From the sequence record MZ868638.1: a stretch of DNA of 64,000 nucleotides, one strand, 5' to 3'. Made by a program: the position numbers and the translations under genes. This document shows positions 1 through 64,000 of the stretch, one piece after another; within the stretch, counting starts at the first letter, position 1; the number at the start of each line of letters is the position of its first letter. Origin of the DNA: Escherichia phage vB_EcoM-pEK20. Under the pieces are notes generated by a model. It saw only the letters and a program-made list of their open reading frames with translations, had not been told where the DNA came from and did not search any database.

Positions 1-251
1 TCAGCCAATTTTTTATCAGCTTTCTCTTCAGCATCTTCTTTAGCCTTTTCAACTTCTTCTTCGGCTTTTTCGGCGATGGCTTTGATATGAGATTCAGCCA
101 GTTTGACTGCTTCCTGCTTAACGGTGGCTTCGAATACAGTGCTGAAATTAGCTTTAACGTCCGGAGACAGTTCTACTGATTCGAAAACACTATTAAGAGC
201 AACTGAAGTCTCGATGTTCTGAGCTTCTTTCAAAAGTTGTTCTTTGATCAT
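1..251 (-). CDS. 22: prohead core protein gp22, N-terminal part only (gene runs off the window start)
   Basis: Minus-strand ATG at 251-249; translation MIKEQLLKEAQNIETSVALNSVFES... is Glu/Ala/Lys-rich like T4 gp22 N-terminus; sits downstream of gene 21 as in T4. Absent from the ORF track because it is truncated. Confidence 0.8.
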   Translation of the reverse strand, partial: MIKEQLLKEAQNIETSVALNSVFESVELSPDVKANFSTVFEATVKQEAVKLAESHIKAIAEKAEEEVEKAKEDAEEKADKKLA

Positions 252-284
252 TTTAGTGTCCTGTGGTTTAGATTACATTATTAT

Positions 285-932
285 TTATAATGCTTTTAAA
301 CTCTCTGCGAGAGCTTTAAATGCTTCATCAGCACTGTTTTTGGTGGTTTCCACCGAATTTTCTGATTCTGATTCTGATATTTGTTTAGGAGTAACCCAAG
401 CATCTGGAGCAGAAGGTCCCCATACGGCATCTACGCCGACGGTTAATTTAAATCCTTCGTTCACGATACGGTACCCTTTATTGGTGTCGGTTAAAGAACC
501 AAGACCACGAGAGGAAACACCTGGAATCCAACCAGCTCGTATATTAGCAGCTAATTTATCGCCGGGACCATGGTCGCCTTCAATAATTCTAGCACGTCCA
601 TATACATCGTTTCCTTTCCACCACATATCTTCAATAATGATAGCGGCTTGCATAGGGTCAACATTTGCACGAGGTGGATGGTTTAATTCTCCAAGGGCTT
701 GTTTGGTTGCGACTTGTTCTTTAATATAGTCACTTACTGCTTTTTCCAAAACGCGTTTAGGATATAAACGTTTATTTCGGTTAACAACCTCTGCCTGAAG
801 AAAAATACCTTCTATATAAAGCCCTGGTTTTAAGCCAGAATCTTTTCCATCATGAGATTCCAACATTGGAACGCCATCAATAATCTCACCGGGTTGACCC
901 CAAGTTTCAATAAGTAACTCGGGTTTATTCAT
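285..932 (-). CDS. 21: prohead core scaffold protein and protease gp21
   Basis: 215 aa, [29 protein letters not shown]...; near-identical to remembered T4 gp21; T4 gene order. Confidence 0.92.
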   Translation of the reverse strand: MNKPELLIETWGQPGEIIDGVPMLESHDGKDSGLKPGLYIEGIFLQAEVVNRNKRLYPKRVLEKAVSDYIKEQVATKQALGELNHPPRANVDPMQAAIIIEDMWWKGNDVYGRARIIEGDHGPGDKLAANIRAGWIPGVSSRGLGSLTDTNKGYRIVNEGFKLTVGVDAVWGPSAPDAWVTPKQISESESENSVETTKNSADEAFKALAESLKAL

Positions 933-1357
933 TAGCTTAATCCTAATGCTTTACGACGTTTAAGAGCCTTTTTACGCTTACGCAAGCCTTTAACTTGGCC
1001 TGAAGGGTTAGCTTTTTTAGCTTTAACGACCTTACGAGCGATTTGTCTACGTTTTGCTTTAGAAAGACCAGTTGTTTGGAACGCGTTACGTTCACGAGTT
1101 TTACGGTCTTTAGTGCGGGTGACTTCACCACGAGAAGAAACATGTTTAACGATAAACTCATTTAACTGTTCTTCATTAATAATGGAAGCCATTGCAACAG
1201 CTAAATCTGTTTCAGTTTCAAGCATGTTCTCGATAATAGTATTTATATCGTCAATATCGAGAGCAGAAGACAATGCATCGATTCGGCCCTGTGCTTCAGG
1301 AATAAGTGCTTCGACATTTTCGAGTACCAATTCATAAGATTCAGGGATAAGATACAT
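932..1357 (-). CDS. 68: prohead core protein gp68
   Basis: 141 aa, same length as T4 gp68; basic C-terminus; position between 67 and 21. Confidence 0.85.
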
Positions 1358-1587
1358 TATTCATCGTCCTCATCATCTTCGTCTTCGTCGTCATCGCCTT
1401 CATCAGCGTCGTCTTCCGAAGCTTTCTTTTCTTCTTCAGGTTCTTCGCCTTCAATCAAAAATTGAGAAGCGATTTCTGCTTTGCGTGCTTCAATCAAACG
1501 AACCGTTTTTTCTGCCATTGCACTTTCAAAAAACTTTCGAGTAGCAACGAGGTCGTTTGATTTAATAGCTTGAATTAAATCGTCCAT
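1357..1587 (-). CDS. 67: prohead core protein gp67
   Basis: 76 aa with acidic C-terminal tail ([18 protein letters not shown]); position between 20 and 68. Confidence 0.85.
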
Positions 1588-3158
1588 TAAAAATCCTCTT
1601 GTTCTTGGTCGGGGTCTTGGAAACGAGCCTCTTTCGACTCTTCTTCAATTTGCTTAGCCTCTTGTTCAATTTCCTCGTCAGACATCTGAAGAATATCTTT
1701 CATAGCTGTTCTGTGAGAAATATATTTACCAATAAATGGTTCGGCCATCTGAAGCATATTAATGCGACGCTCCAGAATCTCAGCATCCTTTAATTCCGAG
1801 AAATAACTATCCCGATGAAATTTTATCTTAATATTATTTATTTCATCATTCCACTCATCTTCTGTAATAATTCCTTTAAGAATTAAATTAGTTTTAAGCG
1901 GGTCTAGGAATATCTCTTCAAATTTATGTTGCAGCTCACGAATAAATTTACCAAATGACAATTCATCTCGTGTAATAGAAGTACCAGCATCAAACTGTAT
2001 ACCACCTTGGTCACTTGGAATACGGGTAATAGGAATACGTAAAGCCATATAAAGCGCATTACGGAACCAACGTACATCTTCCATATTTCCAGTATTATCT
2101 GCACCGGGTAATGTGTCAACTTCTGTTACTGCTTTACCATCACGTCGTTGTAACCAATAATCTTCGGTCATCGACATAATATGCTGCTGGTTTTTAATCT
2201 TGCCTGTAGTAGCATCATATGCAATACGGTTTTTCATCGTATTCATAACATGTTGCATATGTTCTGCTGCTTTTCTTGAAGGCATATTACCTGTATCAAC
2301 GTACCATACACGACGATCTGGAGCACGAGTAATACGATAAATTACAACGGCATCTTCAAGAAGTTTTAATTGGTTCGCCGGCTTAATAGCCCGATGCAAA
2401 TAACCAATGATATTTTTACCACAACAATCAACTAAACCAGAATGGGCATAAACAATCGCGGCTTTAGGGATTTTTATTTTTGTGCCAGCTTCATATATGC
2501 GACCATCACAAGCATAAGATTCGTGTGATGTGTCATAAATGAAATATTCTTTATAACCCTTGACTATTTTAACACCGGCTTCAGTGGTTGTAATAACTTC
2601 ACGGACATATTGAACTTGGCGTGGGTCTAAACGACGAAGCTCTTTAATACCTTCTTTAGGGCGTTTAGGGTCAATAATTTTATGGAAGAAAATTCGAGAA
2701 TCTACGTACCAACGTCTAAAATGGTCTGAACCTTTACGTTGGAAAGATAAATGATTTAACACTTCGTTAAATTCATCCAACATCATTGATTTGATATTTG
2801 GACTAAATTTTGTGTTGTCTAAATTTATAGAAACGACTTCTGTATCATCTTCATATACGATAGCATCGGAAACTATTTCAGAGACCGCGTTATCCACTTC
2901 ATAGTTCGTCATCAAATTTCGATACGTATCGATTAATTCACGGGTTGATTTGAGCCCTGGTTCTTGACTACCGAACATTCTCTGAAACATAGCATTATAT
3001 GTTTGCTGTGCTTCATTTTCAGATACTTCGTATTCTTTAGCGCCGTCGTCTAATTTTGGTGTGGTGATAGATTCTAAATTTTCTTTTTCTTGGTCTTTGT
3101 AATCACGTTCGTCCATTTTTGCCCATGGAGCAAACAAACTTAAGATATTAAATTTCAT
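1587..3158 (-). CDS. 20: portal vertex protein gp20
   Basis: 523 aa; matches remembered T4 gp20 in length and sequence; follows a late promoter. Confidence 0.93.
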
Positions 3159-3186
3159 TGTATTCTCCGAATGGGAATTATAGTTA

Positions 3187-3194
3187 TATTTATA
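3187..3194 (-). promoter_or_regulatory. late promoter TATAAATA upstream of gene 20
   Basis: Plus strand reads tatttata (reverse complement TATAAATA), about 30 nt upstream of the gene 20 start. Confidence 0.75.
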
Positions 3195-3242
3195 TGGACT
3201 TCTCCGTCATCACGGGAAGCTGGGGATTTCTCCCCAACCAGA

Positions 3243-3734
3243 TTATTCCCACCAATCAAGAGCAAGAGTTACTTCGAACGTTTCAATCTCGTTATTAGAA
3301 TCCCAATCAAGAGATACTTCACCAACGTTAGTAGGCCACAAGCCGACAATTTCAACTTCTTTAGTGACCGTTTTAGCATCACGAGCAAATTGACGAACGA
3401 TAGCAGACTTTTTATATTCAGCAGGTTTGCCACCGGTAATTTCATTACCTTGTCCTGCTGCAATACCTTGCCAATCAACAAATTTCTGACGAATGCTATG
3501 AGCATCATCGTTCATTACTGTAATAGTCCAATCATCGAATGTACGATCACCAGCCACGTTAATTTTACGGTTCATATAAGAAACAGGAACCTTTTCAACT
3601 ATCGCAGCAGGAAGAGCCGTAGCACGACACTGGAAGCTAAAGTTTTGCCCAAGATAAGAGATTTCTACTTCGAACAGGTTAGGGCGAGCGAAATCACCAG
3701 ATTCGAAGGCACGAGTTACGTCATCTACAAACAT
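3243..3734 (-). CDS. 19: tail tube protein gp19
   Basis: 163 aa, MFVDDVTRAFESGDFARPNLF...LALDWWE; near-identical to T4 gp19. Confidence 0.95.
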   Translation of the reverse strand: MFVDDVTRAFESGDFARPNLFEVEISYLGQNFSFQCRATALPAAIVEKVPVSYMNRKINVAGDRTFDDWTITVMNDDAHSIRQKFVDWQGIAAGQGNEITGGKPAEYKKSAIVRQFARDAKTVTKEVEIVGLWPTNVGEVSLDWDSNNEIETFEVTLALDWWE

Positions 3735-3806
3735 ATTAGCCTCTGTAGTAATATGGGCCTAGGATTAACCGGATGCCCATAGAATTAATTTTTAAACGAT
3801 ATAGTA

Positions 3807-3814
3807 TATTTATA
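3807..3814 (-). promoter_or_regulatory. late promoter TATAAATA upstream of gene 19
   Basis: Exact TATAAATA on the minus strand in the 18-19 intergenic region. Confidence 0.7.
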
Positions 3815-3815
3815 T

Positions 3816-3833
3816 GGGCTACCGAAATAGCCC
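3816..3833 (-). terminator. stem-loop downstream of gene 18 (GGGCUA-UUUCGG-UAGCCC)
   Basis: 6-bp perfect inverted repeat immediately after the gene 18 stop; followed by A/U-rich sequence rather than a clean U-run. Confidence 0.45.
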
Positions 3834-3846
3834 ATCAGGCGTCTTA

Positions 3847-5829
3847 TTAACCACCTACAGCACCAATTAGTTCGTCGAAATCGGCACCAGTTGCTGTTGC
3901 TACAAAGTTCAATGTAATATAATTTATCGAGCGGGCAGGTTGTAAGTAGAAAGTAGCTACAAATTCATTACGGTCGATAACTGCTGGGGTGTTATTGGTA
4001 GTATCACAAACAACTTTAAAGTTATATACACCACCAAGAGCTTTAATACCCTGTAGATATTGAGAAGTCTCTGTACGGAAAGAAGAACGGGTAAATGCGT
4101 TGTTCAATTCAAACAGGCGATATTTAGATGCTGAACCAATGTTCGTTTTAACCATATTGAACAAACGACGAACGTTAATACGGTCAAATGGTGAAGGAAC
4201 AGAAGTGGCAGTTTTATCACCGTACAGAACATACCCATCACCACCGGTACCAGTGACAGGGTTAATAGCTTCCTGATACAAACGATCACGCTGCGCTTGA
4301 CGAGTTTCAATTGCAAGCTTAATAACGTTAAGAATTTGTCCACGGTTATAACCGGCAGGAGACATCCAAGGCTGAGAAATATTGTCTGTACGAGCACAAA
4401 GTCCAGCAATATCAGCAGCTAACGGAACCCAACGATTCACATCATTATATTTGTCATATTGATATTTATAGTTACCGTCAATAGCCGCGTAAGTAGAACT
4501 TACATTAAAGTTATTATCAGTGTAAGTTCCTGATGCAGTACGCCAATCAACCAGATTATCAACTGCACGATTAACAGGAATACCGACTATAGTTGCACGT
4601 GGTGGTGAGCAAAGAACCAAGCAATCTTGACGAGAATCACCAATTGCTACAACATGTTTCTGAACTGTAGAAGCAACTTCTAAAGATTCACCTGCACAAG
4701 AACCGGCAATAAACAACTGCGCATTAACAGATTCGCGGTCAGCAAACAAATCCCAAGCTTCCATTAAATCACCAGCGTCAACCGTTTCATTAGATGATAA
4801 GCCACCACCCAGTTTGATTACGCCAGAGAAACCTTTTGGCCAACCTTGTGCAGTAGCGAAAATATAATTGCTTGCGCCTTTAGCAAAGAAATCATCAATA
4901 AAGATATTACTACCATAAATATCGCGTTCACCGCGTTTAGTAGAAAGAACTACACTCTGGACTACAGCATCGTTACGACGAACGATAATTGCATATTGGT
5001 CATCAGTTTGTGGGCCATACCCAAATATTGCTTTAGCAGTAGATGCGCGAGTACCACCATCAGGATAAATTTTTAACTGGGCTGAAGCACCTTTGTCGTA
5101 GTCTGCTTTAGATACGATTTCAATTTCGAGCTGGTCGCCAAGTTCACCAGGATAAAGAGCAACTACGCCTGGGACGCCATATTTTTTAATAGATTCTTGG
5201 AAAGTTAGAGAAGTAATAGCTTCTTCAGAAGTTTCAACTTCAGTTAACAGAATACCGGAATCGGTTACGATAGAACCAATTGTAATAACGCCAGAAAGTC
5301 CAGAAGAAGAACTGGCAACTTCGGCGGTCCAGTTAGAACCCAATGCCGGATATTCATTAATTTCTTTTGCACGAGCAATAATTTTACCGGTTGGGATATA
5401 AATGTTAAGAATTTTACCATCGACATCAACTGAAGTGACATAACCATCTGCTTCAACAGTTTCGGTCAAATACTTAACGATAATTTTATCACCGACCGCA
5501 TAGTTACTACCAGCAGCAGAGATTGTGAATTCAATATTGCCTGCTACAGGAGATGAGTTCTTAGCAGTATCACGATCAACTGCGCGTACAACACGAAGGT
5601 CATTACCATATTGAAGGAAGTTCATAGCAGACATGAAATAATCTGCTGTATCCGTATTAGGAGTACCAAACATATCAACTAATGCAACTTCATCAGTGAT
5701 TTGTTTAATCTGGAATGCAGGTCCCCATTGGAATTTTCCAGCCAGGGCAGCAGTACCAGTGGAGTTATTAACTACAGTACTCTGTACGGTAGTTTCTTTG
5801 AGCTCAACGCCCGGAGAGAGAAGTGCCAT
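3847..5829 (-). CDS. 18: tail sheath protein gp18
   Basis: 660 aa, MALLSPGVELKETTVQSTVVNNSTGTAALAGKFQWGPAFQIK...; near-identical to T4 gp18. Confidence 0.95.
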   Translation of the reverse strand: MALLSPGVELKETTVQSTVVNNSTGTAALAGKFQWGPAFQIKQITDEVALVDMFGTPNTDTADYFMSAMNFLQYGNDLRVVRAVDRDTAKNSSPVAGNIEFTISAAGSNYAVGDKIIVKYLTETVEADGYVTSVDVDGKILNIYIPTGKIIARAKEINEYPALGSNWTAEVASSSSGLSGVITIGSIVTDSGILLTEVETSEEAITSLTFQESIKKYGVPGVVALYPGELGDQLEIEIVSKADYDKGASAQLKIYPDGGTRASTAKAIFGYGPQTDDQYAIIVRRNDAVVQSVVLSTKRGERDIYGSNIFIDDFFAKGASNYIFATAQGWPKGFSGVIKLGGGLSSNETVDAGDLMEAWDLFADRESVNAQLFIAGSCAGESLEVASTVQKHVVAIGDSRQDCLVLCSPPRATIVGIPVNRAVDNLVDWRTASGTYTDNNFNVSSTYAAIDGNYKYQYDKYNDVNRWVPLAADIAGLCARTDNISQPWMSPAGYNRGQILNVIKLAIETRQAQRDRLYQEAINPVTGTGGDGYVLYGDKTATSVPSPFDRINVRRLFNMVKTNIGSASKYRLFELNNAFTRSSFRTETSQYLQGIKALGGVYNFKVVCDTTNNTPAVIDRNEFVATFYLQPARSINYITLNFVATATGADFDELIGAVGG

Positions 5830-5856
5830 TTTAATTCCTCTTAATTTGCTTTATTT

Positions 5857-8182
<2,326 letters not shown>

Positions 8183-9007
8183 TTATTGTTTTCTAGGACC
8201 AGGAGGGGTTGGTGGAGTCGGGATTGGAATATCATGAGTATAAGTTTGTTCAACTTCACCATTCCAATCTTGTGCTTCAACGTCTCTCGGTTTAATTTCT
8301 GTATCAACTGATTCAAAAACACTGGCGGCAGTTTGAAGGTCTCGTTCATTAGCATGAAAATCAAGATAAGTCGTTTTAATAAGGCCTTCTGCTGCGCCTA
8401 CCGGAGGATACATCCATCCATTTACTTCAAATGTTAATGACCACTCTAAACGTCGACGGGATAAATTATCACCGTCTATTTGTTCATCCATTGCTGCTGC
8501 CATCCATACGACTTTAATATCCCTTTCAAATGGAATATCCTGCCCATATTGCTCAATCATAGTCGTATTAAAATGCGGCTGAAAATATGGAATAATTTGC
8601 TCAACGATTTGGAACATATCATCTTCATAACGAGTAAAGATGCTCAGTTCAAAAATCATTTTAATTGGTGATGGGTTGTATTGGTCTACAATATCCTTAG
8701 TCGATTTACTCAAAAGAGAGTTATTCAATATATTCGTTTTAAACGTTGGGTTATAAACGAAATCTACCATTTGGAGATTTATACGTGGTAGAATAGTTTC
8801 GACTTTAGCCACATCTTCTTGTGAGTTTATAGAGGTCCATTTATTAAGTTTCATCATAAAGTGCTCTTTAGATGCATACGTAATAGGAACTCTAATTAAT
8901 TTATTGCCTGTAGACAATTGACGGTTAACTTGGATATTTGAAAACAAATCGCCCATCATTGTGATATATCGCCTGAACGACGAGTTGTAAAAATAACCAA
9001 ACATCAT
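8183..9007 (-). CDS. 15: tail sheath stabilizer / tail completion protein gp15
   Basis: 274 aa; gene order between 14 and 16; matches T4 gp15 length. Confidence 0.88.
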   Translation of the reverse strand: MMFGYFYNSSFRRYITMMGDLFSNIQVNRQLSTGNKLIRVPITYASKEHFMMKLNKWTSINSQEDVAKVETILPRINLQMVDFVYNPTFKTNILNNSLLSKSTKDIVDQYNPSPIKMIFELSIFTRYEDDMFQIVEQIIPYFQPHFNTTMIEQYGQDIPFERDIKVVWMAAAMDEQIDGDNLSRRRLEWSLTFEVNGWMYPPVGAAEGLIKTTYLDFHANERDLQTAASVFESVDTEIKPRDVEAQDWNGEVEQTYTHDIPIPTPPTPPGPRKQ

Positions 9008-9056
9008 TTCTCCTAACCGGCCTTTCGACCGGTGTTTGCTTTATCTTATCTATTTA

Positions 9057-9821
9057 TTAATTCATAAACCCATCGTCAAATGGTGAATTTTGTCTACCAC
9101 GGTTGTTAACTACTACATACGGCTCAACGTATTCACTTGCCTCTGAATTGATTTGCTCAACTTCAGAATACTCATCGATATTAATGTCATGGATACCGTC
9201 AAGATTTCTAACAGGGTTAAGTTCCAAGTCACTAAATTCAGGTATATTGATACCTTCATTTTTCTGAAGCACCGGATTGATTTCTTCGCCAGAGTAAATA
9301 AACTTGCCTGCAGTAATTTTACGAATCGCATTTTTACCTACTTGATAGAATGGGTCATATGGTTCAACCCAGTTAATCTCAAACAAACTGTTGTCCATTG
9401 GGAAGTATATTAAATCACCTTCCTTGGGCTCCTGATTGTTGACCTGGTGTTTGAAAAGACCCGGGTTAATAGATAATGTAACTTCGTCTTGAACTTGCAT
9501 TCCGAAGTTGCTGAAGAACGATTTCGCTCCTTCATAACCTTCAAAAGAGTTCAGATATGCAGCAAATTTCCATGCTTTAGTAAATTTATTTTTAAGGTCC
9601 TCACCAAAGATAAGGTCCACGGCAACATATTCACGTGGAACATAAAAACATTCAATACCGCGCATCTGTATGCTTTCTGCCACTAGAACATCGGCTAATG
9701 TCTGACTATTCTCATAATTATTAAAATTGACAAATGGATTGAGGATTTCAGTCTCATTTGTCTGAGAATACCCACCACGATTTTCTAGTTTGGCGAAAAG
9801 ATTTTTATCATAAGTTGCCAT
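9057..9821 (-). CDS. 14: neck protein gp14
   Basis: 254 aa; T4 gene order. Confidence 0.88.
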
Positions 9822-9822
9822 A

Positions 9823-10749
9823 TTAACCTACCAAAATACCTGCAGGAGGGTCCAGTAAATATAACTCTTCTCGTAAAGCTTCTTTCTCTAAACGAGCTTC
9901 TTCAATTAATCGAACACCATCAACAGTGACGCCACCCGGTAACATCATACCTTGATGTTTAGCAAGAATTTGTCCATTAAGCTCTTTAGCTAATGCAGTT
10001 GCATAATCTTTAACCCAGCGGTTGTTATATGCGCCTTGTTTAGTTGCAGGATCTTCACCAACTCGACGTCCGACCAAATTATGGTCTGGATTATCATAAC
10101 GTTCAGAAATAGACCATGAATCACGAGGACCGACCTGACCGTACCCTACTGTATTTCCTACCATCTTATGGGTCTCGATATAAGAGCGAACATATGATTC
10201 AACGATAATGACATCTTTCTGTCTAAAGTTACCCATTACTTTTAATTGCTCGTTTGCAGAGTTAAACCAAAAATCTGGAAGAGGAGCAATCATATCTTGA
10301 AGCATACCCATATAAGATACTAATTGAGAATAATACCCGAGGTCAGCGCCAAAAGCGTTCGGGCCGTAGAATTTACCACAATTACTACCCATACCACCTG
10401 AAACACCGGCCATTCCTAAAAGGAAATCAGTGAACCATGGATAAGTTGCATTACCATCCATTGAAGTAATAGAGCCAACATTTGTTCTTATAATTCTTGT
10501 TACAGCAAATACGTTAGAACCACGCATATCAAATACGCCGTGACGGTATTTTTCTTCGTCATCAACAAAAAATACATGGAAACCTTTATTCAACCCGTCA
10601 AAATGGTATTCGCCATAAAGTTCTAACGCTCGTGAAATACAATCATAAATTTGGTCTGTAGTTAATTCAACATTTACAATAGGAGCGCCTAAACGACGTA
10701 ATATTACATCCTTTAATTCTTTAGGGTTTTGTGCATTATAACCTGACAT
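9823..10749 (-). CDS. 13: neck protein gp13
   Basis: 308 aa; T4 gene order and length. Confidence 0.88.
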
Positions 10750-10761
10750 ATAAATCCTTTA

Positions 10762-10775
10762 GGGCCCGAAGGCCC
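10762..10775 (-). other. UUCG-tetraloop stem-loop (GGGCC-UUCG-GGCCC) between wac and gene 13
   Basis: Perfect 5-bp GC stem with UUCG loop on the minus-strand transcript, directly 5' of the gene 13 ribosome binding site; no U-tract follows. Confidence 0.55.
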
Positions 10776-10781
10776 TTTTCA

Positions 10782-12230
10782 TTAAGCTGTAGGAAGTTCA
10801 ACCCATGCACCATCTTTGCGAACATAGAATTTACCGTCTGAAGGAGCATCTTCAATATATCCAGCGTCCTTAAGAGTTTGGATTTCAGCTTCTGCAGCGG
10901 CCAAATCAGTTTCAAGAGTAGCAATTCTAGAAGTTAAACCATTAATTGTCGTATCATGACTTTTAACTGTAGGCAATATACCGCGTTCTTCAACAGTCGA
11001 ACCATTTGGGTTGGTGCCATTTATAAGAGTATTTAATGTGTTTACAGAACCCTTAATTCCTGTGGAATTAGTCCCAACATCAGTTTGAATGTTCTGAATG
11101 TCATTACTCATCCCACTGATAGTTCCTTCAAGCTCTCGAGTACGATAAAGCAAAGAGCCGTCTGGTTCCGGTTTCCCACCTGAAGCGTCAACACCAACTA
11201 CGTTATTTAACCATGACACATTAAAACGCAATCCTGACGAAGAATCAGAGCCGACAACAGTATTCAATGCTCCGATAGCATCAGTATTGAGTTTAATACG
11301 TCCTTGGATTGTAGTAGGCAAATCATCGGCGCCAATGGCAGTTTCTACTGTAGTCAAACGAGGTTTAATACCACCAGATTGATTGAGCTCAAGATTAATG
11401 TCGTTTATTGCTGAACTATTCGCATTAGTTGTAGTAATAATAGAAGTCGTATTAGGATACCCAATAGACTGTTTAATGCCATCCAAGTCAGCATTTTGAC
11501 GCGACAAAGTTAAATCAATACCGGAAAGACGACTAAACACTGGAGTAGTGAAAGAAGTGCGAGGCCCCATTTCTTCGCGCAAGTGTTCAACTTCAACAGT
11601 TAAAGAGCCGACGTCAGAATCAGCAAATTTAGTTTCCAAATCAGTTAATCGAACACCGTGGTCAACAATTACGGAGCTATTAGTCATAATACGGCGTTTC
11701 ATACCAGTGCTATCATTTCCTGGAGTAGGAACCCCATTAATATCTTGACCGGTATATTGTCCTAATTCATTTTTAATCCAAAGCAGGTCGTTACGAACCG
11801 TTCTATAAACTGAATCTGTTTCCTGATTATAAACACCAATATCGTCAGTATTCGCATCAATATGTTCATTCAAATCATTCAATTCACTGGCATGGGTTTG
11901 AACTGTGACTTTAATGACATCGATATCTTGGGTGTTCTGGCCTATCTGTGCAAGAGCATCAACATCCCCAGAAACATCTAAAATACCTTGAATAGCTTTG
12001 ATATCTTCATTGGCCGTATTCAAAGAAGATGCTATAGTTTTAATATTAACATCTAACGCTTCTACGTTACGTTGAACTTCAACAATAGGACGGTTCATTA
12101 CACCTTCAGAACCGTATTTTGTGTCAGCACCTGTTATTTCTTCATCGTTTTTAATCCATTCAATACGACTCTGACCCGCGTCTGGTGGGCCGTCAACATA
12201 TGGTAAATCTACCAGAGTTATATCAGTCAT
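10782..12230 (-). CDS. wac: fibritin (whisker antigen control, neck whiskers)
   Basis: 482 aa; coiled-coil heptads; C-terminal foldon GYIEDAPSDGKFYVRKDGAWVELPTA. Confidence 0.93.
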   Translation of the reverse strand: MTDITLVDLPYVDGPPDAGQSRIEWIKNDEEITGADTKYGSEGVMNRPIVEVQRNVEALDVNIKTIASSLNTANEDIKAIQGILDVSGDVDALAQIGQNTQDIDVIKVTVQTHASELNDLNEHIDANTDDIGVYNQETDSVYRTVRNDLLWIKNELGQYTGQDINGVPTPGNDSTGMKRRIMTNSSVIVDHGVRLTDLETKFADSDVGSLTVEVEHLREEMGPRTSFTTPVFSRLSGIDLTLSRQNADLDGIKQSIGYPNTTSIITTTNANSSAINDINLELNQSGGIKPRLTTVETAIGADDLPTTIQGRIKLNTDAIGALNTVVGSDSSSGLRFNVSWLNNVVGVDASGGKPEPDGSLLYRTRELEGTISGMSNDIQNIQTDVGTNSTGIKGSVNTLNTLINGTNPNGSTVEERGILPTVKSHDTTINGLTSRIATLETDLAAAEAEIQTLKDAGYIEDAPSDGKFYVRKDGAWVELPTA

Positions 12231-13813
12231 TATTTTACCTTAATGATATAGTTTAAAGAAATATTCCATGGGCGAGTTTCATTTCCAATTAATTCTGGAC
12301 GATTCAGGGTATATTTAGAGTTACGCTGAGACGCTGGATCAATTTCATATCCATCGTTAGTAAAATACGAACGGTTATCCCAGTCAAGTCCTTTACGAGT
12401 ACCAACAAAGTTTGAACGACGAGTATTACCGAATGCTCCTGCATCGTCATGTTCACCAAAACCGCCAGCATGCTTATGATATGACATCTGTTGTTTTTGC
12501 ACCTCACCAACATATCCACCGGTACAACCTACCGCCAGACGAGGCTTACCGAATTGGTCATTACCATTAACATTAGGGTTAGTTAAATGGTTACCACGAC
12601 CTGAGCCGCGAACAAATAATCCACGCATATCGGGCAAGCCTGGGTTAGAAGAACTACCACCATATCGTGTCCCAATTCTGGAAGCATATACCGGACATTC
12701 TGAAGCAGAAACGGTCCCACCGTGACAGAAACGCCAGTCCGAACTCGGCAAACTATCTGCAGCCCACATTGTAATAGCGCCAACTGGAAGAATTCGGTCT
12801 AATTCATTTTGAGTCACAATACGATTGCCTTGAATATAACCACCGGTCATATTGACATTACCCGTTATATTAGCACCACCAGAACCAACCGTCAACGTAT
12901 TATTAATGCGAAGAGTGCCATTAATAGTTTGACCGCCTCGTTGGTGGATAACATCAGCATTCCAAGCAAGGGCAGAAGAACCATCACCACCTGATTGGCT
13001 ACCCGCTTGTGTAGTTAAACGAACAACTCCACGTAAAGAAGTTGTAGCCCCACGCCCGTTTAATGTTGCGCCGGTCACTACAACTGAAGAGTTGTTACTA
13101 TTTACTTCAGTCTGTGTCCCTAGTTTAACGACACCTTTATTAGTTTCTGATGCTACTGAATTCATAAAGGTATAAGGTGAAATTGCATAGCCTTCACGCA
13201 GGGTGCCTTGTTGTGCTTGTGCAACTGTAGCTAAACGAACAACACCTGTAATAGATTCGGTGGCGTCACTATTATTTGGAGCAATTTGCGAAATAAGTTT
13301 AATTGCTAATTGTTGCGTTTTTAACGGAGTCATTGCCGTTGTATCGTCAGAACCAGCTAATGCCGCAGCAGAAGTTGAAATTTTAATTACACCATTTGTT
13401 GCTTCTGTTGATACTTTTGTCTGGAATACATTGTCTATTTTTTGATTCAATTTAAGCGGAGTAATTGATGCATCGTCAATAGCTCCGGCTACTGCTTCAT
13501 CTTCAGTAGCATAACGAGTTAAACCATATTGAGTTTCGGTTGCATTAGGATATTGTAGACGAGCATTCAGTGATGCCGGAGTAACAGCTTTACTATTATC
13601 TAATCCATCAATAACTTCTTGTGGAGTGGCTATTTGAATAATTCCAGGTGTAGTAGTTGTTGCTTCCGGTACGCCATTAACACCTGAAGGAGAAATAGCA
13701 GCTAATGCGGCTTGGACATTAGTGACTGTATCTGGAAAATTCGACCCAGTAGGGTCGAATTCAACGTAAATAGATTCATTTGAAACGTGTTGGTATGTAT
13801 TGTTATTACTCAT
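12230..13813 (-). CDS. 12: short tail fiber protein gp12
   Basis: 527 aa, [27 protein letters not shown]...[11 protein letters not shown]; near-identical to T4 gp12. Confidence 0.95.
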
Positions 13814-14469
13814 GAGGCTCTCACAAAGTGGTAGAAAACGGTAGGAGTATCATGGTTATCAAGAGTAACCGTTTGGGCACCTAATAAATTCCATGTTCCG
13901 TATCCGGATTTTGCTTCAGACAAAATTTCTTGCGAAATTGTTACACCAAACGAAGCATATGTTGGCAACACATGACGTTGGTTATCTAAATATGTCACCT
14001 GAAGTTTATTACCTTCGGATGGATGGTCTTTATAAGAAGAAATAGCGATTTGATTAGCAATGGCTTCTTGTAAAGCTATACGAACTTGTGCCGTTAATTC
14101 GTTATCAGTCATACCGATTGTTGCTTTAACAGCAAGTCCAAATACGTTAATAACGACTGGCGTTCCAGTGGTCAAAGTATCGTCGAGAACATCACCAGAA
14201 AAAGTCCAATAATCAACTTGTGCTGTACCTTCAGGCGATACGCCTGAAGTGTTTGTGACAACAGTACCAATATCAGCTCGTGCCATATTATGGACATCAT
14301 TTATTGCAGATTCTACGTTAGCATCATAAAAACCGCGAGCTAACTGAGAAATAGTCACGGAACCTACAGCTTGGTTGTTTAAAACATCAATTTGAGCTGG
14401 ATTTTTTCTGTAATTCAAAAAATCAGCATGACGGGAAATAACTCCCGCCTTTGTATTAAGTACAGTCAT
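13810..14469 (-). CDS. 11: baseplate wedge subunit and tail pin gp11
   Basis: Start set at [12 protein letters not shown] (ATG sharing a base with the gene 10 stop, TAATG); 219 aa as in T4 gp11. Confidence 0.9.
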
Positions 14470-16274
14470 TATGCAATCCTTACCCAACGGTATACAGTTA
14501 TAGATGGCTGAATATTAGTTATAGAACGCGCTGGAACATGAGATCCATTAGTCTTTGCATGGTCTTCACGATATTTAGTGTAAATAGGACCTTCTTCATC
14601 CGGGTCATATTGGCAACCGCCTATAATTACTGTACCATTATCATCAGAAATAAGAACCTTTTCGTCGGTTTGTGTAGCTGGTAAATCAGCATTTTCTAAT
14701 GTGATGGTTGTTACACCAACGGTACCACCTGCGGTATGAGTAGGGTTACCATTGACGTCAAGGTCATTATTATTTAATGCAAAATTAGGATCGGATGCGT
14801 CGTCATTCCAACCTGCTAATACTTTGCCTTGTCCCCAAATTTTCCACAAACCAAAACCTAAATAAGTTGCCGGATTATTAGGGTTAACCGCATTTTCGTA
14901 AATAGTCCCGACAGGATAAATTGTATCAAATATTGCTGAGATAGTCGAGAATTCGCGTTCATACTTAGGAACAGGTTCTACATTAGGCCAACCAATTTTA
15001 TCGAAATCGGTTAATGCAACGTCACCAGTAATTTCAATGTTAGACCCTTGAGAAACATATTTCTCATCAGCGACATCAAGGATTTCGTCCATTTCAAGAA
15101 GAGTTCCTAAATCGTTATTAAACCATGTGATGGTAATAATGTCTTGGTCTTCAAATTGACGGTCAAACAGAATTGCGCTAGGGATATTATCAGTATATTC
15201 AATCGCATAATCTGTATATGATTGAGTCCATGTCCCACCGAGATTAGCGCATGACTCTTCAGAATCAGCATCCACACCTTCACAACGGAAAATAGGAGTT
15301 CCAACAGTACCAGCTAATTCTTGGAGAATACCATTGAAGCGAACTTCTAACGAATTAGGGTTAGGTGGTTCCGTAGGATTAATACCAAATGCTGTAAATG
15401 GAATAGACCGGAACGTACTCAAATCAGTGACGTAAATACTTCCGTCAATAGACTTTTTAGCAGTCAATTTACTATCTAAAATGCGAACTTGGCGACGAGT
15501 ATATGAACTACGCCACTGAGAAACACCATCTAAGAATGTCTCAATTTGTACAGTGTCGCCAACATTACATGGTTGGCGTAATCTAATATTAAATCCATCA
15601 AGTGCAACCAGTTCACCAGGATTAGCGCCTGGAGAACCAAAATCACTGTTATCACTGAATACATCACCATAGTACAATTCGTTGCCACGATGTTTTACGC
15701 GAATGTTGTTAACGTTATAAGAGGTCCCGTTAAAAACATCCATGAAATCGGTCTGACCTTGGGTTTCAACCAGATATTCTCTACGAGCAACATTACTAAT
15801 GTCAGAGCTAACTATTTTATCAATTTGTTTGTTCTTGATGTATTCCCAACGTCCAGGAGCACAATAAACTAATTCTAAATCAGAGAACTGAACGTTAATT
15901 TCTACTGGAGATGAAGAACCTTTAATCGTGTCCCCGTTTGCCGGAATTAAAGTAACAGGGTTAATGTTCCAAGTTGCAAATACGTCACGAGCACGAATAA
16001 CTTTATTATAGTCTGCAATTGTCCCTTTAGGAAGATTTACCGAAACTCGCCCAGAAGTAGTATTAATTGCATAAGATTTACCCCAAGCAGCCTTAAGATT
16101 AAGACCATCAGCCGCATCATAAGTCTTCCATGCACCAGCTGCATAAGGAACTTCACCATCACCTAATTCATAATAGATTTCGTCAAAGTTCTCATTTATT
16201 TTTTCACCACCTCGACGAAGGTAATCGCCTTGTCCGTCATCAACGACGTTACCAATTTTAATATTTTGTTTCAT
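14469..16274 (-). CDS. 10: baseplate wedge subunit and tail pin gp10
   Basis: 601 aa, [44 protein letters not shown]...; T4 gp10 homolog. Confidence 0.93.
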
Positions 16275-17146
16275 TATTGAGCGACCCCAATTTTTTGAGT
16301 TGAGATAATTTTAACTGCTGAACGTAATCCAATAATATCGGATGTAATCGTCATAGTAGCAAAGTTGTTAATAATACTAAAGCTAATATTAGCAATCTCG
16401 TCGGTTTCATCTACATTACCAACTCGCATTACTGCAAATTCGGTAGAAAGAACTTCTGAGTTAATTGTATCTATTAGAATATTTATTTCACATGTTTTTA
16501 TTTTTCTACCGTCAGCGGATTGACATGTAACAAGCAATTTAGCCATGTTATAATCTGTGCGATAAAACAGAGGAATAGAAACTGTGTTTCCTGTAAGACT
16601 CCAAGTCCCATCAACAGGAGATTCTTTCTGCCCAAACATGCTATCAGTAGAATAATTCCATACTGAAGTCTGCCCATTAAGTTCAACACAACGAAGAACA
16701 ACATGAGTATAAGGGGTGGAAATAACAAGATTATTAAGAACACCTTTAATCGAACCATCGGTTACTTGGATACTTAAAGGATTGTTAACAGAAATAGACC
16801 CATTAGAGTTTATGAATTCTACAGAGTCACCTAATTCAGGACGGTCAATAATAACAATCACACCACCGTCAGAAGCATCAATATCATGCATAGTGCCTGG
16901 TTTAATAGGAGTTTGATAATCGACCGCCTTTCCTTTTTGATAATAACCTGTGGCATGAATAGTTTGACCTGTAGGTCCGGTTCCATCTGCTACGGCCATT
17001 TTACGTTGATCGCCAAATGCATTGTAAATAGCGTTGATATCGTCATTTATTTTATTACCACCGTCGAATAAGATATCACCTGTTGAGGCATTACCAATTT
17101 CGCCGGTATCGATTAATTGTTTAGGAGTTTGCTTAAAAAATGCCAT
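16274..17146 (-). CDS. 9: baseplate wedge / long tail fiber socket protein gp9
   Basis: 290 aa, MAFFKQTPKQLIDTGEIGNASTGDILFDGGNKIN...; T4 gp9 homolog. Confidence 0.92.
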   Translation of the reverse strand: MAFFKQTPKQLIDTGEIGNASTGDILFDGGNKINDDINAIYNAFGDQRKMAVADGTGPTGQTIHATGYYQKGKAVDYQTPIKPGTMHDIDASDGGVIVIIDRPELGDSVEFINSNGSISVNNPLSIQVTDGSIKGVLNNLVISTPYTHVVLRCVELNGQTSVWNYSTDSMFGQKESPVDGTWSLTGNTVSIPLFYRTDYNMAKLLVTCQSADGRKIKTCEINILIDTINSEVLSTEFAVMRVGNVDETDEIANISFSIINNFATMTITSDIIGLRSAVKIISTQKIGVAQ

Positions 17147-17178
17147 AATTCTGCCTTTTGTTGTCCGATATTATATTC

Positions 17179-17186
17179 TATTTATA
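17179..17186 (-). promoter_or_regulatory. late promoter TATAAATA upstream of gene 9
   Basis: Exact TATAAATA on the minus strand about 33 nt upstream of the gene 9 ATG. Confidence 0.75.
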
Positions 17187-17190
17187 GATA

Positions 17191-17215
17191 CAAAAATGGG
17201 AGCCCGAAGGCTCCC
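17191..17215 (-). terminator. intrinsic terminator after gene 8 (GGGAGCC-UUCG-GGCUCCC followed by AUUUUUG)
   Basis: 7-bp GC-rich stem with UUCG tetraloop followed by a U-run on the minus-strand transcript. Confidence 0.7.
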
Positions 17216-17218
17216 TAA

Positions 17219-18223
17219 TTAAAACATAAACAAAATGTTAATTTCTTCTGTTTGGTCCATTGCCATAATAACAGGTGGTCGGTTTTCCATATAAATCATT
17301 TCACCGGAATGACGTTGCAGGTCTCTAGGGTCGTAATAATCCTTTTCTGCTTTAACATTAGGGTCATTTGGATTTTTCTTAGCTTCTAACGGGTTTGCGA
17401 TAATTGATATCTGTCTAAAACCCTTGTTACCAGGCAAAGCTGCCTCAGGGAAATAAACAGAATCAAAATATGCTTTAAACCGCATCGTATTAGCTTTAAC
17501 ACGGTAAATCAAACCATAGTCATCTTGTTGCCAAGTTAAGTTATTTTCATATCCCCAACGGGTGGGGTCTTCTTTAATTTCTTCCGGCCATGGAACTACA
17601 AGATATTCGTTAGTGCAACGGTTAATTGACACATCAGCAGGAATCTCATAAAGATATTCCCAAATATATCCATCACCGGTTTCGATAACCCCATTAGCAT
17701 CGCCTCTGCCTTCAGGAGGAGACATAGAACGAACAGACGGAGTCCATTTACCACCCAATTTAAGACATTCATCTTTATTATCTAAAGATTCTATTGAACA
17801 GAGCCCTACGTCAGGGACATCTAAACAACGGTAAATTAACCAACCAGCTCCAACTTCTGTCGCGTTGTACGGAGCAGTATTACATGCGACTATATCGTTA
17901 ATTCTAAACGTGTAAGGGTCTGGATATCGCACATCTCCCCAATCACGTCTAGGAATAACAGAATCTAACATTGAAGGTAAAACTTTAACGGTGCCCATCA
18001 TATGGGTCCACATATCAGTAACACCAAGAACAGAATCTGTAGGATAAGGTGGGGCGAAGCCCACCTCATTTTCATTTGACGCCCAAGGCTCTGAACGTCC
18101 AAACGTAATATAAATGGAGTTCTTATCATCTCCGTCCCCAACTGAATTATAAAAATTCAGCATTTTCTCTGTTCTAAATTTTGATGTAACTATTGCACGA
18201 TAGATAACACTTGAATCATTCAT
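17219..18223 (-). CDS. 8: baseplate wedge subunit gp8
   Basis: 334 aa, same length as T4 gp8. Confidence 0.9.
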   Translation of the reverse strand: MNDSSVIYRAIVTSKFRTEKMLNFYNSVGDGDDKNSIYITFGRSEPWASNENEVGFAPPYPTDSVLGVTDMWTHMMGTVKVLPSMLDSVIPRRDWGDVRYPDPYTFRINDIVACNTAPYNATEVGAGWLIYRCLDVPDVGLCSIESLDNKDECLKLGGKWTPSVRSMSPPEGRGDANGVIETGDGYIWEYLYEIPADVSINRCTNEYLVVPWPEEIKEDPTRWGYENNLTWQQDDYGLIYRVKANTMRFKAYFDSVYFPEAALPGNKGFRQISIIANPLEAKKNPNDPNVKAEKDYYDPRDLQRHSGEMIYMENRPPVIMAMDQTEEINILFMF

Positions 18224-21200
18224 CTAATTTAACCTGTGGTGGATTCACGGGGTCTCTTGGATTTCCTACATTATCGATTAACCGTTGTTCAACCAAATCT
18301 CTAAATCTAGAGAATGTTGTTCCGGACGCATCAAATAATGGGCTCATCAGTTTACGTCGTTCCGATGGAAGTTGACCTTGAAATATGGAGTTATTGTTTT
18401 CAGCGTTATAATCTTCAGGCAATGGATAATCTTGTCCAGCCATAGGGCCTATTTCATATATCGCTTTACCTGTAATAGGGTCAAACTCAACATTTCCTTG
18501 TGGGTCTAATTTAGCCACTCGGTCTGCATATTTAGTCGGTAATCCAGAATCCCACTTATAGTTTTTGTATTTATTAATAATGGTTTCAACATGTTTAAGT
18601 GTTAATCCAGTGTTAATAAACATTGTGAGAAGGGTAATTGCGATAAATCCAAATCCGACCGGATGAACAAAACGTAATACATCCGATTTCCAACGAGATG
18701 ATGGAAGTTTAGATTTAATCTTCATTACGTAGTATGCTCTACCACGATTTATGTAATCGATGTTGTTCTGAGAAAGCTCTTTACCTTTAATACCACGAAC
18801 AATTTCACCTTCAAAACCAGGGAGTCTTTCAGCTTTAACTTCCTGTCCTTGGATTAAACGACCTAATAGGTTGTGAATTGTTACGGTCCATTGTAATTTA
18901 CCTTTAGAGTAACTTCTCTCGATATACGTCACATTACAACGTCCTGTCGCGGTGTATATGGTCTGTCCGACCAAATCTTCTGTCAACGAATCAGATTCAA
19001 TGATGATATCATATTCAGTCCCGGAACTAGATTCAATTTCAATTTCAACATCTTCGTTATAAAGCACTTTAAACAAGAATTTATATGATGCTTCAGTTCC
19101 TTTAGTTGAATAGAAGTCATAACTTCTTGATTCAAAGAAACGAGACACTAAATCGCGTTTTTCGGCGTTTAAGTAAATGTTTCGTTTATAAATCTCAGAC
19201 CATAAGTATTCCCACGCATGTTCTTCTCGCGGATATTGATTTTTAATAAGATTCAAAAGGTTGTTATAATGGGTCCCATAACCGTCAGAAAGATACTGAA
19301 TATAAGCCTCGCAGAATGCTTCGAAGTTTGTATTATCTAAAAGATAAGACTCTGGCATCATTGTAGTGAGCAATGGACGTAAATCTGGGTCTGCAATACC
19401 GTTCTCTTCTACAGGAGTCCATGTGGTATCTTTTTCTTGGTTTTGTAACGATGCTGTTAAGAATATATTAGTAGGCTTCCAAATTATAGAAACATTATCT
19501 CTAACACGATAACTAAAATCATAATAAGAAATAATCTCACCTGATGCTTTATAGAAAATCATGCCGGATGCATATTTTTTAAATCCGGTGAAATCTACGT
19601 TAGGCATCACTATTGTACAGTCGCCATCCTTCCAATATTCATGAACTTCTCGATCTGAAGAACTAAGCGGACGATTCTCAATAACTTTAGTGTAAAGTAA
19701 ATCAGAATAAATTACAACGGCCTTGTCTGAGTTATTAATCCAACAACGAGTACCAGACTTTCTAGAATAACTAAAGAATGGCTCAGCATAGTATTCCATT
19801 GGTTGGGGAGTGAACGATTCCCATTGAGAGTCTTCAGTTGAAATAAATGCCATCATATGATAATGTTTATCAGCCAGCCATTCACGAGGATACTCATATT
19901 TAACAGCACCGATTAAACCATACTTGACTTGTGTTTTTGGGTCACCAACAATATCCGATTCTAGAAATTTAAAATTACTAGATGAAATAGATAACTCAAC
20001 ACCATCAGTAGACATACTGGTGTACCCTGGTTCAATACGGCGACGTTCTTCTTCAGTATTACCAAACACACGTTTAAATGTGCCAGCATCATGGTCTAGA
20101 ACGTAAACACCTTTATCAGCAGAATCAACAATAGGAGTGGTCCTCGGGTCATCGTTAAGATTAACAACTTCACCGATAATCAGTGCAAATATTTTACCAC
20201 CGACAGAATCCATTTTATAGCAAACTGCCTTAGGGTTACCTGTGATGTTAAATGTTTCTTGTTCAAACAAACGTTCGGAATATGTCGGAGATAACGGGTC
20301 TGAATCAATAGGGGCATTACTAGTTTTAATAAACCGAACTTTATCTCGAGCAGCAACATATACGTAATCGTCATTGCAAACGATAGCTTCTGCAATACGT
20401 GATACGTTAGCAGGTAATGATGCGTAGTTACCAAATATTTCTACATCAAATCCTAAATTTAACTGGTCACCAATTTTAGCAAATGTTATATCTTGAGAAC
20501 TAAATCTCACATCATCAGCAGACCAACGAACGTCAGTTGATTTACGGCCGTAAAATAATTTATCATACCCAAGAACATACGTGGTATAATCTGTCTGGTA
20601 ATACACTGTTCTTGATACAGGGTACCCTACACGGTCATTAAACAATTTAACCGATTTCCAGGTTTGTCCCTTATCATTAGAGACTTTAACCACAGGCTGA
20701 TACCGTTCAAACAAATAAAGAATTCCTTCGGATTCCATCAAATAAACACGGTTTATATCATGACACACCTGTTGAATCGAACCTTGAATTTCATGATACT
20801 CATTTTCGCCAATAATGAAATTTTTAATAGATGAAATATCCGCATAAGCAGGGCTAAATTGGAATGATTCATTCATTAGAGCTGCCATTATAGTGTCTTT
20901 ATTAAAATCGACATAAGCCGTGTTGTTATTTGTAAATTTTTCTCTAATAAAAGTGTTAGCCAATTGCATTTCAATCATATGTTGAAATGTATACGCGTTA
21001 GTCTGAAATGATTCAAATATTTCGGTATATACCCAATCAGATCTCTCGAAGCCTTCGGCGGCAGTTGATACACGAATAATATAAGAAGTTAATGGGTCTA
21101 AGCTACTTTCGAACCAGTTGCTATTAGGAGTATATCCTAAATTTATCCATCTGTAGCTGGCAGGTGGAATTATTTCCCCATCCGCCGTTTTAGTCTCAGC

Positions 21201-21314
21201 GATTTCTACGAAATAGTAGAAATTAGCACCAACGTCATCCCAGCGTATTTGAACTTGGTTAGCGGACAACTTGGATATTCTGAGACTTGTGACTGCTGGC
21301 GCTTTTACTGTCAT
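18216..21314 (-). CDS. 7: baseplate wedge initiator gp7
   Basis: 1032 aa, identical length to T4 gp7. Confidence 0.92.
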   Translation of the reverse strand: MTVKAPAVTSLRISKLSANQVQIRWDDVGANFYYFVEIAETKTADGEIIPPASYRWINLGYTPNSNWFESSLDPLTSYIIRVSTAAEGFERSDWVYTEIFESFQTNAYTFQHMIEMQLANTFIREKFTNNNTAYVDFNKDTIMAALMNESFQFSPAYADISSIKNFIIGENEYHEIQGSIQQVCHDINRVYLMESEGILYLFERYQPVVKVSNDKGQTWKSVKLFNDRVGYPVSRTVYYQTDYTTYVLGYDKLFYGRKSTDVRWSADDVRFSSQDITFAKIGDQLNLGFDVEIFGNYASLPANVSRIAEAIVCNDDYVYVAARDKVRFIKTSNAPIDSDPLSPTYSERLFEQETFNITGNPKAVCYKMDSVGGKIFALIIGEVVNLNDDPRTTPIVDSADKGVYVLDHDAGTFKRVFGNTEEERRRIEPGYTSMSTDGVELSISSSNFKFLESDIVGDPKTQVKYGLIGAVKYEYPREWLADKHYHMMAFISTEDSQWESFTPQPMEYYAEPFFSYSRKSGTRCWINNSDKAVVIYSDLLYTKVIENRPLSSSDREVHEYWKDGDCTIVMPNVDFTGFKKYASGMIFYKASGEIISYYDFSYRVRDNVSIIWKPTNIFLTASLQNQEKDTTWTPVEENGIADPDLRPLLTTMMPESYLLDNTNFEAFCEAYIQYLSDGYGTHYNNLLNLIKNQYPREEHAWEYLWSEIYKRNIYLNAEKRDLVSRFFESRSYDFYSTKGTEASYKFLFKVLYNEDVEIEIESSSGTEYDIIIESDSLTEDLVGQTIYTATGRCNVTYIERSYSKGKLQWTVTIHNLLGRLIQGQEVKAERLPGFEGEIVRGIKGKELSQNNIDYINRGRAYYVMKIKSKLPSSRWKSDVLRFVHPVGFGFIAITLLTMFINTGLTLKHVETIINKYKNYKWDSGLPTKYADRVAKLDPQGNVEFDPITGKAIYEIGPMAGQDYPLPEDYNAENNNSIFQGQLPSERRKLMSPLFDASGTTFSRFRDLVEQRLIDNVGNPRDPVNPPQVKLDE

Positions 21315-23284
21315 TGTGAAATAGGCTCCAAATCTATAGTTAAGTACTGAGGACGTAAGTCATTTTCGAATACGATTAAAGAACCATCCTTTGTAAAAAT
21401 AATATCATCTGCAGGGTCGGAATAAAGTTCAATTGTTTGAACTTCAAAACGGTCTGAAGTGAGGTCAATTTTAGCAATGTTCCAATAAATCGAATCGGCA
21501 GGATAATTCACTTCACCGATTGAATAGTATTTGTTTCGTCCGTCAGTAACAGTAAGTTTATTAAAATCATTACCTGTATAAGGTTGTATATTTTCGTTTT
21601 CAACAACATCACCGTCTGCAAATGGACCAATAATAACTTGACCTATGCCACGGTCATTACGGTCAGAAGATACTATGCGAACACCGTATTTAATAGTTTC
21701 GTTTGCATTTTCTGGATTAGGTCTGTGTGAATCAAACGAGAATATATTAGATTCCATCGATCTATCTTTAATCTGATTATTGTATTTAATACCGGCCTCA
21801 GGCGTTTTATAGAAGTTTTGTACTTCGCGAACCATTTGAATAGTAGCTGAAGAACCAATAATAGAAATATCTGCATCATCGACATAAGTTAGCATTTTAG
21901 ATTTTGCAAACGATGAGTTAAAAATTTCTACATCTTCAATATAATAACGGTCTATTTTATTAATAATCTGCCCTTCAAGATATTGTTCTGATTCCTGGAG
22001 TTTATTCAACGCGTACGTAACTTTGATATTCATTTTGATAAACAAATAATCAGGCGAAATAACAACAGGTGTAATAGTCCCTAAGTTATAATCATTTAAA
22101 TAGTTTTTGATATCATCACGTTGAACAGAAGTCAAATACAATCCAGATTTAGGCTTAGCAGCAATATATGCGTACCCTGGTTTAGATGAATCTGTGAATG
22201 TTTGAACCGCTTGAATAATAGAACCAAACCGCTCAGAGACGAATGTGTCATAGTCGGAAGCGGTTACACAACGTTGTTGAGTTTCGCGTTTAATTGTGCC
22301 TAATTCGCGGATACGTTCAATATCTTCAGGGTCACCACCGCCGTCGGCCCCAACAAAGTCTGGGTTATTGCTAGGGTTCTCGTTAATATCGATTACCGTG
22401 ATATTAGCTAATGTATCAGCATAAGAAAATCCTACAGCACCGTTAGCATCTGCGCCATTAGTAGAAATATACTCAATTACGATTTTAGAACCCTGAACAG
22501 GTTTAAGGCCACCAATATAGTTAGACGTTAACGCACCTTCTGACGTGTTAATAGAGATTTCGCCTTCACCAAAATAAAATTCGGTGTTCCCATCAACTGT
22601 TTCACGCATATAATAGATCGTTGACGTAGAACCAGCGTGAACCATCGACTTACGTGTCCAGTTAATCCATTCTGCTCCATCAACATACAACTTAACTAAA
22701 TTACGGTCAATGTTCTTATCACGAATAATGATAGGTTTTAATTTATCAAATGTTAATTCAGTACGAACAATACGTCCCTGAGCTAATCGAAGACGTGGGA
22801 AATATTGGTTATTTTTGTCTTTAACTACAATGACATCTTCAGTAGAAACAAAGTTATACGGGTTAACAGAAGTATCTTTAGCGTATGCTAAGAAACGAGT
22901 GCCACGCGGAATGGTGATATAGTTTCTATTTAATGCATCCGTACATGTGAGCATAATTTCTGTTTGTGCTGCTGATTTAGATGAAGGCAGATATCCGTTA
23001 TCTTGAGCCGCTTGTACAACAGAACTACGCAAGTTTGCAGTACGCATAAAACTTTCATACACTGCACTATTACTGAACTGTTGGATGTAAAGAGTGTTAT
23101 ATGCTAAAAGGTCGCACAATACGTTTAAGCGTGAACCTTCAAAATCATAATCAAGAAATTCATTCTGCCCATTGAGCCATTCAATAATGTTCTGTTTGAT
23201 TTCGGCAAATGTGCCCCCGATAAAAATCTCGGGAATAGCATTCGCTGTTCGGGTTAATTGATAATTTACAGGAGTGTTTGCCAT
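21311..23284 (-). CDS. 6: baseplate wedge subunit gp6
   Basis: Start set at MANTPVNYQLTRTANAIPEIF (T4 gp6 N-terminus), 19 codons inside the track ORF. Confidence 0.9.
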   Translation of the reverse strand: MANTPVNYQLTRTANAIPEIFIGGTFAEIKQNIIEWLNGQNEFLDYDFEGSRLNVLCDLLAYNTLYIQQFSNSAVYESFMRTANLRSSVVQAAQDNGYLPSSKSAAQTEIMLTCTDALNRNYITIPRGTRFLAYAKDTSVNPYNFVSTEDVIVVKDKNNQYFPRLRLAQGRIVRTELTFDKLKPIIIRDKNIDRNLVKLYVDGAEWINWTRKSMVHAGSTSTIYYMRETVDGNTEFYFGEGEISINTSEGALTSNYIGGLKPVQGSKIVIEYISTNGADANGAVGFSYADTLANITVIDINENPSNNPDFVGADGGGDPEDIERIRELGTIKRETQQRCVTASDYDTFVSERFGSIIQAVQTFTDSSKPGYAYIAAKPKSGLYLTSVQRDDIKNYLNDYNLGTITPVVISPDYLFIKMNIKVTYALNKLQESEQYLEGQIINKIDRYYIEDVEIFNSSFAKSKMLTYVDDADISIIGSSATIQMVREVQNFYKTPEAGIKYNNQIKDRSMESNIFSFDSHRPNPENANETIKYGVRIVSSDRNDRGIGQVIIGPFADGDVVENENIQPYTGNDFNKLTVTDGRNKYYSIGEVNYPADSIYWNIAKIDLTSDRFEVQTIELYSDPADDIIFTKDGSLIVFENDLRPQYLTIDLEPISQ

Positions 23285-23292
23285 TTTAATTC

Positions 23293-23586
23293 CTATTTTA
23301 TAAAGACTTTTGACGAGGCCTGAGAAACAGTATCCCCGCATGAAATTGGGTCAGCCATTTGAACAGCCTTTTTACCGGTGACGTATACTTTAGATGTACG
23401 AGGTTCAGTAACACCTCCATGAGTCTCGTATGGTTTTTTAATTTCTGTATGGGGTGTTATTTGGTCTCCTGCCACAAGAACAGGAATACCGCCGGTGAAT
23501 ACTTTAGATTGGGAAGCATTTATTACAGTAGGAGGCCATGCTTCATGACCTGTTGTAACGCACTTGTCGTAACTTAAGCCTGACAT
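23293..23586 (-). CDS. 5.4: PAAR-repeat tail-spike tip protein gp5.4
   Basis: Start at [17 protein letters not shown] gives 97 aa (T4 gp5.4 length); the ORF track extends it upstream with a TTG. Confidence 0.8.
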
Positions 23587-23588
23587 TT

Positions 23589-24104
23589 TCACGGCCTCAC
23601 ATAAACATAGTTTCGTAATTGATGAGCCCATTTGCTCCAATTTCCTACTATAGTTTTTGTATAAACCTTAGTAAGAGTTTTTTGTACTGGAGCCGGTGGA
23701 GGTTCTGTACCAGAGTCACTTCTAGAACCGCCTGATGAACTTTCTTCTTGGTAGTTATAAATCATTTCAACCGTATAACTAAACACTTTACGAAGATTCT
23801 GAGGAGCTCTCCACAAATATAACTGTGTAGATTCATCTTTTGGTAAATCATCCCATGAAGATGCGGTTTCAAAATCATCATTTAATCGGTATTTCAATGC
23901 ATCTGAAGAAAAGCTAAACACACTTTCATATGTTCCATATAAACGGTTACCATCCACCGTAATGCCTTGTGTCGGTTCATAATCTGTTATATTTATTGAC
24001 ACTAAAGTTTCGGTTGTTTCTAACTGTGGAGTAAAAAGGACGTCAATAGACGCCCCTTCCATGTCTTCTCCTAAGTCGGTATTTAAAGGAAGTATTTGTG
24101 CCAT
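23589..24104 (-). CDS. 5.1: gp5.1-like conserved protein between genes 5 and 5.4
   Basis: 171-aa ORF in the position of T4 5.1; function unknown. Confidence 0.6.
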
Positions 24105-24107
24105 ATA

Positions 24108-25841
24108 TTACCCAATATCAATACGAGATCCGTCAACAGTGTATTGTCCTGAAGCTACTGAGCTCATTGTAGACATTGTTTCTGCCCAATCACCGGCAAC
24201 AGTCATATCAACATTACCATTAACAGTCCATTTAACGTTTCCGTTGACGGTGTAATCATGATTCCCTTCGACCTGAGTTTTAGCATCACCTTTAACAAGA
24301 ATATCTGCATTTCCGTCAACAACTATTTTGATATTACCCTTAACGTAAAGAGTTCCATCGCCTTCAACAGTTTTAGATTGGTTACCACGAATAAAGATCG
24401 TGTCATTGCCGTCTATTTGATGGAGGCGGTCTGCCATGTTATAATATATTTCATTAGCGCCAACGTTAACAAGCTTATCGCCAGAAATCAAGAAGTTCCC
24501 GTCGCCATTAGTGATGTCAAAAAGGTCTTCTACAGTTTTACGAGTACGACGCCCAGACGGAGAAACTTCCTCATATGACCCTGTTGGATGAACTAAGCGA
24601 TAACGTTCATTACCTGGAGTATCGTCAAATTCTTGGATATGACCACTTTCTGTTTCCATAGCATGAACATATGGGTACTCGCCACGATAACTTGATTCCG
24701 GTTCTTTAAAAAGGATGCGCGAATCTAATGGAACAGGAGGACCAGCCGGGTCTTCTGGATCGGTATTTCTAGTAACTAAATCGGCACCAACTCCTGGTGA
24801 AGGCGGTGTTTTAACAGGAACACCGTATGATTCCATGTTACCGGTTAAAATAATTGTTGTTACACGTGAAGCGCGTCCTTTAGTCTGTTGGAACCATAAT
24901 GAATCGCGTCCAGATTTGTATGCAGTTTTCCAATCGCCTGTGGCCATTGCTTTAAGCATAGTATTGAATTTTGCTACACCACCAACGCCCATTTGGAAGC
25001 ACATGTTTTCTAATGCCATTTGGCGTGATCTGTTCATTTTAGCATAAACAGGACCTACTTTAGAATTAGAACGAATGTCTTTCTGCATCTTAGCAAGGTC
25101 CTTCTCAAATAACGCTGTTGCTTCTTCTAATGTAATAGTCCCGGGATTTCCTGTTACTTCACGCCCTACTTGATCAGATAACAATTTATTAATTCGAGAC
25201 ATATCTCGGGTCTTTTCCATTACGATAAGGTGTCCAATACCTACTGTAGGATATCCGAGATGGTCCCAATACACTTTATCACGAAGACCTTCGTCACGAC
25301 GTAACATTTCTGTTATTGTAAAATTAGGGTCATCATCTTCTGGAATATTTGCTAAATCTGTATCGTCTGGGTTTATACCATAATCCAAGTTGTTATCTTG
25401 AATTACGTTAGAGTTCGAATAATAACCAGCTTCACCACCTTGGTTTAGTACGTTCGTATCATTACCTAAACGTCGCGGATACTGGCCTGTCGGGTCTGAA
25501 AAACCTTCAAGTCTATTAGGCTTTTCACGTACTATTCCGCCGTATGTACCAAGTACAATCCCGTTTGTTTTCCATTTGTCTAAGAAATGACCATATACTC
25601 GAGTTCCTTCAACAGGACCTGTAACAGAACCACCAATACCTGACATTGATGCAGACGTAATAGGTTGAATAACAGTCATCCATGGAAGTTTTTCTGTAGG
25701 AATACCTTGTACATCACCTTGTGTTCTCTGCGCTGGATGAAGACCAACGACTCGAACTCTAACTCGCCCTTGTTTTAACGGGTCCATTCTGTCCTCGACA
25801 ACACCCACGAACCAATTAAGGCTACTGCTAATCATTTCCAT
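24108..25841 (-). CDS. 5: baseplate hub subunit and tail lysozyme gp5
   Basis: 577 aa; lysozyme domain (GLRDKVYWDHLGYPTVGIGHL) and C-terminal VxGxxxxxV beta-helix repeats. Confidence 0.95.
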   Translation of the reverse strand: MEMISSSLNWFVGVVEDRMDPLKQGRVRVRVVGLHPAQRTQGDVQGIPTEKLPWMTVIQPITSASMSGIGGSVTGPVEGTRVYGHFLDKWKTNGIVLGTYGGIVREKPNRLEGFSDPTGQYPRRLGNDTNVLNQGGEAGYYSNSNVIQDNNLDYGINPDDTDLANIPEDDDPNFTITEMLRRDEGLRDKVYWDHLGYPTVGIGHLIVMEKTRDMSRINKLLSDQVGREVTGNPGTITLEEATALFEKDLAKMQKDIRSNSKVGPVYAKMNRSRQMALENMCFQMGVGGVAKFNTMLKAMATGDWKTAYKSGRDSLWFQQTKGRASRVTTIILTGNMESYGVPVKTPPSPGVGADLVTRNTDPEDPAGPPVPLDSRILFKEPESSYRGEYPYVHAMETESGHIQEFDDTPGNERYRLVHPTGSYEEVSPSGRRTRKTVEDLFDITNGDGNFLISGDKLVNVGANEIYYNMADRLHQIDGNDTIFIRGNQSKTVEGDGTLYVKGNIKIVVDGNADILVKGDAKTQVEGNHDYTVNGNVKWTVNGNVDMTVAGDWAETMSTMSSVASGQYTVDGSRIDIG

Positions 25842-26416
25842 TATGCAATCTCCATCTCACGAATCAAATCTGTGATAAACGAGTTTATATCTTCTTTTGC
25901 AACAATTTTTATTTTACGAAGTTTTTCATTATCTAATACTGCCGCTTCATAAGTATCTACTGCAGCTAAAGGTCCTTTATATTGCGGATACTTACGAGCT
26001 TCATCACCTTTATCGTACCACACTAAAGGCTCGTCCGGATATGAAACCAAATTGTAAAATTTCTCACGGTTCTCGTTAATATGATAAAGAATTTGGTCAC
26101 CGCCAGCATTAGCATATTTCTGAATAGAAGCTTGATACGCTGCTTCCTGAGATGTAATCCAACCATAATACGGATCATAGTTGTCATTACACATCAAAAG
26201 GACCCAGTATAATTGAGGGTTGCCATAAATGATATTCGCTAGTTCTTCAGGACGCGGAGAGCCTTTAATGTAATAAGAACGTAATCTATAATTGGCAGCA
26301 ACACGCTTAAAGTACTCTTTATAGTTACGAAATATGTCTGTCATAGGAATAGTAGGTGCATTCTTATTAACTGTTTTAGCACTATATCCTATTGGGTCGA
26401 AGAATGTAAATAACAA
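25841..26416 (-). CDS. 53: baseplate wedge subunit gp53
   Basis: 191 aa; position between 5 and 4 as in T4. Confidence 0.88.
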   Translation of the reverse strand: MLFTFFDPIGYSAKTVNKNAPTIPMTDIFRNYKEYFKRVAANYRLRSYYIKGSPRPEELANIIYGNPQLYWVLLMCNDNYDPYYGWITSQEAAYQASIQKYANAGGDQILYHINENREKFYNLVSYPDEPLVWYDKGDEARKYPQYKGPLAAVDTYEAAVLDNEKLRKIKIVAKEDINSFITDLIREMEIA

Positions 26417-26443
26417 GATAGTCTCCTTCCAATATGAAATTGG

Positions 26444-26451
26444 TATAAATA
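26444..26451 (+). promoter_or_regulatory. late promoter TATAAATA for gene 4
   Basis: Exact TATAAATA on the plus strand 27 nt upstream of the gene 4 ATG. Confidence 0.7.
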
Positions 26452-26458
26452 ATAATAC

Positions 26459-26466
26459 TATTTATA
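26459..26466 (-). promoter_or_regulatory. late promoter TATAAATA for gene 53 (divergent from the gene 4 promoter)
   Basis: Exact TATAAATA on the minus strand 43 nt upstream of the gene 53 ATG. Confidence 0.65.
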
Positions 26467-26477
26467 AGGAGGACAAC

Positions 26478-26927
26478 ATGGCCTACTCTGGTAAATGGGT
26501 CCCAAAAAATTTAAAAAAATACCGTGGAGACCATACCAAAATAACGTATCGTTCAAACTGGGAAAAATTCTTTTTCGAATGGTTAGATAAAAATCCAGAA
26601 ATTATTGCATGGGGTAGTGAAACAGCAGTAATTCCATATTTTTGTAATGCTGAAGGTAAGAAACGTCGATACTATATGGACATATGGATGAAAGATGCAT
26701 CAGGTCAAGAGTTCTTTGTAGAAATAAAACCAAAGAAAGAAACTCAACCACCTATTAAGCCTGCAAATCTTACGACTGCAGCTAAGAAACGTTATATGAA
26801 TGAAATATATACCTGGTCTGTGAACTGTGACAAATGGAAAGCTGCCTCAGCTGTTGCTGAAAAGAGAAATATAAAATTTCGAGTTCTAACCGAAGATGGT
26901 CTTAGAAAACTCGGATACAAGGGGTAA
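26478..26927 (+). CDS. 4: head completion protein gp4
   Basis: Start at [18 protein letters not shown] (T4 gp4 N-terminus) after AGGAGG; the track ORF is extended upstream. Confidence 0.92.
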
Positions 26928-26929
26928 TT

Positions 26930-27751
26930 ATGAGCATATTCCAAATTATATCTGAAGGCGTACAAGCCCCTAAGATTGCTCAGTCTATGAATGAAAGAAA
27001 ATGGATTGAGATAGGATTAGAATACAAGAAAGCTAAAGAGAAAGGAATCACTGCAAAAGCATTTGCAGAATCAAAAGGAATAAAATACTCGTCGTTTACA
27101 TCTGCAATGTCTAGATATGCATCATCTATTAAGACTGCACAGAAAATTGAAACGCTTGAATCTAAACCTAAAAATAAACTCAATAAGCAAGAACGTCAAC
27201 TTCTGATGATAAACTCGTTTCGCAGTTCAATACGAGAAAAGATTAGAAATGAAGGCGCAGCAGTAAACAACAAATCATCTAAGTGGTTTGTTGAAACAAT
27301 TAAGAAAAGTGTAAAAGGTCATAAAGTAGTCAAGCCTACGCCAGGCAAAATTTATACTTACGTTTATGATGCTAAACATAAAGATACTCTGCCATACTGG
27401 GACCGATATCCTTTGATTATTTATTTAGGATTAGGTAAACATAATTTGATGTATGGGTTAAACTTGCACTATATCCCACCTAAAGCACGTCAACAGTTTC
27501 TTGAAGAATTGCTGAAGCAATATGCTAGCACAACTACTATTACTAATAACACAAAGTTGAAGATAGACTGGAGCAAGGTGAAAGGATTTCAAGGTGCTGA
27601 CAAAATGATTAAAGCATACCTGCCAGGCCACATTAGAGGAACAATAACAGAAATAGCTCCTAAAGACTGGGCTAACATAATCATGTTACCTACTCAGCAG
27701 TTTATGTCAAAAGGAAAACGTTTCTCTGCGAATACTGTTTGGAAATCTTAA
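26930..27751 (+). CDS. 2: DNA end protector protein gp2
   Basis: 273 aa; T4 gp2 length and order. Confidence 0.9.
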
Positions 27752-27853
27752 TTCTATTCTCTTCCGTTCTTCTGATATTCCGTTGAACCAGATTAATGGA
27801 AGAGACCTAAAACCATTATACTGCATTTTTATTAAAGCGTTTTTGAGGTGCTT

Positions 27854-28438
27854 ATGACTCGTCCAACGAGACAGATTTTTAACCAAACAAATATAACAAA
27901 CTTTGTTGTGGATATCCCAGATAGTACACGAACTTCAGGTTTTGTGCTCAATGCCCAAACGGCTCCATTGCCAGGTGTGAGAATTCCTGTTGTTGAAACT
28001 GTGACAGGCACAATGGGGCTAGGACGTGCAATGCGTGCAGGCACCACATTTGAATATGACCCTTTTATTGTACGATTTATAGTTGATGAAGACATGACGT
28101 CCTGGATGAACATGTATAAATGGATGCTCAGCACTAATAACTATATAACCGGCCATAATACGGCCCACTCTGATGGTCCTGAGTTTGTTACTTTGCACAT
28201 TTTAAACAACAATAAGACCGAAGTAGTTTTGACGGCAAATTTCTATAAACCATGGATTTCCGATTTGAGTGAAATTGAATTTAGTTACACTGAAGACTCT
28301 GACCCTGCCGTTACTTGCGTAGCAACTATTCATTACGCGTATATGACGATAGAAAAAGATGGCGAAGTCATTGTATCTCAACAACCACGTCAAGCAGTCG
28401 AATCTAAATCCATTTCTAGACACCCTTCCTTGCGTTAA
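27854..28438 (+). CDS. 3: tail completion and sheath stabilizer protein gp3
   Basis: ATG at 27854 after GAGGTG; position between 2 and 1; about 18 aa longer than T4 gp3, so the C-terminal end is less certain. Confidence 0.8.
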   Translation: MTRPTRQIFNQTNITNFVVDIPDSTRTSGFVLNAQTAPLPGVRIPVVETVTGTMGLGRAMRAGTTFEYDPFIVRFIVDEDMTSWMNMYKWMLSTNNYITGHNTAHSDGPEFVTLHILNNNKTEVVLTANFYKPWISDLSEIEFSYTEDSDPAVTCVATIHYAYMTIEKDGEVIVSQQPRQAVESKSISRHPSLR

Positions 28439-28491
28439 TCGCTTCTAGCTCCGTATGTTATAATCACTCATAAATTATATGAGGAAAACCT

Positions 28492-29226
28492 ATGGAGCTA
28501 ATCTTTTTAAGCGGCATCAAACGTAGTGGTAAAGACACCACTGCCGATTACATCAATTCAAACTTTAAATCCGTAAAATACCAATTGGCATATCCGATTA
28601 AAGACGCTCTAGCAATAGCCTGGGGACGTAGGCATGCTGAAAACCCTGATGTATTCACAGAGTTGAAATACGAATACTTTGAAGGCATTGGATACGACCG
28701 TGAAACACCATTAAATCTCAATAAGTTGGATGTTATTGAATTATTGGAAGAAGCGCTAATTTATTTACAAAGTCAATATTTACCAATTAATAACGTTAAA
28801 GTATTATCATCATTAGAAGGTGGGTATTCATATCTAGATATTAAACCATATGAAGCCCTGCGTGAAGCTATAAATAATATCAACGACACATGGTCAATCC
28901 GCCGTCTTATGCAAGCCCTCGGTACGGATGTTGTCGTTAATTTATTTGACCGTATGTATTGGGTTAAACTTTTTGCATTAAACTATATGGATTATATTGG
29001 AAGTGATTTCGATTACTATGTTGTAACCGATACACGCCAAGTCCATGAAATGGAAACCGCTAGAGCGATGGGTGCTACAGTTATTCATGTGGTTCGCTCT
29101 GGTACGGAATCCACTGATAAACATATTACAGAAGCTGGGTTGCCTATTGAAGAAGGCGATTTAGTTATTACAAACGACGGCTCTTTAGAAGAGCTTTATT
29201 CTAAAATTGAAACAATCTTAAGGTAA
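28492..29226 (+). CDS. 1: deoxynucleoside monophosphate kinase (gene 1)
   Basis: 244 aa; P-loop LSGIKRSGKDT; strong match to remembered T4 gp1. Confidence 0.93.
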   Translation: MELIFLSGIKRSGKDTTADYINSNFKSVKYQLAYPIKDALAIAWGRRHAENPDVFTELKYEYFEGIGYDRETPLNLNKLDVIELLEEALIYLQSQYLPINNVKVLSSLEGGYSYLDIKPYEALREAINNINDTWSIRRLMQALGTDVVVNLFDRMYWVKLFALNYMDYIGSDFDYYVVTDTRQVHEMETARAMGATVIHVVRSGTESTDKHITEAGLPIEEGDLVITNDGSLEELYSKIETILR

Positions 29227-29230
29227 TAAA

Positions 29231-29916
<686 letters not shown>

Positions 29917-29929
29917 TTTTCACAAAACA

Positions 29930-29959
29930 GTTTACATAAGGATGATGGTGTGTTACTAT
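29930..29959 (+). promoter_or_regulatory. early promoter (GTTTAC -35, TACTAT -10) upstream of ipI
   Basis: GTTTAC-N18-TACTAT; spacer contains the inverted repeat AGGATGATGG/CTATCATCCT. Confidence 0.6.
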
Positions 29960-29993
29960 CATCCTATCAAATAAACAACCTCAAGGAAATAAA

Positions 29994-30281
29994 ATGAAAA
30001 CCTATAAAGAATTTATATCACCTGTTGCTAACGTTTCTACTCTGACTGAAGCAACCCTTACTTCCGAAGTTATTAAAGCAAACAAAGGCCGTGAGGGTAA
30101 ACCAATGATTAGTCTAGCTGACGGCGAAGAAGTAAAAGGTACTGTTTACTTAGGAGACGGGTGGTCCGCTAAGAAAGATGGCGCTACTATTGTTATCTCT
30201 CCGGCTGAAGAGACTGCACTGTTTAAAGCTAAGCACATTTCTGTAGCTCAGCTTAAAATTATTGCAAAAACTCTTCTGTAA
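29994..30281 (+). CDS. ipI: internal protein I (capsid-packaged, injected; anti-restriction in T4)
   Basis: 95 aa; N-terminal capsid targeting sequence MKTYKEFI...TLTE with a gp21-type L-x-E cleavage site; position next to 57B as in T4. Confidence 0.8.
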   Translation: MKTYKEFISPVANVSTLTEATLTSEVIKANKGREGKPMISLADGEEVKGTVYLGDGWSAKKDGATIVISPAEETALFKAKHISVAQLKIIAKTLL

Positions 30282-30284
30282 GTA

Positions 30285-30314
30285 GTTTACACGCTGATAG
30301 GACTATGTTATAGT
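30285..30314 (+). promoter_or_regulatory. early promoter with palindrome GATAGGACTA...TAGTCCTATC around the -10
   Basis: GTTTAC-N18-TATAGT preceded by TG; 10-bp perfect inverted repeat flanks the -10. Confidence 0.6.
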
Positions 30315-30352
30315 AGTCCTATCAAAACAAAATGAGTAAATGGAGAAATAAA

Positions 30353-30538
30353 ATGAAACGCGCTGAACTGATTCGTAATGTTGCTGTAGTAATTGCTTCA
30401 ATGGCTTTTAGTTTTTCGATGTTTGTAGGATTCATTTGTGGACTACTGACAACAACAGAAAATTCTATCTCATTGGTAGTAGCATTTCTAATCGGCTTAA
30501 TCGCTATCGTTATGGATAAAATTGCAAAAGGTGAGTAA
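30353..30538 (+). CDS. small membrane protein (two predicted transmembrane helices), unknown function
   Basis: ATG at 30353 after GGAG; hydrophobic stretches VAVVIASMAFSFSMFVGFICGLL and SLVVAFLIGLIAIV. Confidence 0.6.
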   Translation: MKRAELIRNVAVVIASMAFSFSMFVGFICGLLTTTENSISLVVAFLIGLIAIVMDKIAKGE

Positions 30539-30539
30539 A

Positions 30540-30902
30540 ATGAAATATCACGTATATGCGGATTTTGAAGCAAATCCTTCTAAAGACCCTGATTGTCGTT
30601 TGATACGCAGACCATTTGATTCAGCAGCTCAAGCATGGGCTTGGATTAAATCTAAATCGCCTGGTTATATGTTCTTTGAAGTAGTCGATGACAATGGTAC
30701 ACTGCATCCGGCCCCTACAGAAACTATTAATTTCCTTCTGTTTGCCGGTTACGACTGTTATCCTCTTGGCGGTATTGACGACCTTGTTGCTACAGGAAAA
30801 ACTGTTGAGGCTCTTCGCGAAATTTGTAAAAACGCAGAAGAAAATTTTGACTGGTATCATATTGTTGATGCTCATACCTTTGAAATGGTGGAACATTCAT
30901 GA
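30540..30902 (+). CDS. hypothetical protein (120 aa)
   Basis: ORF with ATG after AAGGTGAG; coding-like composition; no recognisable motif. Confidence 0.6.
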   Translation: MKYHVYADFEANPSKDPDCRLIRRPFDSAAQAWAWIKSKSPGYMFFEVVDDNGTLHPAPTETINFLLFAGYDCYPLGGIDDLVATGKTVEALREICKNAEENFDWYHIVDAHTFEMVEHS

Positions 30903-31189
30903 TTCTTTATGCTAAGGTAAAATCCGTTGAGAACGGATATGAAAGCGACCGAGCTGCAGCTAAAGCACTAGTCGATTACTATGGTATTTTGACCCACTTT
31001 GAAGTTGAAAAGGTTTACGTCGACCGTTCATCTTCACAGGTTAAATTACTTTGGGAAGACCGCAAATTTAATAGTGTGAACTTTGATTTCTTTATTGAAA
31101 CAGAAAAAGGTCCTCTTGAATACGATATTTTCAAGAATCCTTTGAAATTATGTTGCATTGAATATAATTACATTAATATGGTACGGTGA
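30899..31189 (+). CDS. hypothetical protein (96 aa)
   Basis: ORF with ATGA overlap to the upstream gene. Confidence 0.55.
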   Translation: MILYAKVKSVENGYESDRAAAKALVDYYGILTHFEVEKVYVDRSSSQVKLLWEDRKFNSVNFDFFIETEKGPLEYDIFKNPLKLCCIEYNYINMVR

Positions 31190-31193
31190 GTAA

Positions 31194-31709
31194 ATGAATA
31201 TTTGTTTAGGCAGTACAATTCCTAAAGGTTACGTAATTGATGTCACTACTTGGGAAAATGACGGCGACAACTATAAAACCAAAACATTATTTGGTGTAGA
31301 AGAGCATGAGCTCCAACAGTTTAAATATCTCTTGAAGAAATTTAAGAGTCGTCATTCTAGCACTAAAGCTGAACGTTACTGTGGTAATACACCATTCAGT
31401 GATTGCTCGCTTTTAATCTATGAATACTTGGTTGAAGGACTGTTCTCAGACCAGCTTTATCCAGAATTCATTAAAAAGGTCTTTGATATTGAAGTCGACC
31501 TTGGTAATAAATCTGAAGAAGACGAATCGCGTGTATTCGACCTGTTCTTTGTGAAAGGCGATGAGATATCCCAAGGCCTTATTGATATTCTTGGCTATGC
31601 TTCTGAATACTACGACTATGATTTCTTGCGTGTAGTTGAACGTGTTGAATTCGCTTATATTGAAGAAGAAATTGTTTTGCCGACTGTTAAAATGATTGAT
31701 TTGCTTTAA
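31194..31709 (+). CDS. hypothetical protein (171 aa), acidic C-terminal half
   Basis: ORF tightly following the previous gene; no recognisable motif. Confidence 0.6.
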   Translation: MNICLGSTIPKGYVIDVTTWENDGDNYKTKTLFGVEEHELQQFKYLLKKFKSRHSSTKAERYCGNTPFSDCSLLIYEYLVEGLFSDQLYPEFIKKVFDIEVDLGNKSEEDESRVFDLFFVKGDEISQGLIDILGYASEYYDYDFLRVVERVEFAYIEEEIVLPTVKMIDLL

Positions 31710-31788
31710 GAATTATGTGTTATTATTAATTCATACCCTCTATTACCAAAGGTGCTCTAAAGTGCCTTTCATAATAGAAAGTTATTTA

Positions 31789-31863
31789 GGCCCTGTAGCT
31801 CAATGGGAGAGCTGTCAGCTCATAACTGATAGGTAGCTGGATCGAAACCAGCCAGGGTCACCA
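31789..31863 (+). tRNA. tRNA with CAU anticodon (Met or lysidine-modified Ile type), CCA encoded
   Basis: Hand-folded cloverleaf: acceptor GGCCCTG/CAGGGTC, D-arm GCTC-AATGGGA-GAGC, anticodon arm GTCAG-CTCATAA-CTGAT, T-arm GCTGG-ATCGAAA-CCAGC. Confidence 0.75.
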
Positions 31864-31866
31864 ATC

Positions 31867-31943
<77 letters not shown>

Positions 31944-31961
31944 ACTTTAAGTGAGGAAAAT

Positions 31962-32306
31962 ATGAAAGGCAATATTTATCTGGTAGTTCATGACTTAACG
32001 TTTTATTTTAACGAACGTGAAACAGTTATTTCCGATAGGTTAATTAATTCGCTGTATCAGCATGCTGATTATGTCTATTTTCAAAATGAATTCGGACATT
32101 GGAAGTTTCTTAAAAACCGTTCCGGGTTAACTAGTTTTGAATACTTTGACCGTAAAGACCTTTTAAACGAAATTCCATTACAACATAGGTTCCAGAAACG
32201 CGAATCACTATACTATTGTCGTCATATACCAAATGCTGAATGTGTTGATGAAGTAATTAATCTATGGCGTAGACGTAGAGAACAAATTGATGATATGTCA
32301 AAATAA
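31962..32306 (+). CDS. hypothetical protein (114 aa) downstream of the tRNA pair
   Basis: ATG at 31962 after GAGG; the track ORF start at 31914 would overlap tRNA-Arg. Confidence 0.6.
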   Translation: MKGNIYLVVHDLTFYFNERETVISDRLINSLYQHADYVYFQNEFGHWKFLKNRSGLTSFEYFDRKDLLNEIPLQHRFQKRESLYYCRHIPNAECVDEVINLWRRRREQIDDMSK

Positions 32307-32608
32307 GAAGCCGGGTCGCTACCGGCAAGTCGTCGGACTGATGTTCCCTGAGTAAGGACTGGTCTTAATAAATCTTTATGATTTGTTAATATCCCCTTAC
32401 ATCACAGCAGAAACGGCGCAAAGAATTATCGATTCGAGGAAATATCTTTGCCGTAAGCCGAGTAGCGTTTTTGACGGAACGTTCGGATATGGTCGAGATA
32501 TGGCCTTTTAAAAATATTGAGTAGCGTCAACTGCTTAATAACCGGGTTCGAATCCCGGCGTTTCGTACAAACACTTGCCTTAGTAGGTGGAAACCCCGAC
32601 AAGGTATA
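32307..32608 (+). ncRNA. ORF-free structured region, possible small stable RNA(s) with a tRNA-like T-arm
   Basis: About 300 nt with no ORF; CCGGG-TTCGAAT-CCCGG T-arm-like element at 32542-32558; repeated GAGTAGCG motif; ends at an intrinsic terminator. Confidence 0.4.
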
Positions 32609-32609
32609 T

Positions 32610-32638
32610 AGCCCCTTCCGAAAGGTTGGGGCTTTTTT
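32610..32638 (+). terminator. rho-independent terminator (AGCCCC...GGGGCU + U6)
   Basis: GC stem with inner CC-GAAA-GG, followed by TTTTTT. Confidence 0.8.
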
Positions 32639-32639
32639 G

Positions 32640-32647
32640 TATAAATA
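32640..32647 (+). promoter_or_regulatory. late promoter TATAAATA upstream of the 208-aa internal-protein-like gene
   Basis: Exact TATAAATA 35 nt upstream of the ATG at 32683. Confidence 0.65.
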
Positions 32648-32682
32648 TAGTAAACAATAAACCTACTTTCTAAGGACCATCA

Positions 32683-33309
32683 ATGTATACTTTTAATGAA
32701 TTTTTAGCCGAAACGGAAGTAATCACCGAAGCCGGTGTACGTATGACAAAAGAGAAATGGCAAGCTGCTTACGATGCTATTTCTGGTACAAAAACTAGTA
32801 CAGAGTTTTTCAAAAACGTTCAAGCCATGTATGGTATCGACACTTCCAGCCAAAAAGAATATTACAGAGCTTCTAAAGCATTCAAAGATATTGTTAGTGG
32901 CGGTGTTTCTGCTAAATCGGGTTCGCCTAAAGTAAAACCTGCTCCTACCGTTCCTAAACCTGCGACCCCTAAAGCAATAGCAAAACCTGAGCCTAAGCCG
33001 GAAGTAAAAGCAACTCCTAAAGCTCCTGCTCTTAAGTTTGATACTTCTAGCCTGGAAAAAAAATATAAACAACTATCTTCGCTTGTTCGTGATATTGAAT
33101 CCGATACATCTTCACTCGTTCGTGAATTCAACAGTCTTCGTAATGGCCAACATATCAACAACCTTGATACCCCAGACCTTTATCGTCTTTATTTGACTAT
33201 CGAAGGTTTGAAGTATACTCAACCACTTCACGATGCGATTAAAGAAAAACTTCGTCAGGCAGGTCGTTTGGCTGCTGACGCTGCTCAGTATGCAAAAACT
33301 CGTAAGTAA
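32683..33309 (+). CDS. internal-protein-like protein with capsid targeting sequence (208 aa)
   Basis: N-terminus MYTFNEFLAETEVITEA resembles the T4 CTS (MKTYQEFIAE) with L-x-E/I-x-E sites; Pro/Lys/Ala-rich linker; late promoter upstream. Confidence 0.65.
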   Translation: MYTFNEFLAETEVITEAGVRMTKEKWQAAYDAISGTKTSTEFFKNVQAMYGIDTSSQKEYYRASKAFKDIVSGGVSAKSGSPKVKPAPTVPKPATPKAIAKPEPKPEVKATPKAPALKFDTSSLEKKYKQLSSLVRDIESDTSSLVREFNSLRNGQHINNLDTPDLYRLYLTIEGLKYTQPLHDAIKEKLRQAGRLAADAAQYAKTRK

Positions 33310-33312
33310 AGA

Positions 33313-33332
33313 ATGGGGACTTCGGTCCCCAT
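33313..33332 (+). other. UUCG-tetraloop hairpin (AUGGGGAC-UUCG-GUCCCCAU) followed by UAGGGGGU
   Basis: 8-bp perfect stem immediately after the stop of the 208-aa gene; no U-tract. Confidence 0.55.
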
Positions 33333-33361
33333 TAGGGGGTCTATAACTTACTGAAAAAGTT

Positions 33362-33390
33362 GTTTACTTCTTCCCTAGATGTGTTACTAT
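33362..33390 (+). promoter_or_regulatory. early promoter GTTTAC-N17-TACTAT
   Basis: Matches the repeated early-promoter pattern in this window. Confidence 0.55.
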
Positions 33391-33418
33391 AGACCTATAA
33401 AAACATGAGGAAAATGTT

Positions 33419-33922
33419 ATGAGTCTTTATACCGAACTGAATAAAAAATCTGAAGAATCTGCTGAAACTATTTTTAAAAACGTGCAAAAGCGTATTTTAG
33501 AAAAGATGTATAACACTGCAGCTAAAGGTGAAAAATCTTGCCGGTTTCCGATGAGGTGTTCTTCTGATTTATGCGCAAATACTATTGAATGGCTGGAAAG
33601 TGAAGGTCTTACGGTAGAGAAAAACCCGGCGACTTCTATTGACAGCGAATCATATATTAGTATTTCTTGGGATAAATCAAGGGTAGAAGAGAAAGATGGT
33701 GATTGGGTTGTAGATGTTAAAACTTCTGATGGTGGACGTTCTGTTGAAGTTTCAGCTGTAGTTAAAGGTACCCACGAACAAAGGACTTGGGGTTGGGGTG
33801 GTGAAGAAAAAGAAATTGTTCTTAGTGTGATTGCCAGGTCAACCAGTAATAAAATTGCACAAAGCATCATTGACGCTGCAATTGCTGAAGCAGAAAAAAT
33901 TTGCAAAATTAAAAATAAATGA
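33419..33922 (+). CDS. hypothetical protein (167 aa)
   Basis: ORF with GAGG ribosome binding site downstream of an early promoter. Confidence 0.6.
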   Translation: MSLYTELNKKSEESAETIFKNVQKRILEKMYNTAAKGEKSCRFPMRCSSDLCANTIEWLESEGLTVEKNPATSIDSESYISISWDKSRVEEKDGDWVVDVKTSDGGRSVEVSAVVKGTHEQRTWGWGGEEKEIVLSVIARSTSNKIAQSIIDAAIAEAEKICKIKNK

Positions 33923-33981
33923 TGTACAAACGCCAAGGACGGTGTTACTATAGACTTATCAACTACAGAGGAGTAAACAAA

Positions 33982-34146
33982 ATGACTACTTTAATTATTT
34001 GGTTTGACGAAAATGAAGAAACATACTGTGTGAACATTGGCGAAAGCCCAATGCCTGAATTTGAATCCTCAGATAAAAACTCTGTTGTATCTTGGGCTGA
34101 AGGTTATAAAGCAGCTAAAGGTGACGTTGAAATAATTTACATCTAA
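33982..34146 (+). CDS. hypothetical small protein (54 aa)
   Basis: ATG at 33982 after GAGGAG; preceded by a TGTACA-type promoter. Confidence 0.5.
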   Translation: MTTLIIWFDENEETYCVNIGESPMPEFESSDKNSVVSWAEGYKAAKGDVEIIYI

Positions 34147-34164
34147 GTAAGTTTATGTTATAGT
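34135..34164 (+). promoter_or_regulatory. early promoter ATTTAC-N18-TATAGT with TAGTCCTATC element
   Basis: -35-like ATTTAC, TGTTATAGT extended -10. Confidence 0.5.
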
Positions 34165-34192
34165 AGTCCTATCAAATCAAGAGGAAAACAAA

Positions 34193-34420
34193 ATGGCTAA
34201 AGTTAGTATTGATGTCGTTGATTATGAATACACCGAAGAAGTTATTCGCAACCGACACCCTGAAGTTCGTATCGATTCAGTCCAAGATTCCAAGTTCTGG
34301 ACAACTGAGCTTAATCTGAGCGGTCCTTATGAAGTTGTTAAGAAGTTCATGGTTGAAGAATACTGCGAAGGCATGCACCCGGAAGACGCCGAGTTTTATG
34401 TCAATTTGATTAAAAAATAA
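34193..34420 (+). CDS. hypothetical small protein (75 aa)
   Basis: ORF after GAGGAAAA ribosome binding site. Confidence 0.55.
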   Translation: MAKVSIDVVDYEYTEEVIRNRHPEVRIDSVQDSKFWTTELNLSGPYEVVKKFMVEEYCEGMHPEDAEFYVNLIKK

Positions 34421-34449
34421 TTTACAAACTCTTGAGAGCAGAGTATAAT
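34420..34449 (+). promoter_or_regulatory. early promoter ATTTAC-N18-TATAAT
   Basis: Canonical TATAAT; GAGAGC/GCTCTC inverted repeat around the -10. Confidence 0.55.
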
Positions 34450-34490
34450 GCTCTCGTTGGATAATAAACCACCAATTGAAAGGTAATAAT

Positions 34491-35084
34491 ATGAACACAC
34501 TGAAGAAACTTGTTGAATTCATCCGCACTAAACTGGGTACTGCTATGGCTAAAAATCTGACTGTCGAAGAACAGTATAACGCAGCTGCAGATAAGTTGAT
34601 TACCCAAATCAAAGAACTAAAAACGGCTTCTGTTAAATCTATTAATGAAGAAAAACGTATTCGCGAACTTGTTATTGAAAAGAATAAGCAAGCCGCTTCT
34701 AAGGAACGTGAAATTCGTAAGCTCCTGGCTGAAGGACAAGATGTTACCATGCATGCTAAGCTTGGTCTTCTGTATCGTCGAACTGCCGAACAACTTAATA
34801 CAAAAGCTGACGGGTATGCCGCTATGCGAATTGAAATTGCTCGTAAGGTTGTTGAACTTGACGATGCTCGTCAGAATCTGGCAATCAAACTCGAATACAT
34901 TCGTGAAACTCGAGCAGCTAATGCCCTTGGTATCTCTACGGCTGATGATGTAATTGAAATCGCTGCACTGACTAAGGTTGATATCGAAGACACTCTGACT
35001 CGTGTTGAAACGTTCAATGGTACTCCAGCTGGTGTCGAAACCACTTCTGCTGATGTACAAGAATATATTAACTCTTTGAAATAA
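34491..35084 (+). CDS. PspA/IM30-like coiled-coil protein
   Basis: 197 aa, almost entirely helical heptad-like sequence with PspA-like layout (judged by eye); ATG at 34491, the track ORF starts at an upstream TTG. Confidence 0.5.
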
Positions 35085-35092
35085 AATAATAC

Positions 35093-35114
35093 GGAGGACT
35101 CCGGTCCTCCTTTT
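35093..35114 (+). terminator. rho-independent terminator (GGAGGAC-UCCG-GUCCUCC + UUUU)
   Basis: 7-bp perfect stem, tetraloop, then T-run; directly after the stop at 35084. Confidence 0.75.
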
Positions 35115-35133
35115 GGATAATAAAGGAGTTAAC

Positions 35134-35730
35134 ATGCGAAACCAAAATAATGATATTGACTCAATGTTCGAAGAGTTCCGAGATAAGGTAAATCCACCTA
35201 CGTCTTTAGTTGATTCATTACGATATGTTGCAACTGGACGTAAATGGTACTGGTCGTCTTCTTATGAGACAACTGAATATGCAAATAACCGAAAATCTTT
35301 ATTAGCCCCAGGTATTATGATTCATGATATCGGAGCTATTGCTAAACTAGTTGCAGACCATGATATTAGATTCACTGATTTCGTTGCTCCTACGTGGTCT
35401 GTTTGTTGTTTAAACACTGAATGGGACTATATCAGTGAACGTTCAGATGATTACATAGGCTTTAGAGACAAGCTTTTAAGGTCTAACATGTTTTATATTG
35501 ATACAGAAGTTCTGGTCAATAATAAAAAATACTACTTCACTTTAATCGTCGATTCTGAAACTATGTATGAAGGCAAGCCTTTGCTTAAAAGAGTTGATGC
35601 TTTAAGTGCTATTGATGCGCTTTATGAAACCATGGTTGTTAGTCCTAATTTCACTAACAATTTAATCCTTGAGCAATTTATTATGGAATGTAGAGAATAT
35701 GTCAAAGCCAACCCTATACATGCCAAGTAA
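35134..35730 (+). CDS. hypothetical protein (198 aa)
   Basis: ATG after AAGGAG; no recognisable motif. Confidence 0.6.
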   Translation: MRNQNNDIDSMFEEFRDKVNPPTSLVDSLRYVATGRKWYWSSSYETTEYANNRKSLLAPGIMIHDIGAIAKLVADHDIRFTDFVAPTWSVCCLNTEWDYISERSDDYIGFRDKLLRSNMFYIDTEVLVNNKKYYFTLIVDSETMYEGKPLLKRVDALSAIDALYETMVVSPNFTNNLILEQFIMECREYVKANPIHAK

Positions 35731-36094
35731 GCCCTGGGCGTATGAATACAAGCGTAAATTAATCCCAAATGAAGTACTATTTGGCCCTATTTTAGCTTTA
35801 GCGTTTTTAATCTTTATGTTTATAGGAGCTGTTTTAGATTCCAATAAAGTTATATCGTCTGATGCAGCGTTTTCATTAATGTTCGTCGCACCACTTATTG
35901 TACCGTTTTTATTAATGCCTATTAATTGGGCAGGATATTGGCACCAAGGCCGTCATCACAGAGCCCGATTAAGAGAATGGAAAGTTCAGTGCGCAAAAGC
36001 CCAAGCTCAGTATGATGAAGCTGTTAAAAAGTATGAATATGAAGAAGCTATGGAATTCGTTAAGGAAATAAGATGCAAAAACCTCAACTCTTAA
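35699..36094 (+). CDS. membrane protein with conserved C-terminal tail (EFVKEIRCKN); start uncertain
   Basis: Two hydrophobic helices; C-terminal motif shared with three paralogs; alternative ATG at 35720. Confidence 0.5.
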   Translation: MSKPTLYMPSKPWAYEYKRKLIPNEVLFGPILALAFLIFMFIGAVLDSNKVISSDAAFSLMFVAPLIVPFLLMPINWAGYWHQGRHHRARLREWKVQCAKAQAQYDEAVKKYEYEEAMEFVKEIRCKNLNS

Positions 36095-36315
36095 CCGTAT
36101 GGCCTTCTCTTGGTGAGAACGTTCTAATTTTTATTATGAGTATTGGCATGGGATTTGCCTTTGGATTAGTTGGATTTCTTATTGACGGCGTTGTGTTAGG
36201 ATTTATAGGGAACACTGTTGGATTCACAGACCAATGGCAGGACTTACGGTATACACAAGCCTTTGCATCCATCGCATCATTTTGTACTGTAGTCTATTTT
36301 TACTACGATTTATAA
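36073..36315 (+). pseudogene. membrane protein paralog, apparently frameshifted (conserved C-terminal tail continues in another frame to 36434)
   Basis: 80-aa two-helix ORF ends at 36315; the paralog tail (INHNKKNKKVY...ENFIKECRNE) is encoded in the -1 frame from about 36300, next to a T5 run at 36297-36301. Confidence 0.45.
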
Positions 36316-36338
36316 ACCATAACAAGAAAAATAAAAAG

Positions 36339-36368
36339 GTTTACGCTTCTCAAATGATTAGTTATAAT
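36339..36368 (+). promoter_or_regulatory. early promoter GTTTAC-N18-TATAAT
   Basis: Consensus -35 and -10; lies inside the out-of-frame tail region. Confidence 0.55.
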
Positions 36369-36426
36369 GAACTCCTAGCTAGACGTGAAAATGAAACAAT
36401 CGAAAACTTTATTAAGGAATGTAGAA

Positions 36427-36732
36427 ATGAGTAAGATTATTGAAATTAAAGTACCAGAGTTTAATGATGCCAAATCCGCTTCAGATGCAATTTATAAACT
36501 TCTGAATCAAGCTGAACGTATCGAAGAAGAAGCAACAAAGATCGCAGACCAATATGCCGTATCATTTTCTGTAGGTGATTATGGTAGTGGTCGTACTTAT
36601 TATCCTAAGGGTGAAATCGTATCCCAGTGGATGAAAGATGAAATTGAAAATAATGGTGGCGATGTTAAGCGTGAAGGTAATGGTTACATTATTACTGAAG
36701 GTGCTTGGGTTTCGTCTTCTGCGTTGTGCTAA
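36427..36732 (+). CDS. hypothetical protein, member 1 of a tandem paralog family ending G-W-x-S-S-x-x-C
   Basis: ATG at 36427; C-terminus EGAWVSSSALC. Confidence 0.6.
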   Translation: MSKIIEIKVPEFNDAKSASDAIYKLLNQAERIEEEATKIADQYAVSFSVGDYGSGRTYYPKGEIVSQWMKDEIENNGGDVKREGNGYIITEGAWVSSSALC

Positions 36733-36741
36733 GGAATCATT

Positions 36742-37014
36742 ATGTCTAAAGAACAAACCGAACTGGCTGAAGCCGTAGCAAAAATCTATGCAGCTATTGA
36801 GGCTGCCAAAGAAATTGCTGATAAACAAAACACAACATTCGACTTGTATCCAGCTTATGGTATGGGTGGAACCTATCATTCACCGGGACAACTTAAAGCC
36901 GATCTTGAACGTTGTACAAAAAACGGCTATGCTGAATGGGCTGACGTTTACCAATACGACTACAATCTGAGCCTCGAAACTGGTGGTTGGATTGCGTCTT
37001 CTCACACTTGCTAA
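36742..37014 (+). CDS. hypothetical protein, member 2 of the G-W-x-S-S-x-x-C family
   Basis: C-terminus TGGWIASSHTC. Confidence 0.6.
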   Translation: MSKEQTELAEAVAKIYAAIEAAKEIADKQNTTFDLYPAYGMGGTYHSPGQLKADLERCTKNGYAEWADVYQYDYNLSLETGGWIASSHTC

Positions 37015-37023
37015 GGAAATCAT

Positions 37024-37221
37024 ATGTCTCGTGAATTAGATTGTGCTGTACGTACGGCAGTAGCTGCCCTAGAAAACCTGTTCCAAATTGCAACAGAAGA
37101 ACGCGAAGAAGTTACATTATGGATTGAAGATAACGCAGGTCTGAATCTCCAGAATGCAATCTCGGTATCAAATAATAGTATTACTGTTCAAGGCTGGGTA
37201 TCATCTAGTTATTCTTGCTAA
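37024..37221 (+). CDS. hypothetical protein, member 3 of the G-W-x-S-S-x-x-C family
   Basis: C-terminus VQGWVSSSYSC. Confidence 0.6.
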   Translation: MSRELDCAVRTAVAALENLFQIATEEREEVTLWIEDNAGLNLQNAISVSNNSITVQGWVSSSYSC

Positions 37222-37225
37222 AACA

Positions 37226-37255
37226 GTTTACAACAAGATAGGGCTATGTTATAGT
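37226..37255 (+). promoter_or_regulatory. early promoter with palindrome GATAGGGCTA...TAGTCCTATC
   Basis: GTTTAC-N18-TATAGT with TG extension. Confidence 0.6.
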
Positions 37256-37283
37256 AGTCCTATCAAATTAAACGGAGACCACA

Positions 37284-37523
37284 ATGATTTATTACGAAAG
37301 TGTTGGAACCAAAGTGGTTGGTAAAACCATTACTCGTGAAAAGTTTGCAAAGATATTCGATATGCGTTATAAAAAATCTGAACACAAAGGCATCCGATTC
37401 GAAGATGCACACTGTACAATTTGCCCTTATAATGAAGACATAAATGGTACAATCGTTCCATTAGTAGAGGCTTCACACGATGACCTCTGGGATGAATATA
37501 ATATCGCATGTCGTGAAATTTAA
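37284..37523 (+). CDS. hypothetical small protein (79 aa)
   Basis: ORF after GGAGAC ribosome binding site. Confidence 0.55.
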   Translation: MIYYESVGTKVVGKTITREKFAKIFDMRYKKSEHKGIRFEDAHCTICPYNEDINGTIVPLVEASHDDLWDEYNIACREI

Positions 37524-37547
37524 GTTAATTAATCCGAGGAAAATATT

Positions 37548-38504
37548 ATGATGTTAGTTATTGGTTCTCGTGCACTTCACTATCATGGTCTTATTGATTC
37601 TAGCGCTATCAAAAATAGCGATTGGGACTTTATTGCGGACCAAGGTTCTTGGAATGCATTCAAAAATCAAATGATGGGTGTATATGTTCACCAAGACAAC
37701 CCTGATGTCCAAGTTTTCAAATGCTTCCATAATGGACGCGAAACTCATTTTGAAGCATATATTGTTCCGGCAATCACTAATGTTCGTGAACTAGTCGGTG
37801 AACTCACTCCTGAAGATTTCACGTCTTCTTATGACCTTTTAAAATACGCCAAGAAAAATTTGACTAAAGATCGTTTGACCGGGTTTTACTGGGCAACTCC
37901 TGAGATATGTCTTGCAATTAAAATGTCTCATCGTTTCAAGAAAAATAATCCATTCTTTTTAAAGACTATGAACCATATTCAGTATCTTCGTGGTAAAGGT
38001 GTTACACTGAACGATGAACTTACTGAAATTATGCTGAAACGCCAGAAAGAAACTTTGAACTATGCTCACCCAGTTCTTGACACTTCTAAAAGTGCGTTCT
38101 TTAAAGATGACATCTATACATATGACCATGATACTATTCACGAAGCCATTGCACTAACAGACCGTCCGGCTTATACGTTTTACATGAAAGACGGTTCTGA
38201 AGTCATGACCTCACGCGAGAAGTTCGAATCGTTACCAGAAATGGTCAAATTGGCCGGCGTATATGAAGAATCATGTGTACTAGCGTTAGAACGTTCTCAG
38301 ATTCCTAATAACTTTGAAATTAACCCTGAAGCCAGTTTCATGATGGCATTAGAAAAAGTCTGCACAAGCATCACCTCCGGTTGGTTCCGTGAGTATGCCT
38401 GGGAGAACTATGGCAAAGTAGTAAGTATGTATCAAAGCTTAGGACACGACGATTACGTCAAGCGTTTCAAACAAAATTTTCATATGGTAAAACCTTTCAA
38501 ATAA
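37548..38504 (+). CDS. hypothetical protein (318 aa) with a possible nucleotidyltransferase-like N-terminal motif
   Basis: N-terminus VIGSRALHYHGLIDSSAIKNSDWDFIA resembles a GS...D-x-D NTase signature; weak. Confidence 0.55.
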   Translation: MMLVIGSRALHYHGLIDSSAIKNSDWDFIADQGSWNAFKNQMMGVYVHQDNPDVQVFKCFHNGRETHFEAYIVPAITNVRELVGELTPEDFTSSYDLLKYAKKNLTKDRLTGFYWATPEICLAIKMSHRFKKNNPFFLKTMNHIQYLRGKGVTLNDELTEIMLKRQKETLNYAHPVLDTSKSAFFKDDIYTYDHDTIHEAIALTDRPAYTFYMKDGSEVMTSREKFESLPEMVKLAGVYEESCVLALERSQIPNNFEINPEASFMMALEKVCTSITSGWFREYAWENYGKVVSMYQSLGHDDYVKRFKQNFHMVKPFK

Positions 38505-38526
38505 CTTCACAAAACTGTTTACAACA

Positions 38527-38556
38527 AGATAGGACTATGTTATAGTAGTCCTATTA
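38527..38556 (+). promoter_or_regulatory. early promoter with palindrome GATAGGACTA...TAGTCCTATT
   Basis: GTTTAC-N18-TATAGT. Confidence 0.6.
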
Positions 38557-38574
38557 AAACATGAGGAGAATATT

Positions 38575-38880
38575 ATGAAATTAGGCGAAACCAACCGAAT
38601 TGGTCTTTTAACAATATTTGCATCACCTTTTTACGCAGCTCTTTCTGTTGCAGTATTACAAAAGGCTTACGATATGGATGGTGTTCCTGGTTGTATATTC
38701 TTATCACCATTTTTATTATTCGTCGGGGCTTTGTTATTATATGCCACGACTAGTTTTGACCATAATGTCTGGGTTAATTATAAATGTAAATTGTCTGAAG
38801 AAGAACACGCAGAAGCTCGTAAAAAAGCTATTGAATCTACCAATCTAGAAAATTTCATTAAAGAATGTCGAGGAAAATAA
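38575..38880 (+). CDS. membrane protein with conserved C-terminal tail (ENFIKECRGK)
   Basis: Two hydrophobic helices; tail shared with paralogs. Confidence 0.6.
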   Translation: MKLGETNRIGLLTIFASPFYAALSVAVLQKAYDMDGVPGCIFLSPFLLFVGALLLYATTSFDHNVWVNYKCKLSEEEHAEARKKAIESTNLENFIKECRGK

Positions 38881-38881
38881 T

Positions 38882-39568
38882 ATGAATAGTTCTAAAGTGT
38901 TTAATAGTCAAGCTCGTGCAGTAGGTGGTTTCGCTGGCCGTATCAGTAATGATAAAATTAAAAATGAGCCTATGTTCTTCAACTGCGACCTGAAGTTTGC
39001 TTTTGATAATGGCGGTCCTATCACTCGTTCTTTCATCATGAATCTGCCTGATGACTGGAACACTAATGAAGTAGTATTCGATTCACGTGTTCATATGCTT
39101 ATGCCTGGTTGGTACCCTGCTATTCCTGGATATCACCATGACGATGTTCCTCGCCCTGATATTCCAGTCGGCCAACACTTTATTACTGCAGGACAACCTG
39201 ACTATGATAACCCTCGTTACCATTCTGAACATATTCTTGGTCTTGTTAACGCTGACGTGTGTCCTACTCATTTTGCAACAGGAACTGCAGAGTTCAGTCA
39301 GATTCCTGATGGCGAACTTATCTATCGCCAGTGGCACAAAGAAGTCCTCGAAAAAATTGAAAAAGGTGAACTAGAGAAATGGGAAGCTCCGGACCGTACT
39401 CTTCTTCAGTTTGATTGGCAAACATGGCACACTGGTTCTCGTGCAATTAGTAATGGATGGCGTTGGTTCGGACGTGTATCTCGTAATACAGACCGAGTTA
39501 AAAAGATTACCAATGAAATTCGTGTCAACGCTCAAGTTTATCTAGAATTCCCTATGGAAGGCTGGTAA
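38882..39568 (+). CDS. hypothetical protein (228 aa)
   Basis: ORF after GAGGAAAATAAT; His/Asp-rich segment GYHHDDVPRP; function unknown. Confidence 0.6.
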   Translation: MNSSKVFNSQARAVGGFAGRISNDKIKNEPMFFNCDLKFAFDNGGPITRSFIMNLPDDWNTNEVVFDSRVHMLMPGWYPAIPGYHHDDVPRPDIPVGQHFITAGQPDYDNPRYHSEHILGLVNADVCPTHFATGTAEFSQIPDGELIYRQWHKEVLEKIEKGELEKWEAPDRTLLQFDWQTWHTGSRAISNGWRWFGRVSRNTDRVKKITNEIRVNAQVYLEFPMEGW

Positions 39569-40059
39569 TGATTAACAAAACATATTGGTCTAATATTGAC
39601 GACGGCAATGAAGGTATTTCGTACTATTCGGTGGATTGGACAGGATGTCCATCCTACTTAGTGAAACATATTTGCCAAGAATTTAAAATCGACCAGCCAG
39701 CAGGTATTATTGTGAACAGATACATTAACGGATATCAACCTATCGATGAAGTAATACGAACAACTCAAGCTGATCTTGAAAAGTTTTTCAATAAGTGCCA
39801 ATGGATAACAGGATGGATTATATTTGTACCGTCGGTATGGTTTTTTAGTACTAAAGTAAGTGCCTTTGCCATACCAGATATTATCGCTATCTTATTAGCA
39901 TCTACTATCGTAAGTATTATTGGTGGTATTATTGGTGGAGGTACTATAGGCATCATTATTAATCTTGTTAAAAGTAGTTTACAGGAACGTAAAGACAAGA
40001 TAAAGGCCAAGAATAATGAAGTTGAACGTTTTATTACCGAATGCAGGAATTTGAGATGA
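39568..40059 (+). CDS. membrane protein with conserved C-terminal tail (ERFITECRNLR)
   Basis: Hydrophobic Gly/Ile-rich helices; tail shared with paralogs. Confidence 0.6.
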   Translation: MINKTYWSNIDDGNEGISYYSVDWTGCPSYLVKHICQEFKIDQPAGIIVNRYINGYQPIDEVIRTTQADLEKFFNKCQWITGWIIFVPSVWFFSTKVSAFAIPDIIAILLASTIVSIIGGIIGGGTIGIIINLVKSSLQERKDKIKAKNNEVERFITECRNLR

Positions 40060-40292
40060 GTATAGCAATTTACATTAAATCAGAATCATGTGATAGTTAT
40101 CTGTACACATACGATAAAGATGTGTCAGAAGAAAAAATCAAAGACGATCTTAATATGGACCTTGATTTGTTCAGTCCTATTGCAGATTACAAACTTGCGG
40201 TCTCTAATAGTGAAAGTCCATCTAAAGAAACGCGCATTGAAGAATTTATGTCCGAATTAATGGCCAAATCATGGGACCGAGATGATGAGTAA
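40056..40292 (+). CDS. hypothetical small acidic protein (78 aa)
   Basis: ATG at 40056 after AGGAAT; the track ORF is extended upstream. Confidence 0.5.
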   Translation: MSIAIYIKSESCDSYLYTYDKDVSEEKIKDDLNMDLDLFSPIADYKLAVSNSESPSKETRIEEFMSELMAKSWDRDDE

Positions 40293-40740
40293 GAAAAATA
40301 AAGTGAAAGAACTATCAGCCGGTATTATTTTCCTTACCGAAAATAAAGAATTATTCATGGGTCGTGTAACTGGTTCTCGTCCTAAAGGTGCATTAGCTCA
40401 TCGGTGGGATATTCCTAAAGGCCGTGTCGAACCTGGCGAATCTCCTATTGAAGCCGCTATTCGTGAATGCGAAGAAGAAACTGGGTTTACACAATATGAT
40501 CCTGCCTTCCTGAAAGACCTAGGTGAACATCATTACTCAGACAATAAGAATATTCATCTGTTCCTATATACCATCCCTGTAGAGCACGAGCAATTCAGAA
40601 ACAGTGTTTGCAATTCCTATCATACATTCCCAGACGGACGTCAGATTCCTGAATTTGATGCATTCGCTTTAATTAAACCTTCTCAATGGGAATATGTAAT
40701 GGGCAAATCATTATATAAGGTGCTCACTACCCTCCTATAA
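40282..40740 (+). CDS. nudE: Nudix hydrolase NudE
   Basis: Nudix box GRVEPGESPIEAAIRECEEETGF; position immediately upstream of e as in T4. Confidence 0.88.
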   Translation: MMSKKNKVKELSAGIIFLTENKELFMGRVTGSRPKGALAHRWDIPKGRVEPGESPIEAAIRECEEETGFTQYDPAFLKDLGEHHYSDNKNIHLFLYTIPVEHEQFRNSVCNSYHTFPDGRQIPEFDAFALIKPSQWEYVMGKSLYKVLTTLL

Positions 40741-40748
40741 GTAATAAA

Positions 40749-40772
40749 TACCTCCTATAAACGTGGGAGGTA
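40749..40772 (+). promoter_or_regulatory. hairpin covering the gene e ribosome binding site, with a TATAAA late-promoter-like element in the loop
   Basis: TACCTCC-tataaacgtg-GGAGGTA inverted repeat; the 3' arm is the Shine-Dalgarno of e. Confidence 0.6.
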
Positions 40773-40774
40773 TT

Positions 40775-41263
40775 ATGAATATATTTGAAATGCTTCGTAA
40801 TGACGAAGGTCTTAGACTGACTTTATACAAAGACACTGAAGGCTTTTGGACGATTGGCATAGGCCATTTAGTAACAAAGAACCCGTCTTTAGCCGTAGCT
40901 AAAGCTGAACTTGACAGAATGATCGGACGTAAATGCAACGGTACAATTACCCTTGATGAGGCTGAAAAGTTATTTAATGAAGACGTTGATAAAGCTGTTC
41001 GCGGAATCTTGGGTAATGCTAAACTTAAACCGGTATATGATTCTTTAGATGCAGTTCGTCGATGTGCATTGGTCAATATGGTCTTCCAAATGGGTGTAGC
41101 AGGCGTCGCTGGTTTTACTAATTCTCTTCGTATGCTTCAACAGAAACGTTGGGACGAAGCGGCAGTAAATCTAGCCCAATCTAAATGGTATCGTCAGACA
41201 CCTAATCGCGCGAAACGCGTAATCTCAACATTTAAAACAGGAACTTGGAAAGCGTATATATGA
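40775..41263 (+). CDS. e: endolysin (T4 lysozyme e)
   Basis: [32 protein letters not shown]...; near-identical to T4 lysozyme, catalytic E11/D20/T26 context conserved. Confidence 0.95.
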
Positions 41264-41541
41264 AAACATATAGTGAATTTTTATCAGAATCTATTCTTAA
41301 CGAAGCTACTGACACATTTGCAACTAAGCTAGGTGCAGCTTTGGTTGAAGCTGAAAGTTTATTAGCACGTATTTCTGAACTTGCTAGTAAGATAGATACT
41401 CGCAAATTTGAGCGCACCAGTGATATCGTTAAGCTTGAAGCCTTGTTGCGTATGTGCGATAAACCGGAAGAAATCGCTAAGAACGGCTCGCTGATGAAAC
41501 AACGTCTTGAAAAATATATTTCAGGCGCTTCAGAAAAATAG
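41260..41541 (+). CDS. internal protein (ipII/ipIII-like) with capsid targeting sequence
   Basis: [16 protein letters not shown]... CTS with L-x-E sites; position between e and denV as in T4; ATGA overlap with e. Confidence 0.7.
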
Positions 41542-41542
41542 T

Positions 41543-41572
41543 GTTTACTTCCTCCAAGGGTTTTGATACTAT
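41543..41572 (+). promoter_or_regulatory. early promoter upstream of denV
   Basis: GTTTAC-N18-TACTAT; CCTCCAAG in the spacer pairs with CTTGGAGG covering the denV Shine-Dalgarno. Confidence 0.55.
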
Positions 41573-41599
41573 ACATTCATCAACTACTTGGAGGAAATT

Positions 41600-42013
41600 A
41601 TGACTCGTATCAATTTAACACTTGTTTCTGAACTGGCCGACCAACATCTTATGGCTGAGTATCGTGAATTACCACGCGTATTTGGTGCAGTCCGTAAACA
41701 TGTTCAAAACGGTAAACGTGTAAAGGATTTTAAAATCTCTCCAACATTTATCTTAGGCACAGGTCACGTAACATTCTTTTACGACAAACTCGAATTTTTA
41801 CGTTTACGCCAAATCGAGCTAATCGCTGAATGCTTGAAACGTGGTTTCAAAATCAAGGACACGACTGTCCAGGATATTTCCGACATCCCTGCCGAATTTC
41901 GTAATAATTATGTCCCGTCCGAAGCGTCCATTGCGATAAGTCAAGCACGCTTAGATGAAAAAATTGCTCAACGTCCGACTTGGTACAAATACTATGGTAA
42001 ATCAATTTACTAA
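41600..42013 (+). CDS. denV: endonuclease V (pyrimidine dimer DNA glycosylase/AP lyase)
   Basis: [35 protein letters not shown]...; near-identical to T4 endo V; ATG at 41600. Confidence 0.93.
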
Positions 42014-42019
42014 GGAAAA

Positions 42020-42136
42020 ATGAAAATGTATCAAGAATTTATCATTGAAGCAGAGGCCAAAGGTCCTAAAGTAGATGTTGACGATATTGGATATGATTTT
42101 AACAACTTCGGAATTATTTCTGGCGGTAAAGCTTAA
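42020..42136 (+). CDS. short internal-protein-like ORF (38 aa, CTS only), possible remnant
   Basis: MKMYQEFIIEAEAKGPK... begins like the CTS family but terminates early. Confidence 0.4.
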   Translation: MKMYQEFIIEAEAKGPKVDVDDIGYDFNNFGIISGGKA

Positions 42137-42139
42137 ACG

Positions 42140-42169
42140 GTTTACGCTTAAGTATTAATATGGTATAAT
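42140..42169 (+). promoter_or_regulatory. early promoter GTTTAC-N18-TGGTATAAT
   Basis: Consensus -35 and extended -10. Confidence 0.6.
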
Positions 42170-42199
42170 TGCTCTATCAAAACAAACAAGGAAACAAAA

Positions 42200-42514
42200 A
42201 TGAAAACCTATAAAGAATTTATTGCAGAATCCGCCAACCAACGCGTTGAAGGTGGTTATATTTGGATTGAACAAGTTGAGCCACCGAGCCGCACTTCTAC
42301 AGGTAAATGGAAAATTACTGTTGATGGTCCTGGTGGTAAACGTAGGACTCTTAAAGAAATTAATGGGTACTATGAAGAAGCTCTTTCGGATGCAGGAACT
42401 TACATGATGCAAATCATGATTAAAAACCCTGAAAACCGTTTTGCAGCTAAAGTCTTCCGCCGTATTGGTAATAAACTTTATGATGCATATTCTAAAAACT
42501 TCCCTAAAGAATAA
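42200..42514 (+). CDS. internal-protein-like protein with CTS (104 aa)
   Basis: N-terminus MKTYKEFIAE. Confidence 0.7.
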   Translation: MKTYKEFIAESANQRVEGGYIWIEQVEPPSRTSTGKWKITVDGPGGKRRTLKEINGYYEEALSDAGTYMMQIMIKNPENRFAAKVFRRIGNKLYDAYSKNFPKE

Positions 42515-42540
42515 CATAAATTAAAACAATAGGAAAAAAA

Positions 42541-42843
42541 ATGAAAACATATCAAGAATTTATTACTGAAGCGCGAGTGAGTGCAGGTAAATTAGAAGCC
42601 GCTATAAATAAAAAGGCCCATTCATTTCATGATTTGTCCGATAAAGACCGTAAGAAACTTGTAAGCCTTTATATTGACAAAGAGCGTATTCTCGCTCTTC
42701 CTGGCGCTAATGAAGGTAAACAGGCCAAGCCTTTGAATGCCGTCGAAAAGAAAATTGATAACTTTGCTTCTAAATTCGGTATGTCTATGGATGACCTTCA
42801 GCAAGCGGCTATCGAAGCAGCTAAAGTAATTAAAGGTAAATAA
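42541..42843 (+). CDS. internal-protein-like protein with CTS (100 aa)
   Basis: N-terminus MKTYQEFITEA. Confidence 0.7.
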   Translation: MKTYQEFITEARVSAGKLEAAINKKAHSFHDLSDKDRKKLVSLYIDKERILALPGANEGKQAKPLNAVEKKIDNFASKFGMSMDDLQQAAIEAAKVIKGK

Positions 42844-42845
42844 CA

Positions 42846-42875
42846 GTTTACTTTCTCCTAGAATTGTGATAGTAT
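42846..42875 (+). promoter_or_regulatory. early promoter, duplicate of the denV promoter
   Basis: GTTTAC-N18-TAGTAT; overall similarity to 41543-41600. Confidence 0.5.
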
Positions 42876-42900
42876 ATTCATAATTACTTGGATGGGTAAA

Positions 42901-42999
42901 ATGACTTATATTAATTTGACTTTAGTATCTAAATTTGCTGATCAACATTTAATCGCCGAATACTGTGAATTGCCACGTGTTTTTTGGTATAATTCGTAA
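42901..42999 (+). pseudogene. truncated duplicate of the denV 5' end
   Basis: [28 protein letters not shown] matches denV residues 1-28, then diverges and stops; denV-like RKHV continues in another frame. Confidence 0.6.
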
Positions 43000-43007
43000 A
43001 CACGTGG
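42973..43007 (+). repeat. perfect 10-bp inverted repeat CCACGTGTTT...AAACACGTGG with TGGTATAAT in the loop
   Basis: Read directly; lies at the breakpoint of the denV remnant. Confidence 0.7.
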
Positions 43008-43172
43008 CAAAAATATTTACATTCAAATAAAATGGGAACAACCTGGACCTCATGATTCTATGAGGGATTCCCGCCAACCTGTAATAAGGTCGAGCCCAAG
43101 TGCGGTAATGGGTAAATACAGAAATGGACAATTCATGCGCCACGGAACGGCCCCAACCTTAAGAGAAACTAA

Positions 43173-43712
43173 ATGAGAACATTTTTAACCGGACCTTATC
43201 TATCCCTGATGAATGCTTTTACACACCATTCTGATGCTAGAGTAGAAGAAATTTGTAAGAACGGTTATGCCCCACCATTTGAAGACGTACTCAAGCAGTA
43301 CTGTACACTTCGTTTAGACGGTGGCAGACAATCCGGTAAATCAATTGCTGTGACTAATTTTGCTGCTAATTGGTTGTATGATGGCGGAACGGTTATTGTT
43401 CTTTCTAATACTTCAGCTTATGCTAAAATTTCTGCTGGCAACATTGAAAAAGAATTTTCTCGTTATTCTAGCGACGATATTCGATTCCGTTTATTTACTG
43501 ATTCTGTTCGTAGTTTTATTGGTAATGAAGGACATAAATTCCGTGGATTAACACTTTCTCGTATTCTGTACATAATTGACGAGCCTATTAAAGCTCCTGA
43601 TATGGATAAGATTTACGACATCCATATTAAAACAGTCCAACACTGTTGCAAAAGCAAATATTGCATCGGCGGTAATGCTCGTCCTCAATTTTTTGTGATT
43701 GGAATGCAATGA
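43173..43712 (+). CDS. small P-loop NTPase-like protein (179 aa)
   Basis: Walker A GGRQSGKS and Walker B-like ILYIIDEP. Confidence 0.6.
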   Translation: MRTFLTGPYLSLMNAFTHHSDARVEEICKNGYAPPFEDVLKQYCTLRLDGGRQSGKSIAVTNFAANWLYDGGTVIVLSNTSAYAKISAGNIEKEFSRYSSDDIRFRLFTDSVRSFIGNEGHKFRGLTLSRILYIIDEPIKAPDMDKIYDIHIKTVQHCCKSKYCIGGNARPQFFVIGMQ

Positions 43713-44017
43713 TGACCGCTATTGAAGTTTTTGAGTACTGTTATAACAGCCCAGTATGCAATAAAAGGGCCCTTGTAGAAAATTATGAGATTTACCATTT
43801 TAAACCTAAACGATACCGTTTGACTAAAGGTCCGTTCGCAGGGCAGCAGGTTCTTTGTACTGCTCCTAATGCACGGTTGATGACTAGTATTCCACATTTC
43901 AAAATGGAATTTATTGATGGGCCATTTAAAGGATTAATCACTCAAAGTTTAATGGCGTTTAATTCCGACCCATTTTTGATTAAAGAAAAAACTTGGATAA
44001 ATTTATTTTCTAATTGA
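43709..44017 (+). CDS. hypothetical protein (102 aa)
   Basis: ORF with ATGA overlap to the upstream gene. Confidence 0.55.
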   Translation: MMTAIEVFEYCYNSPVCNKRALVENYEIYHFKPKRYRLTKGPFAGQQVLCTAPNARLMTSIPHFKMEFIDGPFKGLITQSLMAFNSDPFLIKEKTWINLFSN

Positions 44018-44023
44018 GGTTAT

Positions 44024-44386
44024 ATGAAAGCATATCAAATTCTTGAAGGTGAACATAAAGGCACTATTTATTTTGAAGACGGTACTCAAGCCCGGATTAT
44101 TGTCTCTAAGACTTTTAAAGAAGACACTATTGTAGACCCGGAAATTTTCTACGGTTTGAATGCTCGTGAAATTGAAATTGAACATCAACCTAAAGTTAAA
44201 ATTGAAGGTGGTCAACACCTGAACGTTAACGTTCTGCGTCGCGAAACTCTGGAAGATGCAGTTAAGCATCCAGAAAAATATCCGCAGCTGACCATCCGTG
44301 TATCCGGTTATGCAGTTCGCTTTAACTCTCTGACTCCGGAACAGCAGCGCGACGTTATCGCTCGTACCTTTACCGAGAGTCTATAA
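44024..44386 (+). CDS. autonomous glycyl radical cofactor (GrcA/YfiD-like, T4 Y06I-like)
   Basis: C-terminal [29 protein letters not shown] glycyl-radical motif; C-terminal half appears identical to remembered E. coli GrcA. Confidence 0.85.
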
Positions 44387-44610
44387 TGGCTAAATTGATT
44401 ATAGAAGGGTCTGAAGATGTTTTAAAATGTTTTGCCGCCTGGTTTAGTTGCCCAGGCGAGCAATCATTCATTGAAGCATTTAGAACGGGTGATATTACTG
44501 GAAACTATCCGACAACTGATATCACTGTACGTGGATATGGTATTAATGAGCCTATCCAATTGGTCGAATATGACCTTGCCACCGATGAGGAAATTCCTTA
44601 TGTCGATTGA
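44386..44610 (+). CDS. hypothetical small protein (74 aa)
   Basis: ORF with ATGG overlap. Confidence 0.55.
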   Translation: MAKLIIEGSEDVLKCFAAWFSCPGEQSFIEAFRTGDITGNYPTTDITVRGYGINEPIQLVEYDLATDEEIPYVD

Positions 44611-44845
44611 AGACATCAAAGGCTACAAGCCGCATACCGATGATAAAATCGGTAAAGTGAACGCTATTAAAGATGCCGAAGTTCGTTTAGGACTTATTCT
44701 AGACGCCCTGGCAGAAGAAGCATTATCAGCAAATACTCCTGAAGCTCTGACGGCTTTGTCCCAATTGAACTGTGCTAAAGAACGCCTAAAGGAAGCTAGT
44801 ATGTGGGCTTGTCGTGCGGTATTTCAACCAGAGGAAAAATACTAA
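44600..44845 (+). CDS. hypothetical small protein (81 aa)
   Basis: ATG at 44600 overlapping the upstream stop; the track ORF is extended upstream in the same frame. Confidence 0.5.
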
Positions 44846-45144
44846 TGGCTCAAATCCTATCAGGCTTTGGAACTCATTATGAAGCATCTCGACGCATAAC
44901 TGAAAGCAATCCTTTTGGCCTTGTTCCGAAGCACAAGAAAATTCAAAGCCTTGATGACTTTGAGAATCGCCTATGGGCCCTCTTTAATGAGTACAAGGCA
45001 TATCTGAAAGAAGACGCTGACGATTGTCTTGAAGAAGATGAGATTGCGTATTACGAACAACGCCTTGAACAGCTCAAGAACTTCCACCAGGTTCGTGACG
45101 AAGTATCTAAAGCAGTTAAAAAGTTAATTCCTTTCAAAGAGTAG
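44845..45144 (+). CDS. hypothetical protein (99 aa)
   Basis: ATG at 44845 (TAATG overlap) after GAGGAAAAA. Confidence 0.55.
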
Positions 45145-45172
45145 TTTACTTCTCCTCTAGTTGTGTTACTAT
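45144..45172 (+). promoter_or_regulatory. early promoter upstream of regB
   Basis: GTTTAC-N17-TACTAT; CTCTAGTTG in the spacer pairs with CAACTAGAG covering the regB Shine-Dalgarno. Confidence 0.6.
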
Positions 45173-45200
45173 AGACCTGTCAACTAGAGGAGAAATCAAA

Positions 45201-45659
45201 ATGACTATCAATTCAGACGTTTTTATCCGCCGCAATAAACTCCGTCGAATCTTTGAAACGGAGTTCCGCAAAATAAATGCCAGTATAAAAGATGCTGCAA
45301 AGTCTCTTGGACTACCGGGCTTTCATATCAAGTATTCTCAACATCTCTTAGATCGTGCCATCCAGAGAGAAATAGATGAGAATTACGTTTTTGAATTATT
45401 TCATAAAGTAAAAAATCATGTTAAAGAAGTTGCAGAATTTTTATCAATGCCGGCACGTCCAGATGTTGATGAAGATTTTGTCGAAGGTGTCGAATATCGC
45501 CCAGGCCGTTTAGAAATAACTGATGGAAATCTTTGGTTAGGACTTACAGTTTGTCGCGAAAATCCAGCATTCAAAATGAAGACTCTTCAATGCAGAATGG
45601 CTATTATTAACAATAAACGACTACCAGGAAAAGCTTCTAAAGCAGTGATTAAAATCTAG
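45201..45659 (+). CDS. regB: RegB sequence-specific endoribonuclease
   Basis: MTINSDVFIRRNKLRRIFETEFRKIN...YSQHLLDRAIQREIDENYVFELFHK; near-identical to remembered T4 RegB. Confidence 0.9.
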   Translation: MTINSDVFIRRNKLRRIFETEFRKINASIKDAAKSLGLPGFHIKYSQHLLDRAIQREIDENYVFELFHKVKNHVKEVAEFLSMPARPDVDEDFVEGVEYRPGRLEITDGNLWLGLTVCRENPAFKMKTLQCRMAIINNKRLPGKASKAVIKI

Positions 45660-45667
45660 AGGTAAAC

Positions 45668-46210
45668 ATGAGAAAAGCACTACTCGCTGGTCTATTTGCT
45701 CTTTCATTATCAGCACATAGCTCCGAGCATACTTTTAGTAATGTCCAACTCGATAACTTGAATTATGCTTATCAGTTTGGGGAACAGTTTTCTAAGGATG
45801 GAAAATTTAAAACGCATGAAAATATGCATAAGAAAGGACTTGGATACATAATGGCCGCAATACTATGGCAGGAATCATCTGCCGGTATTAATCTTAAAGA
45901 TAAGAAAGGTCACCATGCGTATGGAATGTTCCAAAATTATCTACCAACAATGAGGGCAAGAATTAACCAACTTGGTTATAATATGACTGATGCCCAAATT
46001 AAGAAAATGCTATCTAAGCGGTCTAATTCAGCCAGATGGGCTTATATAGAATTTTCTTATTGGTTAAATATACATAACGGGGATATAAGGAAAGCCTTAT
46101 CCTCATATAATGCGGGATGGAAGACAAGTGCTGGAAGTAAATATGCTTCTGAAGTCCTAGAAAAGGCTAATTACCTTAAATCAAATAAACTACTGGAAAT
46201 AAAAGAATGA
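45668..46210 (+). CDS. exported protein with lytic-transglycosylase-like motif
   Basis: Signal peptide MRKALLAGLFALSLSAHS; E-S...GMFQ motif (WQESSAG...AYGMFQNY) resembling the SLT catalytic region. Confidence 0.6.
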   Translation: MRKALLAGLFALSLSAHSSEHTFSNVQLDNLNYAYQFGEQFSKDGKFKTHENMHKKGLGYIMAAILWQESSAGINLKDKKGHHAYGMFQNYLPTMRARINQLGYNMTDAQIKKMLSKRSNSARWAYIEFSYWLNIHNGDIRKALSSYNAGWKTSAGSKYASEVLEKANYLKSNKLLEIKE

Positions 46211-46554
46211 CCAAAATGTTGGCTTTAATAGTTGGCTTGGTTTCATTTAACGCTCTTGCTAATACTACATATACTGATGTAACGGAGTATACAAACAGAA
46301 CGGCGTCTGATTATTGTGGTAAAAGTCAAGAGTGTAAAGTAGATTTTTCACAAAAATTGTTATATGCGTATAAAGACGGAGAAAAAGACGGGGCGTCTAG
46401 TAGGTTCAAGGCGTCTACTTTAATTAAAAGATACTATAAAAAATGGCAAATATTAGAATGCTCGGTGGCGGAACCTAAAGATAAGGCGGCATGCAATTCT
46501 ATGGTGGACCGTCTAGTTGACTCTTATACTAGAGGACTTGTAGCAAGTGATTAA
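46207..46554 (+). CDS. exported Cys-containing protein (115 aa)
   Basis: Signal peptide MTKMLALIVGLVSFNALA; four Cys. Confidence 0.55.
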   Translation: MTKMLALIVGLVSFNALANTTYTDVTEYTNRTASDYCGKSQECKVDFSQKLLYAYKDGEKDGASSRFKASTLIKRYYKKWQILECSVAEPKDKAACNSMVDRLVDSYTRGLVASD

Positions 46555-47014
46555 AAACTATATCAAGGGCGATATTGTCGCCCTGTTTTCTAAAGGTAAT
46601 AATATTGCTCATGGGTGCAATTGTTTTCATACAATGGGCGCCGGTGTAGCAGGTCAATTGGCAAAGGCTTATCCAAAAATTTTAGAAGCCGATAAACTTC
46701 AAACCGAATTCGGAGATGAGTCTAAACTCGGGACTTATTCGGTTTATGAAAAATATTTTAAGACCCATAAAGCTTATTGCTTTAATCTTTATACACAGTT
46801 TGAGCCGGGACCTAATTTTGAGTACTATGCTTTAATGAATTGTATAATAGAATTAAATGAATTCGGAAAAAATAAGATAACAAAGCCTGTAATTTATATG
46901 CCAAGAATTGGTGCAGGTATAGGTGGTGGAAACTGGGATATCATTGAAGAAATTCTTGATACATATTCCACTAAACTAGAAATTGTGATTGTTGATTGGG
47001 AACCATTATTATGA
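46547..47014 (+). CDS. macro domain protein (ADP-ribose binding/processing fold)
   Basis: Motifs GDIVALF...NIAHGCNC...GAGVAGQLAKAYP and PRIGAGIGGG judged typical of macro domains; apparent GTG start. Confidence 0.6.
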   Translation: MIKNYIKGDIVALFSKGNNIAHGCNCFHTMGAGVAGQLAKAYPKILEADKLQTEFGDESKLGTYSVYEKYFKTHKAYCFNLYTQFEPGPNFEYYALMNCIIELNEFGKNKITKPVIYMPRIGAGIGGGNWDIIEEILDTYSTKLEIVIVDWEPLL

Positions 47015-47223
47015 ATGTGCATTACCCACATCCGTTTGATCCTAAAAATAAAGCAGTAATTATTCGTCAATGGGAACGCATTTGTCGTACTAAATGTCCA
47101 ATTAATAGTCCACATGATGTAGATAAAGACTACATCGGAACATTCGTTGAATATACCTTTATTGATAAGAAAGGTCGTAAACAACATGTAGAAGAATATT
47201 GCTTAAAGGTTACATGGTTATGA
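47011..47223 (+). CDS. hypothetical small protein (70 aa), Cys/His-containing
   Basis: ATG at 47011. Confidence 0.5.
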   Translation: MNVHYPHPFDPKNKAVIIRQWERICRTKCPINSPHDVDKDYIGTFVEYTFIDKKGRKQHVEEYCLKVTWL

Positions 47224-47405
47224 GTTTAAGTAAAGAACAAAAAGACATACTATTTTCTCTTATTCACGAAGTTATGGATAAAAATAGTGAATTGGAAAAA
47301 GTTTGCGATGAATGCGGTCCTTTTAATACCGACGAATACGAAGAACTGTGTAAAGATTTCGACGATAAAGAACAAGAACTTATTGATTATATAAATTCCT
47401 TATGA
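47214..47405 (+). CDS. small acidic protein, family member
   Basis: MSLSKEQKDILFSLIHEV...; paralogous to 47402, 48830 and 49391 ORFs. Confidence 0.5.
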   Translation: MVMSLSKEQKDILFSLIHEVMDKNSELEKVCDECGPFNTDEYEELCKDFDDKEQELIDYINSL

Positions 47406-47599
47406 TTACTCGCGAACAAAAGAATGAAATACGATTTTTAATCAGCGAAATTATTAGTTTAGAACGAGATTTATCTTTTGAATTGGCTTCGGATTATGGA
47501 GATGCTGAAACATACTACGAATTAGTAAAATCTATCGATAAAGCTGAAAATGATTTAGAAACATATTTAGAAAATTTAACTAAGGACTCTTATGGCTAG
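47402..47599 (+). CDS. small acidic protein, family member
   Basis: MITREQKNEIRFLISEII... Confidence 0.55.
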   Translation: MITREQKNEIRFLISEIISLERDLSFELASDYGDAETYYELVKSIDKAENDLETYLENLTKDSYG

Positions 47600-48173
47600 T
47601 TTAATTTTTACATATGCCGCTATGAACGCTGGTAAGTCTGCTTCATTACTTACTGCCGCTCATAACTATAAAGAACGTGGCATGGGTGTATTAGTTCTTA
47701 AACCGGCTATTGATACTCGCGATTCAAAAGGTGAAATAGTCTCTCGTATTGGTATTCGTCAGGACGCCAATATAATTACAAAAGACATGGATATCTTTGA
47801 ATTCTATAAATGGGCTGCAGCACAAAAGGATATTCATTGTGTATTTGTTGACGAAGCTCAATTCTTAACTACTGAAAAGGTGTATCAACTTAGTCGTATT
47901 GTTGACGTATACAATGTGCCGGTAATGGCATATGGACTACGAACAGATTTTAAAGGTAATCTATTTGAAGGTTCTCAAGCATTAATGGCTATTGCCGATA
48001 AGCTTGTTGAACTTAAAGGTGTCTGTCATTGTGGTAAAAAGACCACAATGGTAGCTAGAGTCACGGAAGACGGACTTCCAATTATAGATGGCAGTCAAAT
48101 TGAAATTGGTGATACTGATAGATATGTGTCATTATGCCGGAAGCATTGGAATGATTTGACAGGGTTGTTATAA
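47592..48173 (+). CDS. tk: thymidine kinase
   Basis: P-loop AAMNAGKS; zinc-binding CHCGKK...C; near-identical to T4 Tk. Confidence 0.93.
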   Translation: MASLIFTYAAMNAGKSASLLTAAHNYKERGMGVLVLKPAIDTRDSKGEIVSRIGIRQDANIITKDMDIFEFYKWAAAQKDIHCVFVDEAQFLTTEKVYQLSRIVDVYNVPVMAYGLRTDFKGNLFEGSQALMAIADKLVELKGVCHCGKKTTMVARVTEDGLPIIDGSQIEIGDTDRYVSLCRKHWNDLTGLL

Positions 48174-48200
48174 ATACTAATATCTAACCAAGAGGTATAT

Positions 48201-48413
48201 ATGCAGCAATTAAACGAAAGACAACTTCGTAATCTTACTGTAACCCAATTGGATGAAATCCGAAGAGAATTAGGACATTCTATTTCTCATTTAAACGAGG
48301 ATATCCGTCAAACTGGTTCTAAAGCTGATTATACACGCAAGCGCAAGCTGGAAAAATACCTCACAGATGTTAAGGCCGTCCAAAGGCGAAAAATAAATAC
48401 TGGCCAAAATTAA
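48201..48413 (+). CDS. hypothetical protein (70 aa) between tk and rI
   Basis: ORF after AGAGG; position of T4 rI.1. Confidence 0.55.
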
Positions 48414-48425
48414 CAGGAGGCCTAT

Positions 48426-48728
48426 ATGGCCTTAAGAGCGATAGCTGTCATAGCGATGCTGGGGTTTTTTGCAGCAACAACTCCTATCGTTGGTACTGCA
48501 CATATCGACCCATATTTTGATAACTTTATGGAATCAGGGATTAAAAACGTATATACTTTGTTTGAAATTCAAAATGTCGAGAATTCTGAAAAATTCTATA
48601 AGTATATGGCAAAGCATTACAAAAATAGCCCCTGTGATGATGCATTTGAATGTCATGAACAAGGCATAAAAACCGCCAGACAATTTGCCGAGTTCATGAA
48701 AATAAAATTAGAGCCTACATCTATCTAA
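48426..48728 (+). CDS. rI: lysis inhibition antiholin RI
   Basis: MALRAIAVIAMLGFFAATTPIVGTAHIDPYFDNFMESGIKNVY... matches remembered T4 RI (signal-anchor, conserved Cys). Confidence 0.85.
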   Translation: MALRAIAVIAMLGFFAATTPIVGTAHIDPYFDNFMESGIKNVYTLFEIQNVENSEKFYKYMAKHYKNSPCDDAFECHEQGIKTARQFAEFMKIKLEPTSI

Positions 48729-48734
48729 TTTACT

Positions 48735-48762
48735 AGCCCCTTCCTTATGGTTGGGGCTTTTT
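48735..48762 (+). terminator. rho-independent terminator after rI
   Basis: AGCCCC-loop-GGGGCT followed by TTTTT; near-duplicate of the 32610 terminator. Confidence 0.8.
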
Positions 48763-48773
48763 GGCATTTAGCA

Positions 48774-48802
48774 GTTTACTTCTCCTCAGGTTGTGTTATA
48801 GT
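48774..48802 (+). promoter_or_regulatory. early promoter GTTTAC-N17-TATAGT
   Basis: TCTCCTC in the spacer pairs with GAGGAGA at the downstream Shine-Dalgarno. Confidence 0.55.
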
Positions 48803-48829
48803 AGTCCTTACTTACTAGAGGAGAACGTT

Positions 48830-49009
48830 ATGACACGTAAAGAAAAAATTTCTAAGTTAATGTTTTTGATTGAAGAGTACGCTAATGCGGTATCTGATTG
48901 GGAAAATGCTCATGGTTGCGAAGATGGAGACATCGACATTAACAGAGCTATGAAAAAGATGGCTGAAGCCCACACCGAATTGCAAATGTATGTTAACGAG
49001 ATTATGTGA
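48830..49009 (+). CDS. small acidic protein, family member
   Basis: MTRKEKISKLMFLIEEY...; ATG at 48830 after GAGGAG. Confidence 0.55.
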   Translation: MTRKEKISKLMFLIEEYANAVSDWENAHGCEDGDIDINRAMKKMAEAHTELQMYVNEIM

Positions 49010-49016
49010 GGATATT

Positions 49017-49226
49017 ATGCTTTACGATTATACTGGAAAATCTGAAGACGGTGTACTTGAACTTTTACCTGAAAGCGCTGAAGATGACGATATGACGACG
49101 GTGATGTTTTGTAAAAATGGCCCTGGGGATAAGGGATGGATTTATCTTCGTCAAGAAAATGACTTAATTGTTTTGGACCCTAAACAAGTTGAAGAACTTT
49201 ATCAACATTTAAAACACAATCGGTAG
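49017..49226 (+). CDS. hypothetical small acidic protein (69 aa)
   Basis: ATG at 49017. Confidence 0.5.
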   Translation: MLYDYTGKSEDGVLELLPESAEDDDMTTVMFCKNGPGDKGWIYLRQENDLIVLDPKQVEELYQHLKHNR

Positions 49227-49255
49227 TTTACGTCTTGGTAGGACTATGATATAGT
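49226..49255 (+). promoter_or_regulatory. early promoter with palindrome TTGGTAGGACTA...TAATCCTACCAA
   Basis: GTTTAC-N18-TATAGT. Confidence 0.6.
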
Positions 49256-49283
49256 AATCCTACCAAAACAAATGGAGAACAAA

Positions 49284-49394
49284 ATGAAACTTTTGCTTAT
49301 CGCTTATGTTGTAGTACAATACAATTATCCGATGTTTACTTATAACATGGTAAACGGCATAGTGAATCTTATTGAAACGAGTATGGTAAAATGA
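49284..49394 (+). CDS. possible small hydrophobic peptide (36 aa)
   Basis: ATG after GGAG; below the ORF-track size cutoff; weak. Confidence 0.3.
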   Translation: MKLLLIAYVVVQYNYPMFTYNMVNGIVNLIETSMVK

Positions 49395-49570
49395 CCCGTG
49401 AACAAGCTAATAAATTGATGGACCTTATCCGTGACTTACGTGAAGCCGATTCAGATTTGAATGATGTAGCTTATCATGCGGTAAATGATAACGAAGACTT
49501 TTATGAAAATCAGGTTGATGCTTGCCAGAATGCTTTGGTGAATTTTGTTGAAACTTTAATTGGTGAATAA
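49391..49570 (+). CDS. small acidic protein, family member
   Basis: MTREQANKLMDLIRDLREADSD...; below the ORF-track cutoff but N-terminus matches the 47402 and 48830 paralogs. Confidence 0.5.
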   Translation: MTREQANKLMDLIRDLREADSDLNDVAYHAVNDNEDFYENQVDACQNALVNFVETLIGE

Positions 49571-49571
49571 T

Positions 49572-50105
49572 ATGAAAACTGTAATTGAAACAACCGAGTT
49601 GTTTGGTGATTTATGTATCGAAAAACGTGGTTATGTGTATGTTCTGACACAAGAAGATGATGCTGCTACTATTCTTCCTATGGAACTGGACAAGATTTTG
49701 AAACTCAATCCGTCTGGACGTCGTCGAGAGGTAATTAACATTGGTAAAGACCTCCAAGTTCGTTTTTATCCTGGTCTTTACAATGTGGCTAATATCGAAA
49801 CTGAAGACGAATGTTTTTCTATTAATAATTGGAAAACATTCGTCACTAAGGTGAAAGAATTAATGGAATCTGAAACAGCCAAAAAGGCCAAACTTCAATG
49901 GGCTAAATGCCGTAATGCTTTTATTACAAATCAGGACCGCCCTGACTATACAACAGTCCTAGGCGTTAATCCTTCTTATGAAGATGGTGATGTCGTAGTT
50001 ATTCGTCAAATTGATGACCTTCGTCAACATATCGTTACATTAGACAAAGATGAAGCAGTTGCTCTTAAAGCTTATCTTGATTCTATTATCCCGACTTTGA
50101 AATAA
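49572..50105 (+). CDS. hypothetical protein (177 aa)
   Basis: ATG at 49572. Confidence 0.6.
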   Translation: MKTVIETTELFGDLCIEKRGYVYVLTQEDDAATILPMELDKILKLNPSGRRREVINIGKDLQVRFYPGLYNVANIETEDECFSINNWKTFVTKVKELMESETAKKAKLQWAKCRNAFITNQDRPDYTTVLGVNPSYEDGDVVVIRQIDDLRQHIVTLDKDEAVALKAYLDSIIPTLK

Positions 50106-50114
50106 GGAATTATT

Positions 50115-50588
50115 ATGATTATCAATGAAAACTCTTGGCACTTTAAAATTTATGCCGCGTTCAATAGTACATGGAATCGCCCGAAAACGTTGTGTGCTTA
50201 TTTTTGGAAAACGTTAATCCCGGTATTGGCTGTTTCAATTATTGGATTTGCGATTTTAGCAGCAGTCGTAATCATTGGCCAGGAAATTTTAACTAAATTC
50301 TTTGTTTTTAGCAGTCTATGGACATTAGTTCCAGCCTCAATTGGCGTAGGCATTTTAATGGTAGCAGTCATGGCTTTTATTGCTACCGGGTTGGTAATTG
50401 GCCCGTCTTGGCTGTTAGACAAATATAACGACAGAAAATATTATAAAGAAATTGAGCTCATTGCGCAAAACCAAGAACGAATTAAAAATGGACTAGAGCC
50501 TATTGAACGTAAGAAATCATTAATAGGTGAATACCTTAAAGCTCGTAAAGAAAAAATCTGTCCTACTCTTGAATATAAGGCTAAATGA
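50115..50588 (+). CDS. membrane protein (157 aa)
   Basis: Two or three hydrophobic helices (LIPVLAVSIIGFAILAAVVII, LVPASIGVGILMVAVMAFIATGLVIG). Confidence 0.6.
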   Translation: MIINENSWHFKIYAAFNSTWNRPKTLCAYFWKTLIPVLAVSIIGFAILAAVVIIGQEILTKFFVFSSLWTLVPASIGVGILMVAVMAFIATGLVIGPSWLLDKYNDRKYYKEIELIAQNQERIKNGLEPIERKKSLIGEYLKARKEKICPTLEYKAK

Positions 50589-51574
50589 TGAAAACGATTG
50601 TTAAGGCTTACTTTGGTAGCCATCTTTATGGAACGTCTACTCCTGAATCTGACATCGATTTTAAAGAAATTTATGTCCCTCATGCTCGTGATATCTTGAC
50701 CGGTAACGTTAAAGAACACATGAGCAAGAACACGAATAACACATCTTCTAAGAACACAAAAGACGACGTGGACCATGAGTTGTATAGTCTCAAATATTTC
50801 TTTAAACTAGCTGCAGATGGCGAAACCGTCGCATTAGATATGCTTCACACTCCACCAAGTTTAGTAGTTAAATCTGATTTGCCTGATGTATGGAAGTATA
50901 TTCAAGATAACAGGTCTCGTTTCTATACCACTAACATGAAATCTTATTTAGGGTATGTCCGTAAGCAAGCTTCTAAATACGGTGTCAAGGGTTCTCGACT
51001 GGCTGTTCTTCGTCAAGCCCTTAAACGTTCTAATGAATGGGGACAATACTTTGATAATGGTGCAGTAATTCGTTTATCACATATGAAGAATGTTCTGCCT
51101 GTAGGTGAATTTGCTTCGTGGATTGAAACTGAAAACGAGAAAACAGGTAAGCAAACATTCTATAATCTGTTAGACCGTAAATTCCAAGACACGTTAACCA
51201 ATAAAGAGTTCAATGCCATCCTGGTTAAACTGGAAGAGAACTATGGTGAACGTGCTCGTAAGGCAGAAGCTAACGAAGGTATTGATTGGAAAGCATTGAG
51301 TCATGCATGTCGTGGTGGACTTCAACTATTAGAAATTTATAAAACCGGCGACCTGGTTTACCCACTTCAGGATGCTCCATTTATTCTCGATGTTAAGCTC
51401 GGTAAACATACGTTTAAAACTGTACAAGAATTCCTAGAAGATATCGTCGACCAAGTTGAACATGCGTCAGAACAAGCTGCCAAGAACGGTATGCAACAAA
51501 AAGTAGATATGAGTTTCTGGGATGATTTCCTTGAACAAGTCTATCTCGAAAATCATAATTCTTACTATAAATAA
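50585..51574 (+). CDS. nucleotidyltransferase-fold protein (Pol-beta superfamily signature)
   Basis: N-terminal GS-x3-GT-x4-SDIDF (YFGSHLYGTSTPESDIDFKEIYV), the classic hG[GS]...[DE]h[DE]h NTase motif. Confidence 0.65.
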   Translation: MMKTIVKAYFGSHLYGTSTPESDIDFKEIYVPHARDILTGNVKEHMSKNTNNTSSKNTKDDVDHELYSLKYFFKLAADGETVALDMLHTPPSLVVKSDLPDVWKYIQDNRSRFYTTNMKSYLGYVRKQASKYGVKGSRLAVLRQALKRSNEWGQYFDNGAVIRLSHMKNVLPVGEFASWIETENEKTGKQTFYNLLDRKFQDTLTNKEFNAILVKLEENYGERARKAEANEGIDWKALSHACRGGLQLLEIYKTGDLVYPLQDAPFILDVKLGKHTFKTVQEFLEDIVDQVEHASEQAAKNGMQQKVDMSFWDDFLEQVYLENHNSYYK

Positions 51575-51605
51575 GTAGATAAATAACCATTAACTTGAGG
51601 TAAAT

Positions 51606-51872
51606 ATGAAAAAATTAGTAATTGGTTTATTCGCAGTAATGATGGCATTCTCTGTTGGTGCTACCACGGGTGCAGGAGCTGGTGGTAACCAGTCTTCTGG
51701 GCCTTCTAATGGTTCGGTAAATGCATCACATTCTCAGGGTATTGAGAACATTAGATCAAGCTATATTAATAGCACCGCCGGACAAGCAACTGAAGCATGG
51801 TCAAAGGGCCGAGTAGTTACTCGCTCCGTATTCTGTGATATGCCTAATTATGTTGCTAAGTGCGATAAGTAA
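51606..51872 (+). CDS. exported Gly/Ser-rich small protein (88 aa)
   Basis: Signal peptide MKKLVIGLFAVMMAFSVGA; two C-terminal Cys. Confidence 0.6.
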   Translation: MKKLVIGLFAVMMAFSVGATTGAGAGGNQSSGPSNGSVNASHSQGIENIRSSYINSTAGQATEAWSKGRVVTRSVFCDMPNYVAKCDK

Positions 51873-51877
51873 ATGTG

Positions 51878-51893
51878 GGGACCTTCGGGTCCC
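51878..51893 (+). other. UUCG-tetraloop hairpin (GGGACC-UUCG-GGUCCC) followed by UUUAGGGGGU
   Basis: Perfect 6-bp stem right after the stop at 51872; same GGGGAC/UUCG/UAGGGGGU pattern as at 33313. Confidence 0.55.
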
Positions 51894-51922
51894 TTTAGGG
51901 GGTTAAAATATTTAAAAAAGTG

Positions 51923-51953
51923 GTGTACATGCTTTTAGGATATGTTATTATAG
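51923..51953 (+). promoter_or_regulatory. early promoter (GTGTAC -35 variant, TATTAT/TTATAG -10)
   Basis: Pattern shared with the other early promoters; TAGACCTATC element. Confidence 0.5.
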
Positions 51954-51989
51954 ACCTATCGAAACGAAATGAGTAAATTGGAGAATAAA

Positions 51990-52970
51990 ATGTTCAACGT
52001 TCAAATCAAAAAAGGTATCTATCGTAATAACGAAATCTCTGGTTCTTATGTTGCCACAAAGACCTGGTTCCCGGCAAAGCTTAATCCTGAATGTTCCCAC
52101 TTAGGTGATGGTAAAATTTTCGTTATGATTGATGGTTCTGAACGTGGAGTATGGGTCTTCAAATCAGACATCGTAATGGAAGGAGTTGAGACGTCACCAG
52201 TTGCAGTTGTTGAAAGCACTGAAGATATGAAAACTCGTATCAACAAACGCTTTAAAGTAATGAACATGATGACGAATGGCATTATCGATGGCAAAATTCG
52301 TTCACTCATTATTTCAGGTGCAGCCGGTATTGGTAAGACGTATTCTCTGGATAAAGCACTTAATAATGCTAATGATAACGGTTTCATCAAATACAAAAGC
52401 ATTAATGGTAAAATCTCCGGTATTGGCCTTTACGAACAACTTTGGCTCAACCGTGATGCGGACAGCGTTCTCTTAATCGACGACGTTGACGTATTCTCGG
52501 ATATGGACATCTTGAACCTTCTTAAAGCAGCATTAGATACCGGAGATAAACGCAAAGTTTGCTGGAGCACTGCGTCATCTTATCTCGATGATAAGGGTAT
52601 TGATAAAGAATTTGAGTTTGAAGGTACTATCGTTTTCATTACAAACGTTGATATCGATAAAGAGTTAGAACGCGGTTCGAAACTTGCCCCACACCTTCAA
52701 GCTTTAGTATCTCGTTCAGTGTATCTCGACCTTGGAGTACACTCTAATGAAGAGATTATGGTTCGAGTTGAAGATGTAATATTATCTACTGACATGATGC
52801 AGAAACGTGGTCTGACAGATGCAGAAACGTATAAAGCATTGTCCTGGATGAAGGCTAACGTATCTCGTCTTCGCAATGTATCATTACGTACGGCTCTTTA
52901 CGTAGCAGATTTTATTTCAACTGATAAAGATGGTTGGGAGGAAATCTCTGAAGTAACTTTACTGAAATAA
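51990..52970 (+). CDS. AAA+ ATPase-like protein (326 aa)
   Basis: Walker A GAAGIGKT and Walker B VLLIDDVD; ATG at 51990 after GGAG. Confidence 0.65.
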   Translation: MFNVQIKKGIYRNNEISGSYVATKTWFPAKLNPECSHLGDGKIFVMIDGSERGVWVFKSDIVMEGVETSPVAVVESTEDMKTRINKRFKVMNMMTNGIIDGKIRSLIISGAAGIGKTYSLDKALNNANDNGFIKYKSINGKISGIGLYEQLWLNRDADSVLLIDDVDVFSDMDILNLLKAALDTGDKRKVCWSTASSYLDDKGIDKEFEFEGTIVFITNVDIDKELERGSKLAPHLQALVSRSVYLDLGVHSNEEIMVRVEDVILSTDMMQKRGLTDAETYKALSWMKANVSRLRNVSLRTALYVADFISTDKDGWEEISEVTLLK

Positions 52971-53108
52971 GCTTATAGGAAGTTCTGAGGTAACAAAAGC
53001 CATAAAGATGAATAATCATATGGCTTACCTCAAAGAAGGACACCAGGAACCTACTGAGGGCATAGAAATATTTAAAAATAATGATGTACAAATCAAAGAG
53101 GATATGTT

Positions 53109-53396
53109 ATGGATTTTATGCAAAAAATTAAAGCCGCAGTAGAACTCTATGCTCATCGTATGGTTAGTTCTACAATGCAATATAGCGAGGAGGTTCGCCA
53201 GGACTCTTCCTTGAAAGGAAAAACTAAAGCCTTAATTACCTTAGATCGTTTGCAAAAGAATGCCATAGAGATGCTCCAGTACGACAAGGCTGTATATAAG
53301 AAAGAACAGGAAGAGAAACTTAAATCTGAAAAATTACAGAAAATTCCGAAATCGGTTTGGTTCAGTGGAAAAAATACCGAAAAAAGTTTCTTTTAG
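53109..53396 (+). CDS. hypothetical protein (95 aa), helical and Lys/Glu-rich
   Basis: ORF after AGAGGA. Confidence 0.55.
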   Translation: MDFMQKIKAAVELYAHRMVSSTMQYSEEVRQDSSLKGKTKALITLDRLQKNAIEMLQYDKAVYKKEQEEKLKSEKLQKIPKSVWFSGKNTEKSFF

Positions 53397-53398
53397 TT

Positions 53399-53429
53399 GT
53401 TTACAAGGTCTATAGTTATGTTATTATAG
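53399..53429 (+). promoter_or_regulatory. early promoter with palindrome GGTCTATAG...TATAGACC
   Basis: GTTTAC-N17-TATTAT. Confidence 0.55.
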
Positions 53430-53454
53430 ACCTATCAACTACTGGAGGTAAAAC

Positions 53455-53982
53455 ATGAACGCTAAAGATATTTTCAACCTGGTAAATTATAACGACGGTA
53501 AATTTAAATCTGAAGCACAAAGCAAGTTCTTTAATGACGTTGCTTATGGTAACGAGATTACCGTGGACGGAGGTCAGATTTTCAAATCTCGCTGGAATTG
53601 GATTGCTATCATCGATTCAGTTGGAATTGTGGAAGTCTACAAAAACACTAACAAAAAACGTACATTATTCTGGTCTCGTGAAACTAACGAGCAGTACAAA
53701 AAGGATAAAGCATCTCGTTTATCCAAAGTAACCCAGGAAGATATCGAGTTTATCAAGAAAGATATCGAGATGTACGAAAATTTAATCGCTGAAGACCAGG
53801 CAGTACTCGACAAGTTTGACGAAATTAAAGCTTCTCGTGAAATCCCTGACTTCATGAAAGAAACAGTAAATGAACGATACGCTCTCACTTCAGAACGTAT
53901 TGCAAACTATACAAAACAGAAAGCAGAACGTATTAGTACTCTTCGGAAATTTGAAGAACGTTTAAAGACGGTTCACGCATAA
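53455..53982 (+). CDS. hypothetical protein (175 aa)
   Basis: ORF after GGAGG. Confidence 0.6.
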   Translation: MNAKDIFNLVNYNDGKFKSEAQSKFFNDVAYGNEITVDGGQIFKSRWNWIAIIDSVGIVEVYKNTNKKRTLFWSRETNEQYKKDKASRLSKVTQEDIEFIKKDIEMYENLIAEDQAVLDKFDEIKASREIPDFMKETVNERYALTSERIANYTKQKAERISTLRKFEERLKTVHA

Positions 53983-54044
53983 ACGCTTTACCCAAGGACG
54001 GGTTATAATGGTTTTGAGTTCCAATTCAATCTGAGGAAATAGTT

Positions 54045-55040
54045 ATGAGCATTACATCTGATGCGGTAAAACATGAAATTAACGGTTTATGTGCTTCACA
54101 GATTAAAGTGTGGTTTAAAGACCATAATGATCGCAGAGCACTTAATTATGAGCAAATTGCTATCCAAGTTCATCAATTACTGACTAGTAAATTTGATTTT
54201 CATATGCCGTCTGAAATTTATACTAATCTACCACGAGCGCTTATTAAAGCGTGTAAAGGTTACGGAAAATCAATGGCCGATGGAATCTTCAGCGCGCTGA
54301 ATAAACTTAACGTTCTGTCGATGATTAACTCTAACAACATCCTGCGTAATCTAGGACGTACTGATTTGTTCGGCCGTGAACAGTGTAAAATGCCTTTGAA
54401 ATGGATTGTTGCTCATCTTAACGAGAACCAAACACGTTTTATGGCCGTATCAGCACGCTTACAAATGGGTCTAGATCGTCAGATGAACTTTAAAACTCAT
54501 CCACGTTATTCAGGTTCAACAGACTTTTATAAATGTGAGCTTCAAAAGGTTGCAGGTAAAACTGTCTTAGTAGTTCGTGTAACGTTTGAAGGACGACGTC
54601 AAGGATATTTTGACCTAATCGGCTCTGGACTTAAACATTGTGGATTTATTGACGAAGTTGATATCAAGCGAGACAGCATTGGATACCGTATTGGATATGT
54701 TTGTACTCTTAAAGAAGAGATTTCAGGACCAGCACCAGGACTAAAAGACGTTAGATATAAAGACGAACTCGTTGAAGAAATAAAAGAAGTTGAATATGAT
54801 ATCAACCAAGAAGATGCTCTTAAAGACCTTATTGATGAACTAAACCAAGACGTTATTCCGGTTCAGAAATTTGAATCAAAACATGCTGAGCAAATCAAAT
54901 ACTTTGAAGCTTTGATTAACGAACTTAATGTAACTATTCAACAGACTGATGATGAAATCTCACGATTAGCAGGCTTAAACGGTAAAAATAAAACAGAACG
55001 AGCTAATCTTATCCAGGTAGTAAAACTTCTTAAGGAATGA
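54045..55040 (+). CDS. hypothetical protein (331 aa) with C-terminal coiled coil
   Basis: Preceded by a GCTTTA-N13-TATAAT element (MotA-box-like). Confidence 0.6.
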   Translation: MSITSDAVKHEINGLCASQIKVWFKDHNDRRALNYEQIAIQVHQLLTSKFDFHMPSEIYTNLPRALIKACKGYGKSMADGIFSALNKLNVLSMINSNNILRNLGRTDLFGREQCKMPLKWIVAHLNENQTRFMAVSARLQMGLDRQMNFKTHPRYSGSTDFYKCELQKVAGKTVLVVRVTFEGRRQGYFDLIGSGLKHCGFIDEVDIKRDSIGYRIGYVCTLKEEISGPAPGLKDVRYKDELVEEIKEVEYDINQEDALKDLIDELNQDVIPVQKFESKHAEQIKYFEALINELNVTIQQTDDEISRLAGLNGKNKTERANLIQVVKLLKE

Positions 55041-55069
55041 TGTACAACCAAGGATGGTTGGAGTATAAT
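55040..55069 (+). promoter_or_regulatory. early promoter ATGTAC-N18-TATAAT
   Basis: ACCAAGGATGGTTGGAGTATAAT shared with the 56036 promoter. Confidence 0.55.
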
Positions 55070-55095
55070 AAATTTTTCAACATGAGGAATATAAA

Positions 55096-56031
55096 ATGGC
55101 TTCTATTACACGTAGAGAACTTATCAAAGAATTTACCTCGAACGCATATACCCCAGGACCTAATCCTATCCGTATGCCTGTAAAGACTCCTGAAGAGATT
55201 GAGGAAATCTGTTCATATTATGGGATTAATTCTCGTAAGTTTACTCAATTTGAATGCGTTACTAACACACCCGTTAAAGAGTTCATTAAAAATGGTGAGT
55301 TCAGCCGTTTATTAGCCAAACAGAAACTTCGTAATTTTTGTATTGGCGGTGAAGGACAATATTTCGCTAAGCAGTTCAGGAATAACCTTAACAATCTGAT
55401 GGCCATTGCTTCTCGTATTCGTCCTCAAGCAATTAACATGAAACATTTGAAATATACTTACGATAAGTTAGAAATCATGGTTATCAGTGAGAACGAGTTC
55501 ACTCTTACGTATAAACCTAAGAATGATAACGTTGCTCGTGTATTCCACCAAGCGTTGGAAGTTTTAGGTGATAATATCCACCAGATTAAAGCAATTTATT
55601 CTCGTGAGCTTAATATTATCAACCCTATCAAGAATAAGGGCCATATCGCTATCCAGGCTCGTGTATCTGTTGGTAAAAAGGTTCCTGCGCCATGGTGGCA
55701 CAAAGACTCTGAATACTATCAAAATCTTAAAAAGGAAAATGCAACGTTCGAAGCGTCAATTACTACAACCCCAATTGGCAATGCTGAAGTTCAAGGTGCA
55801 TATTTTACTGCTCCATCTATATACACTTCACCGTCGACTAAACTGGAAATCTCTAACGGTCTTCTTCCTGCCGAAGATTACTATTATAATCAAATCAAAG
55901 CCACTGTGGACCAACTGTCTGTTGAACTTGACAAAGCACAAGCTAAGCTTCGTGATGCTCAACAAGTAGTTACCAAGCTCCAGTTGCAGTACTCTAAACT
56001 TTTTAACGCAATGAATGCATTAAAATCATAA
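55096..56031 (+). CDS. hypothetical protein (311 aa) with C-terminal coiled coil
   Basis: ORF after GAGGAA. Confidence 0.6.
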   Translation: MASITRRELIKEFTSNAYTPGPNPIRMPVKTPEEIEEICSYYGINSRKFTQFECVTNTPVKEFIKNGEFSRLLAKQKLRNFCIGGEGQYFAKQFRNNLNNLMAIASRIRPQAINMKHLKYTYDKLEIMVISENEFTLTYKPKNDNVARVFHQALEVLGDNIHQIKAIYSRELNIINPIKNKGHIAIQARVSVGKKVPAPWWHKDSEYYQNLKKENATFEASITTTPIGNAEVQGAYFTAPSIYTSPSTKLEISNGLLPAEDYYYNQIKATVDQLSVELDKAQAKLRDAQQVVTKLQLQYSKLFNAMNALKS

Positions 56032-56035
56032 ATCA

Positions 56036-56065
56036 GTTTACAACCAAGGATGGTTGGAGTATAAT
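56036..56065 (+). promoter_or_regulatory. early promoter GTTTAC-N18-TATAAT
   Basis: Near-duplicate of the 55040 promoter. Confidence 0.6.
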
Positions 56066-56093
56066 CTTTCTATCTTAACGAGAGGAAAATATT

Positions 56094-57038
56094 ATGACAC
56101 GTTCACATTACATTGATTATTTTGCAGGTCTTATCGCTAACGTTCATGCCCAACGTGCTTCTGGTTCATTAGGATTTGATGTTCCACACCGAGTTGTAGT
56201 AAGTGGTATTCTTCGCGATTTTGGTACATACACAGGCCAAGAAAATCATATCTGTAAAGATACTCAGAATGCATATTCTCATTCATTAGGGACACTGCTT
56301 CAATGGTTCAAACGTTCTCGTTTATTATCTTCTACTGTAGCTCGCGATAACATTAAAAACTTTATGAAGCCGAGCTTTATTAAATCTGTGACATCTAAAA
56401 CCGATTTGGTTGAATTCACTATTGTTAATGATGTTAAAAAGACTCATTTGGCTGATTGGTTATCTACCATTCCTGAAACTAAATTTGCTGATAAATTTGC
56501 TTGTGAATTCAATAACCAAGTGAATATGCTTTTTAAACATTCTCGTAAATTATTCACAGGCGGCGATGATCGTACAAATAAAGTTCATGTTAAAGATTGG
56601 GTTACTGCAGTATTCAAACCAACCGGTAATGGTAACGCATCATTATCAATTGATATCCAGGTTCCTTATTACTACTCACGTAATCTCGGTACCATGAAAG
56701 CCGAAGAAATTAATAAGCACAACAAAACCATTCGTTCGCTGTCTTATAAACTTCGCATGATGTTAAGAATCATGGACGTGGTAGAAATGTATGATGAAAC
56801 CGAAGATAATGGTTCAATGTTATACAGTTCTCGCATTCAAATTAAGTTGAAGAACCCTAACGAGTATAAGCCTATTAAAGAGCCTAAAGCAGAAAAAGTT
56901 GATAACTTAAGAGAAGAACGCGAATATCTCAAATCTCGTCTGAAAGAAGTCGAAGCCCAGATTGCAGAACAAACTAAATCGTTAAAAGCTCTGAATGCGA
57001 AAGCGGATGGCTTACGAAATGCCATTGAGGTGTTATAA
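56094..57038 (+). CDS. hypothetical protein (314 aa) with C-terminal coiled coil
   Basis: ORF after GAGAGGAAAA. Confidence 0.6.
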   Translation: MTRSHYIDYFAGLIANVHAQRASGSLGFDVPHRVVVSGILRDFGTYTGQENHICKDTQNAYSHSLGTLLQWFKRSRLLSSTVARDNIKNFMKPSFIKSVTSKTDLVEFTIVNDVKKTHLADWLSTIPETKFADKFACEFNNQVNMLFKHSRKLFTGGDDRTNKVHVKDWVTAVFKPTGNGNASLSIDIQVPYYYSRNLGTMKAEEINKHNKTIRSLSYKLRMMLRIMDVVEMYDETEDNGSMLYSSRIQIKLKNPNEYKPIKEPKAEKVDNLREEREYLKSRLKEVEAQIAEQTKSLKALNAKADGLRNAIEVL

Positions 57039-57343
57039 TGAAACTACGTCTTTTAGAGGATATTGATATGAGCACTAATCATGGCTTGGTTAAGTTTATT
57101 GACGATAGTTCAAAGATTGAATTTGTTCAGCGAGATAAAATCCACGGTGAAGAAGAGTTCGTTCCTCCGGCATGGAACGAAATCATGAAAATGGTTGAAC
57201 GACGTGAAAATGCTGCCAAATCGGCAGCAAAACATCCATGTCCGGAATGTGGAACTATCCAAGTCCAACTGGTTAACTGGACCACTGATAACTTGAAATT
57301 GAAATGCCGTAAATGCTTCCACAAATTTGAGAGAACATTATAA
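57038..57343 (+). CDS. zinc-ribbon protein (101 aa)
   Basis: CPECG-x19-CRKC four-Cys motif. Confidence 0.6.
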   Translation: MKLRLLEDIDMSTNHGLVKFIDDSSKIEFVQRDKIHGEEEFVPPAWNEIMKMVERRENAAKSAAKHPCPECGTIQVQLVNWTTDNLKLKCRKCFHKFERTL

Positions 57344-57756
57344 TGAGATATAGCTTTCGTTGTTTTATCGCAGCTTTAGTTTTTGCTATTATTCCATTCA
57401 TTTGGAACAGCCAGAATACTTACATGGAAACTAAAGTAATTCCTGTGGAGGTAGTGGAATTAATCTCAGGCCAATCTACAGGAAAATATTCTAAATTAGA
57501 ATTTATTGCAGTCTATAAAGATGAGCAAGGACGAGTTTTTGACAGGCGTGTATCGCCGTCGTTTTATACGCTTCTGAATAAAGGTGATACGATAGCTATA
57601 GAAATTCGTGAGATGGATATAAAACAAACTACTAAAGATAACTTGATTTGGTTCTTTGGTACAGTGTTGTTGGTTTCTATCTGTATCACAGGTTTTATTA
57701 CATGTATTGTATTTGGCATTGCATATTTAATCGATGAAAGGAAAAATAATGTTTAA
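57343..57756 (+). CDS. membrane protein (137 aa)
   Basis: N-terminal and C-terminal hydrophobic helices. Confidence 0.6.
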   Translation: MRYSFRCFIAALVFAIIPFIWNSQNTYMETKVIPVEVVELISGQSTGKYSKLEFIAVYKDEQGRVFDRRVSPSFYTLLNKGDTIAIEIREMDIKQTTKDNLIWFFGTVLLVSICITGFITCIVFGIAYLIDERKNNV

Positions 57757-58012
57757 AGTGTACGGGTATGACTCTACTATTCATAAATGCATTTATTGCG
57801 ATAATGCGAAACGATTGCTGACTGTTAAGAAACAACCATTCGAATTCATTAATGTTATGCCAGAAAAAGGTGTGTTCGATGATGAGAAAATTGCTGAGCT
57901 TCTGGTTAAGCTTGGTCGTGAATCACAAGTTGGATTGACTATGCCTCAAGTGTTTGCTCCTGATGGAACTTCGATCGGTGGCTTTGACCAACTACGAGAA
58001 TATTTTAAATGA
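57749..58012 (+). CDS. nrdC: phage glutaredoxin/thioredoxin NrdC
   Basis: MFKVYGYDSTIHKCIYCDNAKRLLTVKKQPFEFINVMPEKG... with C-x-Y-C active site; 87 aa as in T4. Confidence 0.92.
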   Translation: MFKVYGYDSTIHKCIYCDNAKRLLTVKKQPFEFINVMPEKGVFDDEKIAELLVKLGRESQVGLTMPQVFAPDGTSIGGFDQLREYFK

Positions 58013-58365
58013 CATATTCATTAAATCTTAAAGATTTCCAAGATGTATACGAAGTTTGTGCCAATGAACTTGGTCCTGATGCTCCAACTATTATTGAAGT
58101 TTTAAATGTGCTCCCTTCATCATTAGCTTACGAAGCCAAATCATGGGGTTGGAACGACACTGTCGTTCGTGATGACCTTTACGTCCTGATGAACGATATG
58201 ATGGTTAAAAAGGCAGAACCGGTTGCACCAATGGTTACCATTACCGTTGAAGAATATAATCGCCTGCAAGCCATTGAAGAGCTTCTGTGGAACATTGAAT
58301 GTGACCTGCCATCCGGACTAGAATCCTGGATTGATTATGAAGAGCTCAATAAACTCCGGGGTTAA
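58009..58365 (+). CDS. hypothetical acidic protein (118 aa)
   Basis: ORF with ATGA overlap to nrdC. Confidence 0.6.
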   Translation: MTYSLNLKDFQDVYEVCANELGPDAPTIIEVLNVLPSSLAYEAKSWGWNDTVVRDDLYVLMNDMMVKKAEPVAPMVTITVEEYNRLQAIEELLWNIECDLPSGLESWIDYEELNKLRG

Positions 58366-58493
58366 ACCGTGGTATTCGGCTCGATGGGAGACAGTCGAGC
58401 CAGACGTCGAAACAGTTTACAATGACGAAGAAACGTGTTATGATGAACCTTCAATAAATGAATTAATTGATATGGAAATGGGAAGAGATTATT

Positions 58494-58664
58494 ATGCAAG
58501 TTAAATTATTGTACCGTTTATTAAAAAATGGCAAGCATGATTGGTATTTGCTTATTAAAACCGATCCGAATTTTTTCTCTGGACAACCATTTACAGTTCG
58601 TCCTACTAAACGTCAGCTTCGCAAAGCTAAACGTTCTCATCGTAACTTTTATAGAGAATATTGA
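58494..58664 (+). CDS. small basic protein, paralog A (RPTKR...HRNFY motif)
   Basis: 56 aa; ...FTVRPTKRQLRKAKRSHRNFYREY. Confidence 0.5.
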   Translation: MQVKLLYRLLKNGKHDWYLLIKTDPNFFSGQPFTVRPTKRQLRKAKRSHRNFYREY

Positions 58665-58665
58665 T

Positions 58666-59079
58666 ATGAATATTTCTGAAACTCGCGGTAAATGGTTCAA
58701 GATTGTTAAAGAAGACGAAGAACTCCAAGATAAGTTTCCTGAATTAAAGAAAGATACGATCATCAAGGTAATTGGTACTACTACCGAAGATGGTTATGGC
58801 GACCATGGCATTATCGAAGTGATGTTGAACACAGGTGAGAAACTTTGCATCTATGACCGTGATACTTCTCTTTGGTGCTTCTGGGAATCCCATTCAATAG
58901 ATGAACTCGAAGAAATTGACCAAGTAGTTTGTGATGGTGGACTTGGCGAATTCAAAGGTGAACGTATTTCTTATGCTTTAGCTAAATTAGCCGCCCAAGA
59001 AAATAATGACGGTTATGAAGGTAATCTGATGCAAGCCGCAGCGGAATACATTGAATATTTAGAAAGACGTTTAAGTTAA
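58666..59079 (+). CDS. hypothetical acidic protein (137 aa) flanked by paralogous small basic genes
   Basis: ATG at 58666. Confidence 0.55.
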   Translation: MNISETRGKWFKIVKEDEELQDKFPELKKDTIIKVIGTTTEDGYGDHGIIEVMLNTGEKLCIYDRDTSLWCFWESHSIDELEEIDQVVCDGGLGEFKGERISYALAKLAAQENNDGYEGNLMQAAAEYIEYLERRLS

Positions 59080-59088
59080 GGGCTTATT

Positions 59089-59268
59089 ATGAAAACTGCA
59101 TTATTTTTTGGCGAAAGAACAAACGGTCAAAAATCTTGGAAATTTGTTATAATTGGTGCTCCAAACAATCCGAACATGAGGACTTCAATCATTTCGGTAA
59201 CACGTCCTACTAAAAGAATGATTCGCCAATACAAACGTTTTCATCGAGACTTTTATAACGTTTACTAA
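59089..59268 (+). CDS. small basic protein, paralog B (RPTKR...HRDFY motif)
   Basis: 59 aa; ...VTRPTKRMIRQYKRFHRDFYNVY; below the ORF-track cutoff. Confidence 0.5.
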   Translation: MKTALFFGERTNGQKSWKFVIIGAPNNPNMRTSIISVTRPTKRMIRQYKRFHRDFYNVY

Positions 59269-59270
59269 AT

Positions 59271-59278
59271 TATAAATA
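59271..59278 (+). promoter_or_regulatory. late promoter TATAAATA upstream of gene 49
   Basis: Exact TATAAATA 30 nt upstream of the gene 49 ATG; its 3' end starts the hairpin at 59278-59302. Confidence 0.65.
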
Positions 59279-59302
59279 CCCTTATCTATTTAAGGTAAGG
59301 GT
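59278..59302 (+). promoter_or_regulatory. hairpin covering the gene 49 ribosome binding site
   Basis: ACCCTTA-loop-TAAGGGT inverted repeat; the 3' arm contains the Shine-Dalgarno AAGGG. Confidence 0.55.
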
Positions 59303-59307
59303 TTATC

Positions 59308-59781
59308 ATGTTATTATCAGGCGCAAAATATAAAGAAGAAAAACAAAAATTTTATGATGCACAGAACGGTAAGTGTCCTATTTGCCACCGTGAATTAGAC
59401 CCTGATGTTCAAGGTAACCATCTTGACCACGACCACGAATTAAACGGGCCAAAAGCCGGTAGAGTTCGTGGATTACTCTGTAATCTGTGCAACGCAGCAG
59501 AAGGTCAAATGAAGCATAAGTTCAACCGTTCCGGTCTTAAAGGACGTGATGTCGACTACCTCGAATGGCTTGAAGCTCTTCTTGCTTATTTGAAACAAGA
59601 TTATTCTGATAATAATATCCATCCTAATTTTGTTCCAGACAAAACTAAAGAGTTCTCAAGACTAGGTAAAGAGGAAATGATGGCTGAGATGCTTCAAAGA
59701 GGATTTGAATATAATGAATCTGATACCAAAACACAATTAATAGCTTCATTCAAAAAGCAGCTTAGAAAGAGTTTAAAATGA
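59308..59781 (+). CDS. 49: endonuclease VII (Holliday junction resolvase, gene 49)
   Basis: MLLSGAKYKEEKQKFYDAQNGKCPICHRELDPDVQGNHLDHDHELNGPKAG...; near-identical to T4 endo VII. Confidence 0.93.
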   Translation: MLLSGAKYKEEKQKFYDAQNGKCPICHRELDPDVQGNHLDHDHELNGPKAGRVRGLLCNLCNAAEGQMKHKFNRSGLKGRDVDYLEWLEALLAYLKQDYSDNNIHPNFVPDKTKEFSRLGKEEMMAEMLQRGFEYNESDTKTQLIASFKKQLRKSLK

Positions 59782-61595
59782 AAATTGAAAAAGAAATTGA
59801 AGGATTAATTCATAAAACTAATAAAGATCTTTTGAACGAGAATGCTAATAAAGATTCTCGTGTTTTTCCAACTCAACGGGACCTTATGGCTGGTATTGTG
59901 TCTAAGCACATTGCCAAAAATATGGTCCCGTCTTTTATTATGAAAGCACATGAAAGCGGAATTGTCCATTTCCATGATATTGATTATTCCCCTGCTCTTC
60001 CATTTACTAATTGCTGTTTAGTAGATTTAAAAGGAATGCTTGAAAACGGGTTTAAGCTAGGTAATGCTCAAATTGAAACGCCTAAATCGATTGGTGTTGC
60101 TACTGCAATTATGGCACAAATTACCGCACAGGTTGCTTCACATCAGTACGGCGGAACGACTTTTGCTAATGTAGATAAAGTACTTTCTCCTTATGTTAAA
60201 CGCACCTATGCAAAACATATTGAGGATGCAGAAAAATGGCAAATCGCTGATGCGTTGAATTATGCCCAATCTAAAACAGAAAAAGACGTATACGATGCAT
60301 TTCAAGCTTATGAGTATGAAGTAAATACTCTTTTTAGCTCAAACGGTCAAACGCCTTTTGTAACAATTACATTTGGTACTGGAACTGACTGGACTGAACG
60401 AATTATTCAGAAAGCAATTCTTAAAAACCGCATTAAAGGCCTTGGTCGTGATGGAATAACTCCTATTTTCCCTAAACTTGTTATGTTCATTGAAGAGGGT
60501 GTCAATCTTTATAAAGACGACCCGAACTATGATATTAAGCAGCTTGCTCTAGAGTGTGCAAGCAAAAGAATGTATCCTGATATTATTTCAGCTAAGAACA
60601 ATAAAGCTATCACTGGTTCATCTATTCCTGTTTCTCCAATGGGTTGTCGTAGTTTCTTGAGTGTATGGAAAGATTCGACTGGAAATGAAATTCTTGATGG
60701 ACGTAATAATCTTGGTGTTGTAACACTGAATCTTCCTCGTATTGCGTTAGATTCTTATATTGGAACACAATTCAATGAACAGAAATTTGTTGAGCTATTT
60801 AATGAACGAATGGATCTGTGTTTTGAAGCCTTGATGTGTAGAATTAGTTCTTTAAAGGGTGTTAAAGCAACAGTTGCTCCTATTCTTTACCAAGAAGGTG
60901 CATTTGGGGTTCGTCTTAAACCTGATGATGATATAATTGAGCTATTTAAAAACGGTAGAAGTTCAGTGTCTTTAGGATACATTGGTATTCACGAATTGAA
61001 TATTCTTGTCGGTCGTGATATTGGACAGGAAATTTTGACTAAAATGAATGCTCGTCTTAAGCAGTGGACTGAAAGAACCGGTTTTGCTTTTAGCTTGTAT
61101 TCTACTCCTGCTGAAAACCTGTGCTATCGCTTCTGTAAACTTGATACTGAAAAATATGGAAGTGTAAAAGATGTTACTGATAAAGGCTGGTACACTAATA
61201 GTTTCCATGTTTCAGTAGAAGAAAATATCACTCCGTTTGAAAAGATTTCTCGCGAAGCCCCATATCATTTCATTGCGACTGGCGGACACATTTCTTATGT
61301 TGAACTTCCTGATATGAAAAATAACCTAAAAGGTCTTGAGGCTGTCTGGGATTATGCTGCGCAACATTTAGATTATTTTGGTGTTAATATGCCAGTAGAT
61401 AAATGTTTTACGTGTGGAAGTACCCATGAAATGACTCCTACCGAAAACGGATTTGTTTGTTCTATTTGTGGAGAAACTGATCCTAAAAAGATGAACACAA
61501 TAAGAAGAACTTGTGGTTATCTTGGAAATCCTAACGAACGTGGATTTAATCTCGGCAAAAATAAAGAAATCATGCATAGGGTTAAACACCAATGA
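59778..61595 (+). CDS. nrdD: anaerobic ribonucleoside-triphosphate reductase NrdD (uninterrupted)
   Basis: 605 aa; C-terminal Cys cluster and glycyl-radical motif RRTCGYLG; one continuous ORF. Confidence 0.93.
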   Translation: MKIEKEIEGLIHKTNKDLLNENANKDSRVFPTQRDLMAGIVSKHIAKNMVPSFIMKAHESGIVHFHDIDYSPALPFTNCCLVDLKGMLENGFKLGNAQIETPKSIGVATAIMAQITAQVASHQYGGTTFANVDKVLSPYVKRTYAKHIEDAEKWQIADALNYAQSKTEKDVYDAFQAYEYEVNTLFSSNGQTPFVTITFGTGTDWTERIIQKAILKNRIKGLGRDGITPIFPKLVMFIEEGVNLYKDDPNYDIKQLALECASKRMYPDIISAKNNKAITGSSIPVSPMGCRSFLSVWKDSTGNEILDGRNNLGVVTLNLPRIALDSYIGTQFNEQKFVELFNERMDLCFEALMCRISSLKGVKATVAPILYQEGAFGVRLKPDDDIIELFKNGRSSVSLGYIGIHELNILVGRDIGQEILTKMNARLKQWTERTGFAFSLYSTPAENLCYRFCKLDTEKYGSVKDVTDKGWYTNSFHVSVEENITPFEKISREAPYHFIATGGHISYVELPDMKNNLKGLEAVWDYAAQHLDYFGVNMPVDKCFTCGSTHEMTPTENGFVCSICGETDPKKMNTIRRTCGYLGNPNERGFNLGKNKEIMHRVKHQ

Positions 61596-62062
61596 ATTAT
61601 GATAGATTTTATCCTTGCGATTTTGTGAATGGCCCTGGTTGCAGGGTCGTTCTTTTCGTTACAGGTTGTTTGCATAAATGCGAAGGGTGTTATAATAAAT
61701 CAACATGGAATGCTAGAAATGGTATTCCATTCACAGGTGAAACACTAGAGCAATTAATTGAATGTTTGAATAATGATTATATAGAAGGATTAACTATAAC
61801 TGGAGGAGACCCTCTCTATCCCGATAACAGAGATGTTGTTCATTGCATTGCTCAAACAGTAAAAAATCTTTATCCCAATAAAAGCATTTGGTTGTGGACA
61901 GGATATAAGTTTGAAGATATTAAACAACTAGAAATGCTTAAATATGTTGATGTTATTATTGATGGGAAGTATGAGAAAAATCTTCCGACCAAAAAACTGT
62001 GGCGAGGATCAGATAATCAGCGACTTTGGTCAAATACCGATGGGGTGTGGAAACATGATTAA
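61592..62062 (+). CDS. nrdG: anaerobic ribonucleotide reductase activating protein NrdG (radical SAM)
   Basis: Radical-SAM Cys cluster GCLHKCEGCYN. Confidence 0.92.
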   Translation: MNYDRFYPCDFVNGPGCRVVLFVTGCLHKCEGCYNKSTWNARNGIPFTGETLEQLIECLNNDYIEGLTITGGDPLYPDNRDVVHCIAQTVKNLYPNKSIWLWTGYKFEDIKQLEMLKYVDVIIDGKYEKNLPTKKLWRGSDNQRLWSNTDGVWKHD

Positions 62063-62172
62063 ATTGAATTACATTATGGATACTATAAATGATATGATTT
62101 TTCGTTTTGGTCCAGAATTTTATTCGCAGTATAGTTTGGTGTTTATCAATGCTTAGTTAATTAAGGGTAAAT

Positions 62173-62388
62173 ATGTATAAATTTCGTAAAGGTTTAGCTG
62201 ATTTTCTTACAACTGTAACGTTCTTTTTGTTTATGGCAGTTGGAGCTATTTTTCTTATTCCTTTTACTGTTGTATTTTTCTTGATTAGTTTAATTTCTCC
62301 GGAAAAGGGTTTATCCTCCAGCGAATTCAATGAACGTTTGGACAAAATTACTAATAAACTGAATTCTGTTCTTGATAAAAAGGCTTAA
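62173..62388 (+). CDS. small membrane protein (71 aa)
   Basis: One long hydrophobic helix. Confidence 0.55.
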   Translation: MYKFRKGLADFLTTVTFFLFMAVGAIFLIPFTVVFFLISLISPEKGLSSSEFNERLDKITNKLNSVLDKKA

Positions 62389-62390
62389 TT

Positions 62391-62708
62391 ATGATTAGTT
62401 TTGAGCGGTATGTGGTAGAGAGTTGGAAAGGTTTTGATATGTTCGGTAATGACTATTATTTTTACGAATGTAATCTAAATCCTAGTTTTTGGGCTGGACG
62501 TGAACGAGATCTCGAAGAAATTAATGCTCGTGCCGAATTGTTAGGTGAACTGCCTACAGTTTATTTTACCTTTGATGAATCTGGATTTGTTATCCAGGTT
62601 TATTTTCCTGAAGAAAACTCTGGCGAGGATTCTGTTAATCCTCCTTATTGGGCTTACCAAGGAATTATTTCTCGTGGAACAAAACTCGAACTTAAAGAAC
62701 AAGATTGA
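62391..62708 (+). CDS. hypothetical protein (105 aa)
   Basis: ORF after an ATGA overlap. Confidence 0.6.
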   Translation: MISFERYVVESWKGFDMFGNDYYFYECNLNPSFWAGRERDLEEINARAELLGELPTVYFTFDESGFVIQVYFPEENSGEDSVNPPYWAYQGIISRGTKLELKEQD

Positions 62709-62997
62709 AATTTATGGCATCCCTGAAGAAGTAGGACGTTGTCCGGGATGTTATACTGTTACAAAACTTTTAAAGGAGCTCAATGCTCCTTATACGTTTT
62801 ATAAAGTCCTCACTAATAATGGTAAGATTGAATATGACCGTCCTTTAATCGTATCTCTTGCTAAACGTGCAGGATTCACTTCACTTAATATTCGTTATCC
62901 TGTCATATTTTTAAATGATAAGAAACAAAAGAATATTGCAGAGTTTAAAAAGTCCTTGATTTCATTAGGATATGACTCCGATATCATAGAAGATTGA
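62698..62997 (+). CDS. glutaredoxin/thioredoxin-fold protein; start codon unresolved (no in-frame ATG near the domain start)
   Basis: KIEIYGIPEEVGRCPGCY...YPVIFLNDK has a Grx/Trx-like layout (beta strand, CPGC, cis-Pro-like region); frame offset from the 62391 gene. Confidence 0.4.
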   Translation, partial: NKIEIYGIPEEVGRCPGCYTVTKLLKELNAPYTFYKVLTNNGKIEYDRPLIVSLAKRAGFTSLNIRYPVIFLNDKKQKNIAEFKKSLISLGYDSDIIED

Positions 62998-63106
62998 CCA
63001 GGTGCCGCCTGGTCTTCTTTATCTCATTTCTAATATAATCCATTGGAATCTTCACTTCACTATCTCCTTGTGCCCCTCTCAAATCAAAAAATATTTTCAT
63101 AAAACA

Positions 63107-63135
63107 GTTTACATCCTCAATAGATGTGTTAAGAT
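63107..63135 (+). promoter_or_regulatory. early promoter GTTTAC-N17-TAAGAT
   Basis: Spacer CCTCAATAGATG pairs imperfectly with CATCTACTATAGAGG at the Shine-Dalgarno. Confidence 0.5.
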
Positions 63136-63163
63136 TAAACCATCTACTATAGAGGAAAATAAA

Positions 63164-63346
63164 ATGACAATTGAAGATAAAGAAATTAAGGTCGACCAGT
63201 ACTATTCTGTCAACGGTAGTGCAGTACAGATAACCAGAGTTTCAAGCCTGGATGTTTGGTACCGTTCGATCAAATATCCAGAAATTGGTGAAATGCTTTG
63301 TGACCGTGGTATCTTCTGTTCAATTGCGAAGGAAATTAAGCCATGA
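63164..63346 (+). CDS. hypothetical small protein (60 aa)
   Basis: ATG after AGAGGAAAA. Confidence 0.5.
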   Translation: MTIEDKEIKVDQYYSVNGSAVQITRVSSLDVWYRSIKYPEIGEMLCDRGIFCSIAKEIKP

Positions 63347-63591
63347 TTAGTTTAGATTCAAAGAAAGTTGTTCTAACCCTTAAAGTTAATGATGAGCGTC
63401 TAGTATTCGTTACCATTTCAGATTTGCATGTTGAAATTGCTAATGGCGTCCGTACTTATCAAACGTCTAAAACACAATGGGACTATATCCCAATGTTGAC
63501 GCTTACTCAGCGTTTAGAATCAATCGGTCTTAAAGACCTTTCAGTAAGTGAAGTGAATTTTATCAAACGCGTTGTATCAATCAACCTCTGA
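63343..63591 (+). CDS. hypothetical small protein (82 aa)
   Basis: ATGA overlap with the upstream gene. Confidence 0.55.
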   Translation: MISLDSKKVVLTLKVNDERLVFVTISDLHVEIANGVRTYQTSKTQWDYIPMLTLTQRLESIGLKDLSVSEVNFIKRVVSINL

Positions 63592-63598
63592 GGTACTT

Positions 63599-63892
63599 AT
63601 GGGTAAAACGTATCGTCGTAAAGATTTGAAAGTTCGTGATTACGACTATTTTGGTAAACGTAAAGCTCCTGACGGTGTTAGCCACAAAGACATGGTTGAA
63701 AACATTTTCCGCTCAGATAAATGGAAACGTATGAAAGGCGTTGATTCTGAAGTCAAGAACGAAATGAATCGACAACTCCGCAAAGAAGTTCGTAAGTTGA
63801 AAAAAGATGTTTACAGTAAAGAAGATTATGATTATAATACTTCTCATACTGAAGCCAAACGTAAAGCTAATGAATGTTATCGTTACAGTTGA
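63599..63892 (+). CDS. hypothetical basic protein (97 aa)
   Basis: ATG at 63599 after GAGGTA; Lys/Arg-rich. Confidence 0.55.
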   Translation: MGKTYRRKDLKVRDYDYFGKRKAPDGVSHKDMVENIFRSDKWKRMKGVDSEVKNEMNRQLRKEVRKLKKDVYSKEDYDYNTSHTEAKRKANECYRYS

Positions 63893-63899
63893 GGAAATT

Positions 63900-64000
63900 A
63901 TGAATATCAAACGAATGCTTTTTAAGCAGGGATTATATACTTTAAATGTTAATCCAAAGGGTGATACAACTAAATGGTCTGTAAATGACTGGATTAAGTT
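63900..64000 (+). CDS. hypothetical protein, N-terminal part (continues past window end)
   Basis: ATG at 63900 after GAGGAAAT; MNIKRMLFKQGLYTLNVNPKGD... Confidence 0.45.
   Translation, partial: MNIKRMLFKQGLYTLNVNPKGDTTKWSVNDWIK

Follow-up and report, generated by a model that had tools for sequence, protein, structure and literature searches.

We found that small acidic proteins with a common C-terminal W-x-x-S-S-x-x-C tail, encoded one to four at a time, form together with one downstream protein of predicted nucleotidyltransferase fold a conserved, phage-restricted gene module. The module is represented by three small genes (ORF1, ORF2 and ORF3) in the window, that is, the whole 64,000-nucleotide stretch of Escherichia phage vB_EcoM-pEK20 DNA that was analysed, and the most informative fact about these genes is the near-obligatory presence downstream of a nucleotidyltransferase-like gene, hereafter the partner. 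By analogy with known enzymes, we tentatively favour the reading that the tail is an acceptor tag, a serine of which would be nucleotidylated by the partner enzyme. That the whole constitutes an undescribed phage protein-tagging system, in which several small effectors bearing a portable W-x-x-S-S-x-x-C acceptor tail would be nucleotidylated by a dedicated enzyme, is conceivable, if doubtful.

Three tail genes in an RB69-like phage

The window belongs to an RB69-like Mosigvirus and is 97-98% identical to vB_EcoM-RPN187 and HX01 over the region. In the annotated relative SA35RD, the counterparts of ORF1, ORF2 and ORF3 are RB69ORF139c, RB69ORF137c and RB69ORF136c, all labelled hypothetical, and they lie within a variable block that has the tRNA and e.3-e.6 genes on one side and e.2, nudE and the lysozyme gene e on the other. 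A 'sulfurtransferase' annotation in one related phage was found to belong to e.4 and not to ORF1-3. A preliminary description of this DNA had reported three consecutive ORFs of 101, 90 and 65 aa with similar C-terminal ends; both the coordinates and the sequences were confirmed, with all three ORFs on the plus strand (Table 1).

Table 1. Features of the tail-gene locus and its partner gene, in window coordinates
Feature	Position	Strand	Remarks
T4 middle-promoter-like site GCTT-N14-TATAAT, 5' of ORF1	36345..36368	+	consensus match only
ORF1, 101 aa, A-type tail protein: N-terminal helix, YGSGRTY loop, tail GAWVSSSALC	36427..36732	+	
ORF1 loop Y-G-S-G-R-T-Y, residues 52-58	36580..36600	+	
ORF1 tail W-V-S-S-S-A-L-C	36706..36729	+	
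ORF2, 90 aa, A-type tail protein: helix, YGMGGTY loop, tail GGWIASSHTC	36742..37014	+	phrog_899
ORF2 loop Y-G-M-G-G-T-Y, residues 39-45	36856..36876	+	
ORF2 tail W-I-A-S-S-H-T-C	36988..37011	+	
ORF3, 65 aa, B-type tail protein: helix and strands without YG loop, tail QGWVSSSYSC	37024..37221	+	phrog_4882
ORF3 tail W-V-S-S-S-Y-S-C	37195..37218	+	aromatic at -2
38-nt element, GTTTAC-N17-TATAGT early-promoter-like with overlapping inverted repeat, between ORF3 and the next unit	37226..37263	+	
Interposed 79-aa ORF	37284..37523	+	phrog_3723; T4-like lineages only; outside the conserved module
Partner gene, 318 aa, DUF7277 (1-101) and DUF7275 (120-305)	37548..38504	+	
38-nt promoter/hairpin element, second copy, directly 3' of the partner gene	38517..38554	+	

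Sites of the form GCTT-N14-TATAAT number 9 in the window against 1.45 expected, and the SA35RD site orthologous to the one upstream of ORF1 is annotated as a middle promoter. A Shine-Dalgarno sequence, AAGGA, stands 8 nt 5' of the ORF1 ATG. The stop-to-ATG spacers are exactly 9 nt long at both internal junctions (GGAATCATT for ORF1/ORF2 and GGAAATCAT for ORF2/ORF3), with the Shine-Dalgarno sequence carried in the spacer. The SA35RD site orthologous to the 38-nt element behind ORF3 is annotated as a rho-independent terminator. The cluster of the interposed 79-aa ORF was present in only four loci.

The ORFs end in EGAWVSSSALC, TGGWIASSHTC and VQGWVSSSYSC, each directly followed by the stop codon. 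When all six frames of the 64-kb window were scanned for W-x-x-S-[SG]-x-x-C-stop, ORF1-3 were the sole matches, three occurrences against a chance rate of 0.035 per shuffled window (200 shuffles). Pairwise BLASTP comparisons among the three gave E values of 2e-4, 1e-3 and 3e-4. ORF1 and ORF2 both matched phrog_899 (E 3.5e-22 and 1.9e-18), only over profile positions 134-221 of 221, and could be aligned with each other at an N-terminal helix ending A-x-x-I-A-D, at a Y-G-x-G-x-T-Y loop and at the tail; they are full-length homologues. ORF3 matched phrog_4882 (E 1.6e-36), and its family aligned with a 120-member ORF1/2 profile over the last 13 columns only (hhalign probability 83%, E 9e-6). ORF3 and the other proteins that have the tail without the loop consist of an N-terminal helix ending A-x-E-x-G-x-x-F/V, strands and then the tail, an architecture that makes them resemble deep paralogues from which the YG loop has been lost. 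The earlier statement that the three ORFs share only the tail therefore holds, at the level of detectable sequence similarity, for ORF3 and fails for ORF1 and ORF2, and since even the tail-only proteins keep the common N-terminal helix, their bodies do not look unrelated.

A family of small acidic proteins defined by their last residues

Word-based searches recovered only close relatives of ORF1-3. When 1.84 billion cluster representatives (clusters at 50% identity) were searched exhaustively with a profile, 218 clusters of small acidic proteins emerged at E <= 1e-3, nearly all of 65-140 aa, and the profile matches extended to the very last residue of these 218 tail-family proteins. Among 151 distant homologues examined, with a median pI of 4.5 and a median length of 89 aa, W(-7), S(-4), S/T(-3) and C(0) were kept in 142, and G was usual at -8/-9. 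The motif recurs in numerous phages that are not related to one another, on small proteins of differing build. The terminal cysteine was the sole cysteine in 81 of the 142 motif-keeping members, and 125 of them contained a YG(M/S)GG(T)Y-type loop. The Y, G, G and Y of this loop each occurred in 90% or more of a set of 120 members, and Y52, G53, G55, T57 and Y58 of ORF1 were invariant in the A2 alignment. Mean column identity in the tail-family alignment was 19%, with variable core positions.

In all family members a helix at the N-terminus packs against a small beta-sheet; the YG(M/S)GG(T)Y loop is present in A-type proteins and missing from B-type proteins. The ends differed with body type: an aromatic residue at -2/-1 occurred in 0 of 63 A-type and in 35 of 68 B-type tails, the SSSYSC of ORF3 included. 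Loci with the architectures A, B, AB, AAB (the window), ABB and ABBB were observed. In addition, several members had extra internal tail-like copies (W-D-S-S-G-C and similar) in acidic linkers, 9 against 0.1 expected from shuffles, and W-x(1-2)-S-S occurred 25 times in the family against 1.3 expected from shuffles. These linker copies suggest that the motif is a portable, iterable unit and not merely the last strand of one fold.

Could the common end result from chance or from translation of a shared nucleotide repeat? The stop-SD-start junction is almost identical for ORF1 and ORF2 (TGCTAAGGAA(A)TCAT(T)ATG), which could reflect a tandem duplication unit. However, the 171 distinct tail genes compared employ every one of the six Ser codons, from the TCN and the AGY boxes, at both serines, and they use either Cys codon and any of the three stops, indicating that selection acts on the protein and not on a DNA element. 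With non-interconvertible codon boxes at both serines, the excess of motif matches in the window and retention in 142 of 151 homologues, chance and a shared DNA element are refuted, and we give them practically no weight. The same codon use and retention establish that the C-terminal W/S-S/Cys module proposed in the preliminary description is a real one under strong selection, so that neither of the two objections foreseen there, absence from homologues of related phages and a common nucleotide element, applies.

Structure prediction with AF2 indicated that ORF1 folds (pLDDT 88.5) and placed W94-S97 of the tail in a beta-strand of that fold (pLDDT about 85). No structural neighbours of the predicted tail proteins were found, suggesting a fold without a known relative. 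Scans of ORF1-3 and ten distant relatives against Pfam, NCBIfam and PADLOC gave nothing above threshold; no Pfam match to a HEPN domain was obtained for these proteins, and the models of known anti-phage defence in PADLOC yielded a single weak match (E 0.01, 12.6 bits). PDB sequence searches with the tail-family and partner profiles returned no meaningful match.

Lipidation or targeting had been offered earlier as a role for the tail, and a degron, a membrane- or virion-targeting signal or an AviCys-type S-x-x-C-COOH precursor end of the RiPP kind may be added to these. In epidermin-type lanthipeptides AviCys is formed from a Ser/Cys pair, which the serine at -3 and the C-terminal cysteine formally resemble, and the membrane proteins e.3 and e.4 are encoded upstream of the tail genes. 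Yet the tail proteins have neither a signal peptide nor a lipobox, and their cysteine is the last residue, not at the CaaX position. Dehydratase, cyclase, LanD-type decarboxylase and radical-SAM genes were not found nearby, the tail proteins are acidic, measure 65-140 aa and are confidently predicted to fold, unlike the short unstructured precursors of RiPPs, and the e.3/e.4 neighbours are confined to T4-like phages. We therefore consider all of these roles highly improbable. The third role named for the tail, that of a binding tag, is plausible.

Tail genes and partner form a phage-restricted module

The neighbourhood of the tail genes was compared in 42 loci, comprising the window and 41 viral contigs fetched by a degenerate DNA pattern for YGMGGTY. 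Each locus contained one to three adjoining same-strand ORFs with a tail, and many of these ORFs had quite different bodies and no YG loop. A gene for a protein of about 300 aa was present on the same strand in all 31 loci with enough downstream sequence; in the remaining 11 the sequence ends less than 1 kb past the last tail gene. Clustering of the neighbouring ORFs showed that this protein was the only widely common neighbour (31 loci), the second commonest cluster occurring in 9 loci, all T4-like. Gene order was constant, with the tail genes 5' and the gene for the protein of about 300 aa 3'; in the window the latter is the 318-aa partner gene at 37548-38504, which the preliminary description had missed.

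The reciprocal test used 80 viral loci anchored on the 318-aa partner, without the tail in the search. One to four same-strand tail ORFs were found upstream, within 4 kb, in 69 of the 80, and downstream in none. Variant tails (W-D-S-S-S-C, W-V-Q-S-S-C and similar) stood in their place in 6, and in 5 of the 80 no tail gene was found. The linkage held over partner identities of 32-100% (median 43%), contigs of 35-390 kb and hosts from Enterobacteria to Myxococcus. Many of the loci come from related phages, so that these counts overstate the number of independent events.

By tblastn the partner was detected in 733 phage records, with Escherichia, Acinetobacter, Aeromonas, Pseudomonas, Vibrio, Klebsiella and Enterobacter as hosts and, more distantly, in Gordonia and Streptomyces phages. 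On spot checks, Myxococcus phage Mx1, Escherichia phage ukendt (three tail genes) and Pseudomonas phage PHB09 proved to have the complete module. In the Gordonia and Streptomyces phages checked, the partner was present and no recognisable tail gene was seen; in Bacillus phage G an acidic protein encoded upstream of the partner ends in TSSSW. In a set of 185,579 species genomes of bacteria and archaea the partner occurred in four contigs only, all from MAGs, indicating that the module is essentially restricted to phages.

These data bear on a purely structural explanation, by which the W-S-S-C end would be only the fold-closing strand and turn of an old, fast-diverging duplicated domain and the adjacency to the partner would be inherited synteny without functional coupling. 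The predicted beta-strand at W94-S97 agrees with it, as does the helix-then-strand architecture common to all tail proteins, which fits common descent, and many loci are indeed from related T4-like phages. However, the adjacency is kept in phages of 35-390 kb and very different hosts that have no other neighbour gene in common, the terminal cysteine and two serines are invariant while the core varies, and the motif is duplicated within disordered acidic linkers. The explanation is accordingly improbable.

The partner is a predicted nucleotidyltransferase of its own family

The partner matched Pfam DUF7277 with 97.1 bits and DUF7275 with 263.5 bits, against a cut-off of 27, and also phrog_2141; both domains were matched in 20 of 20 diverse homologues. 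Across partner sequences of 32-100% identity, G6, D25 and D27 are invariant and S7 is near-invariant, and position 69 is E or D in 15 of 16 sequences. The Pol-beta motif hG[GS]-x(9-20)-D-h-[DE]-h plus a third carboxylate on a later strand is thus represented by G6-S7, D25-x-D27 and E69. The helical domain has its own conserved positions, namely K125-x-S-H-R129, K139-T140, R148, R165 and D193-H194-D195-x-x-H198, and further E240-E241, E248-R249-S250 and KVCTSITSGWFRE. The best PDB fold matches of the predicted structure were MenT1 (7.9), TglT/MenT3 (7.2) and MenT4 (6.9), followed by three nucleotidyltransferase-like proteins (6.0-6.5), ANT(2'') (6.1) and LnuA (5.0). Motif and modelled fold together predict that the partner is a Pol-beta-fold nucleotidyltransferase. 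The D-H-D-x-x-H cluster might make DUF7275 an HD-type phosphohydrolase, which is speculation.

In Pfam the partner matched DUF7277 and DUF7275 only; lenient scans of the 20 homologues gave not even a weak match to HD or to known nucleotidyltransferase families, and none to DUF1814/AbiEii at E <= 10. This suggests that the partner represents a nucleotidyltransferase-fold family of its own and not a member of MenT. Every annotation encountered labels these proteins 'hypothetical', apart from some that call the partner a 'putative nucleotidyltransferase'.

The module comes closest to two known pairs of a nucleotidyltransferase and a small partner, MenAT1 and HepT/MntA, from which it is set apart by the lack of a DUF1814 match and of a HEPN domain, respectively. 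MenAT1 of Mycobacterium tuberculosis combines a nucleotidyltransferase toxin with the small MenA1. A protein of 68 aa, whose gene directly precedes that of the tRNA-tailing MenT1, neutralises the toxin by blocking its active sites (PMC10435456). In the module the small genes are always 5' of the enzyme gene, but their products have no similarity to MenA1 or AbiEi. The module differs from MenAT1 in that the partner has an extra conserved helical domain (DUF7275), in its restriction to phages instead of bacteria, and in having one to four upstream proteins that end in W-x-x-S-S-x-x-C.

By this precedent, the partner might be a MenT-like RNA or tRNA nucleotidyltransferase used by the phage, for example on the 3' ends of host or phage tRNAs, and the small proteins might be stoichiometric inhibitors or timers of it in the manner of antitoxins, the tail acting as a pseudo-substrate plug in the active site. 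The upstream active-site blocker of MenT1, the fold match of the partner to MenT1, the invariant small-gene-then-enzyme order and the acidity of the small proteins all agree with such a role. Moreover, the hairpin between ORF3 and the partner unit could yield an excess of the small proteins, the module adjoins the phage tRNA cluster region, and some phages have the partner without tail genes, as expected if the substrate is something else. On the other hand, up to four different paralogues per enzyme are atypical of antitoxins, the partner lacks the DUF1814/AbiEii match, the module is nearly absent from bacterial genomes, which are the home of toxin-antitoxin systems, and searches revealed no resemblance between the small proteins and either MenA1 or AbiEi. 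We regard inhibition of this kind, the chief rival of the acceptor-tag reading, as somewhat unlikely.

Discussion

On the acceptor-tag reading, the invariant W-x-x-S-S-x-x-C end would be the element by which each small protein engages the enzyme, and the enzyme would add an NMP or a nucleotide-derived group to an invariant tail serine. The common tail would let one enzyme handle all the proteins, diverse in build, whose genes precede its own, and once modified they may act in host takeover or counter-defence in early to middle infection. Such a tag would explain why several proteins per enzyme have a common end and why the motif is iterated; single loci do carry the same tail on different bodies.

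Several points count against an acceptor tag. The beta-strand that AF2 predicts at W94-S97 implies that the tail is not floppy. As the partner occurs without a recognisable tail gene in Gordonia and Streptomyces phages and also in 5 of the 80 viral loci, the tail proteins cannot be the sole substrate of the enzyme. Furthermore, the closest structural neighbours of the modelled partner are MenT1, MenT3 and MenT4, and these enzymes modify tRNA and not proteins (PMC10435456). Finally, nucleotidylation of a serine alone leaves the invariant cysteine and tryptophan unexplained.

Modification of a small neighbour has a precedent in HepT/MntA, where MntA polyadenylylates HepT, the product of the adjoining gene, on a conserved tyrosine hydroxyl close to the C-terminal end (PMC7641770, PMC11586414). 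A minimal nucleotidyltransferase and a small partner encoded next to it are the likeness that makes this pair a mechanistic precedent for an acceptor tag. The differences are that the tail proteins are not HEPN proteins, that the candidate acceptors are serines and not tyrosines, and that in the module, a phage system, an enzyme of about 300 aa, which also has a second domain, stands with several small proteins.

Two further nucleotidyltransferases of the Pol-beta type with protein substrates are relevant as models. GlnD, in which a nucleotidyltransferase domain is joined to a helical His/Asp-rich domain, transfers UMP onto a tyrosine of PII, and CitX (MdcG) transfers a nucleotide-derived prosthetic group onto a serine of the citrate-lyase ACP (CitD), an acidic carrier protein of ~100 aa. 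No sequence or profile similarity of the window module to GlnD/PII or to CitX (MdcG)/citrate-lyase ACP was detected; compared with GlnD, DUF7275 with its D-H-D-x-x-H cluster is only a putative HD domain, and the predicted fold of the tail proteins, with no known relative, sets them apart from PII and the citrate-lyase ACP.

A third way to read the tail is as a docking or cofactor site, its thiol, serines and tryptophan binding a ligand, a metal or the enzyme, while the bodies would direct the enzyme to targets or bind its product, the small proteins being neither modified nor inhibitory. This would suit a common tail on divergent bodies and several paralogues per enzyme, and the tail lying within the AF2 fold. 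That tail subclass tracks body type (the aromatic residue of B-type ends) points to distinct roles, possibly in a hetero-oligomer, and in most members the terminal cysteine is the only one. Yet no cofactor, metal site or target could be inferred from the sequences, no structural neighbours were found, and tail genes numbering from one to four argue that a fixed hetero-oligomer is not required. We judge an adaptor of this kind unlikely.

As regards the acceptor-tag reading and the module as a whole, searches of the literature with the RB69 ORF names, the PHROG and DUF identifiers and the motif strings found nothing for the tail family or the partner. A comparative paper on jumbo phages describes the RlaP nucleotidyltransferase family and nothing on the tail/partner module. 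The window proteins are clear members of phrog_899, phrog_4882, phrog_2141, DUF7277 and DUF7275, all annotated as of unknown function; the databases keep the three PHROG families as unrelated and record neither the tail nor the gene linkage. The tail family has no Pfam entry, no known fold and no paper that we found.

The link between tail and partner turns three anonymous ORFs into a testable two-component system with an 8-residue motif, candidate acceptors and a candidate enzyme, and the phages that carry the partner include E. coli, Klebsiella, Acinetobacter, Aeromonas and Pseudomonas phages of therapeutic type. Should the tail serve a nucleotidyltransferase as acceptor or docking tag, phages would be seen to modify or regulate proteins in a novel way, by means of a portable recognition tag; should the acceptor function prove true, a post-translational modification system not described before, with a short defined tag, would be widespread among the phages of Gram-negative bacteria. 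Should the small proteins instead hold back an RNA-tailing enzyme like MenT, toxin-antitoxin logic would operate in lytic phages. Either reading provides a rationale for the joint annotation of several PHROG and DUF families.

Junctions and repeated elements around the tail genes

The three tail genes (ORF1 to ORF3, encoding small proteins that end in W-x-x-S-S-x-x-C) are joined by near-identical stop-SD-start junctions, TGC TAA GGAA(A)TCAT(T) ATG, at 36730-36744 and 37012-37026, with a spacer of exactly 9 nt in both. The same 9-nt spacing was found between four tandem tail genes in Dhakavirus-like loci (L077, L079, L084), and together with the likeness of the junctions it points to a unit of tandem duplication, to translational coupling or to both.

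A 38-nt element, GTTTACAACAAGATAGGRCTATGTTATAGTAGTCCTAT, occurs twice around the downstream partner gene, which encodes a 318-aa predicted nucleotidyltransferase, and its two copies differ by one mismatch (see the table). It consists of a T4 early-promoter-like -35/-10 pair and an inverted repeat that carries a terminator annotation in a related phage, and may serve in insulation or re-initiation of transcription units. Insertion of phrog_3723 between ORF3 and the partner gene was found in T4-like lineages only.

Features around the partner gene and variant tail proteins in relatives
Feature	Locus or protein	Position	Remarks
38-nt element, copy 1	window	37226-37263	directly 3' of ORF3
38-nt element, copy 2	window	38517-38554	directly 3' of the 318-aa gene
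79-aa ORF	window	37284-37523	phrog_3723; C-x-x-C-like 'CTICP' segment; between ORF3 and partner gene
Multiple shortened motifs	L160 (phage ukendt)	2413-2631	
Multiple shortened motifs	L097	3709-3954	
Multiple shortened motifs	P0148		
Multiple shortened motifs	P0166		
Multiple shortened motifs	P0138		
Bacillus phage G gp204	L158	2106-2459	acidic, 117 aa; directly upstream of partner homologue gp205

Annotation of neighbouring and orthologous genes

Upstream of ORF1, gene e.3 (36073-36434) has two 1-nt deletions relative to the related phage SA35RD, both within homopolymer runs, one of T near 36309 and the other of A near 36424. Because of these, the 120-aa predicted membrane protein of SA35RD is reduced to an 80-aa ORF ending at 36315; a second frame, 36234-36434, extends into the ORF1 start. 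Either the gene has truly become a pseudogene, or the deletions are sequencing errors in homopolymers. RB69ORF139c (P0002), the orthologue of ORF1, is annotated in the reference genome of RB69 at only 71 aa, ending ...SQWYEK, without its C-terminal third and without the tail. This shortening is apparently due to a frameshift, which may reflect a gene dispensable in the laboratory strain or a sequencing error.

The predicted membrane protein e.4 is labelled 'sulfurtransferase' in a single related phage (OP870146.1; L002 1200-1595), and tail genes are called 'tail completion protein' or 'major capsid protein' in other records; all three labels look like spurious automated annotations.

Variation of the tail and breadth of the partner family

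In some family members a shortened motif, W-x-S-S-S/G-C, is present two or three times in the same protein, once at the extreme C-terminus, so that the spacing from S-S to C ranges from 0 to 2 residues across lineages. The C-terminus of gp204, ...EEETSSSW, has Trp as its final residue and lacks Cys; it may be a Gram-positive form of the tail. No recognisable tail gene accompanied the partner homologues of L156 (Gordonia phage Aphelion), L157 (a Streptomyces phage), L110, L111, L115 and L137; in the last four, a conserved 177-178-aa protein lies upstream of the partner homologue in place of a tail gene. The partner enzyme family is thus broader than the tail family.

What the first reader, a model, noticed from the sequence alone, without database searches (positions are those of the whole stretch)
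41260..42843. Expanded cluster of CTS-bearing internal-protein genes around denV
Four ORFs start with the same roughly 10-residue motif ([40 protein letters not shown]) but have unrelated bodies; one is only 38 aa. Together with ipI at 29994 and the 208-aa gene at 32683, the window holds six CTS-type genes. This pattern suggests modular shuffling of effector domains onto a conserved packaging signal.
Basis: partly seen in the sequence, partly recalled or inferred. Interest (0 to 1): 0.6.

Follow-up and report, generated by a model that had tools for sequence, protein, structure and literature searches.

The report
Known T4-type internal-protein gene array
This is the well-known variable "internal protein" locus of a T4-like (RB69/JS09-type) phage: small genes with one 10-residue head-packaging tag and unrelated bodies, described since 1994 and therefore ordinary.

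Summary
Four + strand ORFs (41260, 42020, 42200, 42541) begin MK[T/M]Y.EF[I/L].E and have unrelated bodies. ipI (29994) and a 208-aa ORF (32683) carry related N-termini. The motif occurs nowhere else in six frames and in none of 20 shuffles.

The window is a Mosigvirus, 99% identical to phage JS09. The locus is the classical e–denV–vs.8 internal-protein (IP) hyperplastic region. IPd is T4 IpII (94% identity), IPc is "Ip10", IPa is an annotated internal head protein, and ipI matches Pfam IPI_T4 and PDB 2JUB. The window also encodes the gp21 prohead protease that cleaves this tag.

The interpretation, modular shuffling onto a capsid targeting sequence (CTS), is supported but long published (Repoila 1994; Mullaney & Black 1996; Comeau 2007).

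Details added here:
- The 38-aa ORF is a 144-nt in-frame deletion of an 86-aa IP.
- IpII sits behind the IpIII-type leader, so IpIII was lost by a crossover within the short shared start of the CTS-coding repeat.
- A decayed second denV copy marks the ancestral denV position.
- The 208-aa family has canonical MKTY homologues and a conserved late promoter, yet is annotated as hypothetical in all 25 listed database rows.

Novelty: already known. Interest is low.

The parts
285..932 (-). gene 21, the prohead core serine protease that cleaves CTS propeptides after L/I-x-E
   Evidence: Pfam Peptidase_S77, E=2.9e-107. gp68, gp67 and gp20 lie next to it.
29930..29965 (+). T4-early-type promoter (GTTTAC...TACTAT) overlapping a stem-loop, upstream of ipI
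   Evidence: Pattern scan. Fold -16.6 kcal/mol, z=-3.2.
29994..30281 (+). ipI, the internal protein I homologue. Its propeptide is MKTYKEFISPVANVSTLTE, and the mature part starts at residue 20.
   Evidence: Pfam IPI_T4 1.1e-49 over residues 20-95. PDB 2jub_A 2e-41 over residues 20-95. JS09 annotates it as IpI.
30285..30323 (+). Early-type promoter plus stem-loop directly after ipI
   Evidence: fold -17.7 kcal/mol, z=-4.8.
32611..32647 (+). Terminator hairpin with T-run (32611-32638), followed by a perfect T4 late promoter TATAAATA (32640-32647) 36 nt before the 208-aa ORF
   Evidence: The same terminator-plus-late-promoter arrangement occurs upstream of homologues in JS98, KMB19, Kosakonia 305 and MY02.
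32683..33309 (+). 208-aa candidate internal protein. N-terminus MYTFNEFLAE is CTS-like, with a second conserved I-T-E|A site at residues 14-17. It has a helical N-domain, a disordered Pro/Ala/Lys-rich linker and a helical C-domain. Mature pI is about 9.8.
   Evidence: phrog_2280, unknown function. Homologues start MKTYNEFLNES. AlphaFold model pLDDT 72.6. No fold match. pI.
41260..41541 (+). IPa, a 93-aa CTS-bearing internal head protein. Its start overlaps the stop of gene e (ATGA).
   Evidence: phrog_3499 'internal head protein', 1.2e-46. RefSeq JS09_055 is annotated 'internal head protein'. Overlap shown.
41543..41596 (+). Early-type promoter with a stem-loop whose 3' arm contains the denV Shine-Dalgarno sequence
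   Evidence: I2; fold -19.8 kcal/mol, z=-3.1. T4 has the same element with a different but complementary stem sequence.
41600..42013 (+). denV, intact endonuclease V
   Evidence: 92% identical to T4 DenV over 137 aa. phrog_1183 2e-62 and Pfam Pyr_excise.
42020..42136 (+). IPb-delta, 38 aa (RB69ORF125c type). It is an in-frame 144-nt internal deletion allele of an 86-aa CTS-bearing internal head protein.
   Evidence: Protein comparison. DNA alignment with ST0 and phi25-307. The full-length allele covers at least 80% of the query in 214 of 217 phage records that matched at E<=1e-5.
42140..42169 (+). Early-type promoter GTTTAC-N17-TGGTATAAT upstream of Ip10, with no significant hairpin
42200..42514 (+). 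IPc = Ip10, 104 aa, CTS MKTYKEFIAE, basic mature part
   Evidence: The JS09_058 note reads 'Ip10; similar to CAA84455.1 Ip10 [phage Pol]'. Homologue P0020 is named Ip10 in Shigella phage SP18. phrog_3966.
42541..42843 (+). IPd = IpII, 100 aa, placed behind an IpIII-type 5' leader
   Evidence: 81/86 residues (94%) identical to T4 IPII. phrog_7857 4.5e-55. Leader comparison.
42846..43030 (+). Decayed second copy of the denV promoter/stem-loop (42846-42895) and a denV pseudogene (42901-43030). The pseudogene has codons 1-36 with a +1 frameshift near 42984, joined to the last ~5 codons.
   Evidence: Repeats D3 and D5. About 80% alignment to 41543-41703. tblastn and PHROG hits. C-terminal remnant identified by comparison with W143.

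Best explanation
The region is the e–denV–vs.8 hyperplastic internal-protein (IP) locus of a Mosigvirus, an RB69/JS09-like T-even phage.

Proposed mechanism:
1. Each IP gene encodes a small protein whose first 10 residues (MKTYxEF[I/L]xE) form the capsid targeting sequence.
2. The CTS docks the protein onto the gp22 scaffolding core while the prohead assembles.
3. The gp21 protease, encoded in this same window, cuts after Glu10 (L/I-x-E). The mature protein stays in the head and is injected with the DNA.
4. In the host it neutralises a specific defence. The T4 proteins Ip1, Ip2 and Ip3 each inhibit a different GmrSD-type type IV restriction enzyme.

The array content changes by homologous recombination. 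The substrates are the roughly 30-nt CTS-coding repeats and the repeated early-promoter/stem-loop linkers.

Shown here:
- the motif, its position-specific conservation and the unrelated bodies;
- identity of the genes with IpI, IpII, Ip10 and annotated internal head proteins;
- presence of gp21 in the window;
- cassette polymorphism among relatives;
- a leader/CTS/body junction showing loss of IpIII by a crossover at the start of the CTS-coding repeat;
- the 38-aa ORF as a deletion allele;
- a decayed denV duplicate.

Inferred from T4 experiments and not tested here: packaging, cleavage, injection and anti-restriction activity of these particular proteins.
For: Identity of the locus:
- 99% DNA identity to JS09, genus Mosigvirus.
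- The order nudE-e-[IPs]-denV-[IPs]-vs.8 matches T4 nudE-e-ipIII-ipII-denV-vs.8.

Identity of the genes:
- IPd is 94% identical to T4 IPII.
- ipI matches Pfam IPI_T4 and PDB 2jub.
- IPc is Ip10.
- IPa and the 86-aa parent of IPb are annotated as internal head proteins.

The motif:
- It is found only at these ORF starts and in 0 of 20 shuffles.
- Invariant M1, K2, Y4, E6, F7 and E10 with I/L8 fit the mapped functional residues 4, 7, 8 and 10 and the gp21 L/I-x-E site (PMC9026906).
- gp21 is in the window, Peptidase_S77 3e-107.

Recombination:
- Relatives differ by presence or absence of IpIII, IpII, a 109-aa IP and the 144-nt segment.
- The sequence upstream of IpII matches the IpIII leader of relatives (2 mismatches in 26 nt) and not the native IpII leader.
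- A duplicated promoter plus denV 5' end lies 1.3 kb downstream.
- The downstream denV copy carries different deletions in W143, ST0, phi25-307 and p000v.
- Early-promoter/stem-loop linkers are present.

Literature:
- Two hyperplastic IP loci, the leader motif and flanking promoter/hairpin repeats (Repoila 1994, via PMC2839356 and PMC12373910).
- More than 30 IP variants (Comeau 2007).
- Ip1, Ip2 and Ip3 each inhibit a distinct GmrSD.
- RB69 IPI protects against GmrSD (PMC6024577).
Against: - No virion proteomics or functional data exist for this phage's IPa, Ip10, IPb-delta or the 208-aa protein. Their packaging and targets are inferred.
- IPb-delta would leave only a 28-residue acidic peptide after cleavage and is probably non-functional.
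- IPa is near-neutral (pI 6.3), unlike the basic classical IPs.
- No late promoter consensus lies directly upstream of the cluster genes. The only exact TATAAATA in the region is inside IpII. Late expression, which prohead incorporation needs, must come from read-through from gene e or from non-consensus promoters.
- Mosigviruses carry arabinosyl-hmC rather than glucosyl-hmC DNA, so the relevant host nucleases may differ from those defined with T4.
Confidence: 0.9

Rival explanations
1. The four genes are tandem paralogues from local duplication. Their bodies diverged beyond recognition under arms-race selection while the N-terminus stayed constrained. On this view there was no shuffling of unrelated modules.
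For: - The genes are adjacent, on the same strand and of similar size, about 90-105 aa.
- IpII and IpIII share weak similarity a few residues beyond the CTS (tblastn, 50% over 30 aa).
- IPs are known to evolve fast.
Against: - Bodies have no detectable similarity and different composition. IPa has pI 6.3, against the basic IPc and IPd. The low-confidence Ip10 model contains beta-strands; IPa was not modelled.
- Identity drops abruptly from 67-87% to background exactly after codon 10.
- Relatives differ by clean cassette insertions and deletions, and one junction falls at the start of the CTS-coding repeat. This shows recombination rather than gradual divergence.
- The same IP families occur in different orders and at different loci in other phages.
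Confidence: 0.07
2. The conserved 5' 30 nt acts at the nucleic-acid level, for example as a translation-initiation enhancer, a nuclease or repressor site, or simply a recombination linker. The encoded peptide would have no targeting role in these particular genes.
For: - The repeat is conserved as DNA, as a 37-nt family including the A-rich leader.
- It demonstrably serves as a recombination substrate.
Against: - Variation is confined to codons 3, 5 and 9. Residues 4, 7, 8 and 10, which experiments show are needed for targeting and cleavage, are kept, including through synonymous or conservative changes such as TTA/ATC/ATT at codon 8.
- Per PMC9026906, the 10-residue peptide alone directs foreign proteins into T4 heads.
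- Distant homologues of the 208-aa family keep the peptide pattern (M-x-x-[YF]-x-[ED]-[FI]-[LI]-x-E) in other phage genera, where overall protein identity falls to about 33-50%.
Confidence: 0.03

Closest known systems
T4 internal proteins IPI, IPII and IPIII with their capsid targeting sequence (Black lab; Mullaney & Black 1996)
   Same: - Same 10-residue N-terminal tag with an L/I-x-E gp21 site.
- Same two genomic loci, 57B–tRNA and e–denV–vs.8.
- IPd is IpII at 94% identity, and ipI matches IPI_T4 and 2JUB.
- The same protease, gp21, is encoded in the window.
   Different: - IpIII is absent.
- denV lies inside the array rather than after it.
- There are extra members: IPa, a truncated 86-aa IP and Ip10.
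- The phage is a Mosigvirus, whose DNA carries arabinosyl-hmC according to PMC6024577.
Hyperplastic IP loci of T-even phages (Repoila, Tétart, Bouet & Krisch 1994, EMBO J 13:4181; Comeau et al. 2007)
   Same: - Variable number, order and identity of leader-bearing ORFs.
- Flanking repeated early-promoter/hairpin sequences.
- Ip10 and a denV fragment were already deposited from phage Pol (CAA84455, CAA84453), as cited in the JS09 annotation.
- The shuffling interpretation is the one those papers proposed.
   Different: Nothing essential. This window adds a documented deletion allele (38 aa), a junction placing the IpIII-loss crossover at the start of the CTS-coding repeat, and independent decay of the duplicate denV in sister phages. 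I could not read the 1994 paper itself, so some of these details may already be in it.
PeSL (promoter-early stem-loop) cassettes of RB49/phi1-type phages (Arbiol et al. 2010, PMC2839356)
   Same: Composite promoter plus stem-loop elements sit between small non-essential ORFs and could act as recombination linkers.
   Different: Here the elements are T4-early-type promoters (GTTTAC...) with AT-rich stems, which that paper calls analogues and not homologues. The one crossover that could be located here lies at the start of the CTS-coding sequence, not in a promoter element.
GmrSD/type IV restriction inhibitors Ip1, Ip2, Ip3 (Bair et al. 2007; Nat Commun 2025, PMC12373910)
   Same: The ipI and IpII homologues here are near-identical to proteins shown to inhibit specific GmrSD enzymes.
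   Different: No target is known for IPa, Ip10, the 86-aa IP or the 208-aa family. No sequence or fold similarity to any solved structure was found.

Membership tests
T4-type CTS-bearing internal head proteins | A ~10-residue MKTYQEFIAE-like sequence at the extreme N-terminus | tested here: met
   The four cluster ORFs and ipI match MK[TM]Y.EF at residue 1. The 208-aa ORF has 6/10 identity, and its homologues are canonical (MKTYNEFLNE).
T4-type CTS-bearing internal head proteins | Aromatic residues at positions 4 and 7 (targeting) and L/I at 8 with Glu at 10 (gp21 cleavage site L/I-x-E) | tested here: met
   - Y4, F7, I/L8 and E10 are present in all four cluster ORFs.
- ipI has P10 but LTE at residues 17-19, and the solved mature IPI* aligns from residue 20.
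- The 208-aa ORF has F4, F7, L8, E10 plus ITE at 14-16.
(criteria from PMC9026906)
T4-type CTS-bearing internal head proteins | Encoded in one of the two hyperplastic IP loci (57B–ipI–tRNA region, or e–denV–vs.8 region) | tested here: met
   Synteny with T4 and JS09. The 208-aa ORF lies 2.4 kb beyond ipI, past the tRNA genes, at the edge of or outside the classical ipI locus.
T4-type CTS-bearing internal head proteins | The same genome encodes the gp21 prohead protease and scaffolding core (gp22, gp67, gp68) | tested here: met
   - gp21 at 285-932(-), Peptidase_S77 3e-107.
- gp67 matches Pfam GP67.
- gp68 and gp20 are adjacent.
- gp22 is annotated next to gp21 in JS09.

T4-type CTS-bearing internal head proteins | Protein physically present in the mature head, N-terminally processed, and injected with the DNA | not testable with these tools
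   Needs virion mass spectrometry or N-terminal sequencing. A literature search found no proteome for this phage group.
GmrSD (type IV restriction) inhibitors of the Ip1/Ip2/Ip3 kind | Close sequence homology to an experimentally validated inhibitor | tested here: met
   Met for ipI (IPI_T4, 2jub) and IPd (94% to T4 IpII) only. Not met for IPa, IPb-delta, Ip10 or the 208-aa ORF.
GmrSD (type IV restriction) inhibitors of the Ip1/Ip2/Ip3 kind | Specific inhibition of a GmrSD-family nuclease in vivo | not testable with these tools
   Requires plaque assays on strains carrying GmrSD variants, as in PMC12373910.
PeSL-like promoter/stem-loop shuffling linkers | An intergenic early promoter combined with a stable stem-loop, repeated on both sides of the variable ORFs | tested here: inconclusive
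   - Present at 29930, 30285 and 41543 (z -3.1 to -4.8), and decayed at 42846.
- The 42140 element has a promoter but no hairpin.
- IPb and IPd have no such element upstream.
- The promoter scan overall is not enriched over shuffles.

The most novel reading that the evidence does not exclude
The 208-aa ORF (32683-33309) may represent an unrecognised class of packaged internal protein that extends beyond the T-even phages.
- It has a CTS-like propeptide.
- It forms a conserved monocistronic late transcription unit: terminator, TATAAATA, ORF, hairpin.
- It has a histone-H1-like Pro/Ala/Lys-rich linker between two helical domains.
- It is found in 138 phage records, with the four loci examined outside Mosigvirus coming from Dhakavirus, Karamvirus, Kanagawavirus and Marfavirus. 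All 25 listed rows lack a functional name: 22 'hypothetical protein', 3 with no annotation.
- It lies beyond the tRNA genes, at the edge of or outside the two canonical IP loci.

If packaged, it could be a DNA-associated or anti-defence ejection protein conserved more widely than IpI-III.
Probability: 0.4. Interest if true: 0.35.

Novelty: already known. Interest (0 to 1): 0.15.

Why it matters
Internal proteins are effectors that the phage injects with its DNA. They decide whether T-even phages survive type IV restriction, so their repertoire helps determine host range, which matters for phage therapy.

This particular array adds no new principle. Its genes are present, and mostly named, in close relatives. 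The shuffling idea dates from 1994.

Modest practical value:
- It corrects the reading of the 38-aa ORF, which is a deletion remnant.
- It gives a clean example of recombination at the CTS-coding repeat.
- It flags a widely conserved 'hypothetical' 208-aa family as a testable candidate head or ejection protein.

Tried and rejected
- **Rfam.** An E-value scan of 41000-43400 and a gathering scan of the whole window found no structured RNA in the locus. Only two tRNAs, at 31789-31943, were found. An idea that the GC-richer 43030-43172 stretch was an intron or sRNA was dropped. It is the N-terminal 38 codons of vs.8, now in another frame.
- **Ip10 structure.** The model came from a 4-sequence alignment and had pLDDT 49. 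It was unusable, so no fold search was run.
- **208-aa structure.** The model was moderately confident (pLDDT 72.6), but Foldseek against PDB gave nothing below E=1, only generic helical hairpins.
- **PDB sequence searches.** IpII, Ip10 and IPa gave no significant hit.
- **Pfam.** It matched only ipI and denV. Weak DUF7412 and CsgH hits are below threshold.
- **T4 IpIII.** Neither the 208-aa ORF nor IPa is homologous to T4 IpIII beyond the leader.
- **Late promoters.** None was found directly upstream of the cluster genes.
- **Literature.** The 1994 Repoila paper is not held and was used only through citing papers. Searches for virion proteomes covering these proteins found nothing relevant.
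- **Promoter/terminator scan.** The generic scan is not enriched over shuffles. Promoter calls rest on the T4-specific GTTTAC...TAnnAT pattern and on conservation.
Full report
**What is there.** The window is a T-even phage of the genus Mosigvirus (RB69-like). Positions 40700-43300 are 99.0% identical over their full length to Escherichia phage vB_EcoM_JS09. On the + strand the order is:

| Coordinates | Gene |
|---|---|
| 40282-40740 | nudE |
| 40763-41263 | e (lysozyme) |
| 41260-41541 | IPa, 93 aa |
| 41600-42013 | denV |
| 42020-42136 | IPb, 38 aa |
| 42200-42514 | IPc, 104 aa |
| 42541-42843 | IPd, 100 aa |
| 42901-43030 | denV fragment |
| 43173-43712 | vs.8 |

T4 has nudE-e-ipIII-ipII-denV-vs.8 in the same orientation. 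This is therefore the classical second internal-protein locus.

**Observation check.** A six-frame scan finds MK.[YF].[ED]F at an ORF start only at these four genes and at ipI (29994). Six ORF starts in the window have at least 6/10 identity to MKTYQEFIAE; the sixth is the 208-aa ORF at 32683 (MYTFNEFLAE). None was found in 20 shuffles. The first 30 nt are 67-87% identical between the genes, against 20-37% for the next 60 nt. They form a four-copy direct repeat. The bodies share no significant similarity.

**Identity of the genes.**
- IPd is IpII, with 81/86 aligned residues identical to T4 IPII.
- ipI matches Pfam IPI_T4 (1e-49) and the solved IPI* structure 2JUB from residue 20 on.
- IPc is 'Ip10'. 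The JS09 annotation cites CAA84455 from phage Pol, and a homologue in Shigella phage SP18 carries the same name.
- IPa belongs to phrog_3499 'internal head protein' and is annotated that way in RefSeq.
- The 38-aa IPb is RB69ORF125c.

**The tag fits a functional CTS.** M1, K2, Y4, E6, F7 and E10 are invariant among the four genes. Position 8 is I or L, and positions 3, 5 and 9 vary. PMC9026906 summarises Mullaney & Black 1996 as follows: the first 10 residues of IPIII suffice for head targeting, residues 4 and 7 matter for targeting, residues 8 and 10 matter for processing, and gp21 cleaves after L/I-x-E. The window itself encodes gp21 (285-932, minus strand; Peptidase_S77, 3e-107), next to gp68, gp67 and the portal protein. 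Packaging, cleavage and injection of these particular proteins are inferred, not shown.

**Evidence for modular exchange.** Five related phages were compared across the e–vs.8 interval.

| Phage | Content of the interval |
|---|---|
| Window / JS09 | IPa-denV-IPbΔ-Ip10-IpII-ΔdenV |
| ST0 | IPa-denV-IPb(86 aa)-Ip10-IpII |
| phi25-307 | as ST0, plus IpIII and a further 109-aa CTS ORF |
| W143 | IPa-denV-IPb-Ip10-IpIII-IpII |
| p000v | lacks IpII |

1. The 38-aa ORF is an in-frame 144-nt internal deletion of the 86-aa IP. The flanks are otherwise near-identical, and the deletion lies between short CCTAAA-containing repeats. The full-length form covers at least 80% of the query in 214 of the 217 phage records that matched at E<=1e-5. 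That threshold may miss other short deletion alleles.
2. The 26 nt upstream of the window's IpII start codon match the IpIII leader of phi25-307, W143 and p000v, with 2 mismatches. They do not match the native IpII leader (…atttacatttaaaggaaacat). From codon 8 onward the sequence is IpII-specific. IpIII was therefore lost by a crossover within the ~20-25 nt of shared sequence at the start of the CTS-coding repeats. This is direct evidence that the conserved tag sequence is a recombination substrate.
3. A second copy of the denV promoter/stem-loop and the first 36 denV codons follows IpII, as in T4. It is about 80% identical to the intact copy, carries a frameshift, and is joined to the last few codons. 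W143, ST0, phi25-307 and p000v carry different deletions at this spot. The downstream position is therefore ancestral, and the duplicate is decaying independently in each lineage.

**Regulatory linkers.** T4-early-type promoters (GTTTAC…TAnnAT) immediately follow the stop codons of 57B-side DNA, ipI, IPa, IPb and IpII. Those at 29930, 30285 and 41543 overlap stable stem-loops (z -3.1 to -4.8). The denV stem sequesters its Shine-Dalgarno sequence, and its sequence differs from the T4 stem while remaining complementary. These correspond to the 'PeSL-like' IP-associated elements attributed to Repoila et al. 1994 in PMC2839356. The generic promoter scan is not enriched over shuffles.

**The 208-aa ORF.**
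- Homologues begin MKTYNEFLNES…, which is a canonical tag. A second conserved (I/L)-x-E|A site lies at residues 14-17.
- The gene follows a terminator hairpin (32611-32638) and a perfect late promoter TATAAATA (32640-32647), and a hairpin follows it.
- The same terminator/late-promoter/CTS-like start arrangement occurs in JS98 (Dhakavirus), KMB19 (Karamvirus), Kosakonia phage 305 (Kanagawavirus) and MY02 (Marfavirus). The promoter matches 7/8 in the last two.
- The model shows two helical domains joined by a disordered Pro/Ala/Lys-rich linker. No fold match was found.
- Of the 138 phage records that match, none of the 25 listed rows carries a functional name: 22 say 'hypothetical protein' and 3 have no annotation.
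- Counting it as 'CTS-type' is therefore reasonable, but packaging is unproven.

**Comparison with what is known.** Citing papers credit Repoila et al. 1994 with two hyperplastic IP loci, at least ten leader-bearing ORFs and associated promoter/hairpin repeats. Comeau et al. 2007 are credited with more than 30 IP variants. [quoted passage not shown] Ip1, Ip2 and Ip3 each inhibit a distinct GmrSD type IV restriction enzyme, and RB69 IPI protects against GmrSD.

**Rivals.** Tandem paralogy with runaway divergence is disfavoured by three observations: the abrupt identity drop after codon 10, the clean cassette insertions and deletions, and the junction at the start of the CTS-coding repeat. A purely nucleic-acid role for the repeat is disfavoured by the position-specific amino-acid conservation, including in homologues from other phage genera. 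It is also disfavoured by published CTS fusion experiments.

**Verdict.** This is a real feature, correctly interpreted, and already known. Interest is low (0.15). The most novel reading still open is that the 208-aa family is an unrecognised, widely conserved, late-expressed packaged protein (probability about 0.4).

Noticed in passing
window 42846-43030: There is a pseudogene copy of the denV promoter/stem-loop and 5' end: codons 1-36, a +1 frameshift near 42984, fused to the last ~5 codons. Sister phages W143, ST0, phi25-307 and p000v carry different deletions at the same spot, so a duplicated denV is decaying independently in several lineages.
   Followed up: yes
window 43060-43176 and 43173-43712: vs.8 is a single 219-aa ORF in T4. 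Here it is split into a 38-aa ORF (80% identical to T4 residues 1-38) and a 179-aa ORF in another frame, overlapping by ATGA. This could be a frameshifted gene, or a coupled pair that T4's annotation merges.
   Followed up: partly
window 32611-33330; L009-L012: The 208-aa 'hypothetical' gene is a self-contained late transcription unit (terminator, TATAAATA, ORF, hairpin) with a CTS-like N-terminus. The arrangement is also seen in loci from four other genera. It is a candidate unannotated head or ejection protein.
   Followed up: partly
window 41543-41605 and L002 (T4) ipII-denV spacer: The stem-loop upstream of denV pairs the region just after the -35 box with the denV Shine-Dalgarno sequence. 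The T4 stem has a different sequence but keeps complementarity. Read-through transcripts would have the ribosome-binding site masked, while transcripts from the internal promoter would not.
   Followed up: partly
window 41260-41263: The IPa start codon overlaps the stop codon of lysozyme gene e (ATGA), with no promoter between them. This suggests translational coupling and expression of IPa from the gene e transcripts.
   Followed up: no
L003 (phi25-307) 3274-3651: The sister phage has an additional 109-aa CTS-bearing ORF after IpII. Its upstream region repeats part of the vs.8 N-terminal coding sequence. RefSeq annotates a longer ORF that starts 16 codons upstream of the MKTYQEF start.
   Followed up: no
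window 31789-31943: Only two tRNA genes (Met-CAT, Arg-TCT) lie between the ipI region and the 208-aa ORF. The ~300-nt ORF-free stretch after them (about 32310-32610) has no Rfam match.
   Followed up: no

Follow-up and report, generated by a model that had tools for sequence, protein, structure and literature searches.

The internal-protein (IP) loci of T-even phages are described as hyperplastic, with ip genes that vary in number and order, have a conserved N-terminal leader in common, and are flanked by early-promoter-plus-inverted-repeat cassettes (Repoila et al. 1994, as summarized in PMC2839356 and PMC4122927). A different arrangement is found in phages RB49 and phi1, in which the PeSL cassettes are short conserved regulatory sequences that serve as recombination sites (Arbiol et al. 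2010, PMC2839356; Comeau et al. 2014, PMC4122927); the authors of these studies regard the T-even IP elements as analogues, not homologues, of the PeSLs (PMC4122927, PMC2839356). Microhomology deletions also occur in T4, such as those between genes 56 and dda, according to work cited in PMC2839356.

The window analyzed here (a stretch of 64,000 nucleotides) contains the same e - ip genes - denV locus. The region is that of a Mosigvirus (an RB69-like T-even), with phage JS09 as the best match (98.3% identity over 41200-43800), and the JS09 annotation ties the ip10 gene and a short denV-like open reading frame (ORF) to the phage Pol sequences of Repoila et al. 1994. That ORF lies downstream of an intact resident denV, and on the alignments presented here it is very probably part of the decaying remnant of a second denV, imported from a Tequatrovirus and broken by a 292-bp deletion. 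The gene layout derives from the ORF list and the annotations of JS09, phi25-307, RB69, and T4, and the features are as follows.

40282-40740, plus strand: nudE (ORF list and relatives' annotation).
Ending at 41263, plus strand: e, lysozyme (ORF list and relatives' annotation).
Ending at 41541, plus strand: ipIII-like internal head protein gene (ORF list and relatives' annotation).
41543-41599, plus strand: early promoter and leader of the resident denV (GTTTAC, -10-like TACTAT, inverted repeat).
41600-42013, plus strand: resident intact denV, 137 aa, a Mosigvirus/T4-type allele.
42020-42136, plus strand: shortened internal-protein gene of the RB69 ORF125c type, 38 aa.
42200-42514, plus strand: ip10-like internal-protein gene, Mosigvirus backbone, 96.7% identical to RB69.
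42541-42843, plus strand: ipII internal-protein gene, the left part of the Tequatrovirus-derived patch.
42846-42900, plus strand: early promoter and leader of the imported denV (GTTTAC at 42846-42851, -10-like TAGTAT at 42870-42875).
42901-43011, plus strand: 5' remnant (codons 1-37) of the imported Tequatrovirus-type denV, from alignment to intact alleles.
42970-43010, no strand assigned: perfect 13-bp hairpin with a 15-nt loop (arms at 42970-42982 and 42998-43010).
43006-43011, plus strand: deletion junction, a lone surviving GGCAAA, from alignment to intact alleles.
43012-43030, plus strand: 3' remnant (last codons) of the imported denV, out of frame, with the original stop codon mutated.
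43034-43153, plus strand: conserved structured leader RNA of vs.8, ~120 nt, a complete match to the covariance model.
43173-43712, plus strand: vs.8, 179 aa, a P-loop protein (phrog_1488) and the first downstream backbone gene.

The ORF125c-type gene is 86 aa long in phi25-307, compared with 38 aa here, its middle having been lost with the frame kept, and the ip10-like gene has its own early promoter at 42141-42169.

An initial annotation of this DNA reported a second promoter-leader-ATG unit with the start of denV, and every element it listed is present in the sequence. The promoter has a -35/-10 spacing of 18 nt, the Shine-Dalgarno sequence of the leader is weakened (GGAT), and the ATG at 42901 opens a 32-aa ORF with 28 denV-like residues followed by WYNS and a stop. 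The annotation was right to recognize a denV start but too narrow in limiting it to residues 1-28, in that the homology extends to codon 37; the codons for RKHV that it placed in another frame are indeed found at 42994-43005 (CGT AAA CAC GTG). The frame break at codon 28/29 results from one extra T in the run at 42980-42985, which is T6 in the window and in AV110, and T5 in JS09, TU01, and all of the intact alleles. Identity to denV is clear for codons 1-37 and the last codons, and a Pfam search with the relic returned no match. A functional full-length denV has ~138 codons in one frame, compared with the relic ORF of 32 aa, from which 292 bp have gone; about 97 of the 138 codons are absent, and the frame is shifted.

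The relic is clearly related to the resident denV, and aligning the two segments (42846-43005 with 41543-41703) gives 73% nucleotide identity over 163 columns. Searched against the whole window, this is the sole strong second match (E = 1.5e-18). Two significantly similar units, on the same strand and 1303 bp apart, would fit a local duplication (tandem or segmental) in which the promoter and 5' coding region of the resident gene were copied and later diverged. However, the resident copy is not the relic's closest relative, since the 73% identity compares with 91-95% to heterologous Tequatrovirus alleles, and the flanks (ipII upstream; the denV 3' end and a Tequatrovirus-class leader downstream) also match the Tequatrovirus locus, making duplication highly improbable. 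Thus, of the duplication or recombination footprint that the initial annotation proposed, recombination in the internal-protein/denV region stands and duplication of the resident gene falls. In a search of 50,697 phage records, 42846-43011 is 91 to 93% identical to the promoter and 5' denV of hundreds of Tequatroviruses, including ESh16, PE37, phiD1, and CM8. The DenV protein of the imported type is identical to the resident or T4 DenV at only 105 to 107 of 138 positions, and the resident and T4 proteins share 125 of 137.

Comparison with related T4-like genomes, which had been suggested as a check, shows a collinear ipII-denV-vs.8 arrangement in JE01, CM8, and TB004. In the multiple alignment, the ipII, promoter, fragment, leader, and vs.8 of the window are collinear with the Tequatrovirus ipII-denV-vs.8 segment, which is also the T4 gene order, and the relic reads as a denV with one gap, resuming at the last denV codons and continuing through the denV-vs.8 spacer. 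This collinearity, together with the sequence identity, argues that the relic is a horizontally acquired second allele that later suffered a deletion.

The Tequatrovirus-derived patch spans ~42535-43145 inside the Mosigvirus (RB69/JS09-like) backbone. The window is 93 to 98% identical to RB69 on both sides of the patch, and RB69 lacks 42572-43073. Compared with JE01 and TB004, the backbone is only 71 to 78% identical, whereas 42505-43011 is 94.9% identical, so the patch is far closer to the donor lineage than its surroundings are and is a recent import; ipII is nearly identical to the ipII of JE01 and TB004. The left crossover would lie at ~42535-42545, at the ATG and leader-peptide codons common to all ip genes (repeat family D1), and the right crossover back to Mosigvirus sequence probably falls at ~43141-43150, in the last hairpin of the vs.8 RNA leader. 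The 5' part of this leader is of the Tequatrovirus class and arrived with the patch, and in the ~30 nt just ahead of the vs.8 ATG the window exactly matches Mosigvirus sequences, among them phi25-307 and L060.

The position of the relic invites the converse reading that it is the ancestral denV and that the intact upstream gene is the newcomer, since it sits where T4 has denV, after ipII and directly before vs.8. We consider this unlikely, because RB69 and other Mosigviruses have the upstream denV only and lack the patch, and because the patch is ~95% identical to Tequatroviruses (nearly 100% in its ipII part), compared with 71 to 78% for the backbone. With the downstream copy as the import, the Mosigvirus ancestor already had a denV, placed between its ipIII-like gene and its ip array, when it received a ~900-bp Tequatrovirus patch comprising ipII, the denV promoter, denV, and the denV-vs.8 leader. 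By parsimony we infer transfer from Tequatrovirus to Mosigvirus, and the patch may have come by way of another Mosigvirus. Phages of the phi25-307 type have ipII and the promoter in common with the window and lack the denV remnant; in these, no denV is left, and a new ip gene follows the promoter, separated from it by the 3' third of a leader of the Tequatrovirus class.

The second denV lost 292 bp between two GGCAAA repeats, removing codons ~36-133 and shifting the frame, with slippage or short-homology recombination as the probable event. In intact JE01, CM8, and L011 alleles, GGCAAA is present as a direct repeat at nucleotides 105 and 397 of the coding sequence, 292 bp apart. The repeat occurs at both deletion ends in intact alleles, one copy is left in the window, and donor homology flanks the junction with synteny. 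When the query is extended to vs.8, the Tequatroviruses match in two pieces that span 613 bp, compared with 329 bp in the window, which points to a deletion within the window's copy. The frameshift caused by the loss of 292 bp also explains how the ORF ends in JS09. The true structural break, at 43006-43011, overlaps the end of the 3' hairpin arm. The Tequatrovirus TB004 has independently lost an internal part of its denV, in a deletion whose 5' end is ~3 nt further on and has a microhomology of AATGG. That two deletions end beside the hairpin is suggestive of a hot spot, although two events are too few to claim one. We also considered the hairpin as the cause of the deletion and rejected this, as the hairpin was not part of the segment that was lost and only two independent events are available to judge by.

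The inverted repeat reported at 42973-43007 is present and perfect, and is longer than was described, extending over 42970-43010. The arm TTGCCACGTGTTT (42970-42982) pairs with AAACACGTGGCAA (42998-43010), and the loop contains TGGTATAAT (42985-42993), as had been noticed. The DNA folding energy is -13.9 kcal/mol (z = -5.1), and none of 200 shuffled sequences is as stable. The window has five distinct perfect hairpins of at least 10 bp, and 11 ten-base inverted-repeat matches compared with ~1.8 in shuffles, so the relic hairpin is uncommon but not unique. Its arms are codons for (L)PRVF and KHVA. The palindrome had been thought to coincide with the break, but identical perfect arms are present in an intact denV allele (L011/L019), and it therefore predates the deletion. 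Among other alleles, JE01 has one G·T pair in the stem and CM8 has three, and the resident allele has no hairpin. The palindrome is thus a by-product of codon choice (PRVF versus KHVA) in the imported allele.

Three separately deposited genome records, those of JS09, AV110, and TU01, share the deletion junction of the window, and two denV-like places occur in only five of 754 records with a denV-like N terminus. The intermediate that the import reading predicts, with both denV genes intact, was not found among the sampled genomes (754 denV-like records), which counts against that reading. Palindromes and homopolymer runs are classic sites of error, and the extra T does fall in a T run, but an assembly or sequencing artefact at the palindrome, a concern raised at the outset, is scarcely credible given the identical junction in the three other records, a T6 run common to the window and AV110, and flanks that both match real Tequatrovirus sequence.

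The window and these three phages represent successive stages of decay. Decay has gone least far in TU01, which has only the R3Y replacement, a 3' arm of AAACATGTGG that leaves the hairpin imperfect, and the loop sequence TATAGT that intact JE01 also has. In JS09 and the window, E11K, L12F, R22C, and V31I bring the replacements to five in all, and the two share a CAT>CAC change that perfects the hairpin and a GTT>ATT change that makes TATAAT. In AV110, the 3' arm is changed to AAACGCGTGG, which breaks the hairpin, and one base is lost between the Shine-Dalgarno sequence and the ATG. The remnant has thus drifted after the deletion, from the TU01 state through the replacements seen in JS09 and the window to the extra T (window and AV110) and the loss of the hairpin (AV110). 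Over codons 1-37, the four intact alleles differ among themselves at no nonsynonymous and zero to four synonymous nucleotides, whereas the relic differs from them at seven nucleotides in replaced codons and one to four synonymous nucleotides. Replacements accumulate where the intact alleles have none, which argues for relaxed constraint on the relic, and the five replaced N-terminal residues (R3Y, E11K, L12F, R22C, and V31I, all relative to the intact alleles) are not those of a sequence under purifying selection. Arginines 3 and 22 are important residues of T4 endonuclease V.

Some function could be imagined for the remnant, either as a short N-terminal DenV peptide or with the hairpin and the extended -10 in TGGTATAAT acting as a new promoter or attenuator for vs.8. 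In favor of this, the annotations of JS09 (JS09_060) and TU01 both list the ORF as a gene and label it endonuclease V, the loop holds a consensus extended -10, and the hairpin is stable. Nonetheless, the ORF varies among the four carriers (45 aa in JS09, 32 aa and frameshifted in the window, and the same extra T in AV110), replacements fall at R3 and R22, TATAAT and the perfect stem are absent from TU01, and the stem is broken in AV110. There is also no U-run after the stem, and the hairpin has no G/C tracts. We therefore regard a functional remnant as very unlikely; the coding remnant appears to be inert, and the JS09_060 and TU01 ORFs should be corrected to pseudogenes, not endonuclease V genes.

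The 292-bp deletion is wholly inside the coding sequence and spares both the early promoter and the complete vs.8 leader. The retained promoter probably still feeds early transcription of vs.8 and the genes that follow. In the record of fPS-2, this promoter sequence bears the label "predicted early promoter", and in phi25-307 it is upstream of, and drives, a different ip gene. The 18-nt spacing counts against this reading, as does a generic sigma-70 scan, which flagged none of the denV-type promoters, that of the relic included. These promoters have the GTTTAC of the T4 early consensus and not TTGACA.

Adjoining the relic downstream, between the denV stop and the vs.8 start, is the structured leader RNA. 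It is conserved at the nucleotide level in T4, RB69, T4-like phages of Klebsiella and Enterobacter, and unrelated viral contigs, with an invariant core of CCUGUAAUAAGGUCGAGC...GCGGUAA. It is not as coding sequence that the stretch is conserved, since the frame in which these bases are read differs between phages. The search for loci related to vs.8 gave only six, and copies of the RNA were collected with DNA-pattern scans. Among 61 unique copies, the 5-bp helix that closes the first hairpin is formed in 87%, compared with 22% of shuffled controls, in at least ten different sequence combinations, and a pair in the second helix takes the forms A-U (32 copies), U-A (10), U·G (8), and C-G (6).

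RNAalifold on a MAFFT alignment of all of the RNA classes returned almost no structure because the variable hairpins misalign, and a model built from one class was used instead. A structure drawn by hand on 25 RB69-class sequences is 98.2% paired, with four pairs changed on both sides. The covariance model from the RB69 class alone finds the T4 class at 75 to 82 bits (E ~1e-16 to 1e-18), and it also detects the copy in the window, a tandem pair in L088, and three classes of greater divergence. In the 32 non-seed matches, 22 of 35 pairs change on both sides, compared with 10.8 in shuffles (none of 500 reaches this number), and the covariation score is 0.182, compared with 0.055 when shuffled and at most 0.046 when slid; the alignment for this test was fitted to the model, which favors the structure. 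Rfam 15 gave no hits for window positions 41000-44000 at E<=1, and only noise and tRNAs for 42990-43200 and for L035 at E<=10. A literature search with the core sequence found no paper, and the RNA may be among the unnamed candidates in a catalogue of >10,000 viral structured RNAs (PMC10690425). The T4 copy (NC_000866, 64819-64938, complement) is inside the annotated vs.8 coding sequence, which is 219 aa long, compared with lengths of 179 or 167 aa among relatives; the annotated T4 start is at 64912, and the conserved ATG is at 64792. An intrinsic terminator and an anti-repressor gene come after the element in one group of small phages.

Our guess is that this RNA is a cis-regulatory leader. 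A broader, tentative proposal, which we think possible without favoring it, is that a regulatory module was transplanted, with the relic at its 5' edge, and that this module is composed of the Tequatrovirus early promoter and the leader RNA, which would control vs.8 and the genes that follow, that the RNA represents a new class of phage cis-regulatory RNA (riboswitch-like or protein binding), and that the position of the denV deletion reflects selection to keep both parts. The RNA, although incidental to the denV question, is the more valuable outcome, as it is absent from Rfam and present in T4, the best-studied phage.

The relic itself is an ordinary pseudogene in the known hyperplastic internal-protein locus, a hot spot of recombination, and it offers a clean, datable case in which a T-even module was imported, a gene became redundant, and the extra copy was lost by a short-repeat deletion. 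The IP cassette (GTTTAC...TAnTAT, with arms that pair the spacer with the Shine-Dalgarno sequence) is present at the resident denV, in the regB region, and at T4 denV, and its stems differ in sequence between sites yet remain complementary. At the resident denV, the inverted repeat is CTTCCTCCAAG / CTTGGAGGAAa, pairing the spacer region with the Shine-Dalgarno sequence; the relic's cassette is degenerate. Unlike in IP cassette shuffling, the probable crossovers here are outside the promoter cassette, one at the coding start of the ip leader peptide and the other within the vs.8 leader RNA, and the relic comes from a repair gene that suffered a deletion and is no ip cassette. The locus resembles the PeSL system in that conserved recombination sites shuffle small non-essential genes of hyperplastic regions. 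However, a PeSL is an intergenic sigma-70-like promoter with a G/C-tract stem-loop terminator, whereas the relic hairpin is within coding sequence, 120 nt past the promoter. As in the T4 short-repeat deletions, the end points are in a short direct repeat (GGCAAA) of which one copy is retained. The junction differs from those deletions in having no GGGC/GCCC motif and in the placement of the hairpin, which is outside the deleted segment; because it is not between the GGCAAA repeats, hairpin-assisted deletion is unsupported.

The denV relic, which comprises the 5' and 3' remnants of an imported Tequatrovirus-type denV, is annotated as a gene in two public records.

L001 (JS09) 3193-3330: denV relic, annotated as JS09_060
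L045 (TU01) 1558-1686: denV relic, annotated as a gene

It is labelled there as 'endonuclease V N-glycosylase UV repair enzyme' or 'endonuclease' but is a pseudogene, and in the AV110 record it is without annotation. An internally deleted denV is also present in a Tequatrovirus, Shigella phage TB004.

L005 (TB004) 2560-2700: internally deleted denV

This deletion is independent of the JS09-type deletion: its junction joins GGCA to AATGG, with the 5' end ∼3 nt from the JS09-type junction, and the denV hairpin in TB004 is perfect through change on both arms (CCGCGTG / CACGCGG).

The relic locus of pEK20 has a second internal deletion, which shortens an internal-protein (ip) gene of the ORF125c type.

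Window 42020-42136: shortened ORF125c-type gene, 38 aa

The gene lacks its middle 48 codons, with no change of frame. The product is annotated as 36 aa in JS09 and TU01 and is 86 aa in phi25-307; RB69 and AV110 are annotated with full-length versions. Another arrangement is seen in phi25-307-type Mosigviruses, in which the denV-type promoter of the relic is joined to the last ∼70 nt of a Tequatrovirus-class vs.8 leader.

L002 (phi25-307) 3909-4030: promoter-leader fusion

The fusion then runs into a different ip gene at a shared ATGA-AACAT start, and vs.8 in these phages is preceded by a second leader, of the RB69 class.

Early-promoter cassettes lie upstream of denV and of the regB region.

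Window 41543-41605: cassette upstream of resident denV
Window 45143-45206: cassette upstream of the regB region
L007 2850-2925, minus strand: cassette upstream of T4 denV

All three share GTTTAC, a -10-like TACTAT, and a 10-11-bp inverted repeat, which would sequester the GGAG Shine-Dalgarno in read-through transcripts. The stems vary in sequence among cassettes but retain complementarity, as in the arms TCTCCTGTAG/CTACAGGAGA of the T4 denV cassette and TTCTCCTCTAG/CTAGAGGAGAA of the regB cassette.

The window also carries adjacent tRNA genes, as expected for a T-even tRNA region.

Window 31789-31943: tRNA-Met (CAT) and tRNA-Arg (TCT)

Directly upstream of vs.8 is a conserved structured RNA of ∼120 nt.

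Window 43034-43153, plus strand: structured RNA
NC_000866 64819-64938, complement: T4 copy
L088 (viral contig) 8968-9080 and 9103-9220: tandem copies

An invariant core, CCUGUAAUAAGGUCGAGC...GCGGUAA, is surrounded by covarying helices. A search of Rfam 15 gave no match, and a literature search found the core sequence in no paper. The RNA is present in T4, RB69, many T4-like phages, and unrelated viral contigs, with a tandem arrangement in one case; one group has an intrinsic terminator and an anti-repressor gene after it. In the T4 annotation, the region of this RNA is assigned to the N-terminal 40 aa of vs.8.

What the first reader, a model, noticed from the sequence alone, without database searches (positions are those of the whole stretch)
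46547..47014. Macro-domain protein with apparent GTG start
The 155-aa ORF has glycine-rich motifs (NIAHGCNC, GAGVAGQ, PRIGAGIGGG) laid out like an ADP-ribose-binding macro domain. A phage macro domain could reverse ADP-ribosylation by host defence toxins or process NAD-derived signals. It seems to start at GTG overlapping the previous gene.
Basis: partly seen in the sequence, partly recalled or inferred. Interest (0 to 1): 0.55.

Follow-up and report, generated by a model that had tools for sequence, protein, structure and literature searches.

The report
T4 tk.4 (AdfM) macrodomain orthologue
This is the T4-like phage gene tk.4, a small ADP-ribose-handling (macro domain) enzyme whose T4 counterpart was recently shown to protect the phage from the bacterial DarTG2 DNA-ADP-ribosylating defence, so the finding is correct but already known.

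Summary

The window comes from a T4-like Mosigvirus, 99.6% identical to Shigella phage SSE1. The ORF is the syntenic orthologue of T4 tk.4 (85% identity). T4 tk.4 has long been annotated as an 'A1pp phosphatase'. A 2025 preprint showed that a T4 tk.4 knockout becomes sensitive to DarTG2 and renamed the gene adfM.

What I add:
- The GTG start is real. T4 has ATG at the same codon, and the internal ATG used in the SSE1 record would delete the catalytic HGCNC motif.
- The active site is Gln-type (H22/N25/Q84), like SCO6735, a proven thymidine-ADP-ribose DNA hydrolase. It is not the Lys-type of DarG or PhiKZ 'AdfM'.
- The closest biochemically characterised relative (35%) is the phage ADPR-1''-phosphate phosphatase Adpp. 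This phage has no NARP1 partner gene, so that role is unlikely to be the main one.

Verdict: already known, low interest.

The parts
46547..47014 (+). tk.4 / adfM orthologue: 155-aa single-domain macro protein (end coordinate includes the TGA stop)
46547..46549 (+). GTG start codon, inside the 8-nt overlap GTGATTAA with the end of vs
   Evidence: Sequence. T4 has ATG at the homologous codon. S143_2 and Mizar annotate this start.
46532..46536 (+). Shine-Dalgarno-like GAGGA, 10 nt upstream of the GTG
   Evidence: Sequence. An RBS is annotated at the equivalent position in phage Mizar.
46610..46624 (+). HGCNC motif (H22-C26). H22, G23, N25 and C26 are invariant in the family.
   Evidence: Alignments. 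H22 aligns with Adpp H24 (an H24A mutant was made and Adpp mutations abolish anti-aRES activity) and with SCO6735 H24. N25 aligns with PhiKZ gp104 N23 (N23A reduces activity) and with SCO6735 N27.
46637..46654 (+). GAGVAG glycine-rich loop after strand 2 (the GxG ADP-ribose-binding loop of macro domains)
   Evidence: G31 is nearly invariant and G33 invariant. The GxG loop is described as part of the ADPr cleft in PMC9503650.
46784..46798 (+). NLYTQ motif. Q84 occupies the position of the catalytic Lys of DarG (K80) and TARG1 (K84), and equals SCO6735 Q85.
   Evidence: Profile alignment to TARG1. Multiple alignments. SCO6735 Q85A/E mutants are inactive (PMC9411070).
46901..46936 (+). PRIGAGIGGGNW, the second glycine-rich (diphosphate-binding) loop. 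G126 sits where TARG1 has the catalytic D125.
   Evidence: Alignments. P119, I121, G122, G124 and W130 are invariant.
46207..46554 (+). Upstream gene vs (valyl-tRNA synthetase modifier). Its stop overlaps the tk.4 start.
   Evidence: PHROG 1256, E=6.5e-35. Annotation in relatives.
47011..47223 (+). Downstream gene, the tk.3 homologue (DUF7202). Its ATG overlaps the tk.4 stop (ATGA).
   Evidence: Pfam DUF7202, E=9e-39, starting at residue 6 of the TTG-started ORF. S143_2 CDS coordinates. Sequence.
46566..46584 (+). 8-bp G+C-rich hairpin followed by a T-run, 17 nt into the ORF. A possible attenuator or translational-coupling element; function not established.
   Evidence: Terminator-like scan. 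The hairpin sequence is identical in T4, while the downstream T-run differs slightly. A terminator is annotated at the same place in Yersinia phage fPS-2. Fold z-score is -2.8, with the SD paired to 46585-46592.

Best explanation
The ORF is the Mosigvirus orthologue of bacteriophage T4 tk.4 (recently renamed adfM). It is a stand-alone 155-aa macrodomain of the ALC1/TARG1/DarG-like class. It is translated from a GTG that overlaps the end of vs.

Its most likely role is counter-defence against DarTG2-type toxin-antitoxin systems. DarT2 ADP-ribosylates thymidines in single-stranded phage DNA and blocks replication. The macrodomain binds the ADP-ribose through its two glycine-rich loops and hydrolyses the thymine-ribose bond, restoring the DNA.

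The chemistry is probably that of the Gln-type enzymes such as SCO6735, in which a glutamine positions the substrate and an activated water attacks. It is probably not the lysine chemistry of DarG or TARG1, because H22, N25 and Q84 match SCO6735 H24, N27 and Q85.

Shown here: the ORF, its start, the fold, the orthology, the synteny and the active-site residues. Taken from the literature on the T4 orthologue: the anti-DarTG2 phenotype. Inferred only: the enzymatic removal of ADP-ribose from DNA by this subfamily. Direct inhibition of DarT2 by binding, as reported for SCO6735, may also contribute.
For: Orthology:
- 85% identity over all 155 residues with no gaps.
- Same gene order regB - vs.1 - vs - tk.4 - tk.3 - tk.2 - tk.1 - tk as in T4.
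- The window is 99.6% identical to Mosigvirus SSE1.

Macro fold:
- Pfam score above the gathering cut-off.
- AF2 model with pLDDT 94 and pTM 0.89.
- DarG is the only hit in NCBIfam (4.9e-7) and in PADLOC (3.9e-8).

Function of the orthologue: tk.4 was the single significant T4 hit in a transposon screen on a DarTG2 host, and a clean deletion became DarTG2-sensitive (bioRxiv 10.1101/2025.11.20.689424).

Chemistry: Q84 aligns with DarG K80, TARG1 K84 and SCO6735 Q85. SCO6735 removes DarT-made ADP-ribose from thymidine and is killed by Q85A/E (PMC9411070). N25 aligns with N23 of PhiKZ gp104, whose N23A mutant has reduced de-ADP-ribosylation activity.

There is only one macro gene in the whole SSE1 genome.
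Against: - No biochemical assay exists for any Tk.4-type protein. The T4 evidence is genetic and comes from a preprint.
- The protein lacks DarG's catalytic lysine and DarG's C-terminal DarT-binding domain. The NCBIfam DarG score is 29 bits against a cut-off of 250.
- It lacks the longer loop after the Gln, and the K34/K89 basic residues, that the SCO6735 paper links to high DNA activity.
- By sequence it is closer to the ADPR-1''-phosphate phosphatase Adpp (35%, E=1e-23) than to DarG (21-23%) or SCO6735 (21%).
- The window protein itself, 15% different from T4 Tk.4, has not been tested.
Confidence: 0.7

Rival explanations
1. The protein is primarily an ADP-ribose-1''-phosphate phosphatase (Poa1p/Adpp-like). 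It would dephosphorylate the ADPR-1''P made by RES-domain NADase defences (aRES) or by RNA-repair side reactions. This is also the old 'A1pp phosphatase' annotation of T4 tk.4.
For: - T4 tk.4 is annotated 'phosphatase; contains A1pp phosphatase motif', and PHROG 335 is named 'phosphatase'.
- The closest biochemically characterised relative is Vibrio phage Gary Adpp: 35% identity, E=1e-23. Adpp converts ADPR-1''P to ADPR in vitro and is needed for anti-aRES activity.
- The motifs are shared: HxCNC with Adpp H24 equal to window H22, NxY[GT]Q, and GxG[IL]xGGxW.
- Some NARP1-linked macros, such as the one from Acinetobacter phage phiAbaA1, carry the identical HGCNC and NAYTQ motifs.
Against: - Adpp only counters aRES together with Adps and Namat; inactivating any of the three abolishes the effect.
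- tblastn with the Adps N-terminal 133 aa finds nothing in the whole SSE1 genome (best E 2.3). The same query finds more than 1000 other phage records.
- No Escherichia or Shigella phage appears in the table of NARP1-associated macro genes.
- The gene sits between vs and tk.3, not in a NARP1 operon.
- The T4 knockout phenotype is specific to DarTG2.
Confidence: 0.15
2. It erases or tunes the phage's own ADP-ribosylation. It would remove ADP-ribose, or RNA-linked ADP-ribose, that Alt, ModA or ModB place on host proteins.
For: The phage encodes its own ADP-ribosyltransferases: two 'RNA polymerase ADP-ribosylase' genes in SSE1 at 100248-100856 and 155755-157842. SCO6735, which has the same Gln-type site, also hydrolyses protein-linked ADP-ribose.
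Against: Alt, ModA and ModB modify arginine (ModA at Arg265; PMC8120803). From general knowledge, macrodomains are not known to cleave arginine-linked ADP-ribose. The paper text I read reports tk.4 only as a DarTG2-specific hit; I did not check its fitness without the defence system. No genomic linkage to alt or mod genes was seen.
Confidence: 0.05
3. It is a non-catalytic ADP-ribose binder. It would act as a sponge for ADPR-derived immune signals, or block DarT2 by binding it, without hydrolysing anything.
Against: All residues needed for catalysis in related enzymes (H22, N25, Q84) are invariant across the family. That pattern is typical of an enzyme rather than a binder.
Confidence: 0.05
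4. The gene really starts at the internal ATG (46634) and encodes a 126-aa protein, as annotated in the closest GenBank record, SSE1.
For: The SSE1 CDS 53035..53415 starts at that ATG.
Against: Such a protein would lack strand 1, helix 1, strand 2 and the invariant HGCNC motif. T4 has ATG at the position of the GTG. The N-termini of nearly all the aligned homologues coincide there. A Shine-Dalgarno sequence lies 10 nt upstream of the GTG. Other annotations use the GTG.
Confidence: 0.02

Closest known systems
Bacteriophage T4 Tk.4 (NP_049723; renamed AdfM in bioRxiv 10.1101/2025.11.20.689424)
   Same: Same length (155 aa), 85% identity with no gaps, and the same position between vs and tk.3. 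Same HGCNC, NLYTQ and glycine-loop motifs.
   Different: The start codon is GTG with an 8-nt overlap, where T4 has ATG with a 4-nt ATGA overlap. Position 127 is Gly, as in at least 90% of the family, where T4 has Lys. The window protein has not been tested experimentally.
Streptomyces coelicolor SCO6735 (PDB 5E3B) and Bacteroides BT1257 (PDB 2AFC/2FG1): Gln-type ALC1-like macrodomains
   Different: Only 21-31% identity. The loop after the Gln is shorter: 8 residues between Q and the conserved Y, against 13. SCO6735 K34 and K89 have no basic equivalents. SCO6735 is bacterial and chromosomal, not a phage gene.
DarG antitoxin macrodomain (M. tuberculosis 5M3I, T. aquaticus 5M31) and PhiKZ gp104 'AdfM' (Cell Rep 2026, PMC13309987)
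   Different: Those proteins keep the catalytic Lys (the FPTK motif), whereas this protein has Gln. Identity is 20-23%. There is no DarT-binding C-terminal domain and no adjacent darT gene. PhiKZ gp104 and T4 Tk.4 share the name AdfM but belong to different subfamilies.
Adpp, the NARP1-associated ADPR-1''-phosphate phosphatase of Vibrio phage Gary (bioRxiv 10.64898/2026.01.28.702374), and yeast Poa1p (PDB 6LFQ)
   Different: The gene is not in a NARP1 operon, and the phage has no Adps. Adpp has a longer loop after the Gln. The orthologue's phenotype is anti-DarTG2, not anti-aRES.
Human TARG1/OARD1 (PDB 4J5R, 2LGR)
   Different: Both residues of the TARG1 catalytic dyad are replaced: K84 by Q84 and D125 by G126.

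Membership tests
Macro domain superfamily (Pfam PF01661) | Profile match above the curated gathering score | tested here: met
   28 bits against a gathering score of 22, E=2.3e-6, covering profile positions 2-117 of 118.
Macro domain superfamily (Pfam PF01661) | Three-layer alpha/beta/alpha fold with a central mixed beta-sheet | tested here: met
Macro domain superfamily (Pfam PF01661) | Glycine-rich ADP-ribose/diphosphate-binding loops (GxG after strand 2; GxGxxGG before the last helix) | tested here: met
   G31-A-G33 and G122-A-G124-I-G-G-G128. G33, G122 and G124 are invariant, and G31 and G127 are conserved in at least 90% of sequences.
Macro domain superfamily (Pfam PF01661) | Binds ADP-ribose | not testable with these tools
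   Needs ITC, a thermal-shift assay or a co-crystal structure.
T4 Tk.4 / AdfM orthologous group | High full-length identity to T4 Tk.4 | tested here: met
   131 of 155 residues identical, no gaps, E=5e-104.
T4 Tk.4 / AdfM orthologous group | Conserved position between vs and tk.3 in the regB-tk early region | tested here: met
   ORFs and PHROG hits in the window. T4 gene map. S143_2 map.
T4 Tk.4 / AdfM orthologous group | Loss of the gene sensitises the phage to DarTG2 | not testable with these tools
   Shown only for T4 itself, in a preprint.
DarG antitoxin (NCBIfam NF048014) | Score above the equivalog cut-off; two-domain protein of about 340 aa with a C-terminal DarT-binding domain | tested here: not met
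   29.3 bits against a cut-off of 250. Only the macro part (profile positions 4-146 of 338) matches, and the protein is 155 aa.
DarG antitoxin (NCBIfam NF048014) | Catalytic lysine (K80) in the FPTK motif | tested here: not met
   The aligned residue is the invariant Gln84 (NLYTQ). The DarG sequence was verified against PDB 5M3I.
DarG antitoxin (NCBIfam NF048014) | Encoded next to a darT toxin gene | tested here: not met
   The neighbours are vs and the tk.3 homologue.
TARG1-type macrodomain | Lys84/Asp125 catalytic dyad | tested here: not met
   Q84 and G126 occupy the aligned positions.
Gln-type ALC1-like macrodomain hydrolases (SCO6735 / BT1257) | Gln in place of the catalytic Lys, plus the His-x-Cys-Asn motif after strand 2 | tested here: met
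   H22, C24, N25 and Q84 equal SCO6735 H24, C26, N27 and Q85. The role of these residues is described in PMC9411070.
Gln-type ALC1-like macrodomain hydrolases (SCO6735 / BT1257) | Extra loop after the Gln and basic residues K34/K89, linked to DNA binding | tested here: not met
   The loop is 5 residues shorter. A32 aligns with K34, and K89 has no equivalent.
Adpp (NARP1-AP ADPR-1''P phosphatase) | Homology to the characterised Adpp, including the catalytic His24 | tested here: met
   35% identity, E=1e-23. H22 aligns with H24.
Adpp (NARP1-AP ADPR-1''P phosphatase) | Encoded in or next to a NARP1 operon (Adps + Namat) | tested here: not met
   No Adps homologue in the window or in the whole SSE1 genome (best E 2.3). 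No Escherichia or Shigella phage appears in the paper's Table S1. Caveat: only the N-terminal 133 aa of Adps were available as a query.
Adpp (NARP1-AP ADPR-1''P phosphatase) | ADPR-1''P phosphatase activity | not testable with these tools
   Needs an enzyme assay.

The most novel reading that the evidence does not exclude
Tk.4-type phage macrodomains may be bifunctional. One Gln-type active site (H22/N25/Q84) would both remove DarT2-made ADP-ribose from thymidine in DNA and dephosphorylate ADPR-1''-phosphate. A single 155-aa protein would then blunt two unrelated NAD-based defences, DarTG2 and RES-type NADases. The NARP1-linked Adpp enzymes and the T4 AdfM enzymes would be sub-functionalised versions of one ancestral phage enzyme.
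Probability: 0.2. Interest if true: 0.5.

Novelty: already known. Interest (0 to 1): 0.2.

Why it matters
The gene is a standard part of T4-like genomes: 2790 phage records carry a homologue. The result therefore mainly confirms that the first-stage reading was sound.

Three small points have practical value:
- Annotation pipelines sometimes truncate this gene to an internal ATG, as in the SSE1 record. That deletes the catalytic motif and hides the domain.
- The name AdfM now covers two different macrodomain subfamilies: Lys-type PhiKZ gp104 and Gln-type T4 Tk.4. Their chemistry should not be assumed to be the same.
- The Tk.4 subfamily is closest in sequence to ADPR-1''P phosphatases. Its substrate range is a real, cheaply testable open question for anyone working on phage counter-defence against NAD-based immunity.

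Tried and rejected
- Two literature and paper-search calls failed on terms that were too short.
It was rerun without that row.
- The sigma-70 promoter scan of 44000-49000 showed no enrichment, with 16 sites found against 17.8 expected. It says nothing about how the gene is transcribed.
- The NCBIfam DarG hit is far below the cut-off (29 against 250 bits). I rejected 'is a DarG' while keeping 'works like the DarG macrodomain'.
- I first read the missing catalytic Lys as evidence against DNA de-ADP-ribosylation. I dropped that after finding that SCO6735, which has Gln at the same site, is a proven thymidine-ADPr hydrolase.
- I considered the Adpp/NARP1-AP role and rated it low, because no Adps homologue exists in the SSE1 genome.
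- The CmdTAC paper and a bacterial ADP-ribosylation review contained nothing on tk.4.
- I did not run the large representative-protein search, the metagenome or genome scans, or Rfam, because the identity of the gene was settled without them.

Full report
**Observation.** The mechanical ORF list gives 46547..47014 (+), 155 aa with a GTG start. The raw sequence shows GTG at 46547-46549 inside the string GTGATTAA. Its last three bases, TAA at 46552-46554, are the stop of the preceding ORF 46207..46554. A GAGGA Shine-Dalgarno-like sequence sits at 46532-46536, 10 nt upstream. The first in-frame ATG is codon 30 (46634).

**Where the window comes from.** Megablast of 45600-48200 finds 673 phage records. 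The best is Shigella phage SSE1 at 99.6% identity. SSE1 is classified as Mosigvirus JS09, Tevenvirinae, Straboviridae. The flanking ORFs are the T4 genes regB, vs.1, vs, tk.3, tk.2, tk.1, tk, rI.1 and rI, in T4 order. The ORF under study lies exactly where T4 has tk.4. T4 tk.4 is NP_049723, 155 aa, annotated 'phosphatase; contains A1pp phosphatase motif'. The window protein is 85% identical to it over its full length, with no gaps. It is therefore the tk.4 orthologue of a Mosigvirus.

**Is it a macro domain?** Yes.
- Pfam Macro (PF01661) matches at 28 bits against a gathering score of 22, E=2.3e-6, across nearly the whole profile.
- PHROG 335 ('phosphatase') matches at E=2e-66.
- The only NCBIfam and PADLOC hits are DarG, at 4.9e-7 and 3.9e-8. 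Both cover only the macro part and score far below the DarG cut-off.
- Sequence search of the PDB finds BT1257, Poa1p, SCO6735, DarG and TARG1. A family profile raises these to E=1e-18 to 1e-11.
- An AlphaFold2 model built on 32 homologues has mean pLDDT 94 and pTM 0.89.

The protein thus belongs to the ALC1/TARG1/DarG/Poa1p-like class.

**Start codon.** Several lines support the GTG.
- T4 has ATG at the homologous codon (…CTAGATGATTGTAAAATAT… against …GCAAGTGATTAAAAACTAT…), and the two N-termini align residue for residue.
- Nearly all of the 32 homologues in the alignment begin at the same column with Met-Ile.
- Codons 2-29 differ from T4 at 6 synonymous and 5 non-synonymous positions, with 17 identical. 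This resembles the rest of the gene, which has 40 synonymous and 19 non-synonymous differences.
- Residues 1-29 form strand 1, helix 1 and strand 2 of the model. They hold the family-invariant H22, G23, N25 and C26.
- The S143_2 and Mizar records annotate the same GTG, and Mizar also annotates an RBS.
- The closest record, SSE1, annotates a 126-aa CDS from the internal ATG (53035, equal to window 46634). This looks like a gene-caller artefact.

The 8-nt overlap with vs, and the ATGA overlap with tk.3 at 47011-47014, are typical of translationally coupled T4 early genes.

**What is known about the gene.** A bioRxiv preprint of November 2025 (10.1101/2025.11.20.689424) screened a T4 transposon library on E. 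coli expressing DarTG2. The single significant hit was tk.4. A clean deletion was sensitive to DarTG2. The authors renamed the gene adfM (anti-DarT factor Macrodomain). They inferred, from structural similarity to M. tuberculosis DarG, that it removes ADP-ribose from DNA, but they did not assay this. T4's other factor, 30.3/AdfN, is a NADAR enzyme that handles guanine-directed DarTG1.

**Active site.** I verified the M. tuberculosis DarG macrodomain sequence against PDB 5M3I, where it is 100% identical. I took the T. aquaticus DarG, TARG1, BT1257 and SCO6735 sequences from the printed PDB alignments.
- In multiple alignments the catalytic lysine of DarG (K80, FPTK) and TARG1 (K84) aligns with Gln84 of the window protein (NLYTQ). 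TARG1 D125 aligns with Gly126.
- Gln84 is invariant in all 32 family members, together with H22, G23, N25, C26, D49, N80 and Y82.
- The absence of the lysine does not argue against DNA de-ADP-ribosylation. SCO6735 has Gln85 at the same position and lacks the TARG1 and DarG catalytic residues. It nevertheless removes DarT-made ADP-ribose from thymidine efficiently, rescues DarT toxicity, and is inactivated by Q85A or Q85E. Its authors propose a water-mediated mechanism in which Gln positions the substrate (PMC9411070).
- Window H22, N25 and Q84 correspond to SCO6735 H24, N27 and Q85.
- N25 also aligns with N23 of PhiKZ gp104, whose N23A mutant shows reduced de-ADP-ribosylation of a T-ADPr oligonucleotide.
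- There are differences from SCO6735. The loop after the Gln is 5 residues shorter, and the basic residues K34 and K89 are not conserved.

**Naming.** A Cell Reports 2026 paper (PMC13309987) independently named PhiKZ gp104 'AdfM' and showed its activity biochemically. That protein is a Lys-type, DarG-like macrodomain with an FPTK motif. It is only about 20% identical to the window protein. Two different subfamilies now share one name.

**The main rival.** A January 2026 preprint (10.64898/2026.01.28.702374) reports that 15% of phage NARP1 operons carry a macro-domain gene, Adpp. The Vibrio phage Gary enzyme dephosphorylates ADPR-1''-phosphate, the product of the RES-domain defence aRES, so that NARP1 can rebuild NAD+. 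Mutations in Adpp abolish the effect, and an H24A mutant was constructed.
- Gary Adpp is 35% identical to the window protein (E=1e-23). It shares the HxCNC, NxY[GT]Q and GxGLAGGxW motifs.
- Other NARP1-linked macros are 32-39% identical. One, from Acinetobacter phage phiAbaA1, carries the very same HGCNC and NAYTQ motifs.
- By sequence, the window protein is therefore closer to a proven ADPR-1''P phosphatase than to any proven DNA de-ADP-ribosylase. This also fits the old 'A1pp phosphatase' label.
- However, Adpp works only together with Adps and Namat. tblastn with the available 133-aa N-terminal part of Gary Adps finds nothing in the window or in the complete SSE1 genome, with a best E of 2.3. 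The same query retrieves 1083 other phage records.
- No Escherichia or Shigella phage appears in the paper's table of NARP1-linked macros.
- The same tblastn run with Adpp and DarG queries shows that the tk.4 locus is the only macro-domain gene in the genome.

I therefore keep anti-DarTG2 as the main function at 0.7. I rate a phosphatase-only role at 0.15, and I note a dual activity as the most interesting open possibility.

**Other rivals.**
- Erasing the phage's own Alt/ModA/ModB modifications. Those enzymes are encoded in SSE1, but they target arginine. From general knowledge, macrodomains are not known to cleave arginine-linked ADP-ribose.
- A non-catalytic binder. The invariant catalytic residues argue against this.
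- The truncated ATG-start protein. The start-codon evidence above argues against this.

**Comparison and novelty.** The protein is a member of the macro superfamily and of the T4 Tk.4/AdfM orthologous group. It works like the DarG macrodomain but is not a DarG: it has no catalytic Lys, no DarT-binding domain, no adjacent darT gene, and a score far below the cut-off. Its active site is of the SCO6735/BT1257 Gln type, but without their extended loop. Nothing about the gene in this window departs from its many relatives. tblastn finds homologues in 2790 phage records, of which 2429 cover at least 80% of the protein. Novelty: already known. Interest: low (0.2). The residual value lies in three points: the annotation error in the SSE1 record, the Lys-type against Gln-type distinction hidden by the shared name AdfM, and the untested substrate range of the Tk.4 subfamily.

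Noticed in passing
window 46566-46584 (with T-run to 46592); T4 NC_000866 around 61350: There is an 8-bp G+C-rich hairpin (AGGGCGAT-ATT-GTCGCCCT) followed by GTTTTCT, 17 nt inside the tk.4 ORF. The hairpin sequence is identical in T4, though the T-run that follows differs slightly. A 'terminator' is annotated at the same place in the tk.4 homologue of Yersinia phage fPS-2. In the minimum-free-energy fold of 46525-46600, the Shine-Dalgarno region (46530-46537) pairs with 46585-46592 on top of this hairpin (-19.3 kcal/mol, z=-2.8). It could be an attenuator, or a structure that makes tk.4 translation depend on ribosomes finishing vs.
   Followed up: partly
window 46634 (= SSE1 MK639187 53035): The closest GenBank record, Shigella phage SSE1, annotates this gene from the internal ATG as a 126-aa 'hypothetical protein'. 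That loses the first 29 residues, including the invariant HGCNC motif. S143_2 and Mizar annotate the GTG start.
   Followed up: yes
window 46996-47223: The mechanical ORF starts at TTG 46996, but the DUF7202 match begins at residue 6. The real start of the tk.3 homologue is ATG 47011, which overlaps the tk.4 stop as ATGA. This agrees with the S143_2 annotation.
   Followed up: partly
window 45668-46210: The vs.1 homologue (180 aa) has an N-terminal signal-peptide-like sequence (MRKALLAGLFALSLSAHS). It shows a weak, sub-threshold match to the SLT lytic transglycosylase domain (Pfam E=0.0013, 18.8 bits against a gathering score of 21.3), and one relative's record lists a 'lytic transglycosylase protein' in this region (which CDS was not checked). 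Its function in T4 is still listed as hypothetical.
   Followed up: no
residue 127 of the protein (window 46925-46927) against T4 Tk.4: T4 has Lys in the second glycine loop (GAGIGKGNW). The window protein and at least 90% of the family have Gly (GAGIGGGNW). The experimentally studied T4 protein is thus the atypical one at this loop position.
   Followed up: no
literature (PMC13309987 against bioRxiv 10.1101/2025.11.20.689424): The name AdfM has been given independently to two non-orthologous phage macrodomains. PhiKZ gp104 is Lys-type, DarG-like and shown biochemically. T4 Tk.4 is Gln-type, SCO6735/Adpp-like and supported by genetics only. They are about 20% identical.
   Followed up: yes
window 46983-47012: A weak sigma-70-like promoter match (TTGTGA-18-TATTAT, 9 of 12) lies at the 3' end of tk.4. 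It is in roughly the same relative position as the 'predicted early promoter' annotated in Yersinia phage fPS-2. The scan as a whole showed no enrichment over shuffles.
   Followed up: no
SSE1 MK639187 100248-100856 and 155755-157842 (outside the window): The phage encodes its own ADP-ribosyltransferases, annotated 'RNA polymerase ADP-ribosylase' (Mod-like and Alt-like). It therefore both writes ADP-ribose, through these enzymes, and probably erases it, through Tk.4.
   Followed up: no
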